64,000 bases of DNA, taken from Octopus sinensis. Lineage: Eukaryota. A program made the translations under genes and the position numbers. Location of the stretch: positions 89,838,001 to 89,902,000 of the forward strand of contig NC_043002.1 of the NCBI RefSeq assembly GCF_006345805.1, written 5' to 3'. The notes beneath the pieces are model-generated. The model ran no database searches. It saw only the letters and a program-made list of their open reading frames with translations, and was not told the origin of the DNA. Shown here in pieces: positions 1 through 64,000 of this stretch (its first letter is position 1; every line of letters begins with the position of its first letter).

Positions 1-1448
1 ACAGATGGCATAGTTGATTAATTTTTTTTTTGTTTTGGGAAATTCTGTAATCTCAAATGGATTGTTGATTATTTCAAAAGAAACTTTTAATACTGTTGAA
101 GCCATCTTACATACTGTGCGAGATAAGAGAGCTATGGTAGACAAAACTTGAATGAATATAATTGGCAATGAAATATTTACAACCCAGTGGCAAAGTTGTA
201 GTAGCAGAAAAAATATTCTGAATTTTTTTCTTTTTCATAAAGATAATCATTTCTGTTAATCATACTATGAATTTATAATGAATTTTATTATATTCGTATT
301 TTCATTATTTTGTTGGCTGTAAAGTTAATGAAAGTGGTTGTTAACATTAGTTTTGTTTGGTCACTGGGTGATTGCTAGCAATGTATTTATTTGTTTGAAG
401 GAGAAATATTGAATATCACTGTTATAAATCTCTATATATGTATTTCATGTTCGGTGACATAGATCTATTGACCTTGTGTTATCAAATTAAAAAGAAAGAA
501 AACTGCAACTATCACTAAACATAACATAAATACAAGAGTATCATCATCATTATCATCACCATCAACAACATCTAACATCCATATAGCAATGGAAATTGTT
601 AAGTCTTAACATCCCACTGGGAACTACAATTAATGAACATTTATGGATAGTGAAATCTTATTTTAATGAATTTCCAACAAAGTTGTTTTACTTTTTTTTT
701 CAAAACAGCATCAGGTTGTGAAAAATGTTTATTCCTTTGAGGAAAATTTGTGTAATTACATTTTTTCTGGAATTATTCCAGTAATTAAAAGCTGATTTAG
801 AAAATATTGTATCAATATAAATTACTGTGTAAATATATTTATTGTTTCTTTGGTCTTCAAACATTCTGTATTTTCCTAGAATTTTTCTATCCCATTTTTG
901 CTGAGTTCCAGTTTATGGAATACAGTGCTTAAGGAAATCTGTTTTATAGAATTAAATCACATCAAAATCTTCCTTTTCTATAGAACCCTCACTTATTTAC
1001 ACTTCTCTTTGCAACACTGAAAATTCTCCTTGGCTTTCTCTGTCTGTCTATCTCTCTTTATCCATTGAATGGTAATTGTGAACTAGTGTCATCATCATGC
1101 AAACAGTGTTCTTGGTTTCCAATCTTCTGTGAAAACATGTCTGGTCATGGGGAAACATTACATTGCTTGGCAACAAGTAAGGGTTGGTGATAGGAAGGGT
1201 ATCCATCTTTTGAAAATTGCTTCAATGAATACATCTGACCCATTTGAGCATAGAAAAGTGACTGTTAAATCACATTGGTGATGATGTGTTTGTGGATTCA
1301 TGGTTTGCGGAAATTGCTTGCATTGATATTAGTTGTTTTTCTTCACAGATAATCTTATTAAGCTTAGATAATGCTTAATCATTGGTGTCCAATTTTGGAA
1401 GGTTCTGTGGCACGTATGTATATGTGTGTGTGTGTGTGTATATATCTA

Positions 1449-2768
1449 ATACCCAAAAAAGGTGATTTGTCCCTTGTCACCAACTACAGGGGCATATCTC
1501 TAATGTCAATTGCTGCAAAACTGTACAACAAACTGATCCTAAATCGTCTTGTCCTTTTTGTTGAACCTTTGCTCTGAAAGAACCAAAATGGATTCAGACA
1601 TGGGCGCTCAATGCTGAGCCAGATACTATGCCTGCGCAGACTTATTGAAGAATCAAAAGCATTTAATCACGATCTTGCAATGGTATTTGTAGACTTTTCT
1701 AAAGCGTTCGATTCTGTAGATAGGTACAAGATGTTTGAAATCCTTAAGCTCTATGGGATACCAGACAAAATTATTTCTGCCATCAAGGTCCTCTACACAG
1801 ATACGTCTTCAACCATCTTAACCCCTGATGGAGAAACATCATCTTTCTCGATCGAAGCCGGAATACTGCAGGGAGACACACTCGCCCCATTTCTTTTCAT
1901 CATTGTTGTTGATTATGTGCTACGTATGTCAGTTGATACCATCTCTGGCAAGGGCTTTGAAATAAAACCAAGAAGAAGTTCCAGACACCCAGCTGAGTAC
2001 TTGACAGACACTGACTTTGCTGACAACATCGCTCTTATCAGTGATTCTCTCTCCAATGCCCAGTCTCTTTTACAATCTCTTGAACAAGCCTCAAATTGTG
2101 TAGGTCTTTACCTCAATGATGCCAAAACTGAATACATAAACAAGTGCCTGTCCAACAGTGATTGCATCATCCACACTCTCAACAGTGCACCTTTAAATAT
2201 GGTTTCTGATTATAAATATCTTGGGTCATACATATCATCATCTGGAAAAGACTTTCTAACTAGAAAGGGTATGGCCTGGTCAGCCTGTAATGACATGCAT
2301 AAGATCTGGTCATCAAATCTAAGTAGAGACTTCAAACTTGAAATATTCAAAGCCACAGTCGAACCAATCCTACTATATGGCTCAGAAACCTGGACGTTAT
2401 CAAAGAAGCTTGAGAGGCGGTTGGATGGAACCTACACTCGCCTCCTTATGAGAGCTCAAAATCTCTCGTGGAGGCGCCATCCAACTAAAATGCAAATGTA
2501 TGGGAAATTACCACCTGTGTCATCTCTTGTGAAAGGTAGGAGAGTCCAGTTTGCTGGACATTGTTGTAGAGCTGAAAAAGAAGTAATTTCTACTCTTCTC
2601 CTCTGGAAGCCATCTACTCGCAACACCAGAGGGCGCACACTCTCCTACCCTGATGTAATCTCCAGGGATACAGACATCCAGCAACAGGACCTCCGTAATG
2701 CTATGATGGACCGTGAAGTCTGGCGCAACATAGTAAATTCCATTGTCTCGACCACGGTCGAACAATGA
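1449..2768 (+). pseudogene. Reverse transcriptase ORF, inactivated
   Basis: One in-frame TGA at 1575-1577; catalytic (F/Y)ADD reads FADN at 2016-2027; no endonuclease domain because of the 5' truncation. Confidence 0.88.
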
Positions 2769-2781
2769 TGATGATGATGAT
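1449..2781 (+). mobile_element. 5'-truncated RTE-clade non-LTR retrotransposon (LINE) with (TGA)n tail
   Basis: ORFs 1371-1577 and 1611-2768 share a frame and give RT motifs IPKKGD..NYRGISL, FVDFSKAFDSV, GILQGDTLAPFLF, FADN, YKYLG and an RTE-like C-terminus (LLYGSETWTL, FAGHC). The stop runs straight into a TGATGATGA tail. Confidence 0.92.
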
Positions 2782-2997
<216 letters not shown>

Positions 2998-3059
2998 GGG
3001 AGAATTCACAAAAAAAACAAAAGACAAATATATATATATATATCTTTACCAATTTTTTT

Positions 3060-3270
3060 TGCTTACTTCTTTCAGTCATTGGACTGTGACCATGCTGGAG
3101 TATTGTTTTGAAAAACTTGTAGTTGAATAAATCAACCCCATTATTCTTTAAGCCTGGTACTTATTCTGTTGGTGCCTTTTGCTGAACTGCTAAGTTATGG
3201 GGATGTAAACACACCAACACCAGTAGTCAAGTGGTGAAAGGAGAACAAAGACAGGCACAAGGACAAACAC
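3060..3270 (-). mobile_element. SINE family A, 3' fragment
   Basis: Reverse complement matches the 3' half of the copy at 13066-13487. Confidence 0.75.
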
Positions 3271-3295
3271 ACTATCTGTCTATCTCTCTCTCTCC

Positions 3296-3380
<85 letters not shown>

Positions 3381-3381
<1 letters not shown>

Positions 3382-3922
3382 CTTATATAAAATCTGTTCT
3401 GTCTGTATGTCTGTGTGTCTTCTTGGGTCTCAGCTTCCTCCATCCGATTGCACTCAAATTTGATATATAGATACCAATGGTATCAGGGCATGTATAAGTC
3501 TTGAAAAAATTACAAAAATCGATTCCAGGTGAGAATGCGATCGATAAAGCCGTTTTCGTCCTGCTTTTCTTCTGTCGACCTGTATATAACTCTACCTTCC
3601 ATTTTTTTTTTTTGTACTGCTTAAAGAAATGTTTCTTTCCTGCCAAGCTTACTATTTAAACCATGCTTGTGTTCTCCCAGTCAACAGCCTTATCATTACT
3701 GGTACTTTAAACTCTTCGGTTGCATATTTGTGTGAATAAAATCGTTTTTCTTTGGAATAGAAAAAAAGTCTATCTTTATTTCTTCTTTTGCTAGTGTCTC
3801 AAATTTAGGTTAAATCAGTGTTTCTCAAAGGGGAGGGCTATGGGACGGTCGGACAAATTGTTTTGAGAAAATTTGGTTTAAATGTTTGACAACACAGCAC
3901 CGTCCGTTGGGGTGTTTTGCTC
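3381..3922 (+). mobile_element. Non-autonomous Helitron-like element (same family as 27997-28499)
   Basis: Starts TCTTATATAAAA followed by (CTGT)n; long shared blocks with the minus-strand copy near 28 kb; decayed 3' hairpin near 3898-3920. Confidence 0.6.
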
Positions 3923-3939
3923 ATATATATATATATTGT

Positions 3940-4325
3940 TTGTTCCTTCTTGAGCCATGCCTGGCTCATTAGGGCCAGTTTCCCGGTTTCCTTGGCATAT
4001 AGGTTCCCCACCTGGATAGGATGCCAATCCGTTGCAGGTGTGCTGCAAGATGCAGGAGGAAAGAGTGAGAGAAAGTCGTGGCGAAAGAGTCAGCAGAAGT
4101 TTGCCATTACCTTCTGCCGGAGCTGCATGGAGCTTAGGTGTTTCGCTCATAAACACACATATCACCTGGTCTGAGATTTGAAGCTGTGATCCCTCGACTG
4201 CAAGTTCTCTGCTCTAACCACTAGGCCATGTGCCTCCACATAAACACACATCGCCTGGTCTGAGATTCGAACCCGTGATCCCTCGACCGTGTGTCTGCTG
4301 CTCTAACCACTAGGCCATGTACCTC

Positions 4326-4328
<3 letters not shown>
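3940..4328 (-). mobile_element. tRNA-derived SINE (head/body C + tail Y) with duplicated tRNA head
   Basis: On the minus strand, A box TGGCCTAGTGG and B box GGTTCGAATC; head repeated at 4148-4238 and 4239-4328; body matches 54516-54710. Confidence 0.8.
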
Positions 4329-4385
<57 letters not shown>

Positions 4386-4714
4386 GTAAAGTCCATTTGC
4401 CAATGCAATGTGGCAGTCCTATGCAAGACTACCACATTATTAATTATTCATTTATTCTATGCTGAAGAAAGATAAAAATCAATTTGGTTGGTGTTGATTA
4501 ATATTCTGTAAAATATATCTGACTCAAGAGACAAAGGTAAAGCATGGATGTTCTCAACATTAACCCTGCCTTCTATGTTGCACAAAAATAGTGGACTGAA
4601 AGATTAACCATGACTTCTTTGTATCATAGCAATGGTGGGCTAATAAATGAACCATATCTTTGTGACACAACAATAGTGGGCTAGTGGATTAACCCTTTGT
4701 TCTTTATAAGATTT

Positions 4715-4935
4715 ATGAGAATGTGCTAACAAGTTTCCTAGCTTTGGGTAAAAGAAAGTACAGGAGAATCAGTTAATTATGATTTTATTCAACATATTCC
4801 CCCTCTCAGATCCACACACTTATTGCAGTAGTCCTTCAGTTTTTCTAAGCCCTGTAAAAGTACTCATAAGGTTGGGCCTCCAACCAGGCCTTTCATGATA
4901 CCCTTAAAGCAAGGAACTTTCCAGCTTCCCCTCAT
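4715..4935. mobile_element. Decayed mariner-type MITE
   Basis: Imperfect TIRs TATGAGAATGTGCTAACAAGTTTCC and GGAACTTTCCAGCTTCCCCTCATA, with TA at the termini. Confidence 0.55.
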
Positions 4936-5972
4936 ACATTTGGGCTATTAAATGAACCCAGTCTTTGTAACACAACACCGGCAAGACAATAAACCCTGTT
5001 TTCTGTGTAACAATGGAATTCACCCAAACATCTTACTATGGTAAAAATTTAATCTTCAGAAATTGCATGTCATGGATAAATTTCCCAAGAATATTTCACA
5101 AAAACAGTCTATTTATATACTGACAATAAGAACCAGGTTAGAAATGTAGTTCAGTGGAAACGGATGTTTTTATTTTATTTAATTGAATAATTTCAACTTT
5201 ATTCCCAGTTGTAGTTATTCAGCCCCAGGTCAACCCTGATTATGCACACCTATTATCTGGTCACTACTGCTGTTCTTGTTAACCCTAAATTGTCCTGGTT
5301 ATGGTGACTAATGACTGAAAAGTTGTGTAGCTATGACTGTTGTCTTTACCCTTTATCTTTTTTTTTTTCAGGAACATATATCCTTCTAACTTACACTACA
5401 TCATGCAACATGTTCTTTTGTTAAGGCTGTAGAATATAGTTTAAGGGAGATTTGGCTGCTATTTCTAGCAGATCAGATGGCTGGTTTTCAACATGCTGTG
5501 GTGTTACATTGTGAGATCTGAACACAGACAGAAAACTGTGTCAGTGAGGGAACTAAGCTAATCTTAACTGACCTAAGGCCTTGTGTTGGTGCTGATTGCT
5601 GGTGGTTTCTGCCGAAACGGTGTTTCATGGCTGACTTTTGATTGATTTAGCAGTTAAGACATCGATTGTGTTTTGAGGTTAGATGTCTGTACTTGATACA
5701 TTAACTCAGTTAATTGATAGACTGGCTTCTGTTTAGCTGGACAGTGGCCATGCAGTAGCGAAGGATGGAGTATAGCAGAGTATATGTGTGTATGTGTGTG
5801 TGTGTGGGGGGGAGAGTATATGGACTGTGTTGGGAGTATTTAAGTGTGTGTGGAAGTGTATTACTGTGTATGGGGGTATGGTGTATAGTATAACAAAGTG
5901 TATCTTTGTGCGTATGAACTGTATGGGGGAGTATAGTGAAACAAGTATGAAGTATATCATGCGAGTGTGTGG

Positions 5973-6178
5973 ATCATCATCATCATCATCATCATTTAAC
6001 GTCCGCTTTCCATGCTAGCATGGGTTGGACGGTTCAGCTGGGGTCTGTGAAGCCAGAAGGCTGCTTCAGTCCCAGTCTGATCTGGCAGTGTTTCTACGGC
6101 TGGATGCCCTTCCTAACGCCAACCACTCCGAGAGTGTAGTGGGTGCTTTTTACGTGCCACCCGCACAGGTGCCAGATG
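5973..6178 (-). mobile_element. RTE-related 3'UTR element with (GAT)n tail
   Basis: (CAT)n-TTTAACGTCCG...GGATGCCCTTCCTAACGCCAACCACTCCG, repeated many times in the window and attached to RTE ORF ends at 9800-10470 and 31985-32838. Confidence 0.8.
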
Positions 6179-6649
6179 GAGCTGGGAAGAGTACATAATG
6201 TGTGTGTATGTGTGTGTGAACTGTATGGTGAGGAGAGAATAGTATAACAAATATAGTGTATTATGCGAGTGTGTGGATAGAGTACATATTGTGTGTGTGT
6301 GTGTGTGTGTGTAAGAGTGAGAGAGAGAGAGAGTATATGGACTGTGTGTAGGAGCATATTGTAAAAGAGTATGTTATATGTGAGAGGGAGAGTATGGTAT
6401 TGCAAAATAAGTATCTTATAGTGTGCACAGGTTAACCACCAGTATCTGTTTGGTTGGACAGTGGTCATACAATAAGGAAACATAATGTGTGTGTGTGTGT
6501 GGTGTGTGTGTGTGTGAGAGATTGATAACTAACATATGGAGATGTGTGTGTGTGAAAGAGATACCTGGATAAAAGAGGGGAATTGTTAAGTGATCATAAC
6601 TCTGTATATCACTGGTATTTTATAGAATCTATCATCATTCTCATCATTC

Positions 6650-7170
6650 TCATCATCATCATCATCATCTTCATCATTTAACATCCGTTTTACATGCTGG
6701 CATGGGTTAGACAATCTGACTGGAGCTGGTAACCTGGAGAGCTGCTCCAATGCTTCAGTTATCTGTTTTGGCTTGGTTTCTATAGCTTGAAGCCCTATCT
6801 AATGCTAACCACTTTACGGTGTGTACTAGGTGTCTTTTACGTGTCACTAGCATGGATGCCTCTTAAATGTATCTGGCACAGGTGCCTTTTGCATGTCACT
6901 GGTATGGGTGCCCTTTTATGTGCCACCAACATGTGTGCCCTTCTACATGCCATCAGCATGGGTGTCCTTTTATGTGTCACTGGCACAAGTGCCCTTTTAC
7001 ATGTTACCAGCACAGGTGCTCTATTATGTGTCACCAGCACAGGTGCTCTTTTACATGTCACCAGCACAGGTGCTCTATTATGTGTCATTGGCACAGGTGC
7101 CTTTTATGTGGCGGCAGCACTGGCTACAGTTATGATTTCATTTAGCTTGATGTGTCTTCACGAGCACAGC
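6650..7170 (-). mobile_element. RTE-related 3'UTR element with internal ~30-bp tandem array
   Basis: Same 3' end as 5973-6178; about nine diverged units like GGTGCTCTTTTACATGTCACCAGCACA at 6830-7120. Confidence 0.75.
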
Positions 7171-7275
7171 AAATCTACAAATATCTCACCTGGCTAGATT
7201 TATATTCCGTGTTGACAGAAATGTGATGAACGATAGAAGTAAGAGGTCCAATGTGTACAACACATTGATTGTAAC

Positions 7276-7307
<32 letters not shown>

Positions 7308-8429
7308 GGACATAATCTTTGTTGGATGTGTGAGATACAAAAAGACGTTAAATAAAATTGTTACTGTTTCTGAACAAAATGTTTTTTCTTCTTCTTGTGA
7401 AGAACTCCAACAATATTTCTAATAGAAACCAAAATAGATTTATAACAATGGTTGTGAAAATAGCTGAAAGAAAGTAGCCATTTTATCATAATTATCAACT
7501 TTCATTAGTTTAACGTCAGCTTTGCCTCACTGCTATGATACGGTATGGGGAAATATCTTTGTTTTTTTCTTCATTTCCATCATTCTTTGCCTTTTTTTCC
7601 TGTTCAAATTTCGTTCATGTTATCAGAATTCTTTACACTCTGGCTCCCCACTAATCTGCATCATGGCACCGTTTGCAGATACTGTCATTCATTATTGTTA
7701 TCAGTGACCGTTATTAGCAGAAAGTATTCACTTTTTCTACTCACTTACTGTCTGCTTTTTACAGAAAATGTGAAAAGTTAGAAATAAAGAAATTATAAGA
7801 AATGATTAAAATATCCAACAAAGAAAAACGGAAAACAATGTTAATAACATTGAAACACAAATATACTGTGAAACCAAAACATTTATTATTGTATCGGCAG
7901 CTCAGTGCTAGAAATACTCACCTGTTCACAAATGAGCAATCTTCCTGGTTGACAACAGGGAACACACCAGCTTCAGAAAGGAGTTTCTGGTAGATGTCTG
8001 CCTGGTTGACAATGTAGGTAACTCTGATTTCAGATCTTAAATGTCTTCTAGTAGGAAAGACATCCAGTTATGCCTGATGATGAAACCTCCACATGGTCAG
8101 TGACCTTCAAGAAATAATAGCAAAATATTCCTCAAATGGTACCCTGCCATCTTGGGGGACAAAAAAAGGACACATTGACTAAGATATAAATACAAAATGG
8201 AATGGTCATAGTTAAGGCTAAACAGCAGCTCTTAGTATTTTTGCCTATACTGTACCACACAGCACATTGATCCATTCATATGCACTGTGGTGTACTGAGT
8301 TCTGTTCCTTACTGCACATTCATCCATCTTTGCCCACCGTTGTCTACTGGGTTCTTTGGACAGCTTTCATAGGATACTAGTTGAAAAGGGGGTTGAAGAA
8401 GAAGTGAAGTTACCTTCTCAAATTATGCC

Positions 8430-8632
8430 AACTCATAAGGGTAGTTTCCCAGTTTCCATGGAAATATCTATTCCCCACCTGGTAGGGAAACCAGTCTGTC
8501 ACAGGATTACTCATTTTTGCCAGCTGAGTGGACTGGAGCAACATGAAATGAAGTGTTTTTCTCAAGAACACAACACGTTGCCCGGACCAGGAATCGAAAC
8601 CAAAATCTTACAATCATGAGTTCAATATCCAA
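8430..8632 (-). mobile_element. tRNA-derived SINE (body B + tail Y), partial
   Basis: Body matches 31720-31790; tail matches 3965-4040. Confidence 0.7.
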
Positions 8633-9799
8633 ACTTGTTGAAAAGAGGTTGTTGATTCCACATTCTATCCTCTTCCACTTCTTGGGGATATGGTACACTG
8701 TGACTGGCCCTTCATGACCCACATCACAACAGAGTGCAGCCAATATAATACCACAATAGTGATGGATCAATCCTAGCTTATGACCAGTTCTTTATTTATT
8801 GACTCTAGAAGGATAAAGGTGAAGTTGACCGCAGTGGGATTTGAACTCAGAGCACAAAGTGAGAGCAGTTAGTACGAGGTATTTATCTGACATTTGAACA
8901 ATTCCTTTAACCAAACTACTGTTTTCTAATATTACAATGATGTCCTCATTTACAAAACACCAGTCTTTCTACAGAACCAGATATAAATAAAAGTGAAATA
9001 TAAAATTGCGACAATTAATTTTGCCATATTCCAAAATAAAATTTCAAGCAGTGTGTGTGTGTGTGTGTGTGTGTATGTAAGTGTTTCTGTACATGTATGT
9101 GCAGGAAAGGAGAACTTTTTGAAACTTACTAAAATATTTAGCAACAGACTAGATAAAAATCGATATCAGTCTGACCTGGTCCTATATTATAAAATCTATG
9201 AGCAGTATCTCAATACACACATCATCATGATCATCATCATTTACTTCAAGACATGGTCTTAATTCAGGAAATGTAATAATACCAAAGTTCTATATTAGAA
9301 ACCATGGCAGTAGATTTATGAAGCAAAAAAGGAATGATACAATTTAAGAGACCAGATATGGTTTGTAATTACTATTGAAACAGGTAAATACTAAACTCCC
9401 TGTGGATAATGATGAATGAAACAGGAAAATATTAGCATCAGGCTGGTCAAAGCCTTGTGAATAGATTTGGTAGATGTAAACTGAAAAGAATTTTGCATGA
9501 TTTTTGTAAATGAACGTCAATCACTTCTCCAATATCCCACGGAAACGCATCTGGTTATGGGGAAATATTACCTTGCTTGGAAACAGCTGAAGGTTGGTAA
9601 CAGGAGGAGAAATCTGGCTGTAGAAAGCCTGTTTCAATAAATTCTATTCAAACCATGCAAGTATGGAAAAGTGAATGTTAAAAAAACGATGATGATGATA
9701 ATGATGATTCTGTTTTTCAACCAAATTGTTTACCAGTTACAAAGTTGCTTCTATTCAGTAACTTTGTTGTTGTTTTCTTGTATTCAACTCCTAGACAAC

Positions 9800-10470
9800 C
9801 CATGATGAACTTTTTAAAAGAAGGCTTGAAAGAAATGAAGCTAGCATGCTCTGGATGGGTAATGTCAGTGTGCATGCACAACAGAGTGTAAGTGATTTAA
9901 GAAAAATACTGGGTATAAGAGGCATCAGATGTTGTATGCAAGAGAGAAGACTGTGGTCATGTGGTTTGGTCATGTGATGTGTATGGATGAGGACAGCTGC
10001 ATAAAGAAGTGCAAGCTCTAATTATGAAGGGGTGTAGACCTAGGAAGACATGGGATGAAGTGGTGAGAAAGGATCTTCAGACACTGAGCCTCACAGAGAA
10101 AATGACAAGGGACCAGATGTGGGGATTTGCTGTACTATACTTGATAAGACATGTCGAGCTAAGTAAAACTGCTGTCTTCTACACATACAAGCTTGTCCTT
10201 TCAGGTGCTAGTGCCACTTAAAAAGCTGGTGCTGTATTAACACACCTGTGCTGGTGCTGCATTAATGCACCTGTGCTGGTGGCACGTAATAAGCACCCAG
10301 CACACTCTGTTAAGTGATTGGCATTAGGAAGGGCATCCAACTGTAAAAACCATCCTACAACAGACAGTTGGAGTCTGGACAGCTCCCAGCTGGCCAGCTT
10401 CATGTCAAACTGTCCAATTCATGCTGGAATGGAAAGCAGATGTTAAGCGATGACAATGATGATAATACTG
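9800..10470 (+). mobile_element. Decayed RTE LINE 3' end (ORF end plus 3'UTR)
   Basis: Translates in pieces to GIRGIRCCMQERRL..GHV..MDEDSCIK and RPRKTWDEVVRKDL, followed by the shared 3'UTR and GAT tail. Confidence 0.75.
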
Positions 10471-10715
10471 ATGAACGATGCTATAAAACCAAACACAATG
10501 CTGTTATGTCCCAGGTAAGACATGATAGGATCAAAGATGTCAAATTATAACCATCCACCCTTAATTAAAATTTTTTTTTAACTGTAAAACAACGATTGGT
10601 TTTAATATTGATCTCATAGATTATTGACAAAAATGGTAATACAATGGAACAAAGGATGTTTAATGGCTCACATCAATCAAATTGTCAGAAATCTTAGATA
10701 TAAACACAGATTTGC

Positions 10716-11422
10716 TGGCCGACCAAAGTATTGTGAGTGGATTTGATAGAAGGAAACTGAAAGAAGCCTGTTATATATATGTTTGTATGTGTGTATCTTT
10801 CTTCCCCATCACTTCTTGGCAACCAGTATTGGTTTGTTTACATCCCTGTAACTTAGTGGTTTGGCAAATGAAACCAATGTAATAAGTACCAGCCTTAAAA
10901 ACAATATGCACTGGGGTTGACTCATTTGACTAAAACCCTTCAAGGTGGTACTCCAGCATGGCTGCGATCCAGTGACTTTAAGAGTGAACGGTAAAGTATA
11001 AAAGTCTACATAGGCACAGGCGTGGCTGTGTGGTAAAAAGCTTACTTCCCAACCACATGGTTCTGGGTTCAATTCCATTGTGCAGTGCCTTAGGCAAGTG
11101 TCTTCTACTGTAGCGTTGGGCTGATCAAAACTTTGTGATGGATTTGGTAGACGGAAACTGAAAGAAGCCTGTTGTATATATACATGTGTGTGTGTATGTG
11201 TGTGTGTGTGTGTGTCTTTGTGTTTCTTTCTCACCACTGCTTCACAACCAGCATTATTGTGTTTATGTCCCCCATAACTTAGCAGTTCAGCAAAAGAGAC
11301 TGATAGAATAAATACCAAGCTTAAAAAAAGGAAAAGGTATTGGGGGTCAATTCCTTTGACTAAAAGTTCTTCAAGGTGGTGCTCCAGTATGGCCGGTATC
11401 TAATGATTGAAACAAGTAAAAG
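10716..11422 (+). mobile_element. Two tandem SINE family A copies (headless, then full-length from 11011)
   Basis: A box TGGCTGTGTGG, B-box-like GGTTCAATTCC, central (TG)n and tail GAAACAAGTAAAAG. Confidence 0.8.
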
Positions 11423-11976
11423 GTAAATGGAACATCATGAGTGAACTACTACAGCCCATGGGAATTTCTGACTGGCACACCTGATGAAAAATTACCTTGA
11501 ATTTTTTGGGGGTAGTATGGTCTGCTTGATGATAAGCCATCTCTAGTGTGGCCTGCTTCTTGAGAAATGGTTGTCCATGGCTGGTTTATATGGTTGATCG
11601 AACTGCTAGAAATAGCAGCAGAAATCTCACTCAAATTACATCCAACTATTTTTAAAAGAATGAAAACAAATTGGTTGATATCATCTGTAGAAAGTTTTGG
11701 CATGGTTACAGCTGGAGTGTGTATGTGTGTGTGTGTGTGTGTTTCTGTGTTTGTAAAAAATCATCACACTTGTGCTTATATTGAAAACATAAAAGAATAT
11801 ATAAAATGTGCATATACAAAACATTGTGTATGAGTGTGTCTGTGTGTATAAATATATATATATATTATATATATATATATCATCATCATCATCATCGTTT
11901 AACATCCGCTTTCCATGCTAGCATAGTATATATATGCATAGTATATATATATATATATTATATATATATATATAAT

Positions 11977-12050
<74 letters not shown>

Positions 12051-12059
12051 CATATACAT

Positions 12060-12450
12060 AAGCGCTGAAGTGGCTGTGTGGTAAGTAGTTGCTTACCAAC
12101 CGCATAATTCCGGGTTCAGTCCCACTGCATAGTACCTTGGGCAAGTGTCTTCTACTAAAGCTTTGGGCTGACCAAAGCCTTGTGAGTGGATTTGGTAGAC
12201 AGAAACTGAAAGAAGCCTGTTGTATATATATATATATATAGCATGTGAGTTTATGTGTCTGTGTTTGTACCCCCCACCATTGATTGACAACTAATGTTGG
12301 TTTGTTTTTGTTTCCCGTAACTTAGCGGTTCGACAAAAGAAACCTTTATAATAAGTACTAGGCTTACAAAGAATAAGTCCTGGGGTTGATTTGTTTGACT
12401 AAAGGCGGTGCTCTAGCATGGCTGCAGTCAAATGACTGAAATAAAAAAAA
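12060..12450 (+). mobile_element. tRNA-derived SINE family A
   Basis: Full-length match to 13066-13487. Confidence 0.88.
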
Positions 12451-12809
12451 ATAATGTCCATAGATATGCGTATAAAAATATCTATATACACATTATGTAT
12501 GTGAGTCTGTGTATGTATATATATATATATATGTATATATATGCAATACACACATTATGCATGTATATGTGTGTGTGTGTATGTGTATATATATAAATAT
12601 AATAGCCCAGGTGGGAGGATCCTTACAAGTATGCATATTGTTACAGTTGGAGCTTTTTTATGATATTAAATACTTTTCTTACAACTATTTATTGAATCAA
12701 AAATGTATTGGATCTCTTTGTTAATTGAACAGACGGAGACAAGCAGAATTTATTAGTTCACAGTAATAGCTGTAGTCTTAAGATTTTGAACTCACAAATT
12801 GTCCAGGTC

Positions 12810-13033
12810 CTTAACCCATATTAGCATTTAAACTGGTCATACCAGCCCGAAATATTGTTCTACGTTCAAACCAGCCAGGTCTGGCCTCTCACACTTAATC
12901 AACAATGTCATTCTAAAAATAAACACCTGCATCATTGAAATCTCAAAGCTATGAGATAACGCATAATTAATGCAAGACAGTGTGAATAAATATGCATCAC
13001 CATTGACGAAGCAATCTGAATGCTGATGAGTTA
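12810..13033. mobile_element. TTAA-flanked piggyBac-type MITE, decayed
   Basis: TTAACCC...GAGTTAA ends; homologous to 19545-19773 and 56048-56266. Confidence 0.65.
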
Positions 13034-13065
13034 ACTTGCACAGTTAAATTTTGTGGAGTGACTTA

Positions 13066-13230
13066 TAGGCGCAGGAGTGGCTGTGTGGTAAGTAGCTTGC
13101 TTACCAACCACATGGTTCCGGGTTCAGTCCCACTGTGTGGCATCTTGGGCAAGTGTCTTCTGCTATAGCCTCGGATCGACCAATGCCTTGTGAGTGGATT
13201 TGGTAGACGGAAACTGAAAGAAGTCTGTCG

Positions 13231-13269
<39 letters not shown>

Positions 13270-13487
13270 ATATGTTTGCGTGTCTGTATTTGTCCCTCTA
13301 GCATTGCTTCTTGACAACCGATGCTGGTGTGTTTACGTCCCCGTCACTTAGCGGTTCGGCAAAAGAGACCGATAGAATAAGTACTGGGCTTACAAAGAAT
13401 AAGTCCCGGGGTCGATTTGCTTGACTAAAGGCAGTGCTCCAGCATGGCCGCAGTCAATTGACTGAAACAAGTAAAAGAGTAAAGAGT
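13066..13487 (+). mobile_element. tRNA-derived SINE family A, near-consensus copy
   Basis: A box TGGCTGTGTGG, B box GGTTCAGTCCC, CORE-like TTGGGCAAGTG, internal (TA)n/(TG)n and an AAGAGT-repeat tail; more than 12 related copies in the window. Confidence 0.9.
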
Positions 13488-14551
13488 ATGTGTGTGTGTG
13501 TGTGTGTGTGTGTGCATGTATGTGTGTGATTGTATCTGTGTGCATCTGTTTTGTTTCTGATTGTGTGTGTGTGCGTGTGTGTACGAGTGTGTACGCATAG
13601 GTCACAGACAGGCAGGGATAGACATAGATATAAAAATAGATAAATGTGTGGGAGGAGACATAGACACATTTATAAAGCAAAAACTGTTTTAAATGTCTTC
13701 AAATTGTCATGCTACACATTAAGTTGACACTCCTCTTTCAAGACACAAACATTAAGAGCGAAATACATGCAAGTCATGTGTGTGTGTGTGTGGTATTGTA
13801 GTTGTCATGTTTGTGTGTGTAATTCTATTTTTCTCTACATTTCTCTTTTCCCTCATTCCAGTAGCAATAGAAAGTTATGTTGTGTATTCCACCCTATCCT
13901 GTTACATCAAAATAAATTACAAAATAAAAGTACTTATTGGATTTTTACATTTATTGTATTTGTTTGTATATTCATTAATTTTACAATATCTCGAAAATTA
14001 GTTTTACTAAAATTTATAAATTATTTTTTTCAAAATCTATGCTATAGATTCTTGATATCTTGATGGTACTTCAGTTTTGTGTGGGTATAAAACAAATTAA
14101 TCAGTGCTGATGCCACAATATAATGCATTCAGTGGTTGGTGGTAGGAAGGGTTGAAATTGTGCCGGAAATGGCCCATACAAGAAATATGTGGTCCCCTGA
14201 TCCATCTTATTCAAAGTGGTAACTTTGAATAAGAACTGACCTGTACCAGCATGGAAAGTCAGTATTCAATAATGATGATGATGATGATGACAACAGCGAT
14301 GACGATGATGTAAATGGTGCCAGATTGACAGAAGATAGAAAAGTGTGGTAACGATATAACATTCTCAGTTTTTCCCAAAAATATTCTTCCATGATTGGCA
14401 AAAGAAGGGCCAAGACAAAAGGAACCATGGTGAGTATGAAAAGTGTCAGAGGCCTGCAAGACTGTACTCTACTTTAGTAGAAAAAAACTGGTCTTTAATC
14501 CTTCAACATTTAGATTACTCTGTCAAATGTAATGCTTATCTATTCACATTT

Positions 14552-14608
14552 ATCATCATCATCATCGTTGTCATCATCATCATCGTCGTCATCATCATCA
14601 TCATCATT

Positions 14609-14656
<48 letters not shown>

Positions 14657-14838
14657 GTCGTCGTCGTCATCATTTAACATCTGTTTTCCATGTTGGCATG
14701 GCTTGGACAGTTTGACAGGAGCTGGCAAGCCAGAGAGCCTCACTAAGCTCTAATTGTCTGCTTTGGCATAGTTTCTATGGCTGGATGCCCTTCCAAACAC
14801 CAACCACCTTACAAAGTGTACTGGGTGCTTTTTACATG
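14552..14838 (-). mobile_element. Expanded (CAT)n tail plus RTE-related 3'UTR, inserted in a piggyBac-type MITE spanning about 14496-15164
   Basis: About 120 bp of (CAT/CGT)n followed by the family 3' end; the flanks are the two halves of the TTAACCC MITE. Confidence 0.7.
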
Positions 14839-16063
14839 TCATTGTCATTTAATGTCCACTTTTCCATGCTTGTGTAATAGGTCAGACAGAAATTTTTAGG
14901 CAGATTTGTTTTTGTTTTTTTTTATAGCTGGACATCCTTCCTGTCACCATCCCACACCTGCTTCCAAGCAAAGGTAATATTTCCCTTGAATTATTTTGAA
15001 TTTATCATGCATTATCTTATAGCTTCGAGATTTCGATGATGTGATTGCTTATTTTTAGAATGACATTGTAGGATAGGTATGAGAAGCCAAATTTGGCTGC
15101 CTTGAATATAGAAATAAGTAGACTATTTGGGCTGAATGTAGCTGGTTTGAATGCTATAGGGTTAATGTGTTGTGCCATAGTTTAATCCCAAATTAGAGTT
15201 GATCTAACAGACCTATTGTCAAAGATAGTCCATCCATGAACAAATTTTTTTTTAGGCAGTTTGCGTTGAGAATTATTCAATATGCATCTCTCTTGTAGGG
15301 TGTGATTTAAGAATGAATTAGCTGCTATTCATAGAAAGCCAAATGACAGCATAACAGTTCCTTCATTGGTTTATATTCTTATAAAAAGAATCAGACATAA
15401 ATGATTTGCTTAGCAAGGTTTCGTAGCCATTTATTGTTTAAGATATAAAACATATTTTTTGTTGAATTTAAGATCTGTCTGCAATAAATTTGTATTATTC
15501 TGCTACCATCTATGTATGTGATGTTTAACTATGAAATGAAATGAAAACAAAATCTGTTATAGACAACAGTTATTCATAAGACAATAACTAATAAACTACG
15601 GAACAAAATCACAGGCATAAGTCTATTATAGACACAGTTTTATATTATTTACATTGTTTTTATAAACAATTGACTCAGAAATAGTTTGAATTGTGATAAA
15701 TATATTGTTGAGATTTTTTTTAGATTCCACACAACACCATGTAGATGCTCTTGTGCTTCATTCATTGGGACTGTTGAAACAAATCCAGTCATGTGTACTT
15801 TACTTTGATATAAAAACTAGGATATAGGACAATGTTAAATGTTACAATGTGGTCATAATGTTATAGATAGACAGATTAGGTCTTCAGTTCTGTTATATAA
15901 AGAGTTTGCTATATATTATTATATATTATATAGATTATATGTTTTTATATATATTATATATATTATATATTATTATATATTATTATATACATTATATATT
16001 ATTATATATATATATATTATATATTATTATATAGATTATATATTATTATATATATTATATAGA

Positions 16064-16376
16064 TCAAAAAGCATAAAAAGCACCATCCGAACGTGGCAGA
16101 TGCCAGCGCCGCCTTGACTGGCTTCCGTGCCGATGGCACGTTAAAAGCACCAACCGATCGTGGCCGATGCCAGACTCCCCTGGCACCTGTACTGGTGGCA
16201 CGTAAAAAGCACCCACTACACTCGCGGAGTGGTTGGCGTTAGGAAGGGCATCCAGCTGTAGAAACACTGCCAGATCAGACTGGAGCCTGGTGCAGCCCTT
16301 GGCTTCCCAGACCCCGGTTGAACCGTCCAACCCGTGCTAGCGCGGAAAACGGACGTTAAACGATGATGATGATGAT
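16064..16376 (+). mobile_element. RTE-related 3'UTR element within TA-rich low-complexity DNA
   Basis: CpG-rich copy ending GGACGTTAAACGATGATGAT. Confidence 0.85.
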
Positions 16377-16957
16377 TATATATCATTATATATATTATAT
16401 ATATTATATATTATTATATACATTATATATTATTATATAGATTATATAGATTATATATTATTATATATATTATATATTATTATATATATTATATATTATT
16501 ATTTTAATTATATTATTATAATTATATTATTATAATTATCTTAATTATATTATTCTTTTAAAACATTTTCAATAATTTTAATAAAAATAAGTCTAGGCTA
16601 TGACTGTGTAGTAAGAAGTTTGCTTCTCAACCACATGTTTCTGGGTTCTTCAGTTCCACTACATGGTACTGTGGACAAATGTGTTCTATTATAGTTGCAG
16701 GCCAACCAAAGCCTTGTCTGTGGATTTGGTTGATGGAAACTGAAAGATGCTCATCCATCCATAAAATATATCTGCCTCAATAACCAGCAACCCATGAAAG
16801 CATGGAATAGTGGATGCTAAAATGATGGCGATGATGATAGTCACTGTGGAAAGATGAACAGAAGTAAAGTATTTTATCATGGATGTGCATAAGCATATTC
16901 ATTGATTGGTAAAAAGATGAAAATAGTAGATAATAACTCTCAATGTATGAAGAGGAA

Positions 16958-17530
16958 CATCATCATCATCATCATCATCGTTTAACGTCCGTTCTCCATG
17001 CTAGCATGGGTTGGACGGTTCGACCGGGGATCTGGGAAGCCAGAAGGCTGCACCAGGCTCCGGTCTTATCTGGCAATGTTTCTACAGCTGGATGCCCTTC
17101 CTAATGCCAACCACTCCATGAGTGTAGTGGGTGCTTTTTACGTGCCACCTGCACTGGTGCCAGGCGAGGCTGGCATCGGCCACGGTCGGATTGGTGTATT
17201 TTACGTGCCACCTGCACAGAAGCCAGTCGAGGTGGCACTGGCTTCAGCCATGATTCGGATGGTGCTTTTTACGTGCCACCGACATGGAAGCCAGTCGAGG
17301 CGGCACTGGCATCAGCCATGATTCGGATAGTGCTTTTTACGTATCTCCAGTCCAGGCATCCTGGCATCTGCCGGGTGCCAGTCATAGGATTGGTTCAATT
17401 TCGATTCCGATTTCACTTGCCCCAACAGGTCTTCGCAAGCAAAGGGGGGTTGGCATAGGTGCCTGTCGTCGGATGAGGTTCGATATCGACTTCGCTTGCC
17501 TCAACAGGTCTTTGTGTGTCCAAGGGAGGA
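16958..17530 (-). mobile_element. RTE-related 3'UTR element with internal ~60-bp tandem array
   Basis: Family 3' end plus repeated TTTTACGTGCCACC..GCCAGTCGAGG..GGCATC..GATTCGGAT units at 17130-17345. Confidence 0.85.
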
Positions 17531-17809
17531 AAAAAAGAATATAGTTTTCAAAGGTGTTCTCAGACTGCAGACAGTGTAAAATTCACTACCTATGTGGCTT
17601 TACTTCAATTCAAATATCAAACACTTCATTAAAAGTACAATTTCAAAAGAAATTGTCTTTCATAGTTTTCTACAAATATTCAATAATCTTCTCATTTTCA
17701 AAATAATCATGAAATTTCCAAGAGTAAAAATAGTGTAAATTTAATTCTATTTCTTTTCATCTGCTTTAAGTAGAAGTGCATCTATATTTCAATGGTATAT
17801 GGAGTAAAT

Positions 17810-18153
17810 GGTGAAGGCGCATGGCTCAGTGGTTAGAGCGTCGAGCTTACGATCGTGAGGTTGTGAGCTCGAATCCCGGGCCGGGCTGCGTGTTGTGTTC
17901 TTGAGCAAGGCACTTTATTTCACGTTGCTCCAGTTCACTCAACTGTAGAAATGAGTTGCGACGTCACTGGTGCCAAGCTGTATCGACCTTTGTCTTTCCC
18001 TTGGATAACACTGGTGGCGTGAAGAGGGGAGGCTGGTATGCATGGGCGACTGCTGGTCTTCCATAAACAACCTTGCCCTGACTTGTGTCTAGGAGGGTAA
18101 CTTTCTAGGTGCAATCCCATGGTCATTCATGACCGAAGGGGGTTTTTATCCTT
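17810..18153 (+). mobile_element. tRNA-derived SINE (head/body B + tail Z), full length with 12-bp TSD
   Basis: A box TGGCTCAGTGG, B-box-like AGCTCGAATCC, body TTGAGCAAGGCACTT; TSD TATGGAGTAAAT at 17798-17809 and 18154-18165. Confidence 0.9.
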
Positions 18154-18676
18154 TATGGAGTAAATTGCTCTCCTGAACTGAAATGGGGCAAGTCAAATCA
18201 ATCCGCATATTTAATTCAATGTTTTTAAGTGATTATTTGCTGGGAATTGAGGGCAAAGAGCAAGTTCCACAGAAACAGAAAGTTTTATGGTTGATTGGTA
18301 GGTTGGTAGATAAGTAAGTAGACAGACAGACAAACAGATAGGCAGACAGATATGAGATTAAACAAAGCATTTTGTGTGGTAGTGTTTCGAGAGACTCATT
18401 GTGTTGATGTCAATATGAAGAATGAGACAATTACAACTGGGTGAAGTCAGTGTGATTAAAGGCTCAATCTGAATCATATAAAATAATTTGTATAACAGGC
18501 ATGCAGTATGATATATTATTAGTGATATGTAAAGCTGACAAGTAACCAAAGGCCTTATAAAACAAAGAAAGGAAACAGCTTATCCATGACATTGATTGTA
18601 TCAAAAAATATATCTCTATATTAAGAATCATGTCAGAACACTAACAGATATGACAGCAAAGATCTTTATCTTAAAA

Positions 18677-18975
18677 CTAGCAGTATCGCCCGGCGTTGCT
18701 CGGGTTTGTAAGGGAAAAAACAATATAAGCATTTTTAGAGAGTTACTTCCCTTATATAATAGCAAAAAGTTGCATTAAAAATGGGAAAAAATTATGGAAA
18801 AATTTTTTTAAAATCGTAGACTCATCGTAGACATGCGCTAATACCCAGAATGGCTCGATATGAATCACGACTATAAGATACCTGCTTTTGGTTACACTGC
18901 ACCGCAAAATGTGGGAGTAGTTACGAATCTAAATCGTAGGAGACAGACACACAACTTCACTTTTATATATAAAGA
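18677..18975 (-). mobile_element. Non-autonomous Helitron
   Basis: Minus strand begins TCTTTATATATAAAA and ends with hairpin CCCGAGCAACGCCGGG then CTAG; inserted between A and T. Confidence 0.8.
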
Positions 18976-18988
18976 TATCTGATAATAT

Positions 18989-19428
<440 letters not shown>

Positions 19429-19544
19429 CTTTACATCAATGACAGATATAAGGAAATAGATGCTTTAGCTATAATTTTCCTTTTTTTGCAAATTAACCAA
19501 GAATTTTGTGATTCTCTCCCAAGTGGTTATAAGGTTTTCAGACC

Positions 19545-19772
19545 TTAACCCTTTAGCAATCAGATATTCTCTCAGTTGTTATACTTATTTATTCACATTG
19601 CTTTGGGCTAATCATACATTATCTCATAAATTCAAAATTTCTATGATGTGATTGTTTATTTTTTAGAATGACATTGTAGGGGAGGTGTAAGACACCAGAT
19701 CTGGCTGGCTTGGACTTAAAACAGGAAGAATATTTTGACCGGATATGGCCAGTTTAAATGCTAATGGGTTAA
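19545..19772. mobile_element. TTAA-flanked piggyBac-type MITE
   Basis: TTAACCCTTTAGCA ... TGCTAATGGGTTAA. Confidence 0.78.
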
Positions 19773-20718
19773 AATAGTAAAATTGTTGGAAGTAAGAAGA
19801 TCCAATGAGGGAGAAGTATAATTAAAGAATAATAACTAGGTCAGGTGATTAATAAGCAGTTCACAAAAAGAAAGTATTGTAATTATTAATTCATATATTA
19901 AGTCTGCTCTAAAGAATTGGCCATGAGGGGAATTACAGAAACAAGTTCATCAATTCTGATTGATTAAGTGCCATATCTATTAAAATGTATGCATTGAGAG
20001 TAGCCATATTTTATGCCTTGAGGGGGTTTTCAACTACATTAGGTATAAACTTATGAAAGGAAATCTCTGCAAGATGTCAGGTTTGGCAGGGATGGTAAAT
20101 GTAATTGATATGTAACTTTGAAGAGTGGTAAATCATTACACTGTAGTGCCAAGGGGAGGAAAGATCCCCTTTTCAGTGCAGTGATTTAAATGTTAATTTT
20201 GACATATTCTCTAATTACATAGCTTAATTTTTAGATGAGAGATGCAGTAATTACCAAGAAATGAAGTACCAGTGAATGAGTCATTGACATTATTTGAACA
20301 TGAAATGCTATGTTTCTGAATCAGAAGAACCTCCCTGAAGATAGGGATAGTTGTTCTACCACCTGAAAAGGAAAAGGTGATAAAAATAGTAATTACCAAT
20401 ATTATGGAAAGATGTAGTCAAATAAATAAGGAATATTTCTGTCTAGTTTAATTCAAGCTAACTGATAGTATTGTTGAATTTAAGTTACATCTAACACCTA
20501 ATGAGTGAATGACTACAATTTCTTAGAGATTTTATTCCATATTTTGATCTTATGAATGTCTATTAGTGTCATATTATCTACATTTAATGTAGGCCTATAT
20601 TACTATATTTTGGTCTCCACACATGATGTAAGGCTATACTAATGTATTAGTTTCTATTGGAACTACTATATATATATATATATATATGTATATACATGCA
20701 TATACATACATACATACA

Positions 20719-20750
<32 letters not shown>

Positions 20751-20755
20751 CATAC

Positions 20756-20832
<77 letters not shown>

Positions 20833-20845
20833 TATATATATACAC

Positions 20846-21940
20846 TAGCATTAAAGACCCGTCGTTGCCGGGTCATAGTGCTAGTGCATGTATATATGTG
20901 TATATATATATATGTACATATTACATGTACATCTATATATATACATCTACACATAAAATGCAAAATACAAAGTTATATCTTGATATCGCTAGTGATAACA
21001 ATACTAAAAATATATAACAGACTGGAATTGCTAACTCTTCTTTTTTCTCTACATTCTATACTTTATAGACAGTAGTTTTTTCTTTAATTTAATTTTTTAT
21101 TATCCATCTGGACTATTCCATTTCTGCACGCTTATTTTATTTTAAATTTATTCCCATTCATGTGAAACCACTTCTTCAAGTTCAAATCATTGATGCAATT
21201 TTATACCAATTGCTATTTTTACTTTTGTTATGTTACGATTATTTTATACTTTAGTTTGATTTTAATTATTACTTACTACATATAATTCAATTTTTATTAT
21301 TATTTTTATTGTTAAAGTGAAAGCATCTGACATGAAATAGAGAAATATTTTTGTTTCACTTTTAACATGTAATACTGAAATAGTGGAGAAGATATGATAT
21401 TGCTATGGGCTCACTCTAGGCAAGAAGTTGAACATTTTTTTTGCCCATGAAACTACATGGACCCTAAGTAAGGCATGTGTAAAATTTGAATGAAATTGGT
21501 TGTGTAGTTTTCAAGTTTTAGGGAATCGTAGTGGAGAAGATATGATATTGCTGTGGGCTCGCCCTTGGCAAAAAGTTCAAAATTTTTTGCCAATGACACT
21601 CCCCGGACCCTAAGTAAGGATGTGTAAAATTTGAATGAAATTGGTTGTGTAGTTCTCAAGATGTAAAACTGAGAATGTGTGTCTATCTGTCTCTCTGTTT
21701 GTGTGTATCCCTAAAACTTGAGAACTACACAACCAATTTCATTCAAATTTTACACATGCCTTACTTAGGGTCCATGTAGTATCATGGGCAAAATTTTTTA
21801 AAACTTTTTGCCTAGTGCGAGCCCACAGCAATATCATATCTTCTCTACTATTTCTGTATTATGTGTCAAAAGTGAAGCAAAAACATCTCTCTCTCTATTG
21901 TAATATCAGATACTTTCTCTTTAATACTTTCACTTTAATA
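20846..21940 (-). mobile_element. Non-autonomous Helitron with inverted 5' portion
   Basis: CTAG and hairpin GACCCGTCGTTGCCGGGTC at 20846-20875 mark a minus-strand 3' end; 21716-21935 is the reverse complement of about 21310-21520. Confidence 0.65.
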
Positions 21941-22091
21941 CCGAAACTATTAAAGCTGGACATCCATAATACTAGAAGATCTGCTATGGTCTTATATGCT
22001 ACACCACTGGTTTTAAATTCATATTATTCGAATTAATATTGAATTTTTCACCCTTATTATTTTTAATTTAAATTTACATGTATAGATATCT

Positions 22092-22495
22092 TTATCTTTT
22101 TATCTTTTACTTGTTTCAGTCATTTGACTGCGGCCATGCTGGAGCACCGCCTTTTTAGTCGAGCAAATCGATCCCAGGACTTATTCTTTGTAAGCCTAGT
22201 ACTTATCCTATCGGTCTCTTTTGCCGAACCACTAAGTAACGGGGACGTAAACACACCAGCATCGGTTGCCAAGCGATGTTGGGGAGACAAACACAGACAC
22301 ACAAACACATATATATATACATATATATATACGACGGGCTTCTTTCAGTTTCCGTCTACCAAATCCACTCACAAGGCTTTGGTCGGCCTGAGGCTATAGT
22401 AGAAGACACTTGCCCAAGGTGCCACGCAGTGGGACTGAACCCGGAACTGTGTGGTTGGTAAGCAAGCTACTTACCACACAGCCACTCCTGCACCT
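22092..22495 (-). mobile_element. tRNA-derived SINE family A
   Basis: Full-length reverse-complement match to 13066-13487. Confidence 0.9.
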
Positions 22496-22527
22496 ATATA
22501 TATATATATATATAATATATATATATA

Positions 22528-22619
<92 letters not shown>

Positions 22620-22662
22620 TATATATACACATCTATATGTATACATATATATTATATATATA

Positions 22663-22832
22663 TCATCATCATCATCATCATCATCATCATTTAATGTCTG
22701 CTTTCCATGCTAGCATAGGTTGGACAATTTGACTGAGGATTGGCGAACCAGATGGCTGCACCAGGCTCCAATCTGATCTGGCAGAGTTTCTACAGCTGGA
22801 TGCCCTTCCTAATGCCAACCACTCCGAGAGTA
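22663..22832 (-). mobile_element. RTE-related 3'UTR fragment
   Basis: (CAT)n plus the family 3' end. Confidence 0.75.
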
Positions 22833-22874
22833 TATATATATATATACTCATGTATATATATGGATGTGTTTGTG

Positions 22875-23034
<160 letters not shown>

Positions 23035-23168
23035 TGTACCTGCATAGCAAGTGATTTAATCTGAGATCGTGTGCTGAAACGAAAACAATTGCAGCGTGGA
23101 AGGTGTTTGTAAGCCATTTAAGAAACACACAAAAGCCGTTCGATTCACTTCAACATTTAAGTTTAATG

Positions 23169-23215
23169 TGTCAAAATATTTTCGTCGCTTTAAGACCGTG
23201 ACCTGTTCACTGACA
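23169..23215 (-). ncRNA. Candidate minimal type I hammerhead ribozyme with G3-C8 variant core, in a Penelope-like repeat (about 23036-23228)
   Basis: Minus strand reads TGTCA-GTGAACA-G-GTCAC-ggtcttaaa-GCGAC-GAAA-ATAT-TT-TGACA: stem I, core, stem II, GAAA, palindromic stem III, UH, stem I; followed by ATTAAA. Confidence 0.6.
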
Positions 23216-24454
23216 AAAAATCTGTGTTGCATCTCTGTTTGCCTACTCAGTTGTATCTATCAATTTATCTTTGTGTGTATGTGTGTGTGTGTATAACACC
23301 CTAATGAGGGCCTTAACTCCCAAATTTTAGTCATTACTTTTATGATCCAAAACTAGGTCAAAAGTACTGAATGGATCTTTATGAAATTTGGAAGTTATAT
23401 TCTATGCATAAGGGCCATAACCCCCATGACAATTCATATATTTTTGCTGTTGATGAAATTTTAACCATAGATATTAGACACAAATGAAGTAATATTTATA
23501 AAATTTCATCTTCTTACAAGTTAGAAAAACCCCTCCATGAGGACTTAACACCCACAATTTTGTCATTTAATCTAAGCAAAGACAAATACAGTTGTACTCT
23601 TGGAAGCTGTAGGGTTACCCGAGCATAAAAGATGAGCATTATTTGTAATTCAGTGGTACAACAGTATAACAGTTTGCTTTGACATACACTTACATTGTGA
23701 TTTCTGCAATGTGGTGCATAAATTGTCAAGTAAATGAGAGGCATCTTTGCCTCCACTGATTCAGTTGCAAAGTGTTGAGTAAAGTTATTTGATTGCAGAC
23801 CTCCTTTCAGTCTTTTTATTATCACTGGGTCACACATAGTCCCCAGATGGTAACATTGATTTCAAGACCTTCCCAGATGAGTGACTGGTTATTCAAAGAC
23901 ATTTATAGATTGTAAATTTATTCTGTCCAGTTACGTATTAGTATAGTGGTCATTTGCAAACTCCAGAGGTGACACTTTCATTTCTCCTTAGCCCTCATGT
24001 CACACAGTTGTTAATGTTTATTTCAGTTGGGTCACACCCTTCCAATTGCTATATATTCGTAATGCATCTTACAGCTGTGCCTGTCACCTGGATGGTGAGG
24101 AATCCTACATTGGGAGTGGTAACAACTAGGGTAGGGTAGCTGACTGCTTATTGTGATCATTCGTCTTTTGGTTTTCTGTAGCTTTACTCTCTTTTACAAA
24201 CCCAGTGAACATATATTTCCTATTTCAAAGAAATTCAAACAACAGATATAAGACCCAAGTTTAAAAGATTCTCAACAATTCAACTTCTCTGCTTGACATT
24301 AAGACACCCACTCCAACAGGGCCTTCACTCTCACATTTTAGAGCTCCATGACCTTCATTTTTCAGGTGCAAAATCCTTTTAACAGGTTCAATAAGACTGG
24401 AATTTTGGAATATGCACATAAAAATTAGTAGTATGGGATACATGTGGCATGATT

Positions 24455-24611
24455 ACAATTTTTTTAGGGTGTGTAAAGAGGGAAATAACCCTCATCTGCA
24501 ATTTTGATGAAATTCAAAACATAGATATTCCAGTTCATTACAGAAAATATAACAGAAAAGTCTAATTCTTCAATTGCATGTAACACGGGCAATGCCGGGT
24601 ATCTCTGCTAG
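24455..24611 (+). mobile_element. Helitron 3' end (5' boundary uncertain, possibly near 23230)
   Basis: Hairpin-like ACGGGCAATGCCGGGT followed by CTAG-T at 24608-24612. Confidence 0.6.
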
Positions 24612-24889
24612 TATATATATGGTTTTTACACTATATACATACATACGCAGACACACACACATATATGGTTTTTACACTATTTGTATATAGTCATGGACTG
24701 GCAATTCAGTTTTGCTCCAATTCAGTTCAGCTATGGCAAAGCATCGATGCCCATCACTGCTGAATGGGATTTGGGGTGAGTTGTCTTGCCTCTCTATGAC
24801 TTCCAGGTGTTTTAACACATGGCACTTTGAGCTAAATTGCTGCCTACTGATGGATAAATAAAGCACATATATTGAGTATGTGTGTTCGG

Positions 24890-24923
<34 letters not shown>

Positions 24924-25329
24924 TATATAAGGCAAGCTGGTTGAATAGTTAACATGTTAGACAAAATGCTTAGTGGAATTTCTTCACTCAAATCCTGTAG
25001 AGATCCCTTTGGGATCGATAAAATAAAGTACTAGTCAAGAACTGGGGTTGATGTAATAGGCTTGTTCCCTCCTCTTAAAATTGCTAGCCTTGGACCCTTC
25101 TAACAAACCAGTGTCCTGTTCAGGGACATGTTGTGATCACAGTAACTTGTACACCATGGAAACCATGTAACTGGTCTTATGAATCCTAGATTTCAAGAAA
25201 AAGAAGTACATGCGTATATAAAAAATACATATGTATGTGTATGTATGGCACCTTGCTATACTCAAGAAGACCTGTCCTCCACAGCAGAAGTGTTAATGAC
25301 ACTCCTGCTGAAGAAGATTCGCCTGCAAG

Positions 25330-25575
25330 GGCCTTGTGCCAGTATCACATAAAAAGTGCAGCTACTGGTGCACTGTAAAAGCACCCATGCTGGTGCCATA
25401 TAAAAGGCACCCAGCACACTCTGGAAAGTGGTTGGTGTTAGGAATGGCATCCAGCCATAGAAACCAAGCCAAATCAGACTGGAACCTGGTGTAGCTCTCC
25501 TACTTGCCAGCTCTGGTCGAACTGTCCAACCTATGCCAGCATGGAAAACAGACATTAAATGATGATGATGGTGAT
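25330..25575 (+). mobile_element. RTE-related 3'UTR element
   Basis: AAAAGCACCC repeats plus the family 3' end and GAT tail. Confidence 0.75.
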
Positions 25576-25576
25576 G

Positions 25577-25614
<38 letters not shown>

Positions 25615-25637
25615 TGTATATATGTATGAATGTATGC

Positions 25638-25673
<36 letters not shown>

Positions 25674-25921
25674 AATTATATATGACTAGTGATACAGACT
25701 AAAAACCAAAGATGCCACATCAAACAATTATTTTTCATCCTTTTATTCCAAAATAAGATTGTAATCCACGACTTTTAATGAGAAATGAAATTATTTGAAT
25801 TGAAGAAGATCAATGAAACCATTATTGAGACATTGCAAACAAGAGTGAATGACTATGTATCAAAGTTCATTTAATTAAGGAAAAAATTATAGTGATCTGA
25901 ATGGATCAAAACAAACTGGGG

Positions 25922-25952
<31 letters not shown>

Positions 25953-25969
25953 ACATACATATATATACA

Positions 25970-27237
25970 CAGGGGTTGGACAAAATAATGGAAACATCTA
26001 GCATCATAATTTTGAAATATCTATAAAAATCATCAAAAGCTTGTTTATTTTTATGCCTTTTTTGATTTATTAATAGTGTGTTTAATATGTTTTGCCAAAA
26101 TTGCTGTTTCTTTTCAGATATGAGAAAAAAGGTAATTAAAATTCATTAAAATGACAGATCTATTGAACTTTCAAAGAGGTCAAAATGTTTGGTGCTCATA
26201 TGGCAGGTGCTAGCATAAGGAAAAACAGCCGAAATGTTTGGTGTATTAAGAAGTACCCTCTTGAAAATAATGATAGCCCTTGAGAAAGAGGGAAAAACCT
26301 CTGTGTTGAAACAAAACTCCAGAAGAAAACCAAAACTTTCAGATAGGGACTGCCGAACTCTTACTTGAATTGTTAGAAAGGATCACAAAAATGCAGCTCC
26401 CAAAAGTACTGCAGAGTTTAATGACCACCTTGAGAACCCAGTTTCCACAAAAACTGTTCACTGGGAGCTGCACAAAGCTGGATTTCATGGGAGGGCAGCA
26501 ACCAGAAAACCACTACTTTCAAAAACAAATGTTACAAAGCATTTAGAGTGGAGTAAAAACCTACAGAATTGGTTCCTAGAGCAGTGGAAGAATGTTATTT
26601 TCTTGGACGAGTCATCATTTACCTTATTTCTGACCACCAGCCGAGTATACATGTGGAGACAGCCAAAAGAAGCATTTGGCCCAGATTGCCTTCTTCCAAC
26701 TGTTAAACTTGGAGAAGGATCTGTGATGATCTGGGGGTCTGTATTTTGGAAATCTGCCAGCCCATTGGTTTTCCTTCATGGCAGAATTAATAGTCAAGGT
26801 TATTTTAGCATTTTATCTGATCAAATTCATCCTATGGTTGCAGAACTGTTTCCGGAAGGAAACACAATCTTTCAGGATGATAATGCACCAATTCACACAT
26901 CTAAAGTTGTTACTGAATGGCATGAGGAACATTCTAGTGAAGTTGAACATCTTATCTGGTGACGTTAGTCCCCAGATCTCAATATTACTGAACATTTATG
27001 GTGCATTTTAGAAAAAACAAGTAAGGAGTCGATATCCTTCACCAGCATCACTACAAGAACTGCAGACTGCTTTAGCTGAAGAATGGACAAAAATTCCTTT
27101 GGAAACAATTCAAACTTTGTACGAGTCCATACCTTGTAGAATTCAAGCTGTAATTACTGCCAAAGGTGGTCCTACCCGATATTAAAATAAGCTTATTTGA
27201 AATTTGAAGGTGTTTCCGTTATTTTGTTCAACCCCAG
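25970..27237 (+). mobile_element. Full-length decayed Tc1-family DNA transposon (about 1.27 kb)
   Basis: TIRs of about 30 bp, CAGGGGTTGGACAAAATAATGGAAACA and TGTTTCCGTTATTTTGTTCAACCCCAG; TA on the right side. Confidence 0.9.
26151..27185 (+). pseudogene. Tc1-like transposase, DD36E spacing, with stops and frameshifts
   Basis: N-terminal FQRGQ helix-turn-helix start, DESSF, VMIWG, FQDDNAPIH, W*R*SPDLNITEHLW and C-terminal AKGGPTRY*. Confidence 0.88.
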
Positions 27238-27277
27238 TATATATTAGCACATTGTATGTGTGTATGTATAAAGGGTG

Positions 27278-27605
27278 AAGACCCCCTTCAGTCATGAATG
27301 ACCTTAGGATTGCACCTAGAAAGATCCCCTCCAAGGCACAAGTCCAGGCAAGGGTATTTTTGGAAGACCAGCAGTTGCCCATTGATACCAGCCTCCCTCT
27401 CCATGCCACCAATATCATCTGAGGGAAAGGAAAAGGCTGATACAGTTTGACACCAGTGACATTGCAACTCATTTCTACAGCTGATGAACTGGATCAACAT
27501 GAAATAAAGTGTCTTGCTCAAGAACACAACACACAGTCTGAGCCAGGAATCAAACTCACTACCTCATGATAGTGAACCCATTGCTCTAGCCATCAAGCCA
27601 TGCAC
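27278..27605 (-). mobile_element. SINE head/body B + tail Z, diverged
   Basis: Reverse complement of 17810-18153. Confidence 0.8.
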
Positions 27606-27996
27606 CAACAAGCATATTCATACACATCTATATGTATGGGTCAGTGCATGTATGAATGAATGAATGAAAGGGACAGGTATCACAGCAACTTGCCATTCAT
27701 CACAGTCCTTCATCATCTATTATACAAAGTAGTAGAGAATAACCGATCAGCTATGTTATACTTTTCATGTTTTATTTTTTGTTGTGGGGCCTGGGGGTTG
27801 GACACGATTTCTATGGCTAGATGCCCTTTCTATCTCTAAGTATTTACAGTTTGGATTAATGTATTTTAGTGAGTCACTGGAAGTAAAAATATTGTCTGCA
27901 GAAAGACAAAAGAGTGCTCTATATGCTCTATGTTGAGTACTTGCTATTTGCCAGTAGATATTTCTGTTGTTACAAATAGATTTCTATTATACGTGT

Positions 27997-28499
27997 ATAC
28001 AAGCAAAACACTCCCTGTCCAATGGACGGTGCATTTAAACCAAATTTTCTCAAAACACTGATTTGAGAAACACTGATTTAACCTAAATTAAGGAAAAAAA
28101 AAACATCTTGAGAAATCAAATAGCCTTTCCTTCCTTCATGCCAAGTTTGAAGAAAATATCTCTTTTGCATCTTACTATTTTGGTCTCTTAAATATACTGC
28201 ATTTTGTGGCATTATTTCAAGCCAGCCGACTTCTTTTGTGCAAACTGCACGTGCATTTTACTCGCATATGTGTAGTATTGATCACAACAGCAGATGTACT
28301 TGCACGTACAAATGCATGTTCCCACGACTTTATTGGTTGCATTCTCACCTTGAATCGATTTTTGTAATTTTTTCAAGACTTATACACGCCCTGATACCGT
28401 CGGTATCTACATATCAAATTTAAGTGCAATCGGATGGAGGATGCCTGAGATCCAAGAAGACACACGCACAGACAAACAGAACGGATTTTATATAACAGA
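27997..28499 (-). mobile_element. Non-autonomous Helitron-like element (same family as 3381-3922)
   Basis: Minus strand starts TCTGTTATATAAAATCCGTTCTG and ends with hairpin CCGTCCATTGGACAGG before CTTG. Confidence 0.6.
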
Positions 28500-28502
28500 T
28501 AA

Positions 28503-28872
28503 AGGTGGTGAGCCGGTGGAATCATTAGCATGCCAGGCAAAATGCTTTGCAGGATTTTGTTTGTTGGGCTGACTGGATCCTTGTGAGTGGATTTGGTAGG
28601 CGGAATCTGAAGAAAACCCGTTGTATATATAAGCATATACATATCTTTATGTGTGTGTGTCTTTGTGTCTGTGTTTGTCCCCTCGCCTGCACCACTTGAC
28701 AACATGTGTTGGTGTGTTTACATCCCTGTAACTTAACAGTTTGGCAAAAGACACTGATAGAATAAGTACTAAGCTTGAAAAAAAGCACTGGGGTTGATTG
28801 ATTTAACTAAAAATTCTTCAAGGTGGTGCCCCAGCATGGCCATAGTCTAATGACTGAAACAAGAAAAGAATA
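28503..28872 (+). mobile_element. Chimeric SINE: family D head joined to family A body and tail
   Basis: 28503-28560 matches the family D head; sequence from about 28575 matches family A. Confidence 0.65.
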
Positions 28873-29004
28873 AAATATATATGTGCTTCTATATGTTGAT
28901 ATACCTGTATGCAAGGCCCTACATAGATATAGGGGTTTATGCAGTTGATAATCCTTTATCCAAAATTCCAAAATCCAAAAGTTTTTTTATTTTGAAATGA
29001 CATG

Positions 29005-29414
29005 TTTACTCTTTTACTCTTTTATTTGTTTCAGTCATTTGACAGTAGCCATGCTGGGGCATCGACTTTAGTCAAGCAAATCGACCCCAGGACTTATTCT
29101 TTGTAAGCCTAATACTTATTCTATCTGTTCTTTTGCCAAACTGCTAAGTTACGGGGATGTAAAAACACCAGCATCGGTTGTCAAGCAATGTTGGGAGGAC
29201 AAACACAGACACACAAACACACACACATATATATACATATACATATATACGACGGGCTTCTTTCAGTTTCTGTCTACCAAATCCACTCACAAGGCTTTGG
29301 TCGGCCCAAGGCTGTAGTAGGAGACACTTGCCCAAGGTGCGACACAGTGGGACTGAACCCATAACCATATGGTTGGTAAGCAAGCTACTTACCACACAGC
29401 CACTCCTGCACCTA
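29005..29414 (-). mobile_element. tRNA-derived SINE family A (nested)
   Basis: Full-length reverse-complement match to family A. Confidence 0.88.
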
Positions 29415-29867
29415 TTTGGCGGGCTTTTATCTTTAAGTTTGTAAGCAGTAATCATTATGTTTTGTTTTTTGTGCAGTAAGCACAAAGCATTATTTTTATG
29501 TGAGATCTGAATATCACCTCCATGTATGAGTGTTAAACGCTGACTTTTTTCACTTTTCATCTTATTTGCCTGTAATCATATTCATTGCTTTGCTTTTACA
29601 TCTCACATAGAACCTAATACCTATGTTGTAAAAAATAAAATACAAATGGTGTATGTGTACTGTAACCTTTTCATCAAAATGTGACACTGTAGGTGGAGAC
29701 AGATATCTTACCTTCCTGATGGTATTATGCATAAAAAATTATTAAAAGTTTATCTGTTACTGCAATTAGGATATATATATATAAGCCATATTATGAAATG
29801 TAAATGGAAACTGTGTTTAGACTTGGGTTCCATCTTCAAGCTGTTCCATTTTATAGATGTTATAATA

Positions 29868-30382
29868 AGGAAATTATTGTATACAGTGCTCAGGTGCACC
29901 ACAACTTGTCAAAGGTGCGTATAAAGTATATGCAGTAATGTACAAATGTCTGGAGAGCGAACAGGGTATGAATCAGATACATGCTTGCGTGTGTATGGAG
30001 GGGAGAAAATCAGGTGTAGTGTTGGCGAATCTCAGGAATCCTGGAAGTTTTGAAGGATGCAGTGCTCCGACAACTAACAACTGATGCCGGCAGTTTGTTC
30101 CATGCTTCAGCAACTCTTAGCGTGAAAAAATGTTTCCAAAAGTCATGGGAGCTGTGCTGTTTTCTGACTTTGTAAACATGCCCACGGGTGTTAGATGGGT
30201 GAAGTTTGAAAAGGTGCTCAGAGTTATTGTTTGTAAGATGGTTAATAATTTTATGGGTGTCTGCCAAGTCAGCTGCCAGACGTTGGACTTTCAATGTATC
30301 CATGCCCAGAGAAGTAAGGCGTTCAGAGTATGGCAAATGCCTGATGGAGGGTATTCTCTTGGTTGCACGTCGTTGAACGGTT
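29868..30382 (-). mobile_element. CR1-group LINE 3' fragment
   Basis: PYSERLTSLGMDTLK..RLAADL, TRGH.YK and FFTLRVAEAWNKLP..VV...SFK are typical of a CR1 ORF2 C-terminus. Confidence 0.85.
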
Positions 30383-31168
30383 GCACGTTAATATTAAAAT
30401 ACTCTGAAATCCACAAAAAAATCTGAAATCTTCAAAAAAACTTTTAGTCTTGGGGATTTTGGATAAGGGATTCTCAATAGTTCTTGTTACTCCATTTCTC
30501 TCTCCATTCTATTTGGAGTAGAATTGCTTATAGACATTACAATTGGGGTATTATTTAAGCAAACAAGATATTTCTACATTAAATTGGGTCGTTATTTAAC
30601 TAAACTAGACATTATGAAGATTGCAACTGAGGTATTTAGTAAACCAGACAAGCAGATACTTCTAATGAAGAAAGAGAACTGTAGAGAATGCTGGGAGTTG
30701 TCAGTAGAAGTAGTTTATGGGTGGGGGGATAGGATATCTATCAAAAGTTAAATTATTAATGACAACAACAAGAGCCAATCAAATGACTGAATTTCAGAAA
30801 ATATTTTTCTTGATAAGAAGCAATATCTGTTGAAAAGGAGCAGCTGGTATCCAGCCTAAAGAATCACCTGATCAAGTTTATTTGGGGAAGGTAAACTCAT
30901 ATAAGTTCTCAAAATTAATAAACTGTCTTTTAGATATTCTATCTTTTACTTGTTTCAGGCATTCAACTGTGGTTACACCGGGGGAAATCAACCTCCAGTT
31001 CTTTTGTTTTTTTTAAGCTTAGTACTGATTCTATTAATCCCTTTGGTGGAACTGCTAAGTTACAGGCATGGAAACAAACCAATGCCAGTTGTCAAGCAGT
31101 AATAGGGGACACACACACACACACACACACATGCACACACAGAAAGACATGCACACACAGAAAGACAT

Positions 31169-31207
<39 letters not shown>

Positions 31208-31252
31208 AAATGAGAGAAAGAGGAAATGGAATTCATGAGATTCTTTATTAAT

Positions 31253-31336
31253 CACAACGATTGTTTCAACCCATCTTGCATTGAGCCTCCCTCATGGGTG
31301 AGATACTTAGAACTGGTTATGGTGCATCCTTCAGTG
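31253..31336 (-). other. Degenerate hammerhead-like motif in a Penelope-like repeat
   Basis: Minus strand: CAC-TGAAGGA-TGCACC..GGGTT-GAAA-CAATCG-TT-GTG-ATTAATAAA. Confidence 0.35.
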
Positions 31337-31642
31337 CAGACGTGTCTCTTCCGGTGACTTTTCAAAATGTACCTTGTTCAATAAACTCAATTTTTGCCTG
31401 CTTTGATTATACAGCATGTTGCTATAGGTTTCATGTTTTGAATGAGAGGGAATGGATACAGTTTATTTTTTTATATATACAGTTAATGGGTCTACACATA
31501 GCTGTAAATAAATGACAAAAGATAGAAGAATAAGAGAAAAATTATTTTGATAAGTATGTGCATGTTAATGTAAGCACACACATATATAGGCATACATACA
31601 CCCAAGGTCTTGTGGACAGACAAACAATATATATATATATAT

Positions 31643-31970
31643 GGGTGAAGGCGCGTGGCTTAGTGGTTAGGGCATTCGGCTCACGATTGTAAGGTCGTGA
31701 GTTCGATTCCAAGCGACGCGTTGTGTCCTTGAGCAAGACACTTTATTTCATGTTGCTCCAGTCCACTCAGCTGGCAAAAATGAGTTGTACCTGTATTTCA
31801 AAGGGCCGGCCTTGTCACACTGTGTGTCACGCTGAATCTCCCTGAGAACTACGTTAAGGGTACACGTGTCTGTGGAGTGCTCAGCCACTTGCACGTTAAT
31901 TTCACGAGCAGGCTGTTCTGTTGATCGTATCAGCTGGGACCCTCGTTGTCGTAACCGACGGAGTGCTCCT
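31643..31970 (+). mobile_element. tRNA-derived SINE (head/body B + tail X)
   Basis: A box TGGCTTAGTGG, B box GTTCGATTCC; body as at 17890-17955; tail nearly identical to 54713-54892. Confidence 0.88.
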
Positions 31971-31984
31971 TTTAATATATATAT

Positions 31985-32838
31985 GAGGACATGCATAGGC
32001 TTGAGAGAAATGAAACCAGTATGCTTGGCTGGATGTGCAATGTCAGTGTGCATGTTCAACAGAGTGTAAGCATCTTGAGAGAAAAGTGGGGCATAAGAGG
32101 AATCAGATGTGGTGTGCAAGAGAGATGACTGCGCTGGTATGGTCATGTAATGCATATGGACGAGGACAGTTGTGTAAAGAAGTGTTGATCTCTAACTGTG
32201 GAGGGGACCTGTGGTAGAGGTAGACCCAGGAAGACATGGGATGAAGCGGTGAAGCATGACCTTTGAACTTTGAACTTCCCAGAGGCAATGACTAGCGACT
32301 GAGACCTTTGGCAATGTGCTCTGCTTAAGAGGACCCATTAAGCCAAGTGCACCTGAGCTGGTGGCTTGTAAAAAAAAAAAAACATTTGAATGTCAGGCCT
32401 CATGGAGGCAAAGTGGCTGAGGCCCTTTTGCGTGTTGGGCCTCGTGGAGGCAAAGTGGCTGAGTTCTTTTTGAATGGGTCTCACAGAGGCAAGGTGGCTG
32501 AGTTCCTTTCAAGTGTTGAGCTTCATAGAGGCAAAGGTCTCAGTGAGGCAATGACTGAGACCTTTGGCATTATGTCGTGCTTGAGAAGAAGACCCATCAA
32601 GCCAAGCAAAATTGCAGCCTTGGCAGATACTGGCATCACACAAATAGCACCCATGCTGGTGGTACATAAAAGCACCCATTTCACTCTCGGAGTGGTTGGC
32701 GTTAGGAAGGGCATCCAGCTGTAGAAAACCGTGCCAAATCAGATTGGATCCTGGTGCAGCCTTCCAGCATGCCAGCCCAGTCAAACCATCCAAACCCATA
32801 CCAGCATGGACAACGGACATTAAATGATGATGATGATT
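31985..32838 (+). mobile_element. Decayed RTE LINE 3' end with ~39-bp internal array
   Basis: LRWYGHVM.MDEDSCVK..GRGRPRKTW remnants; GAGGCAAAGTGGCTGAG repeats at 32405-32540; shared 3'UTR. Confidence 0.75.
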
Positions 32839-33769
32839 ATGATATATGTGACAAGCTTCTTTCAGTTTCTGTCTACCAAACCTGCTCCCTACACTTTGGT
32901 TGGCCTGGGGCTATAGTAAGACACTTGTTAAAGGTGCTGTGCAGTGGGACTGAACCCAAGACCATATGGTTAAGAAACCTGCTTCTTAACCACATAGCTA
33001 CACCTGTGCCTATTCAATAATATTATTTAATATTAAAGATAACAGTCAAATATGTCACTTATCCTATGTGTATGTGCATGCGTGCGTGTGTGTGTGTGTG
33101 TGGTGTGTGTGTGTGTGCGCGCACATATGTGTGTGTCTGTGTGCATGTGAATGTGTGTGCAGTGTTATGGGTTGGTTTAGAATCTATAGCTGATGAACTT
33201 AGCAGAGGAAAATATTGTTAGGCAACAATACAGTGGAGTAGACCAGACAATATTCTCATCTACCAGAAAACAACACTCTCTCTCCTTCTCTCTCTCTCTC
33301 TCCTCTCTCTCTCCTTCTCTCTCTCTCTCTTCCTCCATCTCTCTCTCTCTCCATTTCTTTCCCCACTAAATTACAAAATAAATTATACAGTTTTGTTGTT
33401 TCTGTTTAATTTTAAAATTGTCATTTCCTTCTGAAATTCAAATTTTGTTTGGAAAATATTGATTTCTCCTTTTGTGGAAAACAACATATTGTAGGAATAT
33501 AGGTACAGTTGATTAAATTAATTATATAATTAGTACTTATTTTTGTAATATAATTAGTATTCACTGAATGTTGAAAACCAGTTGAGCTTGGCAAGATTTG
33601 AAACTAGAATATATAGAGGTGCTTATCAAGCACCTCTATATTTAATTTGACCAATAATAGTAATAAGGTAACATTTAATTTGACCAATAATAGTAATAAG
33701 GTAACACCAACGTCCTTTCAATGATTAACCAGAGATGATTTTTAAAATGAGAATATCTAAAATAAACTA

Positions 33770-34015
33770 AACTCCTTCACAAACGAGAATAATAAAAATG
33801 AACCCGACTGCTCTCAAAAACTAAGTAAAAAAAACTGGAAAAATAATCCAGAATTATTGTCCAGTACCGGATCAATCCTAAAATCAGTTCGTGCTAATCA
33901 CGAGGCCAAACATCCCTGAAAGTTTCATCTGAATTCATCCGGCGGTTCTTGAGATATTTTGTCTATGGACAAACAAACAACACAACTGAAAACAATACCT
34001 CCGCCTTTGCTATGG
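33770..34015 (-). mobile_element. HINE/DINE-1-like (Helentron-associated) fragment
   Basis: AAGTTTCATCTGAATTCATCC..GGTTCTTGAGATAT core, (ACAA)n and AATACCTCCGCC terminus. Confidence 0.5.
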
Positions 34016-34016
34016 A

Positions 34017-34228
34017 AATAATCCTTTCTACTAAAGGCACAAGGCTTGAAATTTTGTGGGAGGAGACTAGTCAATTACATTGATCCCAGTGTTTCACTGG
34101 TACTTATTTTACCACCCCCAAAAGGATGAAAGACAAAGCCAACCTTGGTGGAATTTGAACTCAGAAGGTAGTGACGGGCAAAATATTGCTAAGCATTTCA
34201 TCCAGTGTGCTAACAATTCTGCCACCTC
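34017..34228 (-). mobile_element. SINE family D
   Basis: Minus strand GAGGTGGCAGAATTGTTAGCAC..TCTGAGTTCAAATTCC..CTTTCATCCTTT; (ATT)n tail; sibling at 34755-34970. Confidence 0.75.
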
Positions 34229-34230
34229 AC

Positions 34231-34261
<31 letters not shown>

Positions 34262-34263
<2 letters not shown>

Positions 34264-34750
34264 CTTGGTATAAAAGATGGGCTACAGCAAATATTCTGCT
34301 CAATACCACAGATTTGCTTGTCAGTTGTTTGACCATAACCAGTTGAGCATGTCCCTTAGTGGCTGACGATATGTGCATCTCTGATCACGAGCAGAAGTAG
34401 TGGGGGAGCATCATAGCCATGTGTTGAGAGGGATTCTTTGGGGTTTGAATAGTTCACCTCTGGAAACATGGGTGGTTCTTTCAACATCCTTAAACAACCC
34501 TTATTCAGAGACCATTTGAGCGGGATGGGAACTCGACCAGAAGAAAATTCTAACTGGGCCCCACCTGCAAGGTCATGTGCTGTTTATCTTGATATGAGAT
34601 CACCATGTCGCGCACATATGGTTGTGATGCATGTGCCTGGTGTACCTTTATCAGACGGGTAGTCATGATGGGTATATTGGGCTTCGTATATTTTACCCCA
34701 GTGTCACTTTGATGGCATGAACTGCTCTCTCACTCAATAATAATAATAAT
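34262..34750 (+). mobile_element. Retroelement 3' end with (AAT)n tail inserted in an (AAT)n tract
   Basis: Flanked on both sides by (AAT)n; partial second copy at about 35340-35525. Confidence 0.55.
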
Positions 34751-35030
34751 GATGATTCTTTCTACTATAGACACAATATCTGAAATTGTTGGGGAGGAGA
34801 CTGGTTGATTAAATTGACTCCAGTACACAACTGGTACTTAATTTATTGACCCCAAAAGGATGAAAGGCAAAGTTGACCTTAGTGGAATTTGAACTCGGAG
34901 TGTAAAGACAGATGAAATACTGCTAAGCATTTCACGTGGCATGCTAACGATTCTGCCAGCTCACCGCCTTAATGATGAGGATGATGATGATGATGGTGAT
35001 AACAATAACAACAACAAGATTAATATTAAC

Positions 35031-35069
<39 letters not shown>

Positions 35070-35070
<1 letters not shown>

Positions 35071-35338
35071 TCCTACGCAAAATACTCTCTATGTAATCCC
35101 AAGGTTTAAAACAAACTTTTTATTTATTTATTTATTTTTTTATTTTTTATTATTTTTTTTAATGTATTAGACATTCACTAGTACAACACCAGAAAAAAAA
35201 GAAAGAAGGAAAAAAAAAACCCCAAATATATGGCACAGAACTTCCAGCCTGTTGTCTCTTGAGGTCTCTGGGTGAGACTTGGAGCCAACTTGTACAGACA
35301 TAAAGTAAAAGTCAAACATAGAATAATAATAATAATAA
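35070..35338 (+). mobile_element. R4/Dong-like non-LTR element, extreme 3' end in (TAA)n
   Basis: Begins with codons for ILRKILSM*, resembling the HILRKVLS* C-terminus of R4/Dong ORFs; ends in (AAT)n. Confidence 0.5.
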
Positions 35339-35600
35339 ATGCCCTGATGCAGTAACAAGCAGTGGTTTTAATATGTGTATCTATGATCACAAGCAGTAGT
35401 AGTGGGGGAGCATCATAATCATGTTTTGAGAGCAATTCATAGGGGTTTGAATAATTCACCTCTGGAAACATGGGTGTTTCATTTACCATCCTTTAACAAC
35501 CCTTATTCAGGAACCTCTTGAGCACCACCACCACCACCACCATCATCATCATCTTCTAACATCTGTTTTCCATGCTGGCATGGACTGGGCATTTATATGT

Positions 35601-35637
<37 letters not shown>

Positions 35638-35659
35638 TGAGTCTGTGTGTGTGTATGTG

Positions 35660-35944
35660 TGTGTGTGTCTTGTGTTTGCCCACCTACTTGTCAGCCCACC
35701 TACTTCTGTTGGTTTGTATATGTCTGTAACTTAGTGGTTTGGCAAAAGTGACAAAGGATATACCAGACTGAAAAACTACACTTATTCACACACATTACAA
35801 TATATATACACACACACGCACACACAAAATAAAACATGACAAAAGAACACATGTTGACAGTAGAACACATGCACACATACACACAGCAGAATGCACACAG
35901 ACAGTACAACCAGTAAATGAGAAGAGAGAGAGACACACACACAT

Positions 35945-35993
<49 letters not shown>

Positions 35994-36408
35994 CACTATG
36001 GTCAGTTTGTTAAAATTAAACTTTTCAAGCTGGTTGCCCTTATCATAGCTGCAGTTCAATAACTAAAGTAAGTAAAAGAAAGGCAAAATATTTCCTGCTC
36101 TGTATGTGTGTGTGTGTGTATGTGGTGTGTGTCTTGTGTTTGCCCACCTACTTGTCAGCCCACCTACTTCTGTTGGTTTGTATATGTCTGTAACTTAGTG
36201 GTTTGGCAAAAGTGACAAAGGATATACCAGACTGAAAAACTACACTTATTCACACACATTACAATATATATACACACACACGCACACACAAAATAAAACA
36301 TGACAAAAGAACACATGTTGACAGTAGAACACATGCACACATACACACAGCAGAATGCACACAGACAGCACAACCAGTAAATGAGAAGAGAGAGAGACAC
36401 ACACACAT

Positions 36409-36457
<49 letters not shown>

Positions 36458-36872
36458 CACTATGGTCAGTTTGTTAAAATTAAACTTTTCAAGCTGGTTG
36501 CCCTTATCATAGCTGCAGTTCAATAACTAAAGTAAGTAAAAGAAAGGCAAAATATTTCCTGCTCTGTATGTGTGTGTGTGTGTATGTGGTGTGTGTCTTG
36601 TGTTTGCCCACCTACTTGTCAGCCCACCTACTTCTGTTGGTTTGTATATGTCTGTAACTTAGTGGTTTGGCAAAAGTGACAAAGGATATACCAGACTGAA
36701 AAACTACACTTATTCACACACATTACAATATATATACACACACACGCACACACAAAATAAAACATGACAAAAGAACACATGTTGACAGTAGAACACATGC
36801 ACACATACACACAGCAGAATGCACACAGACAGCACAACCAGTAAATGAGAAGAGAGAGAGACACACACACAT

Positions 36873-36925
<53 letters not shown>

Positions 36926-37045
36926 CACTATGGTCAGTTTGTTAAAATTAAACTTTTCAAGCTGGTTGCCCTTATCATAGCTGCAGTTCAATAACTAAAG
37001 TAAGTAAAAGAAAGGCAAAATATTTCCTGCTCTGTATGTGTGTGT
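35660..37045. repeat. Three near-identical tandem copies of a 464-bp unit
   Basis: Near-identical ORFs at 35700, 36164 and 36628 give a period of 464; copies differ mainly in (CA)n length. Confidence 0.95.
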
Positions 37046-37070
37046 GTGTGTATGTGTGTGTGTGTGCATG

Positions 37071-37130
<60 letters not shown>

Positions 37131-37472
37131 TCTGTGTGTGTGTGTGTGTGTGTGTCTCTTCTCATTTACTGGTTGTGCTGTCTGTGTGCATTCTGCTGTG
37201 TGTATGTGTGCATATGTTCTACTGTCAACATATGTTCTTTTGTATCTGTGTTCTATTTTGTCTGTGTATGTATACTGTAATGTGTGTGATTAAGTGTAGT
37301 TTGCTTAATTCATAAGTGATTTTTTCTTTCACATTTTATCTTCCTGTTAAAGCAAAATTTTTGCTACTATATTTTTGGTGAAATACACTGCCTGTATTTA
37401 AAACATGTTTGAAATACAGGAAATTTATTAGAATAACTTTGGCGTTTATTAAGCAGGTATTTGAAATATTAT

Positions 37473-37700
37473 TTAACCTTTTCGTTACCAACCCGGCTGA
37501 AACCGCCTCTGGGTCTGAGTACAAATATCTTGTTTCCATAAGTTTTGAATTAAAATCTTCCACCAAACCTTAGTCACAATTTATGTTCCTAACACTAGCT
37601 TAATGATAACTAAGTTATTTTACTAAATTCTTTGTTATATTTAAAGTAATTGAAAGAAACACAGAGCATCTCAATATAAATACAGCAACGAAAGGGTTAA
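37473..37700. mobile_element. TTAA-flanked piggyBac-type MITE, second family
   Basis: TTAACCTTTTCGTTAC ... GCAACGAAAGGGTTAA. Confidence 0.75.
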
Positions 37701-37729
37701 CATGAAAGTTTGAAGGAAGGTTTTAATTT

Positions 37730-37917
37730 GACAAGTCCCTTAACTCCTTGTGGGTCGTTTGGGCACTGCAGTGTATCTAGAGCGAGAAAGCCTGGTGGAG
37801 CAATGTGAAATGAAGTGCTTTGTTCAAGAACACAATGCGTTGCCTAGTCCAGGAATTGAAAGCACTATCTTATGGTCATGAATCAGATACTCTAACCACT
37901 AAGCCATGTATCTCCAT
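37730..37917 (-). mobile_element. SINE with family B-like head and 11-bp TSD
   Basis: GGTTTTAATTT duplicated on both sides; minus-strand A box TGGCTTAGTGG. Confidence 0.65.
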
Positions 37918-38086
37918 GGTTTTAATTTAGACCCCTTTAAAACTAGAAGTCTGTATCATAGAACTGGTGGCAGTTTGGAGCAGGTTAGTATCAAAAGGGT
38001 TCAAGTAATCTTTTTATATATATTGAGTTTTAAAAAAAACCTCATTTCTGTCTGTGTCCACTAGAAGCAAAGAGTTAAGTAATTAC

Positions 38087-38294
38087 ACTCTCTTTTACTT
38101 GTTTCAGTCATGTGACTGTGGCCATGCTGGAGCACCACCTTTAATCGAGCAAATCGACCCCAGGATTTATTCTTTGTAAGCCTAGTACTTATTCTATCGG
38201 TCGCTTTTGCCGAACCGCTAAGCTACGGGGATATAAACACACCAGTATCGGTTGTCAAGCGATGTTGTGGGGACAAACACAGACACACAAACAT

Positions 38295-38376
<82 letters not shown>

Positions 38377-38562
38377 ATATATATATAGATATAGATATAT
38401 ACAACAAGCTTCTTTCAGTTTCCATCTACCAAATCCACTCACAAGGCTTTAGTCGGCCCGAGGCTATAGTAGAAGACACTTGCCCAAGGTGCCATGCAGT
38501 GGGTCTGAACCCGGAACCATGTGGCTTCTAAGCAAGCTACTTAACTACACAGCCACTCCTAC
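38087..38562 (-). mobile_element. tRNA-derived SINE family A
   Basis: Full-length reverse-complement match with expanded (TA)n. Confidence 0.88.
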
Positions 38563-38696
38563 ACCGAATTATTGAGAACAGGTTAAGTTAACTTCTACTA
38601 TTATAGATTATAATTGGTTTATTTTGTAGGATTGTCAACAAGCAGCATTTTTTAATGAATAATGTTTGTGTACACACTCGCAAACCTATATAAATA

Positions 38697-38730
<34 letters not shown>

Positions 38731-38985
38731 TTTTGTCATAAAATGCGTCTGTCTGGCTGACTGTCTTTGCATGTCTGTTTATAGCATATGTATAAATTCA
38801 CATGGAAGAAAAAGTACATGAACCAATAAGTAAAGGAAATTATGGAGAAAAAAAAACAAATGCCTAAAAAGCAAAATTGTTTTTGCTTCTTTATTTTTGA
38901 AAAAAAAAAGAAAAAACCCCATAAAATTTACCAATCCTTAAGCAGAATATTACTGGAAGTTTGACATGTGGCAAAAATACGACTT

Positions 38986-38992
38986 GTAGTAA

Positions 38993-39088
<96 letters not shown>

Positions 39089-39114
39089 CAGCAGCAGCAG
39101 CAGTAGTAGTGGTA
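38986..39114. repeat. (AGT)n/(AGC)n microsatellite
   Basis: Read directly from the sequence. Confidence 0.95.
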
Positions 39115-39383
39115 GATATTAGTGCTACACTAGCTGTTTAGATTCTGGCTTAAGTTTTGATTTCAAACATTGTAGTAGTTGTTGTTATTGATGTTTGGAC
39201 TACGGTGCCACCTGGTGACTAACTTACACAGTTACAACAGCCGGAAAAGAGCTGACATGGTACTAGGATATTATTTCTTTACTACACAAACAAACACAAA
39301 CAGGAGGAGGAGGTCGTGTTTCATATTTTATTTTGATTGTTATGTATTTCTGTATATTTTTGCATATTATTGTCTATGTATGT

Positions 39384-39453
<70 letters not shown>

Positions 39454-39533
39454 TATTATAAACACACACACACATATCTATATATATATTATTGTAAATG
39501 CACATGTGCATGCGCATGCACACACACACATGT

Positions 39534-39571
<38 letters not shown>

Positions 39572-39961
39572 AAACTTATACAAAGTAAATATGGTATGTT
39601 TTTTTCTTACTTTTTGACTCTTTAGTTTTGCTAGTTCATTCATTTAGCTCTCACTAAGAAATTTTTCTTTCCTTCTTTTCTTTCTTCCTCCCCCCCTTCT
39701 GTCTAACTGTCTGTCTGTCTATCTGTCTCTCTCTCTGTGTTTCATCAGTTGAACATAAGGTAGAACAGTTGCTGTGATGTTGATGCCTATTGAAGCTGGA
39801 ACATGTCCTCAACTGTCCTCTTAATTTTGTAGAATTCTAATTCTCCCCTTCTCATTTGTAGGTGGTACCAAACTACTTTGGAAATGAGGATATTTTCAAT
39901 ACATCTAGAGTTTATTTTATGTCATTAAATATACCCTATTCCACTTATATGTATATATCTG

Positions 39962-39992
<31 letters not shown>

Positions 39993-40022
39993 GTTGTATA
40001 TATATATATATATATATATATA

Positions 40023-40258
40023 CAGAGTGACCCAAAAGTAGGTTTACAGTTATTCAACTATCTCTTTTGCATTCATATCTTAACAGTTTAGATCTTAAAT
40101 ATGAAAAAATATGAAACCGTTATTCTATGCTAATTTACTTAATTTTGTCAAGCTCCGTTTTCATTTTGTAAGATAGAAATTTAAATGTAATAAAATATTC
40201 TAAAAGAAATTTCAAATGCCTATGTGATAACTGTAAACCTACTTTTGGGGCCACCCTA
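40023..40258. mobile_element. Tc1/mariner-type MITE
   Basis: TIRs CAGAGTGACCCAAAAGTAGGTTTACAGTTAT and ATAACTGTAAACCTACTTTTGGGGCCACCCTA; TA on both sides. Confidence 0.85.
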
Positions 40259-40474
40259 TATATATGCATATATACATACGTCTATGTACATACTTACATT
40301 TATACGTATATATATATATATATATATATAAATATAAGAGAGTTAACGTTAAGTGGCTAACTCTAGTGCTAGAAATAGCTCCTTATTCTGGTATAGCCAC
40401 CGAAGATTGTTTCCACAGAAGAAATAACATTACCTTCAACGTAAGGGAAGCGAAATACAACGAAAAGATAGATT

Positions 40475-40552
40475 AATACTGAACAATTGTTTCTTTATCA
40501 ACATAATATGCAATTATACTCACATATATGTCTATAATTCATCAGCAGTATT
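40475..40552 (-). ncRNA. Candidate type I hammerhead ribozyme, canonical core
   Basis: Minus strand: AATACTG-CTGATGA-(AT-rich stem II region)-GAAA-CAATTG-TT-CAGTATT; perfect 7-bp stem I, palindromic stem III, GUU cleavage triplet; stem II is weak. Confidence 0.65.
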
Positions 40553-40753
40553 TGTTCTCGATACAATTTATCAGACCCACACGGGCGATAAAATACTCAT
40601 GCGGTCTGATTGATTGCATACATAGTTGTGGTTTAGCTTCCCGCCAAAAGCATGCTAAGACTCCGTGGAAATCAATACCGCATACAATATTTGCTGCAGC
40701 ATACTTATTTTATAAATTTATAAATGAGGGTGAAAAATTAGATATTAATTTAA

Positions 40754-40946
40754 CCCTTTATATATTCTACATGTTTTATATTCAAACTGGCGAGGTCTAG
40801 CCTCTCACACCTAACCTACAATGCCATTCTAAAAATAAGTAATCACATCATTGAAACCTCAAAGCTGTAAGATGATCCAGGATTAATTCAAAACAATTTG
40901 AGTGAAAAAGTATTACATTTAACAGAGTAATCTGAACACTAAAGGG
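40754..40946. mobile_element. TTAA-flanked piggyBac-type MITE nested at the inversion junction
   Basis: TTAA|CCCTTTA ... TAAAGGG|TTAA. Confidence 0.8.
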
Positions 40947-41084
40947 TTAAGAGTTAGCCACTTAACGTTAACTCTCTTATATTTATGTATAAATTTGTAC
41001 TGTCTCCCTGGTTTCTATGTGCTAGGCCACTTGGTGTTAAACTGACGATATTATTAAATTAATATCTAATTTTTCACCCTCATT

Positions 41085-41132
<48 letters not shown>

Positions 41133-41789
41133 TATGTGGGCACAGGACATCATGAAACAGTACGAAGCATGAGTACATGAAACATGAACTATTCTTCCGA
41201 ACAAGACACACTTGGAAAGCAAAACAAGCATAAAAAATGACCCTTCATCAGTTGTTGGCTGTTTTTCTAGTCTTGTATTTCAAACATTTAACAACAATAT
41301 ACACTTTTGATTATATTTCCACTTTTAAGTTATCTTTATAGATTTTCTATAGAATTCAGAACCAAACAATGAACATAGCAATCAACATGTAGTTGGCAAT
41401 GTATATATTTAATAACAGATTGACTCAGATCATCATTAACCTTTTTGCATAACAAGTTATTGCATATGTACATACACATATATTAAATTAAAGAAGCTAT
41501 TTAAAATCAAGTTAAAAGGTAACAACAAAACATTTCTTAATTAATGAAGAGACTCGACACTGAAAGTTAATTAAAATTTATTACTGAATTCATTTTAATC
41601 GGCATTTTAAGTTTCGGCTGACAGCTTATTCAACCCGTCTGGTTGGATGATTCATCAGGCAAAATTTTGTAAATTTCGAAGTCCCAGTCAGAATGAATTT
41701 TATGAAATATATCATTATCATCATCACCACCTTCACCATCATCATTTTAATGTCCACCTTTTCTATGCTAGTTGAATGAACTGATCCTT

Positions 41790-42021
41790 GTATTTATCAT
41801 TTTTTTAAGCCTGGTACTTACTCTGTCAATGTCATTTGCTGAACTGCTAAGTTACAGGAACATAAACATAAGAACATCAGTTGTCAAGCAGTAGTGGGGG
41901 ACAAACACAAACACAAAGAAATGCACACACACACACACACACATGATGGGCTTCTTTCAATTTCCATCTACTAAACCCACTCACAAGACTTTGGTCACCC
42001 TGAGGCAATAGTAGAAGACAT
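41790..42021 (-). mobile_element. SINE family A, partial
   Basis: Matches the family A body. Confidence 0.7.
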
Positions 42022-42099
42022 TGTGCATACATACGTACACACATGCATATATATATATCTACCTGTGAATCTGTGTTTGAGTGTGTGTGTGTATGTGTT

Positions 42100-42143
<44 letters not shown>

Positions 42144-42464
42144 CCTTTATTAGACTATTTTCCTTAGTCATTGCACAGTGATTACCGTAAGATTTAAGTT
42201 TATATAAATACCATTATTATTATTTGCAGGATTGTAAAACATGGTGCTGTATAGCAAAACTACTAAACTATTTGCACTGAAAGCATATATGAGTGAGTGG
42301 ACAAAACAAAGAAGTGCACAGCATATTTAGTAGGGGTTCACTAATATACATTATTGGAAACAGTTAGCTTTGGTCCCATGCAACTTAGTTTTATAGGTTC
42401 CTTATAGAAAGTTGCATCAGGCTGAATGAGATTGTTTTAAATAATAATAATAATAATAATAATG

Positions 42465-42517
<53 letters not shown>

Positions 42518-42520
<3 letters not shown>

Positions 42521-43163
42521 CCTATCTACTAAAAGCATGAAACCTGAAATTTTGGGGAGAGGTGAAGTTGATTTTATTGACCCTAGTGTTTCTCTTGTAC
42601 TTATTTTATTGACTCCTAAAGGAGGAAAGGTAAAGTTGGTTGTGGTGGAATTTGAACTCAGAATGTAAGGAGGGATGAAATGGTGCTAAGCATTTTGCCT
42701 GGCATGCTGATGATTCTTATTTCTTTATTGCCTACAAGGGGTTAAACATACAGGGGACAAACATAGGGATTAAGTCGAATACATTGATCCCAGTGCGTAA
42801 CTGGTACTTAATTTATCGATCTCGAAAGGATGAAAGGCAAAGTTGACCTCGGCGGAATTTGAACTCAGAACATAAAGGCAGTCGCAATACCGCTAAGTTT
42901 TTCACCCGTCGTGCTAACGTTTCTGCCAGCTCGCCACCTTTAATAATCCTTTCTACTAAAAGCACAAGCCCCGGAACTTTGGGGTTAGAGAATAGTTGAT
43001 TACATTGACCTTGGTGTTTCACTTGTACTTTATTTATTGACCCCACAAAAGGATGAAGGGCAAAGTTGACCGCGGCAGAATTTGAACTCAGATCGTAAAG
43101 AAGGATGAAATACAACTAAGCATTTTGTCCAGCTTGCTAACAATTCTGCCAGCTTGCTGCCTT
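42518..43163 (-). mobile_element. Three head-to-tail SINE family D copies
   Basis: GGAATTTGAACTCAGAA-type core recurs at about 42650, 42855 and 43080; preceded by (AAT)n at 42440-42519. Confidence 0.8.
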
Positions 43164-43176
43164 ACTACTACTACTA

Positions 43177-43225
<49 letters not shown>

Positions 43226-43343
43226 TGATGATAATGATGATGTGTTTCTGTTTTTGTATTCTTTAAACTAGTGATTCATATTTGTTGAGATGTTGACCTT
43301 CTCAAACTATAAAAGACATTGGCACCATATCCGAGGGAATATA

Positions 43344-43581
43344 AGGGGTTGGTGCATAATTTTTGTGGCTTTTTCTCAACAAATTTTAGCCACCAAAAAC
43401 AATAACAATATTTAACAAAAACGTCTTTAAATGATGGTCTGGCTGTCTGCCAAGCAAATGGGAAGCAGTAATTGAAGTAGATGGTGAATATGCTCCAGAA
43501 TAATCATTTAAAGATGTTTTTGTTACATGTTGTTATTGATTTTATTGAAAAAAAAGCTGCAATAATTATGCACCAACCCAA
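43344..43581. mobile_element. mariner-type MITE
   Basis: TIRs GGGTTGGTGCATAATTTTTGTGGC and GCTGCAATAATTATGCACCAACCC; TA flanks. Confidence 0.8.
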
Positions 43582-43787
43582 TAGTAACAGTTCTAATGTA
43601 TTTCATAGATTTTTTGTTGGAATAATCCAGCAATATTTTTCTATTTTTAAATTTTGGATTTATTTTATTTTTTATTATGTTTTAGGGATTTTCATTAGGA
43701 CAATCCTTTACAGGAAGGAATACATTGTATACATTCTTGTTTTTGAAATGCCATCTCTCTTGGGAAGCTAACATATTCATTATATTT

Positions 43788-44026
43788 TTAACCCTTTAGC
43801 ATTCAGATTATTCTCTGAAATGTTCTGCTTTTTTTTATTCACGTTGTTTTTAATTCATCTTGCATTATGTTATTGCTTCAAAATTAGTTTCACAATTTTG
43901 ATGATGAGATTCTATATTTTGTAGTGGCATTGAAGGGTAGGTGTGATAGGCTGGATCTGGCCTGTTAGAACATAAAGCAGGAAGCATATTTAGGCTGGAT
44001 ATGGCTGATTTAAATACTAAAGGGTT
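43788..44026. mobile_element. piggyBac-type MITE
   Basis: TTAACCCTTTAGCATT ... AATACTAAAGGGTT. Confidence 0.7.
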
Positions 44027-44630
44027 CGTGTGGCTAACATCACTCATATTTCTGTGTGGCAAACAACCGTTTCATCATTTCAGAGTTGATAAATTAAGCA
44101 CCAGTTATGCACTGGAGTCGATGTAATTGACTTAATCTCTTTGTCTGTCCTTGTTTGTCCCCTCTATGTTTAGCCCCTTGTGGGCAATAAAGAAATATGA
44201 AAAAAAAAAAAAAATTAATGTAGTGGCTTGTTATTGTTGCTTAGTTCTAGTTCAGCTCTGATCATGCAGAGCTATGATCAAAAGCTTTCCTGCTGTGGCC
44301 ATCCTGAATTTTCAGGACATCTAGTTGTATATAATTCAAAGTCTTTGCTTTTTAAGACAATGAAGTGTGATGACAGATATTTGGCTACTATTTCTAGCAG
44401 ATATGTGTGGTATAGCAACTATTTTCTAGCTTAATTCAGTAGCTTGTTGTTTGTCCTGGTTCACCCTTGATCATGCAGAACTATGATCAAAGGCTTTCCT
44501 GCTGTGACCATCCTGAGTTTTTAGGACATCTAGTAATACATAATCCAAAGTTTTTTCCTTTTATAAGACAATGCAGTGTGATGAGAGATATTTGGCTACT
44601 ATTTCTAGCAGATAAAGTGACTATGTAGAG

Positions 44631-44958
44631 CAATATTTCCCAACATTTTTACCCCCAGGCCCCACTATAACTTTCCAGAAAAGTGTGAGCCCCACTAGTG
44701 GTTGGAAAAAACAACTTTATCTTTAATATTTCATAATTATAAACTTTCCTTAAAGGGCTCTACTGTGGCAAACAGTCTACACACAATATGCTTGGCTGGA
44801 GGGATTGGTTTGGCTAGGCTGAGTATAGGTGTAGTATGTCTGCTGTAAAAAAAAAAAGATACTCACAATTCCATGTCCCGCTAAAAAAGGAAAAGAAAAA
44901 AATATTTGGATTCCCGGGCTCCACTAGTAAGGTGTATGCTCCATGTTGGGAATCAATG
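44631..44958. mobile_element. hAT (Charlie-like) MITE
   Basis: CAATATTTCCCAACAT and ATGTTGGGAATCAATG ends; 8-bp TSD ATGTAGAG/ATGTAGAA. Confidence 0.65.
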
Positions 44959-44996
44959 ATGTAGAAGCTGCTTTGTTGCTTTAATCTTTATCTACA

Positions 44997-45838
44997 TCTA
45001 ATCTATAAAATGAAGAAGGTGAACGTTGATAATAAAATTGGATTTATATGTTAAAAGGGGTCTAAATGGGGCTGGAAGGGGATTCAAATTTACAGGAGGG
45101 GGTAACTTGTGGTGAGAAATTGATTGGGAGACGTTTTGGGGGTGCTACAGTGGTTGTTTTGGTGTGAAAATGGGGATATTTTTGATTTTTGGGAACACTT
45201 GGGGGTCTAGATTGGACACCTTTTTCAATCAAATTTTCAACATGGTGAAGTGGAAGTGGATTTGTAATTAAAGTGTGGAAAATGGGTTCAAAATTTTGAA
45301 AATTAAGGCAAGATGTTTGAAGTTGAAAAAAACTTCTCATTTTTACGTATTTTTGCCTTTTGTTTTTTACTGTTTACAGTTTTCATTTTTTCTGAAAGAA
45401 ATTTACAGCTGCATTTAGCCCGTGTTTAGAGCTTCCATTTGCATGGTCAGTCGTTGAAAAATTCCCAAAATAAGTACTAAATTTAACAAAGAAATCCTTT
45501 TTTCCCTTATTTTTAATTGCTCAAGTAGTGGCACGTACAAAAGGCAAGCATGCTTTCTGTTATCACTACCTGATATTTATGATTGATCTTTCAAAATATT
45601 TTCTTTCTTCTCAACTTACTCAAGATCTTTTGTTTTTTATAAATGGGAGAGAAATAAATAGAGAAAGATAGAGAGTAAGAGAAAACGAGGGAGAGTCCGA
45701 GAGAAAGGAAGAGTAAGAGAGTGGGAAAGTGAGAGAGAAAGGAGAGAGAAACAAAGAGGGAGAATGTGGTGATAAGAAACAGTAAGGAAGTCACAACCAC
45801 ACCCTCATCCGTGCGTAGAGCGGGTCACCTTAAGCTAG
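44997..45838 (+). mobile_element. Non-autonomous Helitron
   Basis: A|TCTAATCTATAAAATG start; 3' hairpin-like CCGTGCGTAGAGCGGG then CTAG|T. Confidence 0.7.
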
Positions 45839-45952
45839 TTATATATAAGATAATAAAGGCAGTGAACTGGCAGAAGCATTAGCATACCAGACAAAATGCT
45901 TGGCAGCATTTCTTTTGTCTCTTCATGTTCTGAGTTCAATTGTTACCAAGGT

Positions 45953-46378
45953 CTCTCTTTACTCTTTACTCTTTTACTTGTTTCAGTCATTTTGACTGCG
46001 GCCATGCTGGAGCACCGCCTTTAGTCGAGCAAATCGACCCCGGGACTTATTCTTTGTAAGCCCAGTACTTATTCTATCGGTCTCTTTTGCCGAACCGCTA
46101 AGTGACGGGGACATAAACACACCAGCATCGGTTGTCAAGCAATGCTAGGGGGACAAACACAGACACACAAACATATACACACACATACATATATATATTT
46201 ATATACATATATATGACAGGCTTCTTTCAGTTTCCGTCTACCAAATCCACTCACAAGGCATTGGTCGGCCCGGGGCTATAGCAGAAGACACTTGCCCAAG
46301 ATGCCACCCAGTGGGACTGAACCCGGAACCATGTGGTTGGTTAGCAAGCTACTTACCACACAGCCACTCCTGCGCCTA
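45953..46378 (-). mobile_element. Near-consensus SINE family A nested in a family D SINE (45857-46495)
   Basis: CpG-rich reverse-complement match to 13066-13487; flanks are the two halves of a family D copy. Confidence 0.9.
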
Positions 46379-48251
46379 TCTTTTCCTTTCATCTTTTCAG
46401 GATTCAATAGGTACTGATTGAGCACTGGGGTTGATGTAATTGACTAGCACCCTCCAAAAATATTTCAGGCTTTGTGTCTATAATAGAAAGAGTTATTATA
46501 TAATGTTATTGGTAATTATTTCTTGCTTTCGGATAACAAAGACACGCCCTTCTAGAAATGTTTTTATCAGAAGTTTAGATTTATCACCATAGTTATCAAT
46601 AATAGACTCCACTCCAACTCTAATACGGTCATTCTTATTTTTAATTAATTTATGTTTCAGATTTACCTCCCTTGCCTCTATTGACCAAGTTAACAATTAT
46701 TTCTTATCACTACAGGTGTAACTTTAATTAAAATACATTAGTTCACCCTACTGTGTAAGTAATGAATTAATTAGATACTAAGTTAATATCCTCACCAGCT
46801 TCTTTCTGTGGTAGCTATCTTCTTTTGTACAATGCACATGATTGTATATATTATTACAAAGAATTTCCTTGCTTCTAATTATCGCACAGCTATGGTTGAT
46901 GACACAGCTGTGTGGTTATCTCTGTGGCTTCTATTTGTCATTATTGACCATGGATGAAGGTACCAGTTGTCCACTCTGCTGGAACAGCTTTGTCTATAAC
47001 TAAACAGGCTAATATGCGAATGGCACTCTCCGCCACACACGCCACACTTGTAGGCTTCTCTGTACCATTTGAGTTATAGTGTCCATTTCCTTGGATCTGT
47101 CTTCAACTACATTCATCTGTCTCTTCACCAAAGGGTATTCAATAGGATCCAAGCCCAGGCAGCATGGTAGGCTTGCCTGTGCAGCAGGTTGTTACCTTTG
47201 CATGTACCCCCTCTCATTCCATGGTGGGAACAACAATGGCCATTACAATCTGGCATCACTATTATTGTAGGAGTTGTTAGAACAAGGTTGGAGACAATGT
47301 TAAACTGTCTCAGGGGTTCTGACTCACAATTTTACCTCGAAGTTTACTCCCAAAGCCTTTCCAATGGCTGGATATGGCTACAAGACAGCAGAGGTTTGGA
47401 ATCAGGGTTTTCTTTCCCTTAGATGGATTGTGCCTATTCCTTCCCAGCTAACATGCTCCATCTACCTGACTGCCTTACTAATTAACCCATAGCTGGGATT
47501 CTGACAGGTGCTGCTATTCCAGATCAAAGTAGATCTGGGAACAATAGTGGCTAAGAGGTGGTTCCACTCTCCTCAAAATTCTGGAATTCCTGAACCAGAG
47601 CCCCACTACCAAATGCAGTTTCAAGTCCTACTCAGGACCCTCATTGCTTTGTACCTTATGTGAAGCAGCGCAATCAAATGCCTTTTACCATATTGATGTG
47701 TCAGCCAAAGAACTGTGAGTGAAATTTGGTTGACAGAAACTGTAGAAAGTTTTCAGAAGAACTTCTACCTGATTCATGGGTACCTGTAACCATTTAGCAT
47801 TTAAACTGACCATATCTGGCCAAAATATTCTACCTGTTTTATGCTCAAACTGGCCAGATTTGGTCTCTCACACCATCCCTAAAATATCATTAAAAAAATT
47901 AACAATTACCTCATCAGAATATCAAAGCTACAAGGTAATGTATGACTAATTGAAAATAGTGTGAATTCGTAAGTGTAGCATTTGACAGAATAATGTAAAT
48001 GTTAAAGGGTCAATGGAGTTCCCTCTGTAACTATTTTAGCCAGGACTCTGGTCTAAATATTATTTTCTGCCTTTTATCTTCCATAAATTTTTATAGGTGC
48101 TGCGTTGAGTTACCAAAAACAAAATTTATACATTTGTATGTCTGTTATGTATGACACTTAATCTCTCAGTTATTATTGATATTCTACAAAGCTTAGATGA
48201 GGTATGCAATAGAGACAGTGTTGTTGCTGCACACAGATACGTTGATGAAAA

Positions 48252-48594
48252 GGGCCTCCCAACTGATTGGCATGAAGTTAATCACACTCCAGCCTCTCTT
48301 GGGCCTCCCAACTGATTGGCATGAAGTTAATCACACTCCAGCCTCTCTTGGGCCTCCCAACTGATTGGCATGAAGTTAATCACACTCCAGCCTCTCTTGG
48401 GCCTCCCAACTGATTGGCATGAAGTCAATCACACTCCAGTCTCTCTTGGGCTTCCCAACTGATTGGCATGAAGTTAATCACACTCCAGCCTCTCTTGGGC
48501 CTCCCAACTGATTGGCATGAAGTTAATCACACTCCAGCCTCTCTTGGGCCTCCCAACTGATTGGCATGAAGTTAATCACACTCCAGCCTCTCTT
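48252..48594. repeat. 49-bp minisatellite, 7 copies
   Basis: GGGCCTCCCAACTGATTGGCATGAAGTTAATCACACTCCAGCCTCTCTT repeated almost perfectly; no spacers. Confidence 0.97.
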
Positions 48595-50262
48595 TGTCTC
48601 TCTGCCTTTCTTATTACTACTCATGCCTCAGCTCCTCAGAGCTGGTTGGTCTCACGTTAATTCCTGGTGCTCCTAGCTCACTTGTCTCTCCTCTTCTCAT
48701 CATCCTTCTTGCTCATATATCTCTTAGGCTTCACACTAAGCAGTATTCCCTGTCCTTCCTCTCTAGACTTTCATCCCTCTGGAACTCCCCTCTCTGCCCA
48801 TGTTTTCTCACAAGCGTTGAATTGCAATAGTGCAAGAGCAACTAGGACTTCAATCTCACTGATCTCTGAGAGTCTGTGAAAGTCATAAGCATACCCTTTT
48901 TCTTCAGATCTGACAATTAATGGTAAAGAACCCACCAAAATATCAGCTAATTAGCTGAGTGGAATAGAGGTAGGTAAGACAGTTTAAAAATGGGTTGGGT
49001 GGTATCAGGGTCCATAGTTTATATATACCAGATAGATGAGTAAATTGATTACACTAAGGTAGAAATGTTGAGTGAAGAAAGAGTGCCATCAGTTTGTGGT
49101 TGATGCAACATAAACTAGACATAGGGTAAATAGAAAACAAATGTAGGTTAGTTATACTAATTTGCTGGTAACTAAGATATGTGAGTCTGAAACTTTATGT
49201 TTAGAATAAACAGTAGGACACTCTACTGTGCAATCTTTTGTCAGCAAAGAGAAAATAAATGACATTAAAGCAATGTAATTTAGGATTTCAGTTTGTCTAT
49301 TCCTGAATTATTTATCTGATTTATCTTACATTAGTTTTGAAAAAGAATTAAATTTATTCATTCTTTTGTTTTTAATGAATGATTAAATTATTCTCTATTT
49401 TTGTCCTCAGTTTTTATCCGTTTAATTAGTATGGTTCTCTAATGTTTCTGGTGATTATATTTTCTATTGTTTCTCTCTTTCTGATATACTTTAATGTAAT
49501 TAGTCCTTCCTATGTATACAATTTTGGATATTTTACCTACAGATTATATTAGATAGCTGATAGCAGTGTGTGCGTGTGTGCATGTATGCATGTGTGCATG
49601 TGTGTGTTTGTTTTAACTTTGTTACAAAATTAACTTAAATATTATTTCCTGTCACATCTTTGTGTTAAGAGTAAACTTTGGAAGCTTCTCTATCTCTTAT
49701 GTTCACAAACTAGGTAACTATCTAAAGTAATAAGCAAAGATCTTTTCTTGGATCACAAACATATGTTTTGAATATGTAATTGTAATACAATATTGATGTT
49801 CTGAAAGGAAACATTCCTCTTGTTAGTCTTAGTTTCAGATTTACAATTACAGGTTTACATGTCCATATGTGAATTATCTTTGTAATGTATAACATTTCCC
49901 ACCAAGATTGGTTTGTCCAGTAAATTTCCTTCTCACAGCTGAGCCAGATTAAATAATTGCTGGGCTCTAGCTCTTTACTTCTACTGGGTTGCAAATATTG
50001 AGACCCATTGTCATATCTGATCTTAGGCTTGTTTGATCAGGACTGACTTGGGATTAAATAAAACCAATGTTCATTACAAGTACAGTTTATTTTCTCCTTC
50101 ATCAATGAAGATTTTCTCTTCAAATATTTCATCAAATATTCCCACATTCAGTAGAAATTCTTAAACTGATATACATTAATGCATACAAACTCATTAAGAC
50201 AAGGATATATCTATTGTATGTCTTGACCAAGCTTTTGTCCAGTAGCTGTTTATTGTACTTAT

Positions 50263-50600
50263 TCATTACCCTGCATATGTAAGTGAAAGTAAGGGTATTG
50301 TAGTTGTTCATCTTTGTCTGTTTATCTGTGTGTTTGCAAAATTACTGAAAAACGGCTGAACGGATTTTCACTAAATTTGGCAGAAATACTCATTGAGTGA
50401 GTGACTCGAACTCATTAAATGTTGGTCAGGTGAATCAAAATGTTTTTTTTTTCTTTGTTACATATGCATATGCAATAAGCAGGGGAAATAACTCTTGATG
50501 TCATTTTGTTGAAATATGAATTCATCTGAGATTATTAAATTAAATTATATTTTATCCTTGTGTGCACACAGGGTAGGCATTGCGCCTCAATGCCTTTTTT
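50263..50600 (+). mobile_element. HINE/DINE-1-like element
   Basis: ATTACCCTG start, (TCTG)n-like tract, AAACGGCTGAACGGATTTTCACTAAATTTGG core, and end CAGGGTA plus hairpin GGCATTG-CGCCT-CAATGCC before a T run. Confidence 0.65.
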
Positions 50601-50816
50601 CCATTAATCTTTTGTCCATCTCCTATGCTTGCAGTTGCATTGCATGATAGGGTTTTGCAAGTTCCTTAATTTAATATGGCATTCTTTGCTTGGAATTTAA
50701 TATTGAGCAAGGTGTGATATGCTATCTGAATTACAATTTTATTATTTTCCTCCCCTCACTCAGTCCATGTAACATTTAAAGACATTCTTAAATAAAACTG
50801 CTTTATTTCTTTGCTG

Positions 50817-51237
50817 GGATCTTTTCGGTTTGAACGGCAGTTTTTAACATAATTTCTAGGTAACTAAAAAATTTTAAACTTCATATACTGGTAGAATGTG
50901 TTTATAAAACATCTTTTTTCTCTTGGCTTTATTGAGAAAATTCTATAGTTTGTAAGATATTTGTTGTTTTTTTTCCTCAATTTCTGTAATTTCAACCAAT
51001 CACTGACGTCTATAGAGGTAAAAAACATTCTGTGCTGTATGAATATGTTCCTCGTTTAAGAAACAGATTGAGTTTATTTACATTTGTGAAGAAAAAAAGA
51101 TACCCTTCCCCAACCCACCCCTAACCCTAACCCTAAAACAGATTGAATTGCAATAGATTGATACTAGGGTCATAATTATGGGTGACAATTTCATATGACA
51201 CGGCTAGAAAAAACTGCCGTTCAAACCGAAAAGATCC
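50817..51237. mobile_element. MITE with perfect 29-bp TIRs and internal (CCCTAA)n
   Basis: GGATCTTTTCGGTTTGAACGGCAGTTTTT inverted at both ends; degenerate 8-bp TSD CTTTGCTG/ATATGCTG. Confidence 0.85.
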
Positions 51238-51822
51238 ATATGCTGAATTAAAAATACTGTAATTCTGGACTACATCAGTGTTTGTCAGCGTTCTGTATTA
51301 CTTTAAAATGTGTCTATATCACTGTAATTACAATCAACGTTCTTTTGAATGGAGCTTTTGATAGTCTTCTAATTTTCTATACTGATATTCCAGCTACATG
51401 ACTTCACACAGTTAGGTGGTGTTTGGAAACACACATTTCTATCTGTGTGCGTGTGTGTGAGTGTGTGTGTGTGATCATTATTATCATAATTTAACATCCA
51501 CTTTTCCATACTTGCATGAATCAGAGGGTATTTGTTGAAGTAAATTTTTCCATGGCTGGGAGATTTATGCAGCTATTTATGCAATCATTGTTGAGCATAC
51601 ACATTTATTGTAAAAAAAATGCTGTTTGTGAAAGTGTGTGGATTTTATTGCTTGCAGTTTAGTTACATGGGTTTACATGAATGATATTGCTGAGAAAATG
51701 CCTTGAAAATATTTGTGAAAGAAGGCCAACTCACAGTCTTCTTTGTTCTAGCACTGATCTCCATAAAATAAATTATTTAAGCAATATATTAAAATGAATG
51801 ATTTAGAGGGACAGAAAAGATA

Positions 51823-52230
51823 TGAGTGGCTGTGTGGTAAGTAGCTTGTTTACCAACCACATGGTTCTGGGTTCAGTCCCACTGCATGGCACCTTGGGCA
51901 AGTGTCTTCTACTATAGCCCCGGGCCAACCAATGCCTTGTGAGAGGATTTGGTAGACGGAAACTGAAAGAAGCCTGTCGTATATATGTATATATATCTAT
52001 AAGTGTGTGTGTATGTGTTTGTGTATTTATGTTTGTCCCCCTAGCATTGCTTGACAACCGATGCTGGTGTGTTTACGTCCCCGTTACTTAGCGGTTCAGC
52101 AAAAGAGACCGATAAAATAAGTACTGGGCTTACAAAAGAATAAGTCCCGGGGTTGAGTTGCTCGATTAAAGGCGGTGCTCCAGCATGGCCACAGTCAAGT
52201 GACTGAAACAAGTAAAAGAGTAAAAGAGTA
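51823..52230 (+). mobile_element. tRNA-derived SINE family A
   Basis: Full-length match to family A. Confidence 0.9.
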
Positions 52231-52815
52231 TATATATATATATCATATTTCTTTCAGTGCAGGAAAGAAAAGACATAATTAAAAAGAAACTTCAAATGTT
52301 TCCTGAATGAGGTATTTCCATTTACTTTTATGGTTTTGGCTGCTCATACATATTTGAATATGTGAATGTACTTGTGTAAGTGTGTGTGTGTGTGTGTGTT
52401 CAATTGAGAAAAGTACTTTTTTACATGTGAAATTTTGCAAATTTTGCACTGTGAATCTTGAAGATACCAGAATTGAAGAGGATGAATTTTCGAACATACT
52501 GTTATGTCCTAATTACCTATGACACAATTTGTATGTACATGTATGTACACATACATATGTTAGTGTGCATGTATATGTGAGTGAGATTTTCTCTCCTCTC
52601 ATCATTCTTCTTTTTAACCCTCTTTCTCTTCCATCCCATCATTTGCTTCCTTTTATCTTCCCTTCATTAGTTGTTCTCTTCTTCTGTCTCTTGTCTTAGT
52701 ACTATTATGGTTTATCAGGGCAACATATGTGTGTGTGTGGTGTGTGGTGTGTGGTGGTGGTGGTGGTGGTTTGTGTGTGTGTGTATATATATGATGAGGA
52801 TATTCTGCTGAGCTG

Positions 52816-53149
52816 AGACCCCCTTCAGTCATGACTGATCATGGGATTGCACCTAGAAAGTTACCCTCCCAGGCACAAGTCCGGGCAAGGTTGTTTATGG
52901 AAGACCAGCAGTCGCCCATGCATACTGGCCTCCGTCTCTGCGCCACCGATGTTATCCAAGGGAAATGCAAAGACCGATACAGCTTGGCACCAGTGACTTC
53001 GCAACTCATTTCTACAGCTGAGTGAACTAGAGCAACGTGAAATAAAGTGTCTTGCTCAAGAACACAACATGCAGCCCGGTCCGGGATTCGAACTCACAAC
53101 CTTGCGATCATAAGCTCGATGCTCTAACCACTGAGCCACGTGCCTTCAC
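52816..53149 (-). mobile_element. SINE head/body B + tail Z
   Basis: Reverse complement of 17810-18153. Confidence 0.88.
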
Positions 53150-54515
53150 AATGAGTATATACATACATGCATATACACAATGAAGTTTATTTTAGTAGAT
53201 TTATGCAGGTATAACTAGCCTATATTTATGTAAACATTGTTGTATATATGTACATAAATGTAGTTATATATTTATGCAAATACAATTATGATATTTTTAT
53301 GTAGACATATATTTATGTATTTATTGGAGCTATACTTATATATAATTATGTAGATACAGTTATATTTTTGTAGGCATGATTATATATATTTATGTAGATA
53401 AAGTTATGCAGATAGTTATCATACATATATATATATAATTTTCAGAATCCAATAGAATGGAGGTATTTTAATAACAGAGCTGGCAAGCTAGAGAGTTGGG
53501 GATAGTATATGTGTGCACTAACAATATGTATGGACACTCACATACTTACTAGACAAATACAGATTAGTCCTTCCAGTTGTGCATACATTCACTAGTGTAG
53601 AACAAATACACCACCCATCTGTGTTATTATATATATATTTATGTAGACATCATTGTATGTATTATATATAGACATAGTTATCATTTGCCATCAGTTATGT
53701 GTTAGTTTCAGCATAGGACCAGACAGTTTTAGAATCATCTTTAAGCTGTTTCTAACCAGACAACAGAAAATGCTGCAAATTTCACCAAAGATTACAGTTT
53801 CAAGCATAGTTTTATTTCCCTTTAATATTTTATGTCGGAATCTTAATGTTTCCAGACAGACACATGGTCCAAGAGTGCAGATATGACTGCGTGGGTAAGA
53901 AGTTTGCTTCACAACAATGTGACTTCAGGTTCAATCCTTCTGTATGTCAAGTTCCTTGTAAGTGAAATTTAGTGAAATACTGTTGTTTGGAGAGATTATC
54001 CATGTTCTTAGGTGGTAGATTTAATCTTAAATCCTTAAAAATGTTTTAGCCCGAAGGCTGCGGCTATGCTGGGGCACCACCGCTGTTAACCAATTTAACA
54101 CTGTTGCTTGGCCTTTTGAGTGAACTTCTTTTCTTCATTTCCAGTTTTGTCCTTCCTTTCCTGACAGTGTCATTACATGGAAATACTAGTGTATCAGCTG
54201 TTTATCTTGTTTTTTTCTTGTTTCTAATATTGGCAGCTGTGATGGATCTGTAGAATCGTTAGAGCACCAAACAAAATGCTTTTCAGTATTTCTTTTGTCA
54301 GCTCTTTACATTTCTTTCTTCTTACTTTCTACTACAGGCACAAAGCCTAAAAATTTTGAGGGAGAGGGTAATTTCATTATAGCCCTCACCCCACTACCAT
54401 GCTCAGTTAATACTTATTTCATCATACACTCAAAAGAACGAAAGGCAAAAATCAAACTTGGCAGAATTTAAACTCAGAACTTAAAGCTAGAAGAAATGCT
54501 GCTAAACATTTTGTC

Positions 54516-54901
54516 AGGAGGCGCAATGGTCCAGTGGTTAGGGCAGCGGACTCGCGGTCGTAGGATCACGGTTTCGATTCCCAGACCGGGCGTTGTGAGT
54601 GTTTATTGAGTGAAAACACCTAAAGCTCCACGAGGCTCTGGCAGGGATGGTAGTGATCCCTGCTGTACTCTTTCACCACAACTTTCTCTCACTCTTACTT
54701 CCTGTTTCTGTTGTACCTGTATTTCAAAGGGCCGGCCTTGTCACTCTCTGTGTCATGCTGAATCTCCCTGAGAACTACGTTAAGGGTACACGTGTCTGTG
54801 GAGTGCTCAGCCACTTACACGTTAATTTCATGAGCAGGCTGTTCCGTTGATGGATCAACCGGAACCCTCGTCGTCGTAACCGACGGAGTGCTTCCAATCC
54901 C
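54516..54901 (+). mobile_element. tRNA-derived SINE (head/body C + tail X) with 12-bp TSD, nested in a family D SINE
   Basis: A box TGGTCCAGTGG, B box GTTTCGATTCC; TSD AAACATTTTGTC at 54504-54515 and 54902-54913. Confidence 0.9.
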
Positions 54902-55036
54902 AAACATTTTGTCTGTTCTGCTAATCACCTTCAGTTCTTTACATTCTGAGTTTAAATTCTGCTGGGGTCAATATTGCTTTCTGTCCTTGTAGGAGTCAAT
55001 AAAATAAGTACTAGCCATGTATGATATCAACTAACC

Positions 55037-55392
55037 CAGTGGTTCTCAAAGTGGGCAGTATTGCCCCCATGGGGTAGTGGAAAGTTCCAAAGGGATGTTG
55101 AAGAAAAGTGGGGTGATAATAGGGTAGCAATTCATGTAAAAAGTGGGACAATAATGGGGTGGCAATTAATGTAGGAAGTGGGGTGATAATGAGGTAGCGA
55201 TTCATGTAAAGACAACAAAATAACAGGTTCGTTAGGTTAAGTTTTATTCGTGAAATACAGTTGCTTTGAATTTGCTTCAGAAAGAAGTCTGTGTTTGTGA
55301 TGGTTAGTTGGGGTGAGGGCGCTAGGAAGGGTGGGTGGGTGAGTGGTGGTGGTGGTGGTGAGGGGCAACCTAAAAAAGTTTGGGAACGACTG
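55037..55392. mobile_element. hAT (Charlie-like) MITE
   Basis: CAGTGGTTCTCAAAGT and AGTTTGGGAACGACTG ends; TSD AACTAACC/AACTAAGT. Confidence 0.7.
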
Positions 55393-55394
55393 AA

Positions 55395-55632
55395 CTAAGT
55401 TAAGTTAATTTTTTGGCTCAAAAAGCAAAAAGCAAGGCCATGTAGGGGGACATGGAGTTATGTACAGGGTGGTGTTCATGCAAAGAGTTCAGGCCATTTC
55501 TGGTCAAGGGAGACTTTGAACCGAGCGGTCGTCAGCATCTTCACTATCTCGTCCGGCAGCTTATTCCATGGATCTGCAACCCGGATGGAGAAAGCCCCTC
55601 TCCTTCGATTGAGATGAAATCGTTGCAGATAG
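55395..55632 (-). mobile_element. CR1-group LINE 3' fragment
   Basis: Minus strand encodes QRFHLNRRRGAFSIRVADPWNKLPDEIV..FKVSLD; short (AACTT)n tail. Confidence 0.75.
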
Positions 55633-55840
55633 AGCGAACTTCCCCTCTTAACTTATTGGCTTTGTATCCAAATTAGAAGTCATTATTTTTCAAATATTAG
55701 TTTCTATCACATTCTGTAATAACCAGGAATAGAATTAGCCATTAGGTTGCTGTGTTTGTTATAATGTTATTACAACATATTGAATAGCCAGACGGGAAAC
55801 TAAACCACTGGGTTGCTATGTCTACTGCAGTGATATTTAT

Positions 55841-56281
55841 CCCTTTAGCGTTTAGATTACTCTGTCAGATATAATGCTTATTTATTCATATTGTTTTGAA
55901 TTAATCATGCATTATCTTGTAGTTTCAGGATTTCGATGTAGTAATTGTTTATTATTAGAATGTTATTGTTGGGTAGGTGTGAGAGACCAGATCTGGCCAG
56001 CTTGAATGTAAAACAGAGAATATTTAGGCCAGATATGATCAGTTTAACCCTTTAGTATTTAAGCTGGCCATATCCGGCCAAAATATTTAATCTGTTTTAT
56101 GTTCAGACTGACCAGATCCAGGCCTCCACACCTACCCTACAATGTTATTCTACATTAAGTAATTACATCATCAAGATCTTGAAGATATGAGAAAATGCAT
56201 GATTAATTCAAATCAATGGGAATCAATAAGCATTATGTTTGATAGAATAATCTGAACATTAAAGGGTTAAATGCTAAAGGG
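55841..56281. mobile_element. piggyBac-type MITE containing an inverted same-family copy (56048-56266)
   Basis: The inner copy is bounded by TTAA at 56044-56047 and 56267-56270; the outer end ATGCTAAAGGG resumes after it. Confidence 0.8.
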
Positions 56282-57035
56282 TGAAGCATTGGCAAGTACC
56301 AGGAAATGATCCTAGTGTATTGAAACTTCCAGGACATATTTCTGGAGGATTTCGCGCTTTCAAACCAAAGTTAATTCTAAAATCAGTTTAAGCTATTTGA
56401 AACTGTCACAACATTTTTTTGTTATTGACTTCAATGAAGAATGGATCTTAAATTATATCTCTTACTTGAGTTTTAGCCATGTATATTCTCACTTGATGAA
56501 GCAAGACAATCAAACTTACCATCTCTGTAATTATCTTCAATAATTCTTTAACTTCAGTCATTTTTCTCCCCAGAAATTTTTATGAAAGCACAACATTTGG
56601 TTCTAAAATTACTAAATACAATTTATGTTTGTTATCCAGTCCATTATCAGCTATAATTGAGCAGTCCTATGATTAAAGGCATTCCATCTGTGGCCATCCT
56701 GTTTTTCTTTCGACACACCATTTTGTACACACCATGCAATTTGTCTTTCCTTTTTTAAAACAGTAGAGTATGATTTGAAAGAAATTTAGTTGCTATTTCT
56801 AGAAGATTGAACGACTGCATAGAAACTCCAGTTTAAGGAATAAGTTGTTCAACATTTTAGATCAAGGGAAAAAAAACTTCCATGTTCAATCCCTGTTATA
56901 GCCAAGCCCTCAGTATCTTTACTCCGGTTGTGCTGTCATTTGTTGAGGGGAATTTGGCTGCTGTATTGGACAGGACAGAGACTACATAGAAGTTCAAATT
57001 AGCAGACCACTTGAACTTGTTCTGTCTGTCTGTCC

Positions 57036-57100
<65 letters not shown>

Positions 57101-58394
57101 GCTCTCTCTCTCACACACACAAACACACACACACGTGCCTTCCTTTCTGTTATGACATAGATCAGACAGTTTTACAAATGTTCCATAATTTTTATTCAGT
57201 AGTATAATTATATAAATTAAAATATTAATTAAAGTTAACTTCAACTTTTTATCCCGTATAAAACTGGTTTAAATGGTTTGAAATTCCACCAATAAATGTT
57301 CTTATTAACCATTCTAACGTATCAAATTTGATGAATCAAAGATAACAGAGCTATCTACCAACAAACCACTATTTATTTCATCAATGTCAAATTAAATTAA
57401 TTGGTACATTTCAAATTTAAGACAATTTAATGTCATGTCACATTTAGATCCAAGTCCAATTTGTTTGATTTAGAATTAAAGCATTAACTAGTTTTCTTCT
57501 TTTCCTGTAAATATAATGATTGCTGTTCTTAGTGTTCCATAGAATTGTTTGGAATTGACAAATATTAAATGAGAAAAACAGAAAAGAAATGTAAAGAAAC
57601 AAATATGTAAAACATTTTACTACAGATTTTTTTTTAGTGTTTTGCACAGTGTTTTTCGTGTTTAAAAAACAAACTCACAAATTGTGTTGCATTATATGAA
57701 TATATTACTGTTTACTGCATGCAGCTTCAGGGTTACAAGAATCAGTTAAATTTTATTGTTTTATTGAACAAAACACACCCAGGATTACTGCAGCAGGGTA
57801 TGAGGAATTTGTGATGAGGGCAGAGAATGAAAACTCTTGTAATTGCAATGAGAAGTGGAAAAATAAAAAAAAGAATGAAAAGATAAATAAAAACATAAAA
57901 CAAATTGCGCTAGAATCCATAGAAATCTATATTAAGAATTTCAGATTCTGATTAGTTGATATTATAAAAAGACTCAGAAAAACTGCTTGGCTTCATTTTT
58001 AGATTCTTGTTGGTTTTCCACAGTTGTTACAACTGATGTAATTCTCAGTAGTTTAATACTTTAGATACACAGCTATTCACTTATCTAATCATTGCCAATG
58101 AATGCTGGTTTATTATTTTTTTTCTTCTTTTTTTTTTATTTAATATTTGTTTTTGTTTTTCTCCTGACCAACCACAATCAATTTAAAGATATATGGATTG
58201 TCTGCATTGCCTTGGAGATGTTGGTATATCAGAATCTATTGCTGTAATTAATATTTTTCCATCATAACTAAAACCATACATCCACTACTGACATGTTCTG
58301 CTGCAGCATACCACTTCATACTATTATGCAACAGGACTCCCATATCCTATAGACCCAAAACTGGACATCATGGTTTGTAACACTGTGGATAATT

Positions 58395-58975
58395 ACTCGA
58401 CTGCTTGCTACATCATGCTGTGACAAGCCAGCCTCTCCACTGCTTGCTACGTCATGCTACAACAAGCCACTCCACTCCTTGTTATGTTACACTGTGACTA
58501 GCTATTACACTGCTTGCTATATTACACTACAAACTACCCCACTGTTTGCTAGATTACACTAAAGCAAGCCACCCACTACTTGCTATGTCACACTGTGACT
58601 AGCTACCTCATTCCTTGGTATGTCACTCTTGACAAACTATCACACTTCTTGCTATGTCATACTGTAATATGCCACCTCACTACTTTCTATGTCACACTAT
58701 AGCAAGTCGCCCTGCAACTCACTTTGTCACACTAATGCAAGCCATTCCACTGTCACACTGACAAACCACCCTACTCTTTGCTCAGTTACACCCAACTCCT
58801 TGCTGTGTCACAATCTGATAAGCCACCCTTCTACTTTCTGTGTCACAATGACAAGTCACTCTGCTTGTTACTAAGTTATACTGTTACACTGTAACAAGCC
58901 ACCATACTATACTATGTCTTACAGTAACAAAACCATCCCACTACTATCTCATGTTACAGATAGCAACCCACTCCA
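58395..58975. repeat. Degenerate ~37-bp minisatellite
   Basis: Recurrent CACTGCTTGCTATGTCACACTGTGACAAGCCAC-like units. Confidence 0.75.
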
Positions 58976-59884
58976 ATCCTTAACTACACAGCTATGTCCG
59001 AGTCTATTAAACATGACTTTCTTAAGCAACAAGTCTAAAGTTATAAATTTTCTACTTGCACAGTTTTATCTCACAGTATTACATAACATTGCATGAATCA
59101 GTGCTAGAGCCTCTATGTTATTGCTTGACATGCTCTAACTAACAACCAATTCTCCCTTAAAATACACCCTATTCAAAAATGCAAGACTAATCGATTGATG
59201 TGGTCTTAGATTAACAGTCTTGGCTGGAATGTCTTTACTGGTTCATGCAGTACTAAGCAATAATATAACATAGAATGAAGTACATAAATGTTTTATTTAT
59301 AAACAGACATTGCTTTCTTATGAACTGTGAATTTCTTTAAATCAATCTTCAAGTTGTAATGTTCAGCAAACATAGTTTTGCTACATGCACGACATAACTA
59401 TATTTGGACCATCAAACACACTGTATATCTATATATTTATTAGTGACAAAAGTAGTATTAATACTCAGATGTAATATTTATCCCTACTTAAACATGAATG
59501 TTCTGTTAGAACAAACTATACTGGGGTAGATACCAAGAGAGAAACTCTCATATTGGCTTTTGTTGCTGAATGAGTTTGCTCTATCTATGTTTTTGCTCTG
59601 GTGTCATTTTAGCATGCAGTCCACCTGGCCATTTACACTTTAGCATGCAGCCTGACACTAATCCTAGCTCTTAACTCTTATCCTAATCCAGAACAGCATA
59701 GACTATGGATACTGCAGTAGACTGCATGCTAAAGTAGCATCTTTTTCTACACACAATTATATACTTGTACCACTATACTCCAGGCTTGCATATATATTTG
59801 TATCACTGTAGATACTATTTAGCTATATATTTGTACTACTCTAGACACAACATGACTATATTTTTGTGCTTCAAGCGTCTAATA

Positions 59885-59935
<51 letters not shown>

Positions 59936-59992
59936 TAGAAATATTAAAATTACTAAGTCTCTCTAAAAGAGATTACGGCAGCGTTACTGGAA

Positions 59993-60299
59993 ATTAATAG
60001 TTATCGCCATACTAATATGGCAATCTTATAAATATAAGACTAAAGCTGTCGATGATTAGCTCCAAGAGGCCACCGCCTCAAGCTAGCTATTTGACACACA
60101 ATCTGCGTCCATTATAGACTTTCGAACAGGGGAGGTCAGCAGGATGAAGCGGCTGACCTCCCCTGTTCGAAAGTCTATAATGGACGCAGATTGTGTGTCA
60201 AATAGCTAGCTTGAGGCGGTGGCCTCTTGGAGCTAATCATCGACAGCTTTAGTCTTATATTTATAAGACTGCCATATTAGTATGGCGATAACTATTAAT
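59993..60299. repeat. Near-perfect palindrome: 148-bp arms, 11-nt loop
   Basis: 59993-60140 is the reverse complement of 60152-60299 apart from one mismatch (60023/60269). Confidence 0.95.
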
Positions 60300-60577
60300 A
60301 TATAATGATAAATCACATACCTGTTTGTTCGTATATACTTGTACCTCAATATATGCCACATGACTCTCTTTCTCTCTATCCCTTTGTCTCTCCTTACACA
60401 CACACACATGATAGGCTTCTTTCAGTTTCCATCAATCAAATCCACTTACAAGGCTTTGGTTAGCCTGAGGCTTTAGTAGAAGACACTCGTCCAAGGTGGT
60501 ACATGGAGGGACTGAACCTGGAACCATACGGTTGGGAAGCAAGCTTCAGCTTCTTACCACACAGCCATATACGTATA

Positions 60578-60987
60578 TCATCATCATCATCATCATCATC
60601 ATTTAGCGTCCGTTTTCCATGCTAGCATGGGTTGGACGGTTCTTACTGGGGTCTGTGAAGCCAGAAGGCTTCATCAGGCCCAGTAAATCTGGCAGTGGCA
60701 GTGTTTCTATGGCTGGATGCCCTTCCTAACGCCAACACACTCCGTGAGTGTAGTGGGTGCTTTTTACGTGCCACCCGCACTGGTGCCAGACAGAGCTGGC
60801 AAACGGCCACGAACGGATGGTGCTTTTTATGTGCCACCGGCACGAGGGCCAGGCGAGGCTGGCAACGGACACGAAACGGGGCGGTGCTGGCAACGGTCGC
60901 GAAACGGAAAGTTCTCTTACATGCCACCGGCACTGGTAACACATCTGCAATTTCCATTGATCGATTTCCATTGATCGATTTCGATTG
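60578..60987 (-). mobile_element. RTE-related 3'UTR element with internal tandem units
   Basis: (CAT)n plus the family 3' end and repeated TTTTACGTGCCACC..GGCAACGG units. Confidence 0.85.
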
Positions 60988-62562
60988 TATATATATATAT
61001 ACTCTACCATACACTCTGTATGGCTACATTTCTGCACAAGCCAACAAGTGTCTCCCTGTACATTCATACCTTAATTTTGTTCTTTTGCCCTGTGGAGTGA
61101 TACACAATTAATAGTCAAAGCAAATTGACCCAGACCTATTGATGTACAATGAAACAGTCATATTCATTTATGTTGATGCGTACCTACAGATGGACCAAAG
61201 TTCATGTATTCCATAGTTAAAAGTACTTTGATGTTGATGGCCATCAGTTTGAACCATTATTGTGATTTCAGACATTTGAATCAATTAAGTGGTCTTTCTG
61301 TGAACCAAAACTTTTTACTTGTTTTAGGTATTTAATGATATTAAACATTTCTCTGATTTCACATTGACTTATTAGTATGAGTATGAATCAGGTCTTGTGT
61401 TCAATCTCATTGTAAGATATGATGGACAAATATGTACCTTCATAAATTGTTCAAAGTGAAAGTCTTTTTTTAAAGTCTGTGTTGCATTGTCTGTATATTG
61501 AAAGACACACACACACACACACACAAATAACTATATGCATTATATATATTCATAGTCTCTTTTTGAGGTCTGTGTTACATTGTGTTGACAGAATTGCACT
61601 TAAAATTCTGGTGTTTTTAATCAAGACTTGGTAGTTACTAAGGTGACAACACCACCTATTTATCTATCTTTCACACATACACACACACACACACACTCTC
61701 TCTCTCTCTCTCTCTCTCACTGTACTTCTCTCTCAACAATAACTTTTCCTCCTCATCTTCTTCCCTCTCTCTGCTCAGATGTTATGGACAGACAGATGGA
61801 GATCAGCTTCTCTTTTATGATATAAGATTATTTATAGCTTTCTGTGTGCATCAAGATCCACTGTTGCAAAAAAGTTTGATCAACTGAATTACATTGACAT
61901 GTAGTGTAAGGGGTTGAGTATTCCACAATCACATGTATCTTAACGTATTTATCAGGCATAGTCAACATGACATAGAGTGTCTTATAAGGTTGGCTCTTTG
62001 AATTACACATACAGTATAATGTATCTGTTGATCCTGTGCAGCTTCTGACTGCTCATTTTCAATCACCTCACCTGGCCAATTCAAGGCTATTCAAAAAAAA
62101 AAAAAGGACATTCAAAAATACTGAGGAGTGGAATTGAACCTAGGAACTCATGAATGCAAAGCAAACTTCTTAACCACTCACATAGGCCAATCACATATGC
62201 TAAATCACTTGCTGAGCCAATGTAAGGCTAACATTTTCTAACTTGTGGCCCTAGTATTTGGAAGTTTCAGATTTGGATGCATTAGTTGATCAATGTCTAT
62301 AGAAGATGCCTTATTGGTTCCTGAACAGGATACGTGAACAGGATGTATCTACTCTGTGATGTTAGTACTACATGTTATTGTTGAATTGATGTTAAATGTA
62401 GCTAAGCGGACTTGGCCAAGCCATAGGGAAATGAATGTAAAATCAATCAGGAGGATGATTAAGAAATTGTATACAGTTAAGAGCAGCATATTACTATTTT
62501 TTATCTCTAATTTCTTTTAGAGTGATTTGTTTTTATAAACAGAATAGTTATTGAGGCTCTTA

Positions 62563-62722
62563 TATACATATACATACATACATACATACATACATACATA
62601 CATACATACATACATACATACATACATACATACACACATACATACATACATACATACATACATACATACATACATTCATACATTCACACACACATACATA
62701 CATACATACATACATACATACA

Positions 62723-62753
<31 letters not shown>

Positions 62754-62765
62754 GTATACACACAC
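62563..62765. repeat. (TACA)n microsatellite
   Basis: Read directly from the sequence. Confidence 0.95.
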
Positions 62766-63317
62766 ATGCATTCAGCTAGCTAGCTAGCTAGATATGTGTA
62801 TATGTATGTCTGTACGTATAAATTATCAATGAGCGGTAGAAAAATACAACTTTATTTATATGCTTTCTATACACCAGAGAACAGAGGCATGTCAGTTTAT
62901 TCCCTGCTGTTTATATTTGTAAGGCAACAAAATAATCACTGTTTTGTTTGCTTTTTTTTTTGTTTTTGCTTTTAAAGAATAGCAATGCCTCTTGGCTTTT
63001 AGAGTTTTCTTATACAAAGATGTTCTGTTGTTGAATATCAGAACTATATGCCTGCAACAGAATATAATTCCATTGGAGAGTATAAAGATCCTTTGATTGG
63101 TTTTCATTGACAAGTATTATCTATTTACCATTGCAGTTAGTGTAATCAATATATTAGTGCCAAACCACCCATGGCCACTGCTAATATTACATTACATCAT
63201 CAGGCAGAGTATTTTACTATGTTTGAACTACTTGTAAAATTAGTCTCACTTGTATATATCTTAGTGGAGTGATCATTTCAGATTGGACAGACACTCAAGA
63301 TTATTAGTGTTGGCAGA

Positions 63318-63333
63318 ACATCATCGTCATCAG

Positions 63334-63364
<31 letters not shown>

Positions 63365-63599
63365 TTTTAACGTCCACTTTCCATGCTAGCATGGGTTGGA
63401 CGATTTTGACTGAGGGCTGGCGAACCAGATGACTGCATCAGGCTCCAATCTTGATCTGCCAGAGTTTCTACAGCTGGATGCCCTTCCTGATGCCAACCAC
63501 TCCGAGAGTGTAGTGGGTGCTTCTTACGTGTCACCGGCACGAGGGCCAGTCAGGCAGTACTGGCAACGACCTCGCTCGAATCTTTTTGCACATGCCACC
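63318..63599 (-). mobile_element. RTE-related 3'UTR element, followed by a family D SINE fragment (63606-63772)
   Basis: (CAT)n plus the family 3' end. Confidence 0.8.
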
Positions 63600-64000
63600 T
63601 CTACATAATCCTTTCTACTATAGGTACAAGGCCTGGAATTTTGCAGGAGAGGGGTAGTCAATTACATTGTCCCCAGTGCCGAACTGGTACTTATCTTATT
63701 GACCCTGAAAGAATGAAAGGCAAAGTTGACTTGCACAGTGTTTGAACTCAGAATGTAAAAGTAGAGGAAATACTGTGATCTTTCTTTTCAGGTGATTCAC
63801 TAATAGAAGGGGACCATATTTTGACAACATTGACAGGGTAGATATGTGTGTGTGTGCATGTGAGTGCGCATATGCACATGTGTATATGTATGTGTGTATG
63901 CATACATGAATATATATGTACCTGTTTACATATAAGTGTGTACAAACATGGATGTCATTGCATGTGTGGATCTATATGTTTTGACTTACGTATATGTAAA

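What the first reader, a model, noticed from the sequence alone, without database searches (positions are those of the whole stretch)
40328..41090. Hammerhead-containing element whose two inverted halves close into a ~490-nt circle
Seen: after removing the nested TTAA MITE, the locus is A-[hammerhead]-B-A'-x-B', with A/A' and B/B' perfect 37-bp inverted pairs. In ribozyme-sense orientation one half reads B'>hammerhead>A' (426 nt, minus strand) and the other A'>x>B' (141 nt, plus strand). They overlap at both ends and define a circularly permuted unit of 426+141-74=493 nt with one hammerhead. Established: retrozymes are non-coding hammerhead retroelements that spread through circular RNAs, and Penelope insertions often carry inverted pseudo-LTR pieces. 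Inference: this was copied from a circular or tandem RNA template with a strand switch, and may be a cephalopod retrozyme-like family.
Basis: partly seen in the sequence, partly recalled or inferred. Interest (0 to 1): 0.75.

Follow-up and report, generated by a model that had tools for sequence, protein, structure and literature searches.

The report
Two-armed hammerhead retrozyme, Penelope footprint
This is one copy of a non-coding repeat of about 490 bases with a predicted self-cutting (hammerhead) RNA fold; it sits in TA microsatellites as two back-to-back arms ending at two different fixed points, a footprint that Penelope-type jumping genes also leave and that likely means their enzyme copies it, while the neat circle seen at this locus is probably chance and a circular RNA is untested.

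Summary
The anatomy is as described: two exact inverted pairs (37 and 38 bp), a TTAA-flanked MITE at the arm junction, a type I hammerhead fold and a 493-nt unit. The unit is real. In 135 loci of this genome it recurs permuted, tandem and inverted, and none of the 111 loci screened is joined to a Penelope ORF. Stems covary across lineages down to about 70% identity.

The real signal is not the 37/37 overlap (1 of 54 inverted loci). Of 203 free 3' ends, 187 fall at two fixed sites about 104 nt apart, mostly against (TA)n. All 54 inverted insertions with both ends at a site pair one of each. A coding Penelope-like family here does the same with a 38-nt tail (9 of 9).

Best reading: a non-LTR retrozyme copied by a Penelope-type enzyme priming from both cut strands. 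A circular template is plausible (about 50%) but unshown. Cleavage is untested, Rfam finds no hammerhead, and this copy has an A-A mismatch closing stem II. This scan noted the same pattern before on other DNA, including this genome.

The parts
40257..40336 (.). (TA)n target microsatellite, left; its last bases overlap the arm end (microhomology)
40328..40753 (-). Left arm, unit positions q1-426; 3' end at fixed site S1 (40328), 5' end a truncation at the arm junction
40328..40364 (-). A' (37 nt ending at S1), exact inverted match to 40950-40986
40475..40552 (-). Type I hammerhead fold: 7-bp stem I, core at 40545-40539, long stem II closed by an A-A mismatch, GAAA at 40493, 2-bp stem III with palindromic loop; predicted cut 40482/40481
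   Evidence: not found by Rfam
40716..40753 (-). B' (upstream copy of the S2 end), exact inverted match to 41054-41091
40754..40946 (.). Later, independent MITE of 193 bp between duplicated TTAA (40750-53, 40947-50); this copy is shorter next to its left end than its relatives
40950..41090 (+). Right arm, q390 through q493 to q37; runs 37 nt past S1; 3' end at fixed site S2 (41090)
40987..41090 (+). The roughly 104-nt stretch between S1 and S2, counterpart of the Penelope 'tail'
   Evidence: compared with PMC11167929 and PMC8557442
41085..41129 (.). (TA)n target microsatellite, right

Best explanation
It is a head-to-head, two-armed insertion of a non-coding 493-nt hammerhead repeat (a non-LTR retrozyme) into a TA microsatellite, likely made by a borrowed Penelope-type RT-endonuclease that would nick both target strands and prime each on a different fixed site of the repeat's RNA. 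Shown: the family, the two fixed 3' ends S1 and S2 about 104 nt apart, the one-of-each pairing, variable 5' truncation, the TA target, and the later MITE. Inferred: a dimeric enzyme holds a folded RNA that presents both sites, each an AU-rich stretch just 3' of a hairpin with a similar CUC...AUUUAUG motif. Both cDNAs stop at variable points and join by microhomology. The template spans more than one unit and is uncut at the hammerhead, so it is a ligated circle or an uncleaved multimer; I put the circle at about 50%. The hammerhead would cut best as a dimer, and perhaps poorly in this young lineage.
For: 187 of 203 free 3' ends lie at S1 (81) or S2 (106), with TA-rich flanks at 64 of 81 and 76 of 106. 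Of 68 head-to-head loci, 54 have both ends at a site, and all 54 pair S1 with S2 (27 each way round). 30 of the 54 came from the hammerhead-pattern sample, which does not select for ends, and all four lineages are represented. Eight more pairs in older lineages, read by eye, agree. A coding RT + GIY-YIG family in the same genome ends in (TA)n at two sites 38 nt apart, one of each in 9 of 9 classed pairs. PMC11167929 shows in vitro that a Penelope-like protein cuts and extends both strands and starts at two internal RNA sites that bound the tail. Hammerhead stem I pair 4 is paired in 99 of 105 motifs with four Watson-Crick types, and H17 is never G. 27 cells show double changes, reached by 0 of 500 shuffles. 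The dimer co-fold opens the core while the monomer misfolds. Five units fold more stably than shuffles, z -2.1 to -6.1. 133 of 190 arms cross the cut site, and 120 of 132 scored crossings have no indel there.
Against: No coding partner shares sequence with the unit, and the one coding family whose ends I mapped has a 38-nt tail, not 104 nt. Rfam does not call the hammerhead. The pair closing stem II is mismatched in 79 of 105 motifs, including this copy. Core conservation in those 105 motifs is built into the search pattern. In one search the two measures that count pairs or pair types did not beat the shuffles (254 and 104 of 500). 14 of 68 head-to-head loci have one end off-site. Only 4 of 190 arms hold two whole hammerheads, which a circle would need as its source. 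The units of the long array L256 share variants in a patchwork, which one circle would not give. One RNA versus two RNAs per insertion is not resolved.
Confidence: 0.8

Rival explanations
1. One reading: the locus is one pass round a 493-nt circular RNA with a strand switch, and the two 37-nt overlaps record the closure of the circle.
For: The overlaps are exact and equal here. Equal overlaps occur in 2 of 54 loci (this one and L020, 87/89) against 0.13 expected. Duplicated stretches within one arm agree at 394 of 402 lineage-diagnostic positions. L035 carries a private variant in all three units. Circles are shown for other animal retrozymes (PMC7229834).
Against: This locus was picked for its symmetry; without it 1 of 53 remains. 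The S1 arm passes the upstream S2 in only 9 of 54 loci. Neither arm here can be a copy of the other. L256 is a patchwork.
Confidence: 0.12
2. The pieces are ordinary truncated pseudo-LTR ends of a coding Penelope-like element not yet found, and no independent retrozyme exists.
For: The footprint is the classical Penelope one (PMC8557442, Fig. 2 legend). Short 5'-truncated ends are common in the coding family here. Only the best 150 of 5029 endonuclease candidates were scored.
Against: Long arms run unit into unit for up to about five units with no ORF. The longest ATG-started frame in three joined units is 80 codons, antisense. Penelope ORF fragments lie near a few loci (L026, L032, L053, L129, L147, L266) but beyond a TA tract, in opposite orientation, or hundreds of bases away.
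Confidence: 0.05
3. One cDNA is primed and the second end is made by endonuclease resolution or a DNA-level rearrangement at the other AU-rich site, not by a second priming event.
For: PMC8557442 (passage) ascribes the tail to endonuclease-mediated resolution. In 34 of 54 loci the S1 arm lies wholly within the S2 arm, and 7 of 54 junctions start both arms at nearly the same place.
Against: In 20 of 54 loci, including this one, the S1 arm holds sequence the S2 arm lacks. The three exact same-start junctions sit on short palindromes, as microhomology joining predicts. PMC11167929 maps RT starts to both ends of the tail.
Confidence: 0.03

Closest known systems
Metazoan non-LTR retrozymes (Cervera and de la Pena 2020, PMC7229834; Li, Clavereau and Pollet 2026, 10.64898/2026.07.22.740005)
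   Same: Non-coding, low-GC (31-34%), self-paired unit with one type I hammerhead; monomers and short tandems; co-occurs with coding Penelope-like elements; hammerhead likely to need a dimer, as in axolotl.
   Different: The unit of 490-535 nt is above the 170-400 nt of PMC7229834 but inside the 51-972 bp of the preprint. Most copies hold one hammerhead or none. Stem II closure is non-canonical in young lineages. The passages and parts I read report no fixed priming sites or paired inverted arms. No homologous pseudo-LTR was found here, and circles are not shown.
Insertion units of endonuclease-bearing Penelope-like elements (PMC8557442; PAc in vitro, PMC11167929)
   Same: 5' truncation, partial tandems, inverted head-to-head copy, tail at one end only, AT-rich or (TA)n target, two internal start sites downstream of a hammerhead, uncut template used.
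   Different: No ORF; tail about 104 nt rather than 30-40 nt; starts lie on AU-rich stretches that match the target (TATA microhomology), whereas PAc starts in an AC-rich loop not homologous to the target.
Non-autonomous Chlamys elements such as MRC1 (PMC8557442, passage)
   Same: Non-coding elements that form pseudo-LTRs and head-to-tail copies through a Penelope-like enzyme.
   Different: Those resemble their coding partners at the 3' end, and the paper's abstract says this clade lacks canonical hammerheads; here no partner with shared sequence was found.

Membership tests
Metazoan non-LTR retrozyme | Type I hammerhead motif in each unit | tested here: met
   Core, three stems and covariation. 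Caveats: stem II closing pair mismatched in 79 of 105 motifs; no Rfam call.
Metazoan non-LTR retrozyme | Short tandem-repeated unit of a few hundred bases, low GC, non-coding, no LTR arrangement | tested here: met
   493-nt unit, GC 0.34, arms up to about five units, longest ATG frame 80 codons antisense.
Metazoan non-LTR retrozyme | At least two consecutive whole hammerheads at some loci | tested here: met
   4 of 190 arms plus L256; the window copy has one.
Metazoan non-LTR retrozyme | Self-cleavage of the RNA | not testable with these tools
   Only folding predictions.
Metazoan non-LTR retrozyme | Expression as linear and circular monomer RNA | tested here: inconclusive
   No holder on record as RNA; only contigs could be laid.
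Penelope-like element, autonomous | RT plus GIY-YIG ORF between pseudo-LTRs | tested here: not met
   No ORF in the unit or contiguous with any screened copy.
Penelope-type insertion footprint | Two alternative 3' ends bounding a tail, tail on one arm only of inverted insertions | tested here: met
   187 of 203 ends; 54 of 54 pairs.
Penelope-type insertion footprint | Tail length 30-40 nt | tested here: not met
   About 104 nt; the coding family in this genome has 38 nt.
Penelope-type insertion footprint | AT-rich or microsatellite target and 5' truncation | tested here: met
   TA-rich flank at 140 of 187 site ends; 5' ends spread over the whole unit.
Retrozyme derived from a pseudo-LTR (preprint's model) | Sequence homology to the pseudo-LTR of a coding element | tested here: inconclusive
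   None in 30 endonuclease loci or 15 longer stretches; most of the 5029 candidates were not examined.

The most novel reading that the evidence does not exclude
A circular 493-nt ribozyme RNA has evolved two look-alike priming sites about 104 nt apart that fill both active sites of a Penelope-type dimer. One RNA circle is copied from both cut DNA strands at once, the trailing polymerase displacing the leading one's primer. The strict one-of-each pairing would then be the genomic record of how animal retrozymes move and of how Penelope inverted ends arise.
Probability: 0.3. Interest if true: 0.75.

Novelty: new member of a known kind. Interest (0 to 1): 0.5.

Why it matters
Which enzyme moves animal retrozymes is open in print. 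PMC7229834 names Penelope-like elements only as a strong candidate, and the 2026 preprint says the mechanism remains to be elucidated and allows local amplification instead. Here a retrozyme family carries the Penelope insertion footprint in countable form, beside intact candidate enzymes that use the same target and rule. That gives exact start sites to test in the existing in vitro assay, and a long tail that separates the two starts better than the usual 30-40 nt. The footprint itself is described qualitatively for coding elements (PMC8557442).

Tried and rejected
Rfam gave nothing at gathering score and only chance-level non-hammerhead matches at E up to 10.

Expression: no RNA holder was listed. 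Laying four contig sets on L035 showed coverage only, nothing on strand, ends or circles.

A pile-up of 5' ends at the hammerhead cut was looked for and not seen: 3 of 190 arms in q265-280. An apparent pile-up near q175 is partly a mapping artefact at an indel; a few main-lineage ends sit at a small hairpin there, which I did not test for significance. Stops of one arm at the other's start site, a possible collision sign on a circle, were too few to test. Equal arm lengths occurred in 0 of 54 loci.

Private-variant and diagnostic-site tests could not separate one RNA from two: arms of one insertion differ at 31 of 674 diagnostic positions, against 28% between loci. Shared 5' flanks among 63 single arms gave four pairwise matches, not followed further. 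The consensus fold has no helix that requires a circle.

Paper searches: retrozyme + octopus, hammerhead ribozyme + cephalopod, and Penelope tail or inverted with twin priming, both strands, or only one end. By title and abstract start, none showed a report of this family or a count of the pairing rule. Most subscription papers and the bioRxiv supplements are outside these searches, and the preprint's family tables could bear on novelty. The earlier-findings search by sequence was blank.

Full report
Observation. The locus reads (TA)n - A - hammerhead (minus strand) - B - MITE - A' - x - B' - (TA)n. A/A' match exactly over 37 bp and B/B' over 38 bp; the halves are 426 and 141 nt. The 193-bp insert between two TTAA is a separate, young, very abundant family. 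It sits on the last four bases of the left arm, one of about ten TTAA in the element, so it came later. I number the 493-nt unit q1-493 from 40753 downwards. The left arm is q1-426, the right arm runs from q390 round to q37, and the predicted cut follows q272.

The family. Searches of the own genome G000 gave 782 and 752 first-look candidates (40 scored each). An exact hammerhead pattern gave 134 matches against 0 controls, and a looser one gave 274 against 2. These are lower bounds, not copy numbers. I collected 157 loci and dropped 22: 21 repeat fetches or flank-sharing duplicates, and L137, which had no match to the unit. That left 135. They fall into at least four lineages, 71-98% identical to the window copy, all with a 490-510-nt unit. 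Of 20 further loci of older type, 17 match the unit, some with a 535-nt period, and 3 do not. Arms run unit into unit: 32 of 190 exceed 560 nt, and L256 holds about five units. Penelope-type protein queries against 100 fetched loci (these include repeat fetches, 91 distinct in all with L137) and 20 more hit fragments near six distinct loci. None was continuous with the unit. The 57 loci were not screened this way.

The ribozyme. On 105 pattern matches (core fixed by the pattern), stem I pair 4 is paired in 99, as A-U, U-A, C-G, G-C or U-G. The second pair of stem II switches between U-A (82) and C-G (20), and H17 is U, C or once A, never G. On 22 representative motifs, 94.6% of cells pair and 27 show double changes, reached by 0 of 500 shuffles; the two pair-count measures did not beat the shuffles. 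Stem III is 2 bp with a palindromic loop. The monomer's best fold buries the core, while the two-copy co-fold leaves it open (-39.8 against two times -14.9 kcal/mol), so a dimeric hammerhead is the likely active form. Against it: Rfam is silent, and the pair closing stem II is mismatched in 79 of 105 motifs, A-A in this copy, whereas some older lineages have the canonical G-C. That G-C favours activity is recalled knowledge. The whole unit folds more stably than shuffles in 5 of 5 lineage representatives, with compensatory pairs in a rod around the hammerhead and in a domain enclosing S1.

The insertion rule. Of 203 free 3' ends, 81 lie at S1 (about q426-430), 106 at S2 (about q37-40) and 16 elsewhere; most site ends abut (TA)n. 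In this count I kept only the first two arms of L023, L039 and L183 and one copy of L207. Both sites read CUC...AUUUA(U/C)G followed by a TATA-like stretch that matches the target, and both follow a predicted hairpin. Of 68 head-to-head loci, 14 have one end off-site; the other 54 all pair S1 with S2. The 5' ends scatter over the whole unit, and 57 of 61 two-arm junctions lie between 13 nt of overlap and 12 nt of gap by BLAST ends. Both fall at 25-50 nt in 1 of 54 loci. Equal overlaps occur twice (shuffled expectation 0.13, p 0.007), but one of the two is this locus, chosen for that property. In 20 of 54 loci the S1 arm holds sequence the S2 arm lacks, and in 51 of 54 the S2 arm holds sequence the S1 arm lacks, so in this locus and its like both arms were templated separately.

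The likely enzyme. G000 has 147 scored GIY-YIG matches. Of 15 longer stretches, several hold intact 775-781-residue frames with RT and GIY-YIG matches, in at least three families. The L153-type family ends in (TA)n at two sites 38 nt apart. Among 57 loci chosen by one end, 9 had a classed inverted partner, and all 9 used the other site. No DNA similarity links these families to the unit, so the partner is unnamed.

Mechanism. Shown: family, sites, pairing, target, truncation, later MITE. From the literature: PAc protein cuts and extends both strands, starts at two internal RNA sites bounding the tail, is predicted to be a dimer, and uses uncut RNA (PMC11167929; parts 1-2 of 4 read). Inverted copies with a 30-40-bp tail often at one end only are described for Penelope-like elements (PMC8557442; passages). 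Inferred: both nicked strands prime, one at S1 and one at S2, and the truncated cDNAs join by microhomology. The S2 arm passes S1 in 52 of 54 loci, which on one RNA needs strand displacement.

Circle or multimer. 133 of 190 arms cross the cut, nearly all without an indel, so the template was a ligated circle or uncut. For a circle: repeated stretches within an arm agree at 394 of 402 diagnostic positions across many lineages, and L035 has one private variant in three units. Against: sources with two hammerheads are rare, and L256 is a patchwork. I leave it at about even.

Comparison and novelty. It meets the sequence criteria of a metazoan non-LTR retrozyme (PMC7229834, passages; preprint 10.64898/2026.07.22.740005, parts 1-3 of 5 and a term search). 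Cleavage and circles are untested. It works like a Penelope insertion but has no ORF and a longer tail. My paper searches showed no report of this family; other hits were seen only as listings. After I had reached this reading (recorded), earlier notes of this scan showed the same two-site, two-arm pattern on other DNA, twice in this genome. They are unchecked notes and did not change the score.

Surroundings. Of 85 longer open frames in the window scanned (of 264 listed), two matched Pfam, an RT fragment and a Tc1-type transposase fragment, both far from the locus. Short exons would be missed.

Verdict. A real, young retrozyme insertion with a strict Penelope-type footprint. It is a new member of a known kind. 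The circle is not shown by this locus. Interest 0.5.

Noticed in passing
L153:674-4374, L158, L154:2245-5318 (G000): Two intact-looking Penelope-like families have a second, overlapping upstream open frame (479 and 280 residues, no Pfam match above cut-off) before the RT-endonuclease frame, although the papers read describe a single ORF.
   Followed up: partly
L153 about 5350-5385: The 3' end of the L153-type coding family has a hammerhead-like motif with a changed core (U for C3, A for G8) about 65 nt before its first end site; stem I was not convincing.
   Followed up: no
L154 about 5924 (minus) and L164 about 3159 (plus): Two further type I hammerhead motifs, unrelated in sequence to this unit, near Penelope-like ORFs.
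   Followed up: no
window 40754-40946: The MITE family is very abundant and young (4139 candidates, top 40 at 97-99% identity); this copy is shorter beside its left end and sits exactly at the arm junction.
   Followed up: partly
older lineages, e.g. L253, L256, L257, L261: Older lineages keep a G-C or G-U pair closing stem II, while the youngest have mismatches; this may mean relaxed need for cleavage.
   Followed up: partly
L266:1953-4000: A retrozyme arm and an L154-type coding element are stacked in the same TA tract, showing a shared target.
   Followed up: partly
window 35644-37065: 3.1 tandem copies of a 464-bp unit at 99% match; a recent local duplication or an assembly artefact.
   Followed up: no
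window 48252-48594: Seven copies of a 49-bp unit at 97% match.
   Followed up: no
window 1578-2765 (+) and 26369-26959 (+): A 396-codon reverse transcriptase frame and a Tc1-type transposase fragment.
   Followed up: no
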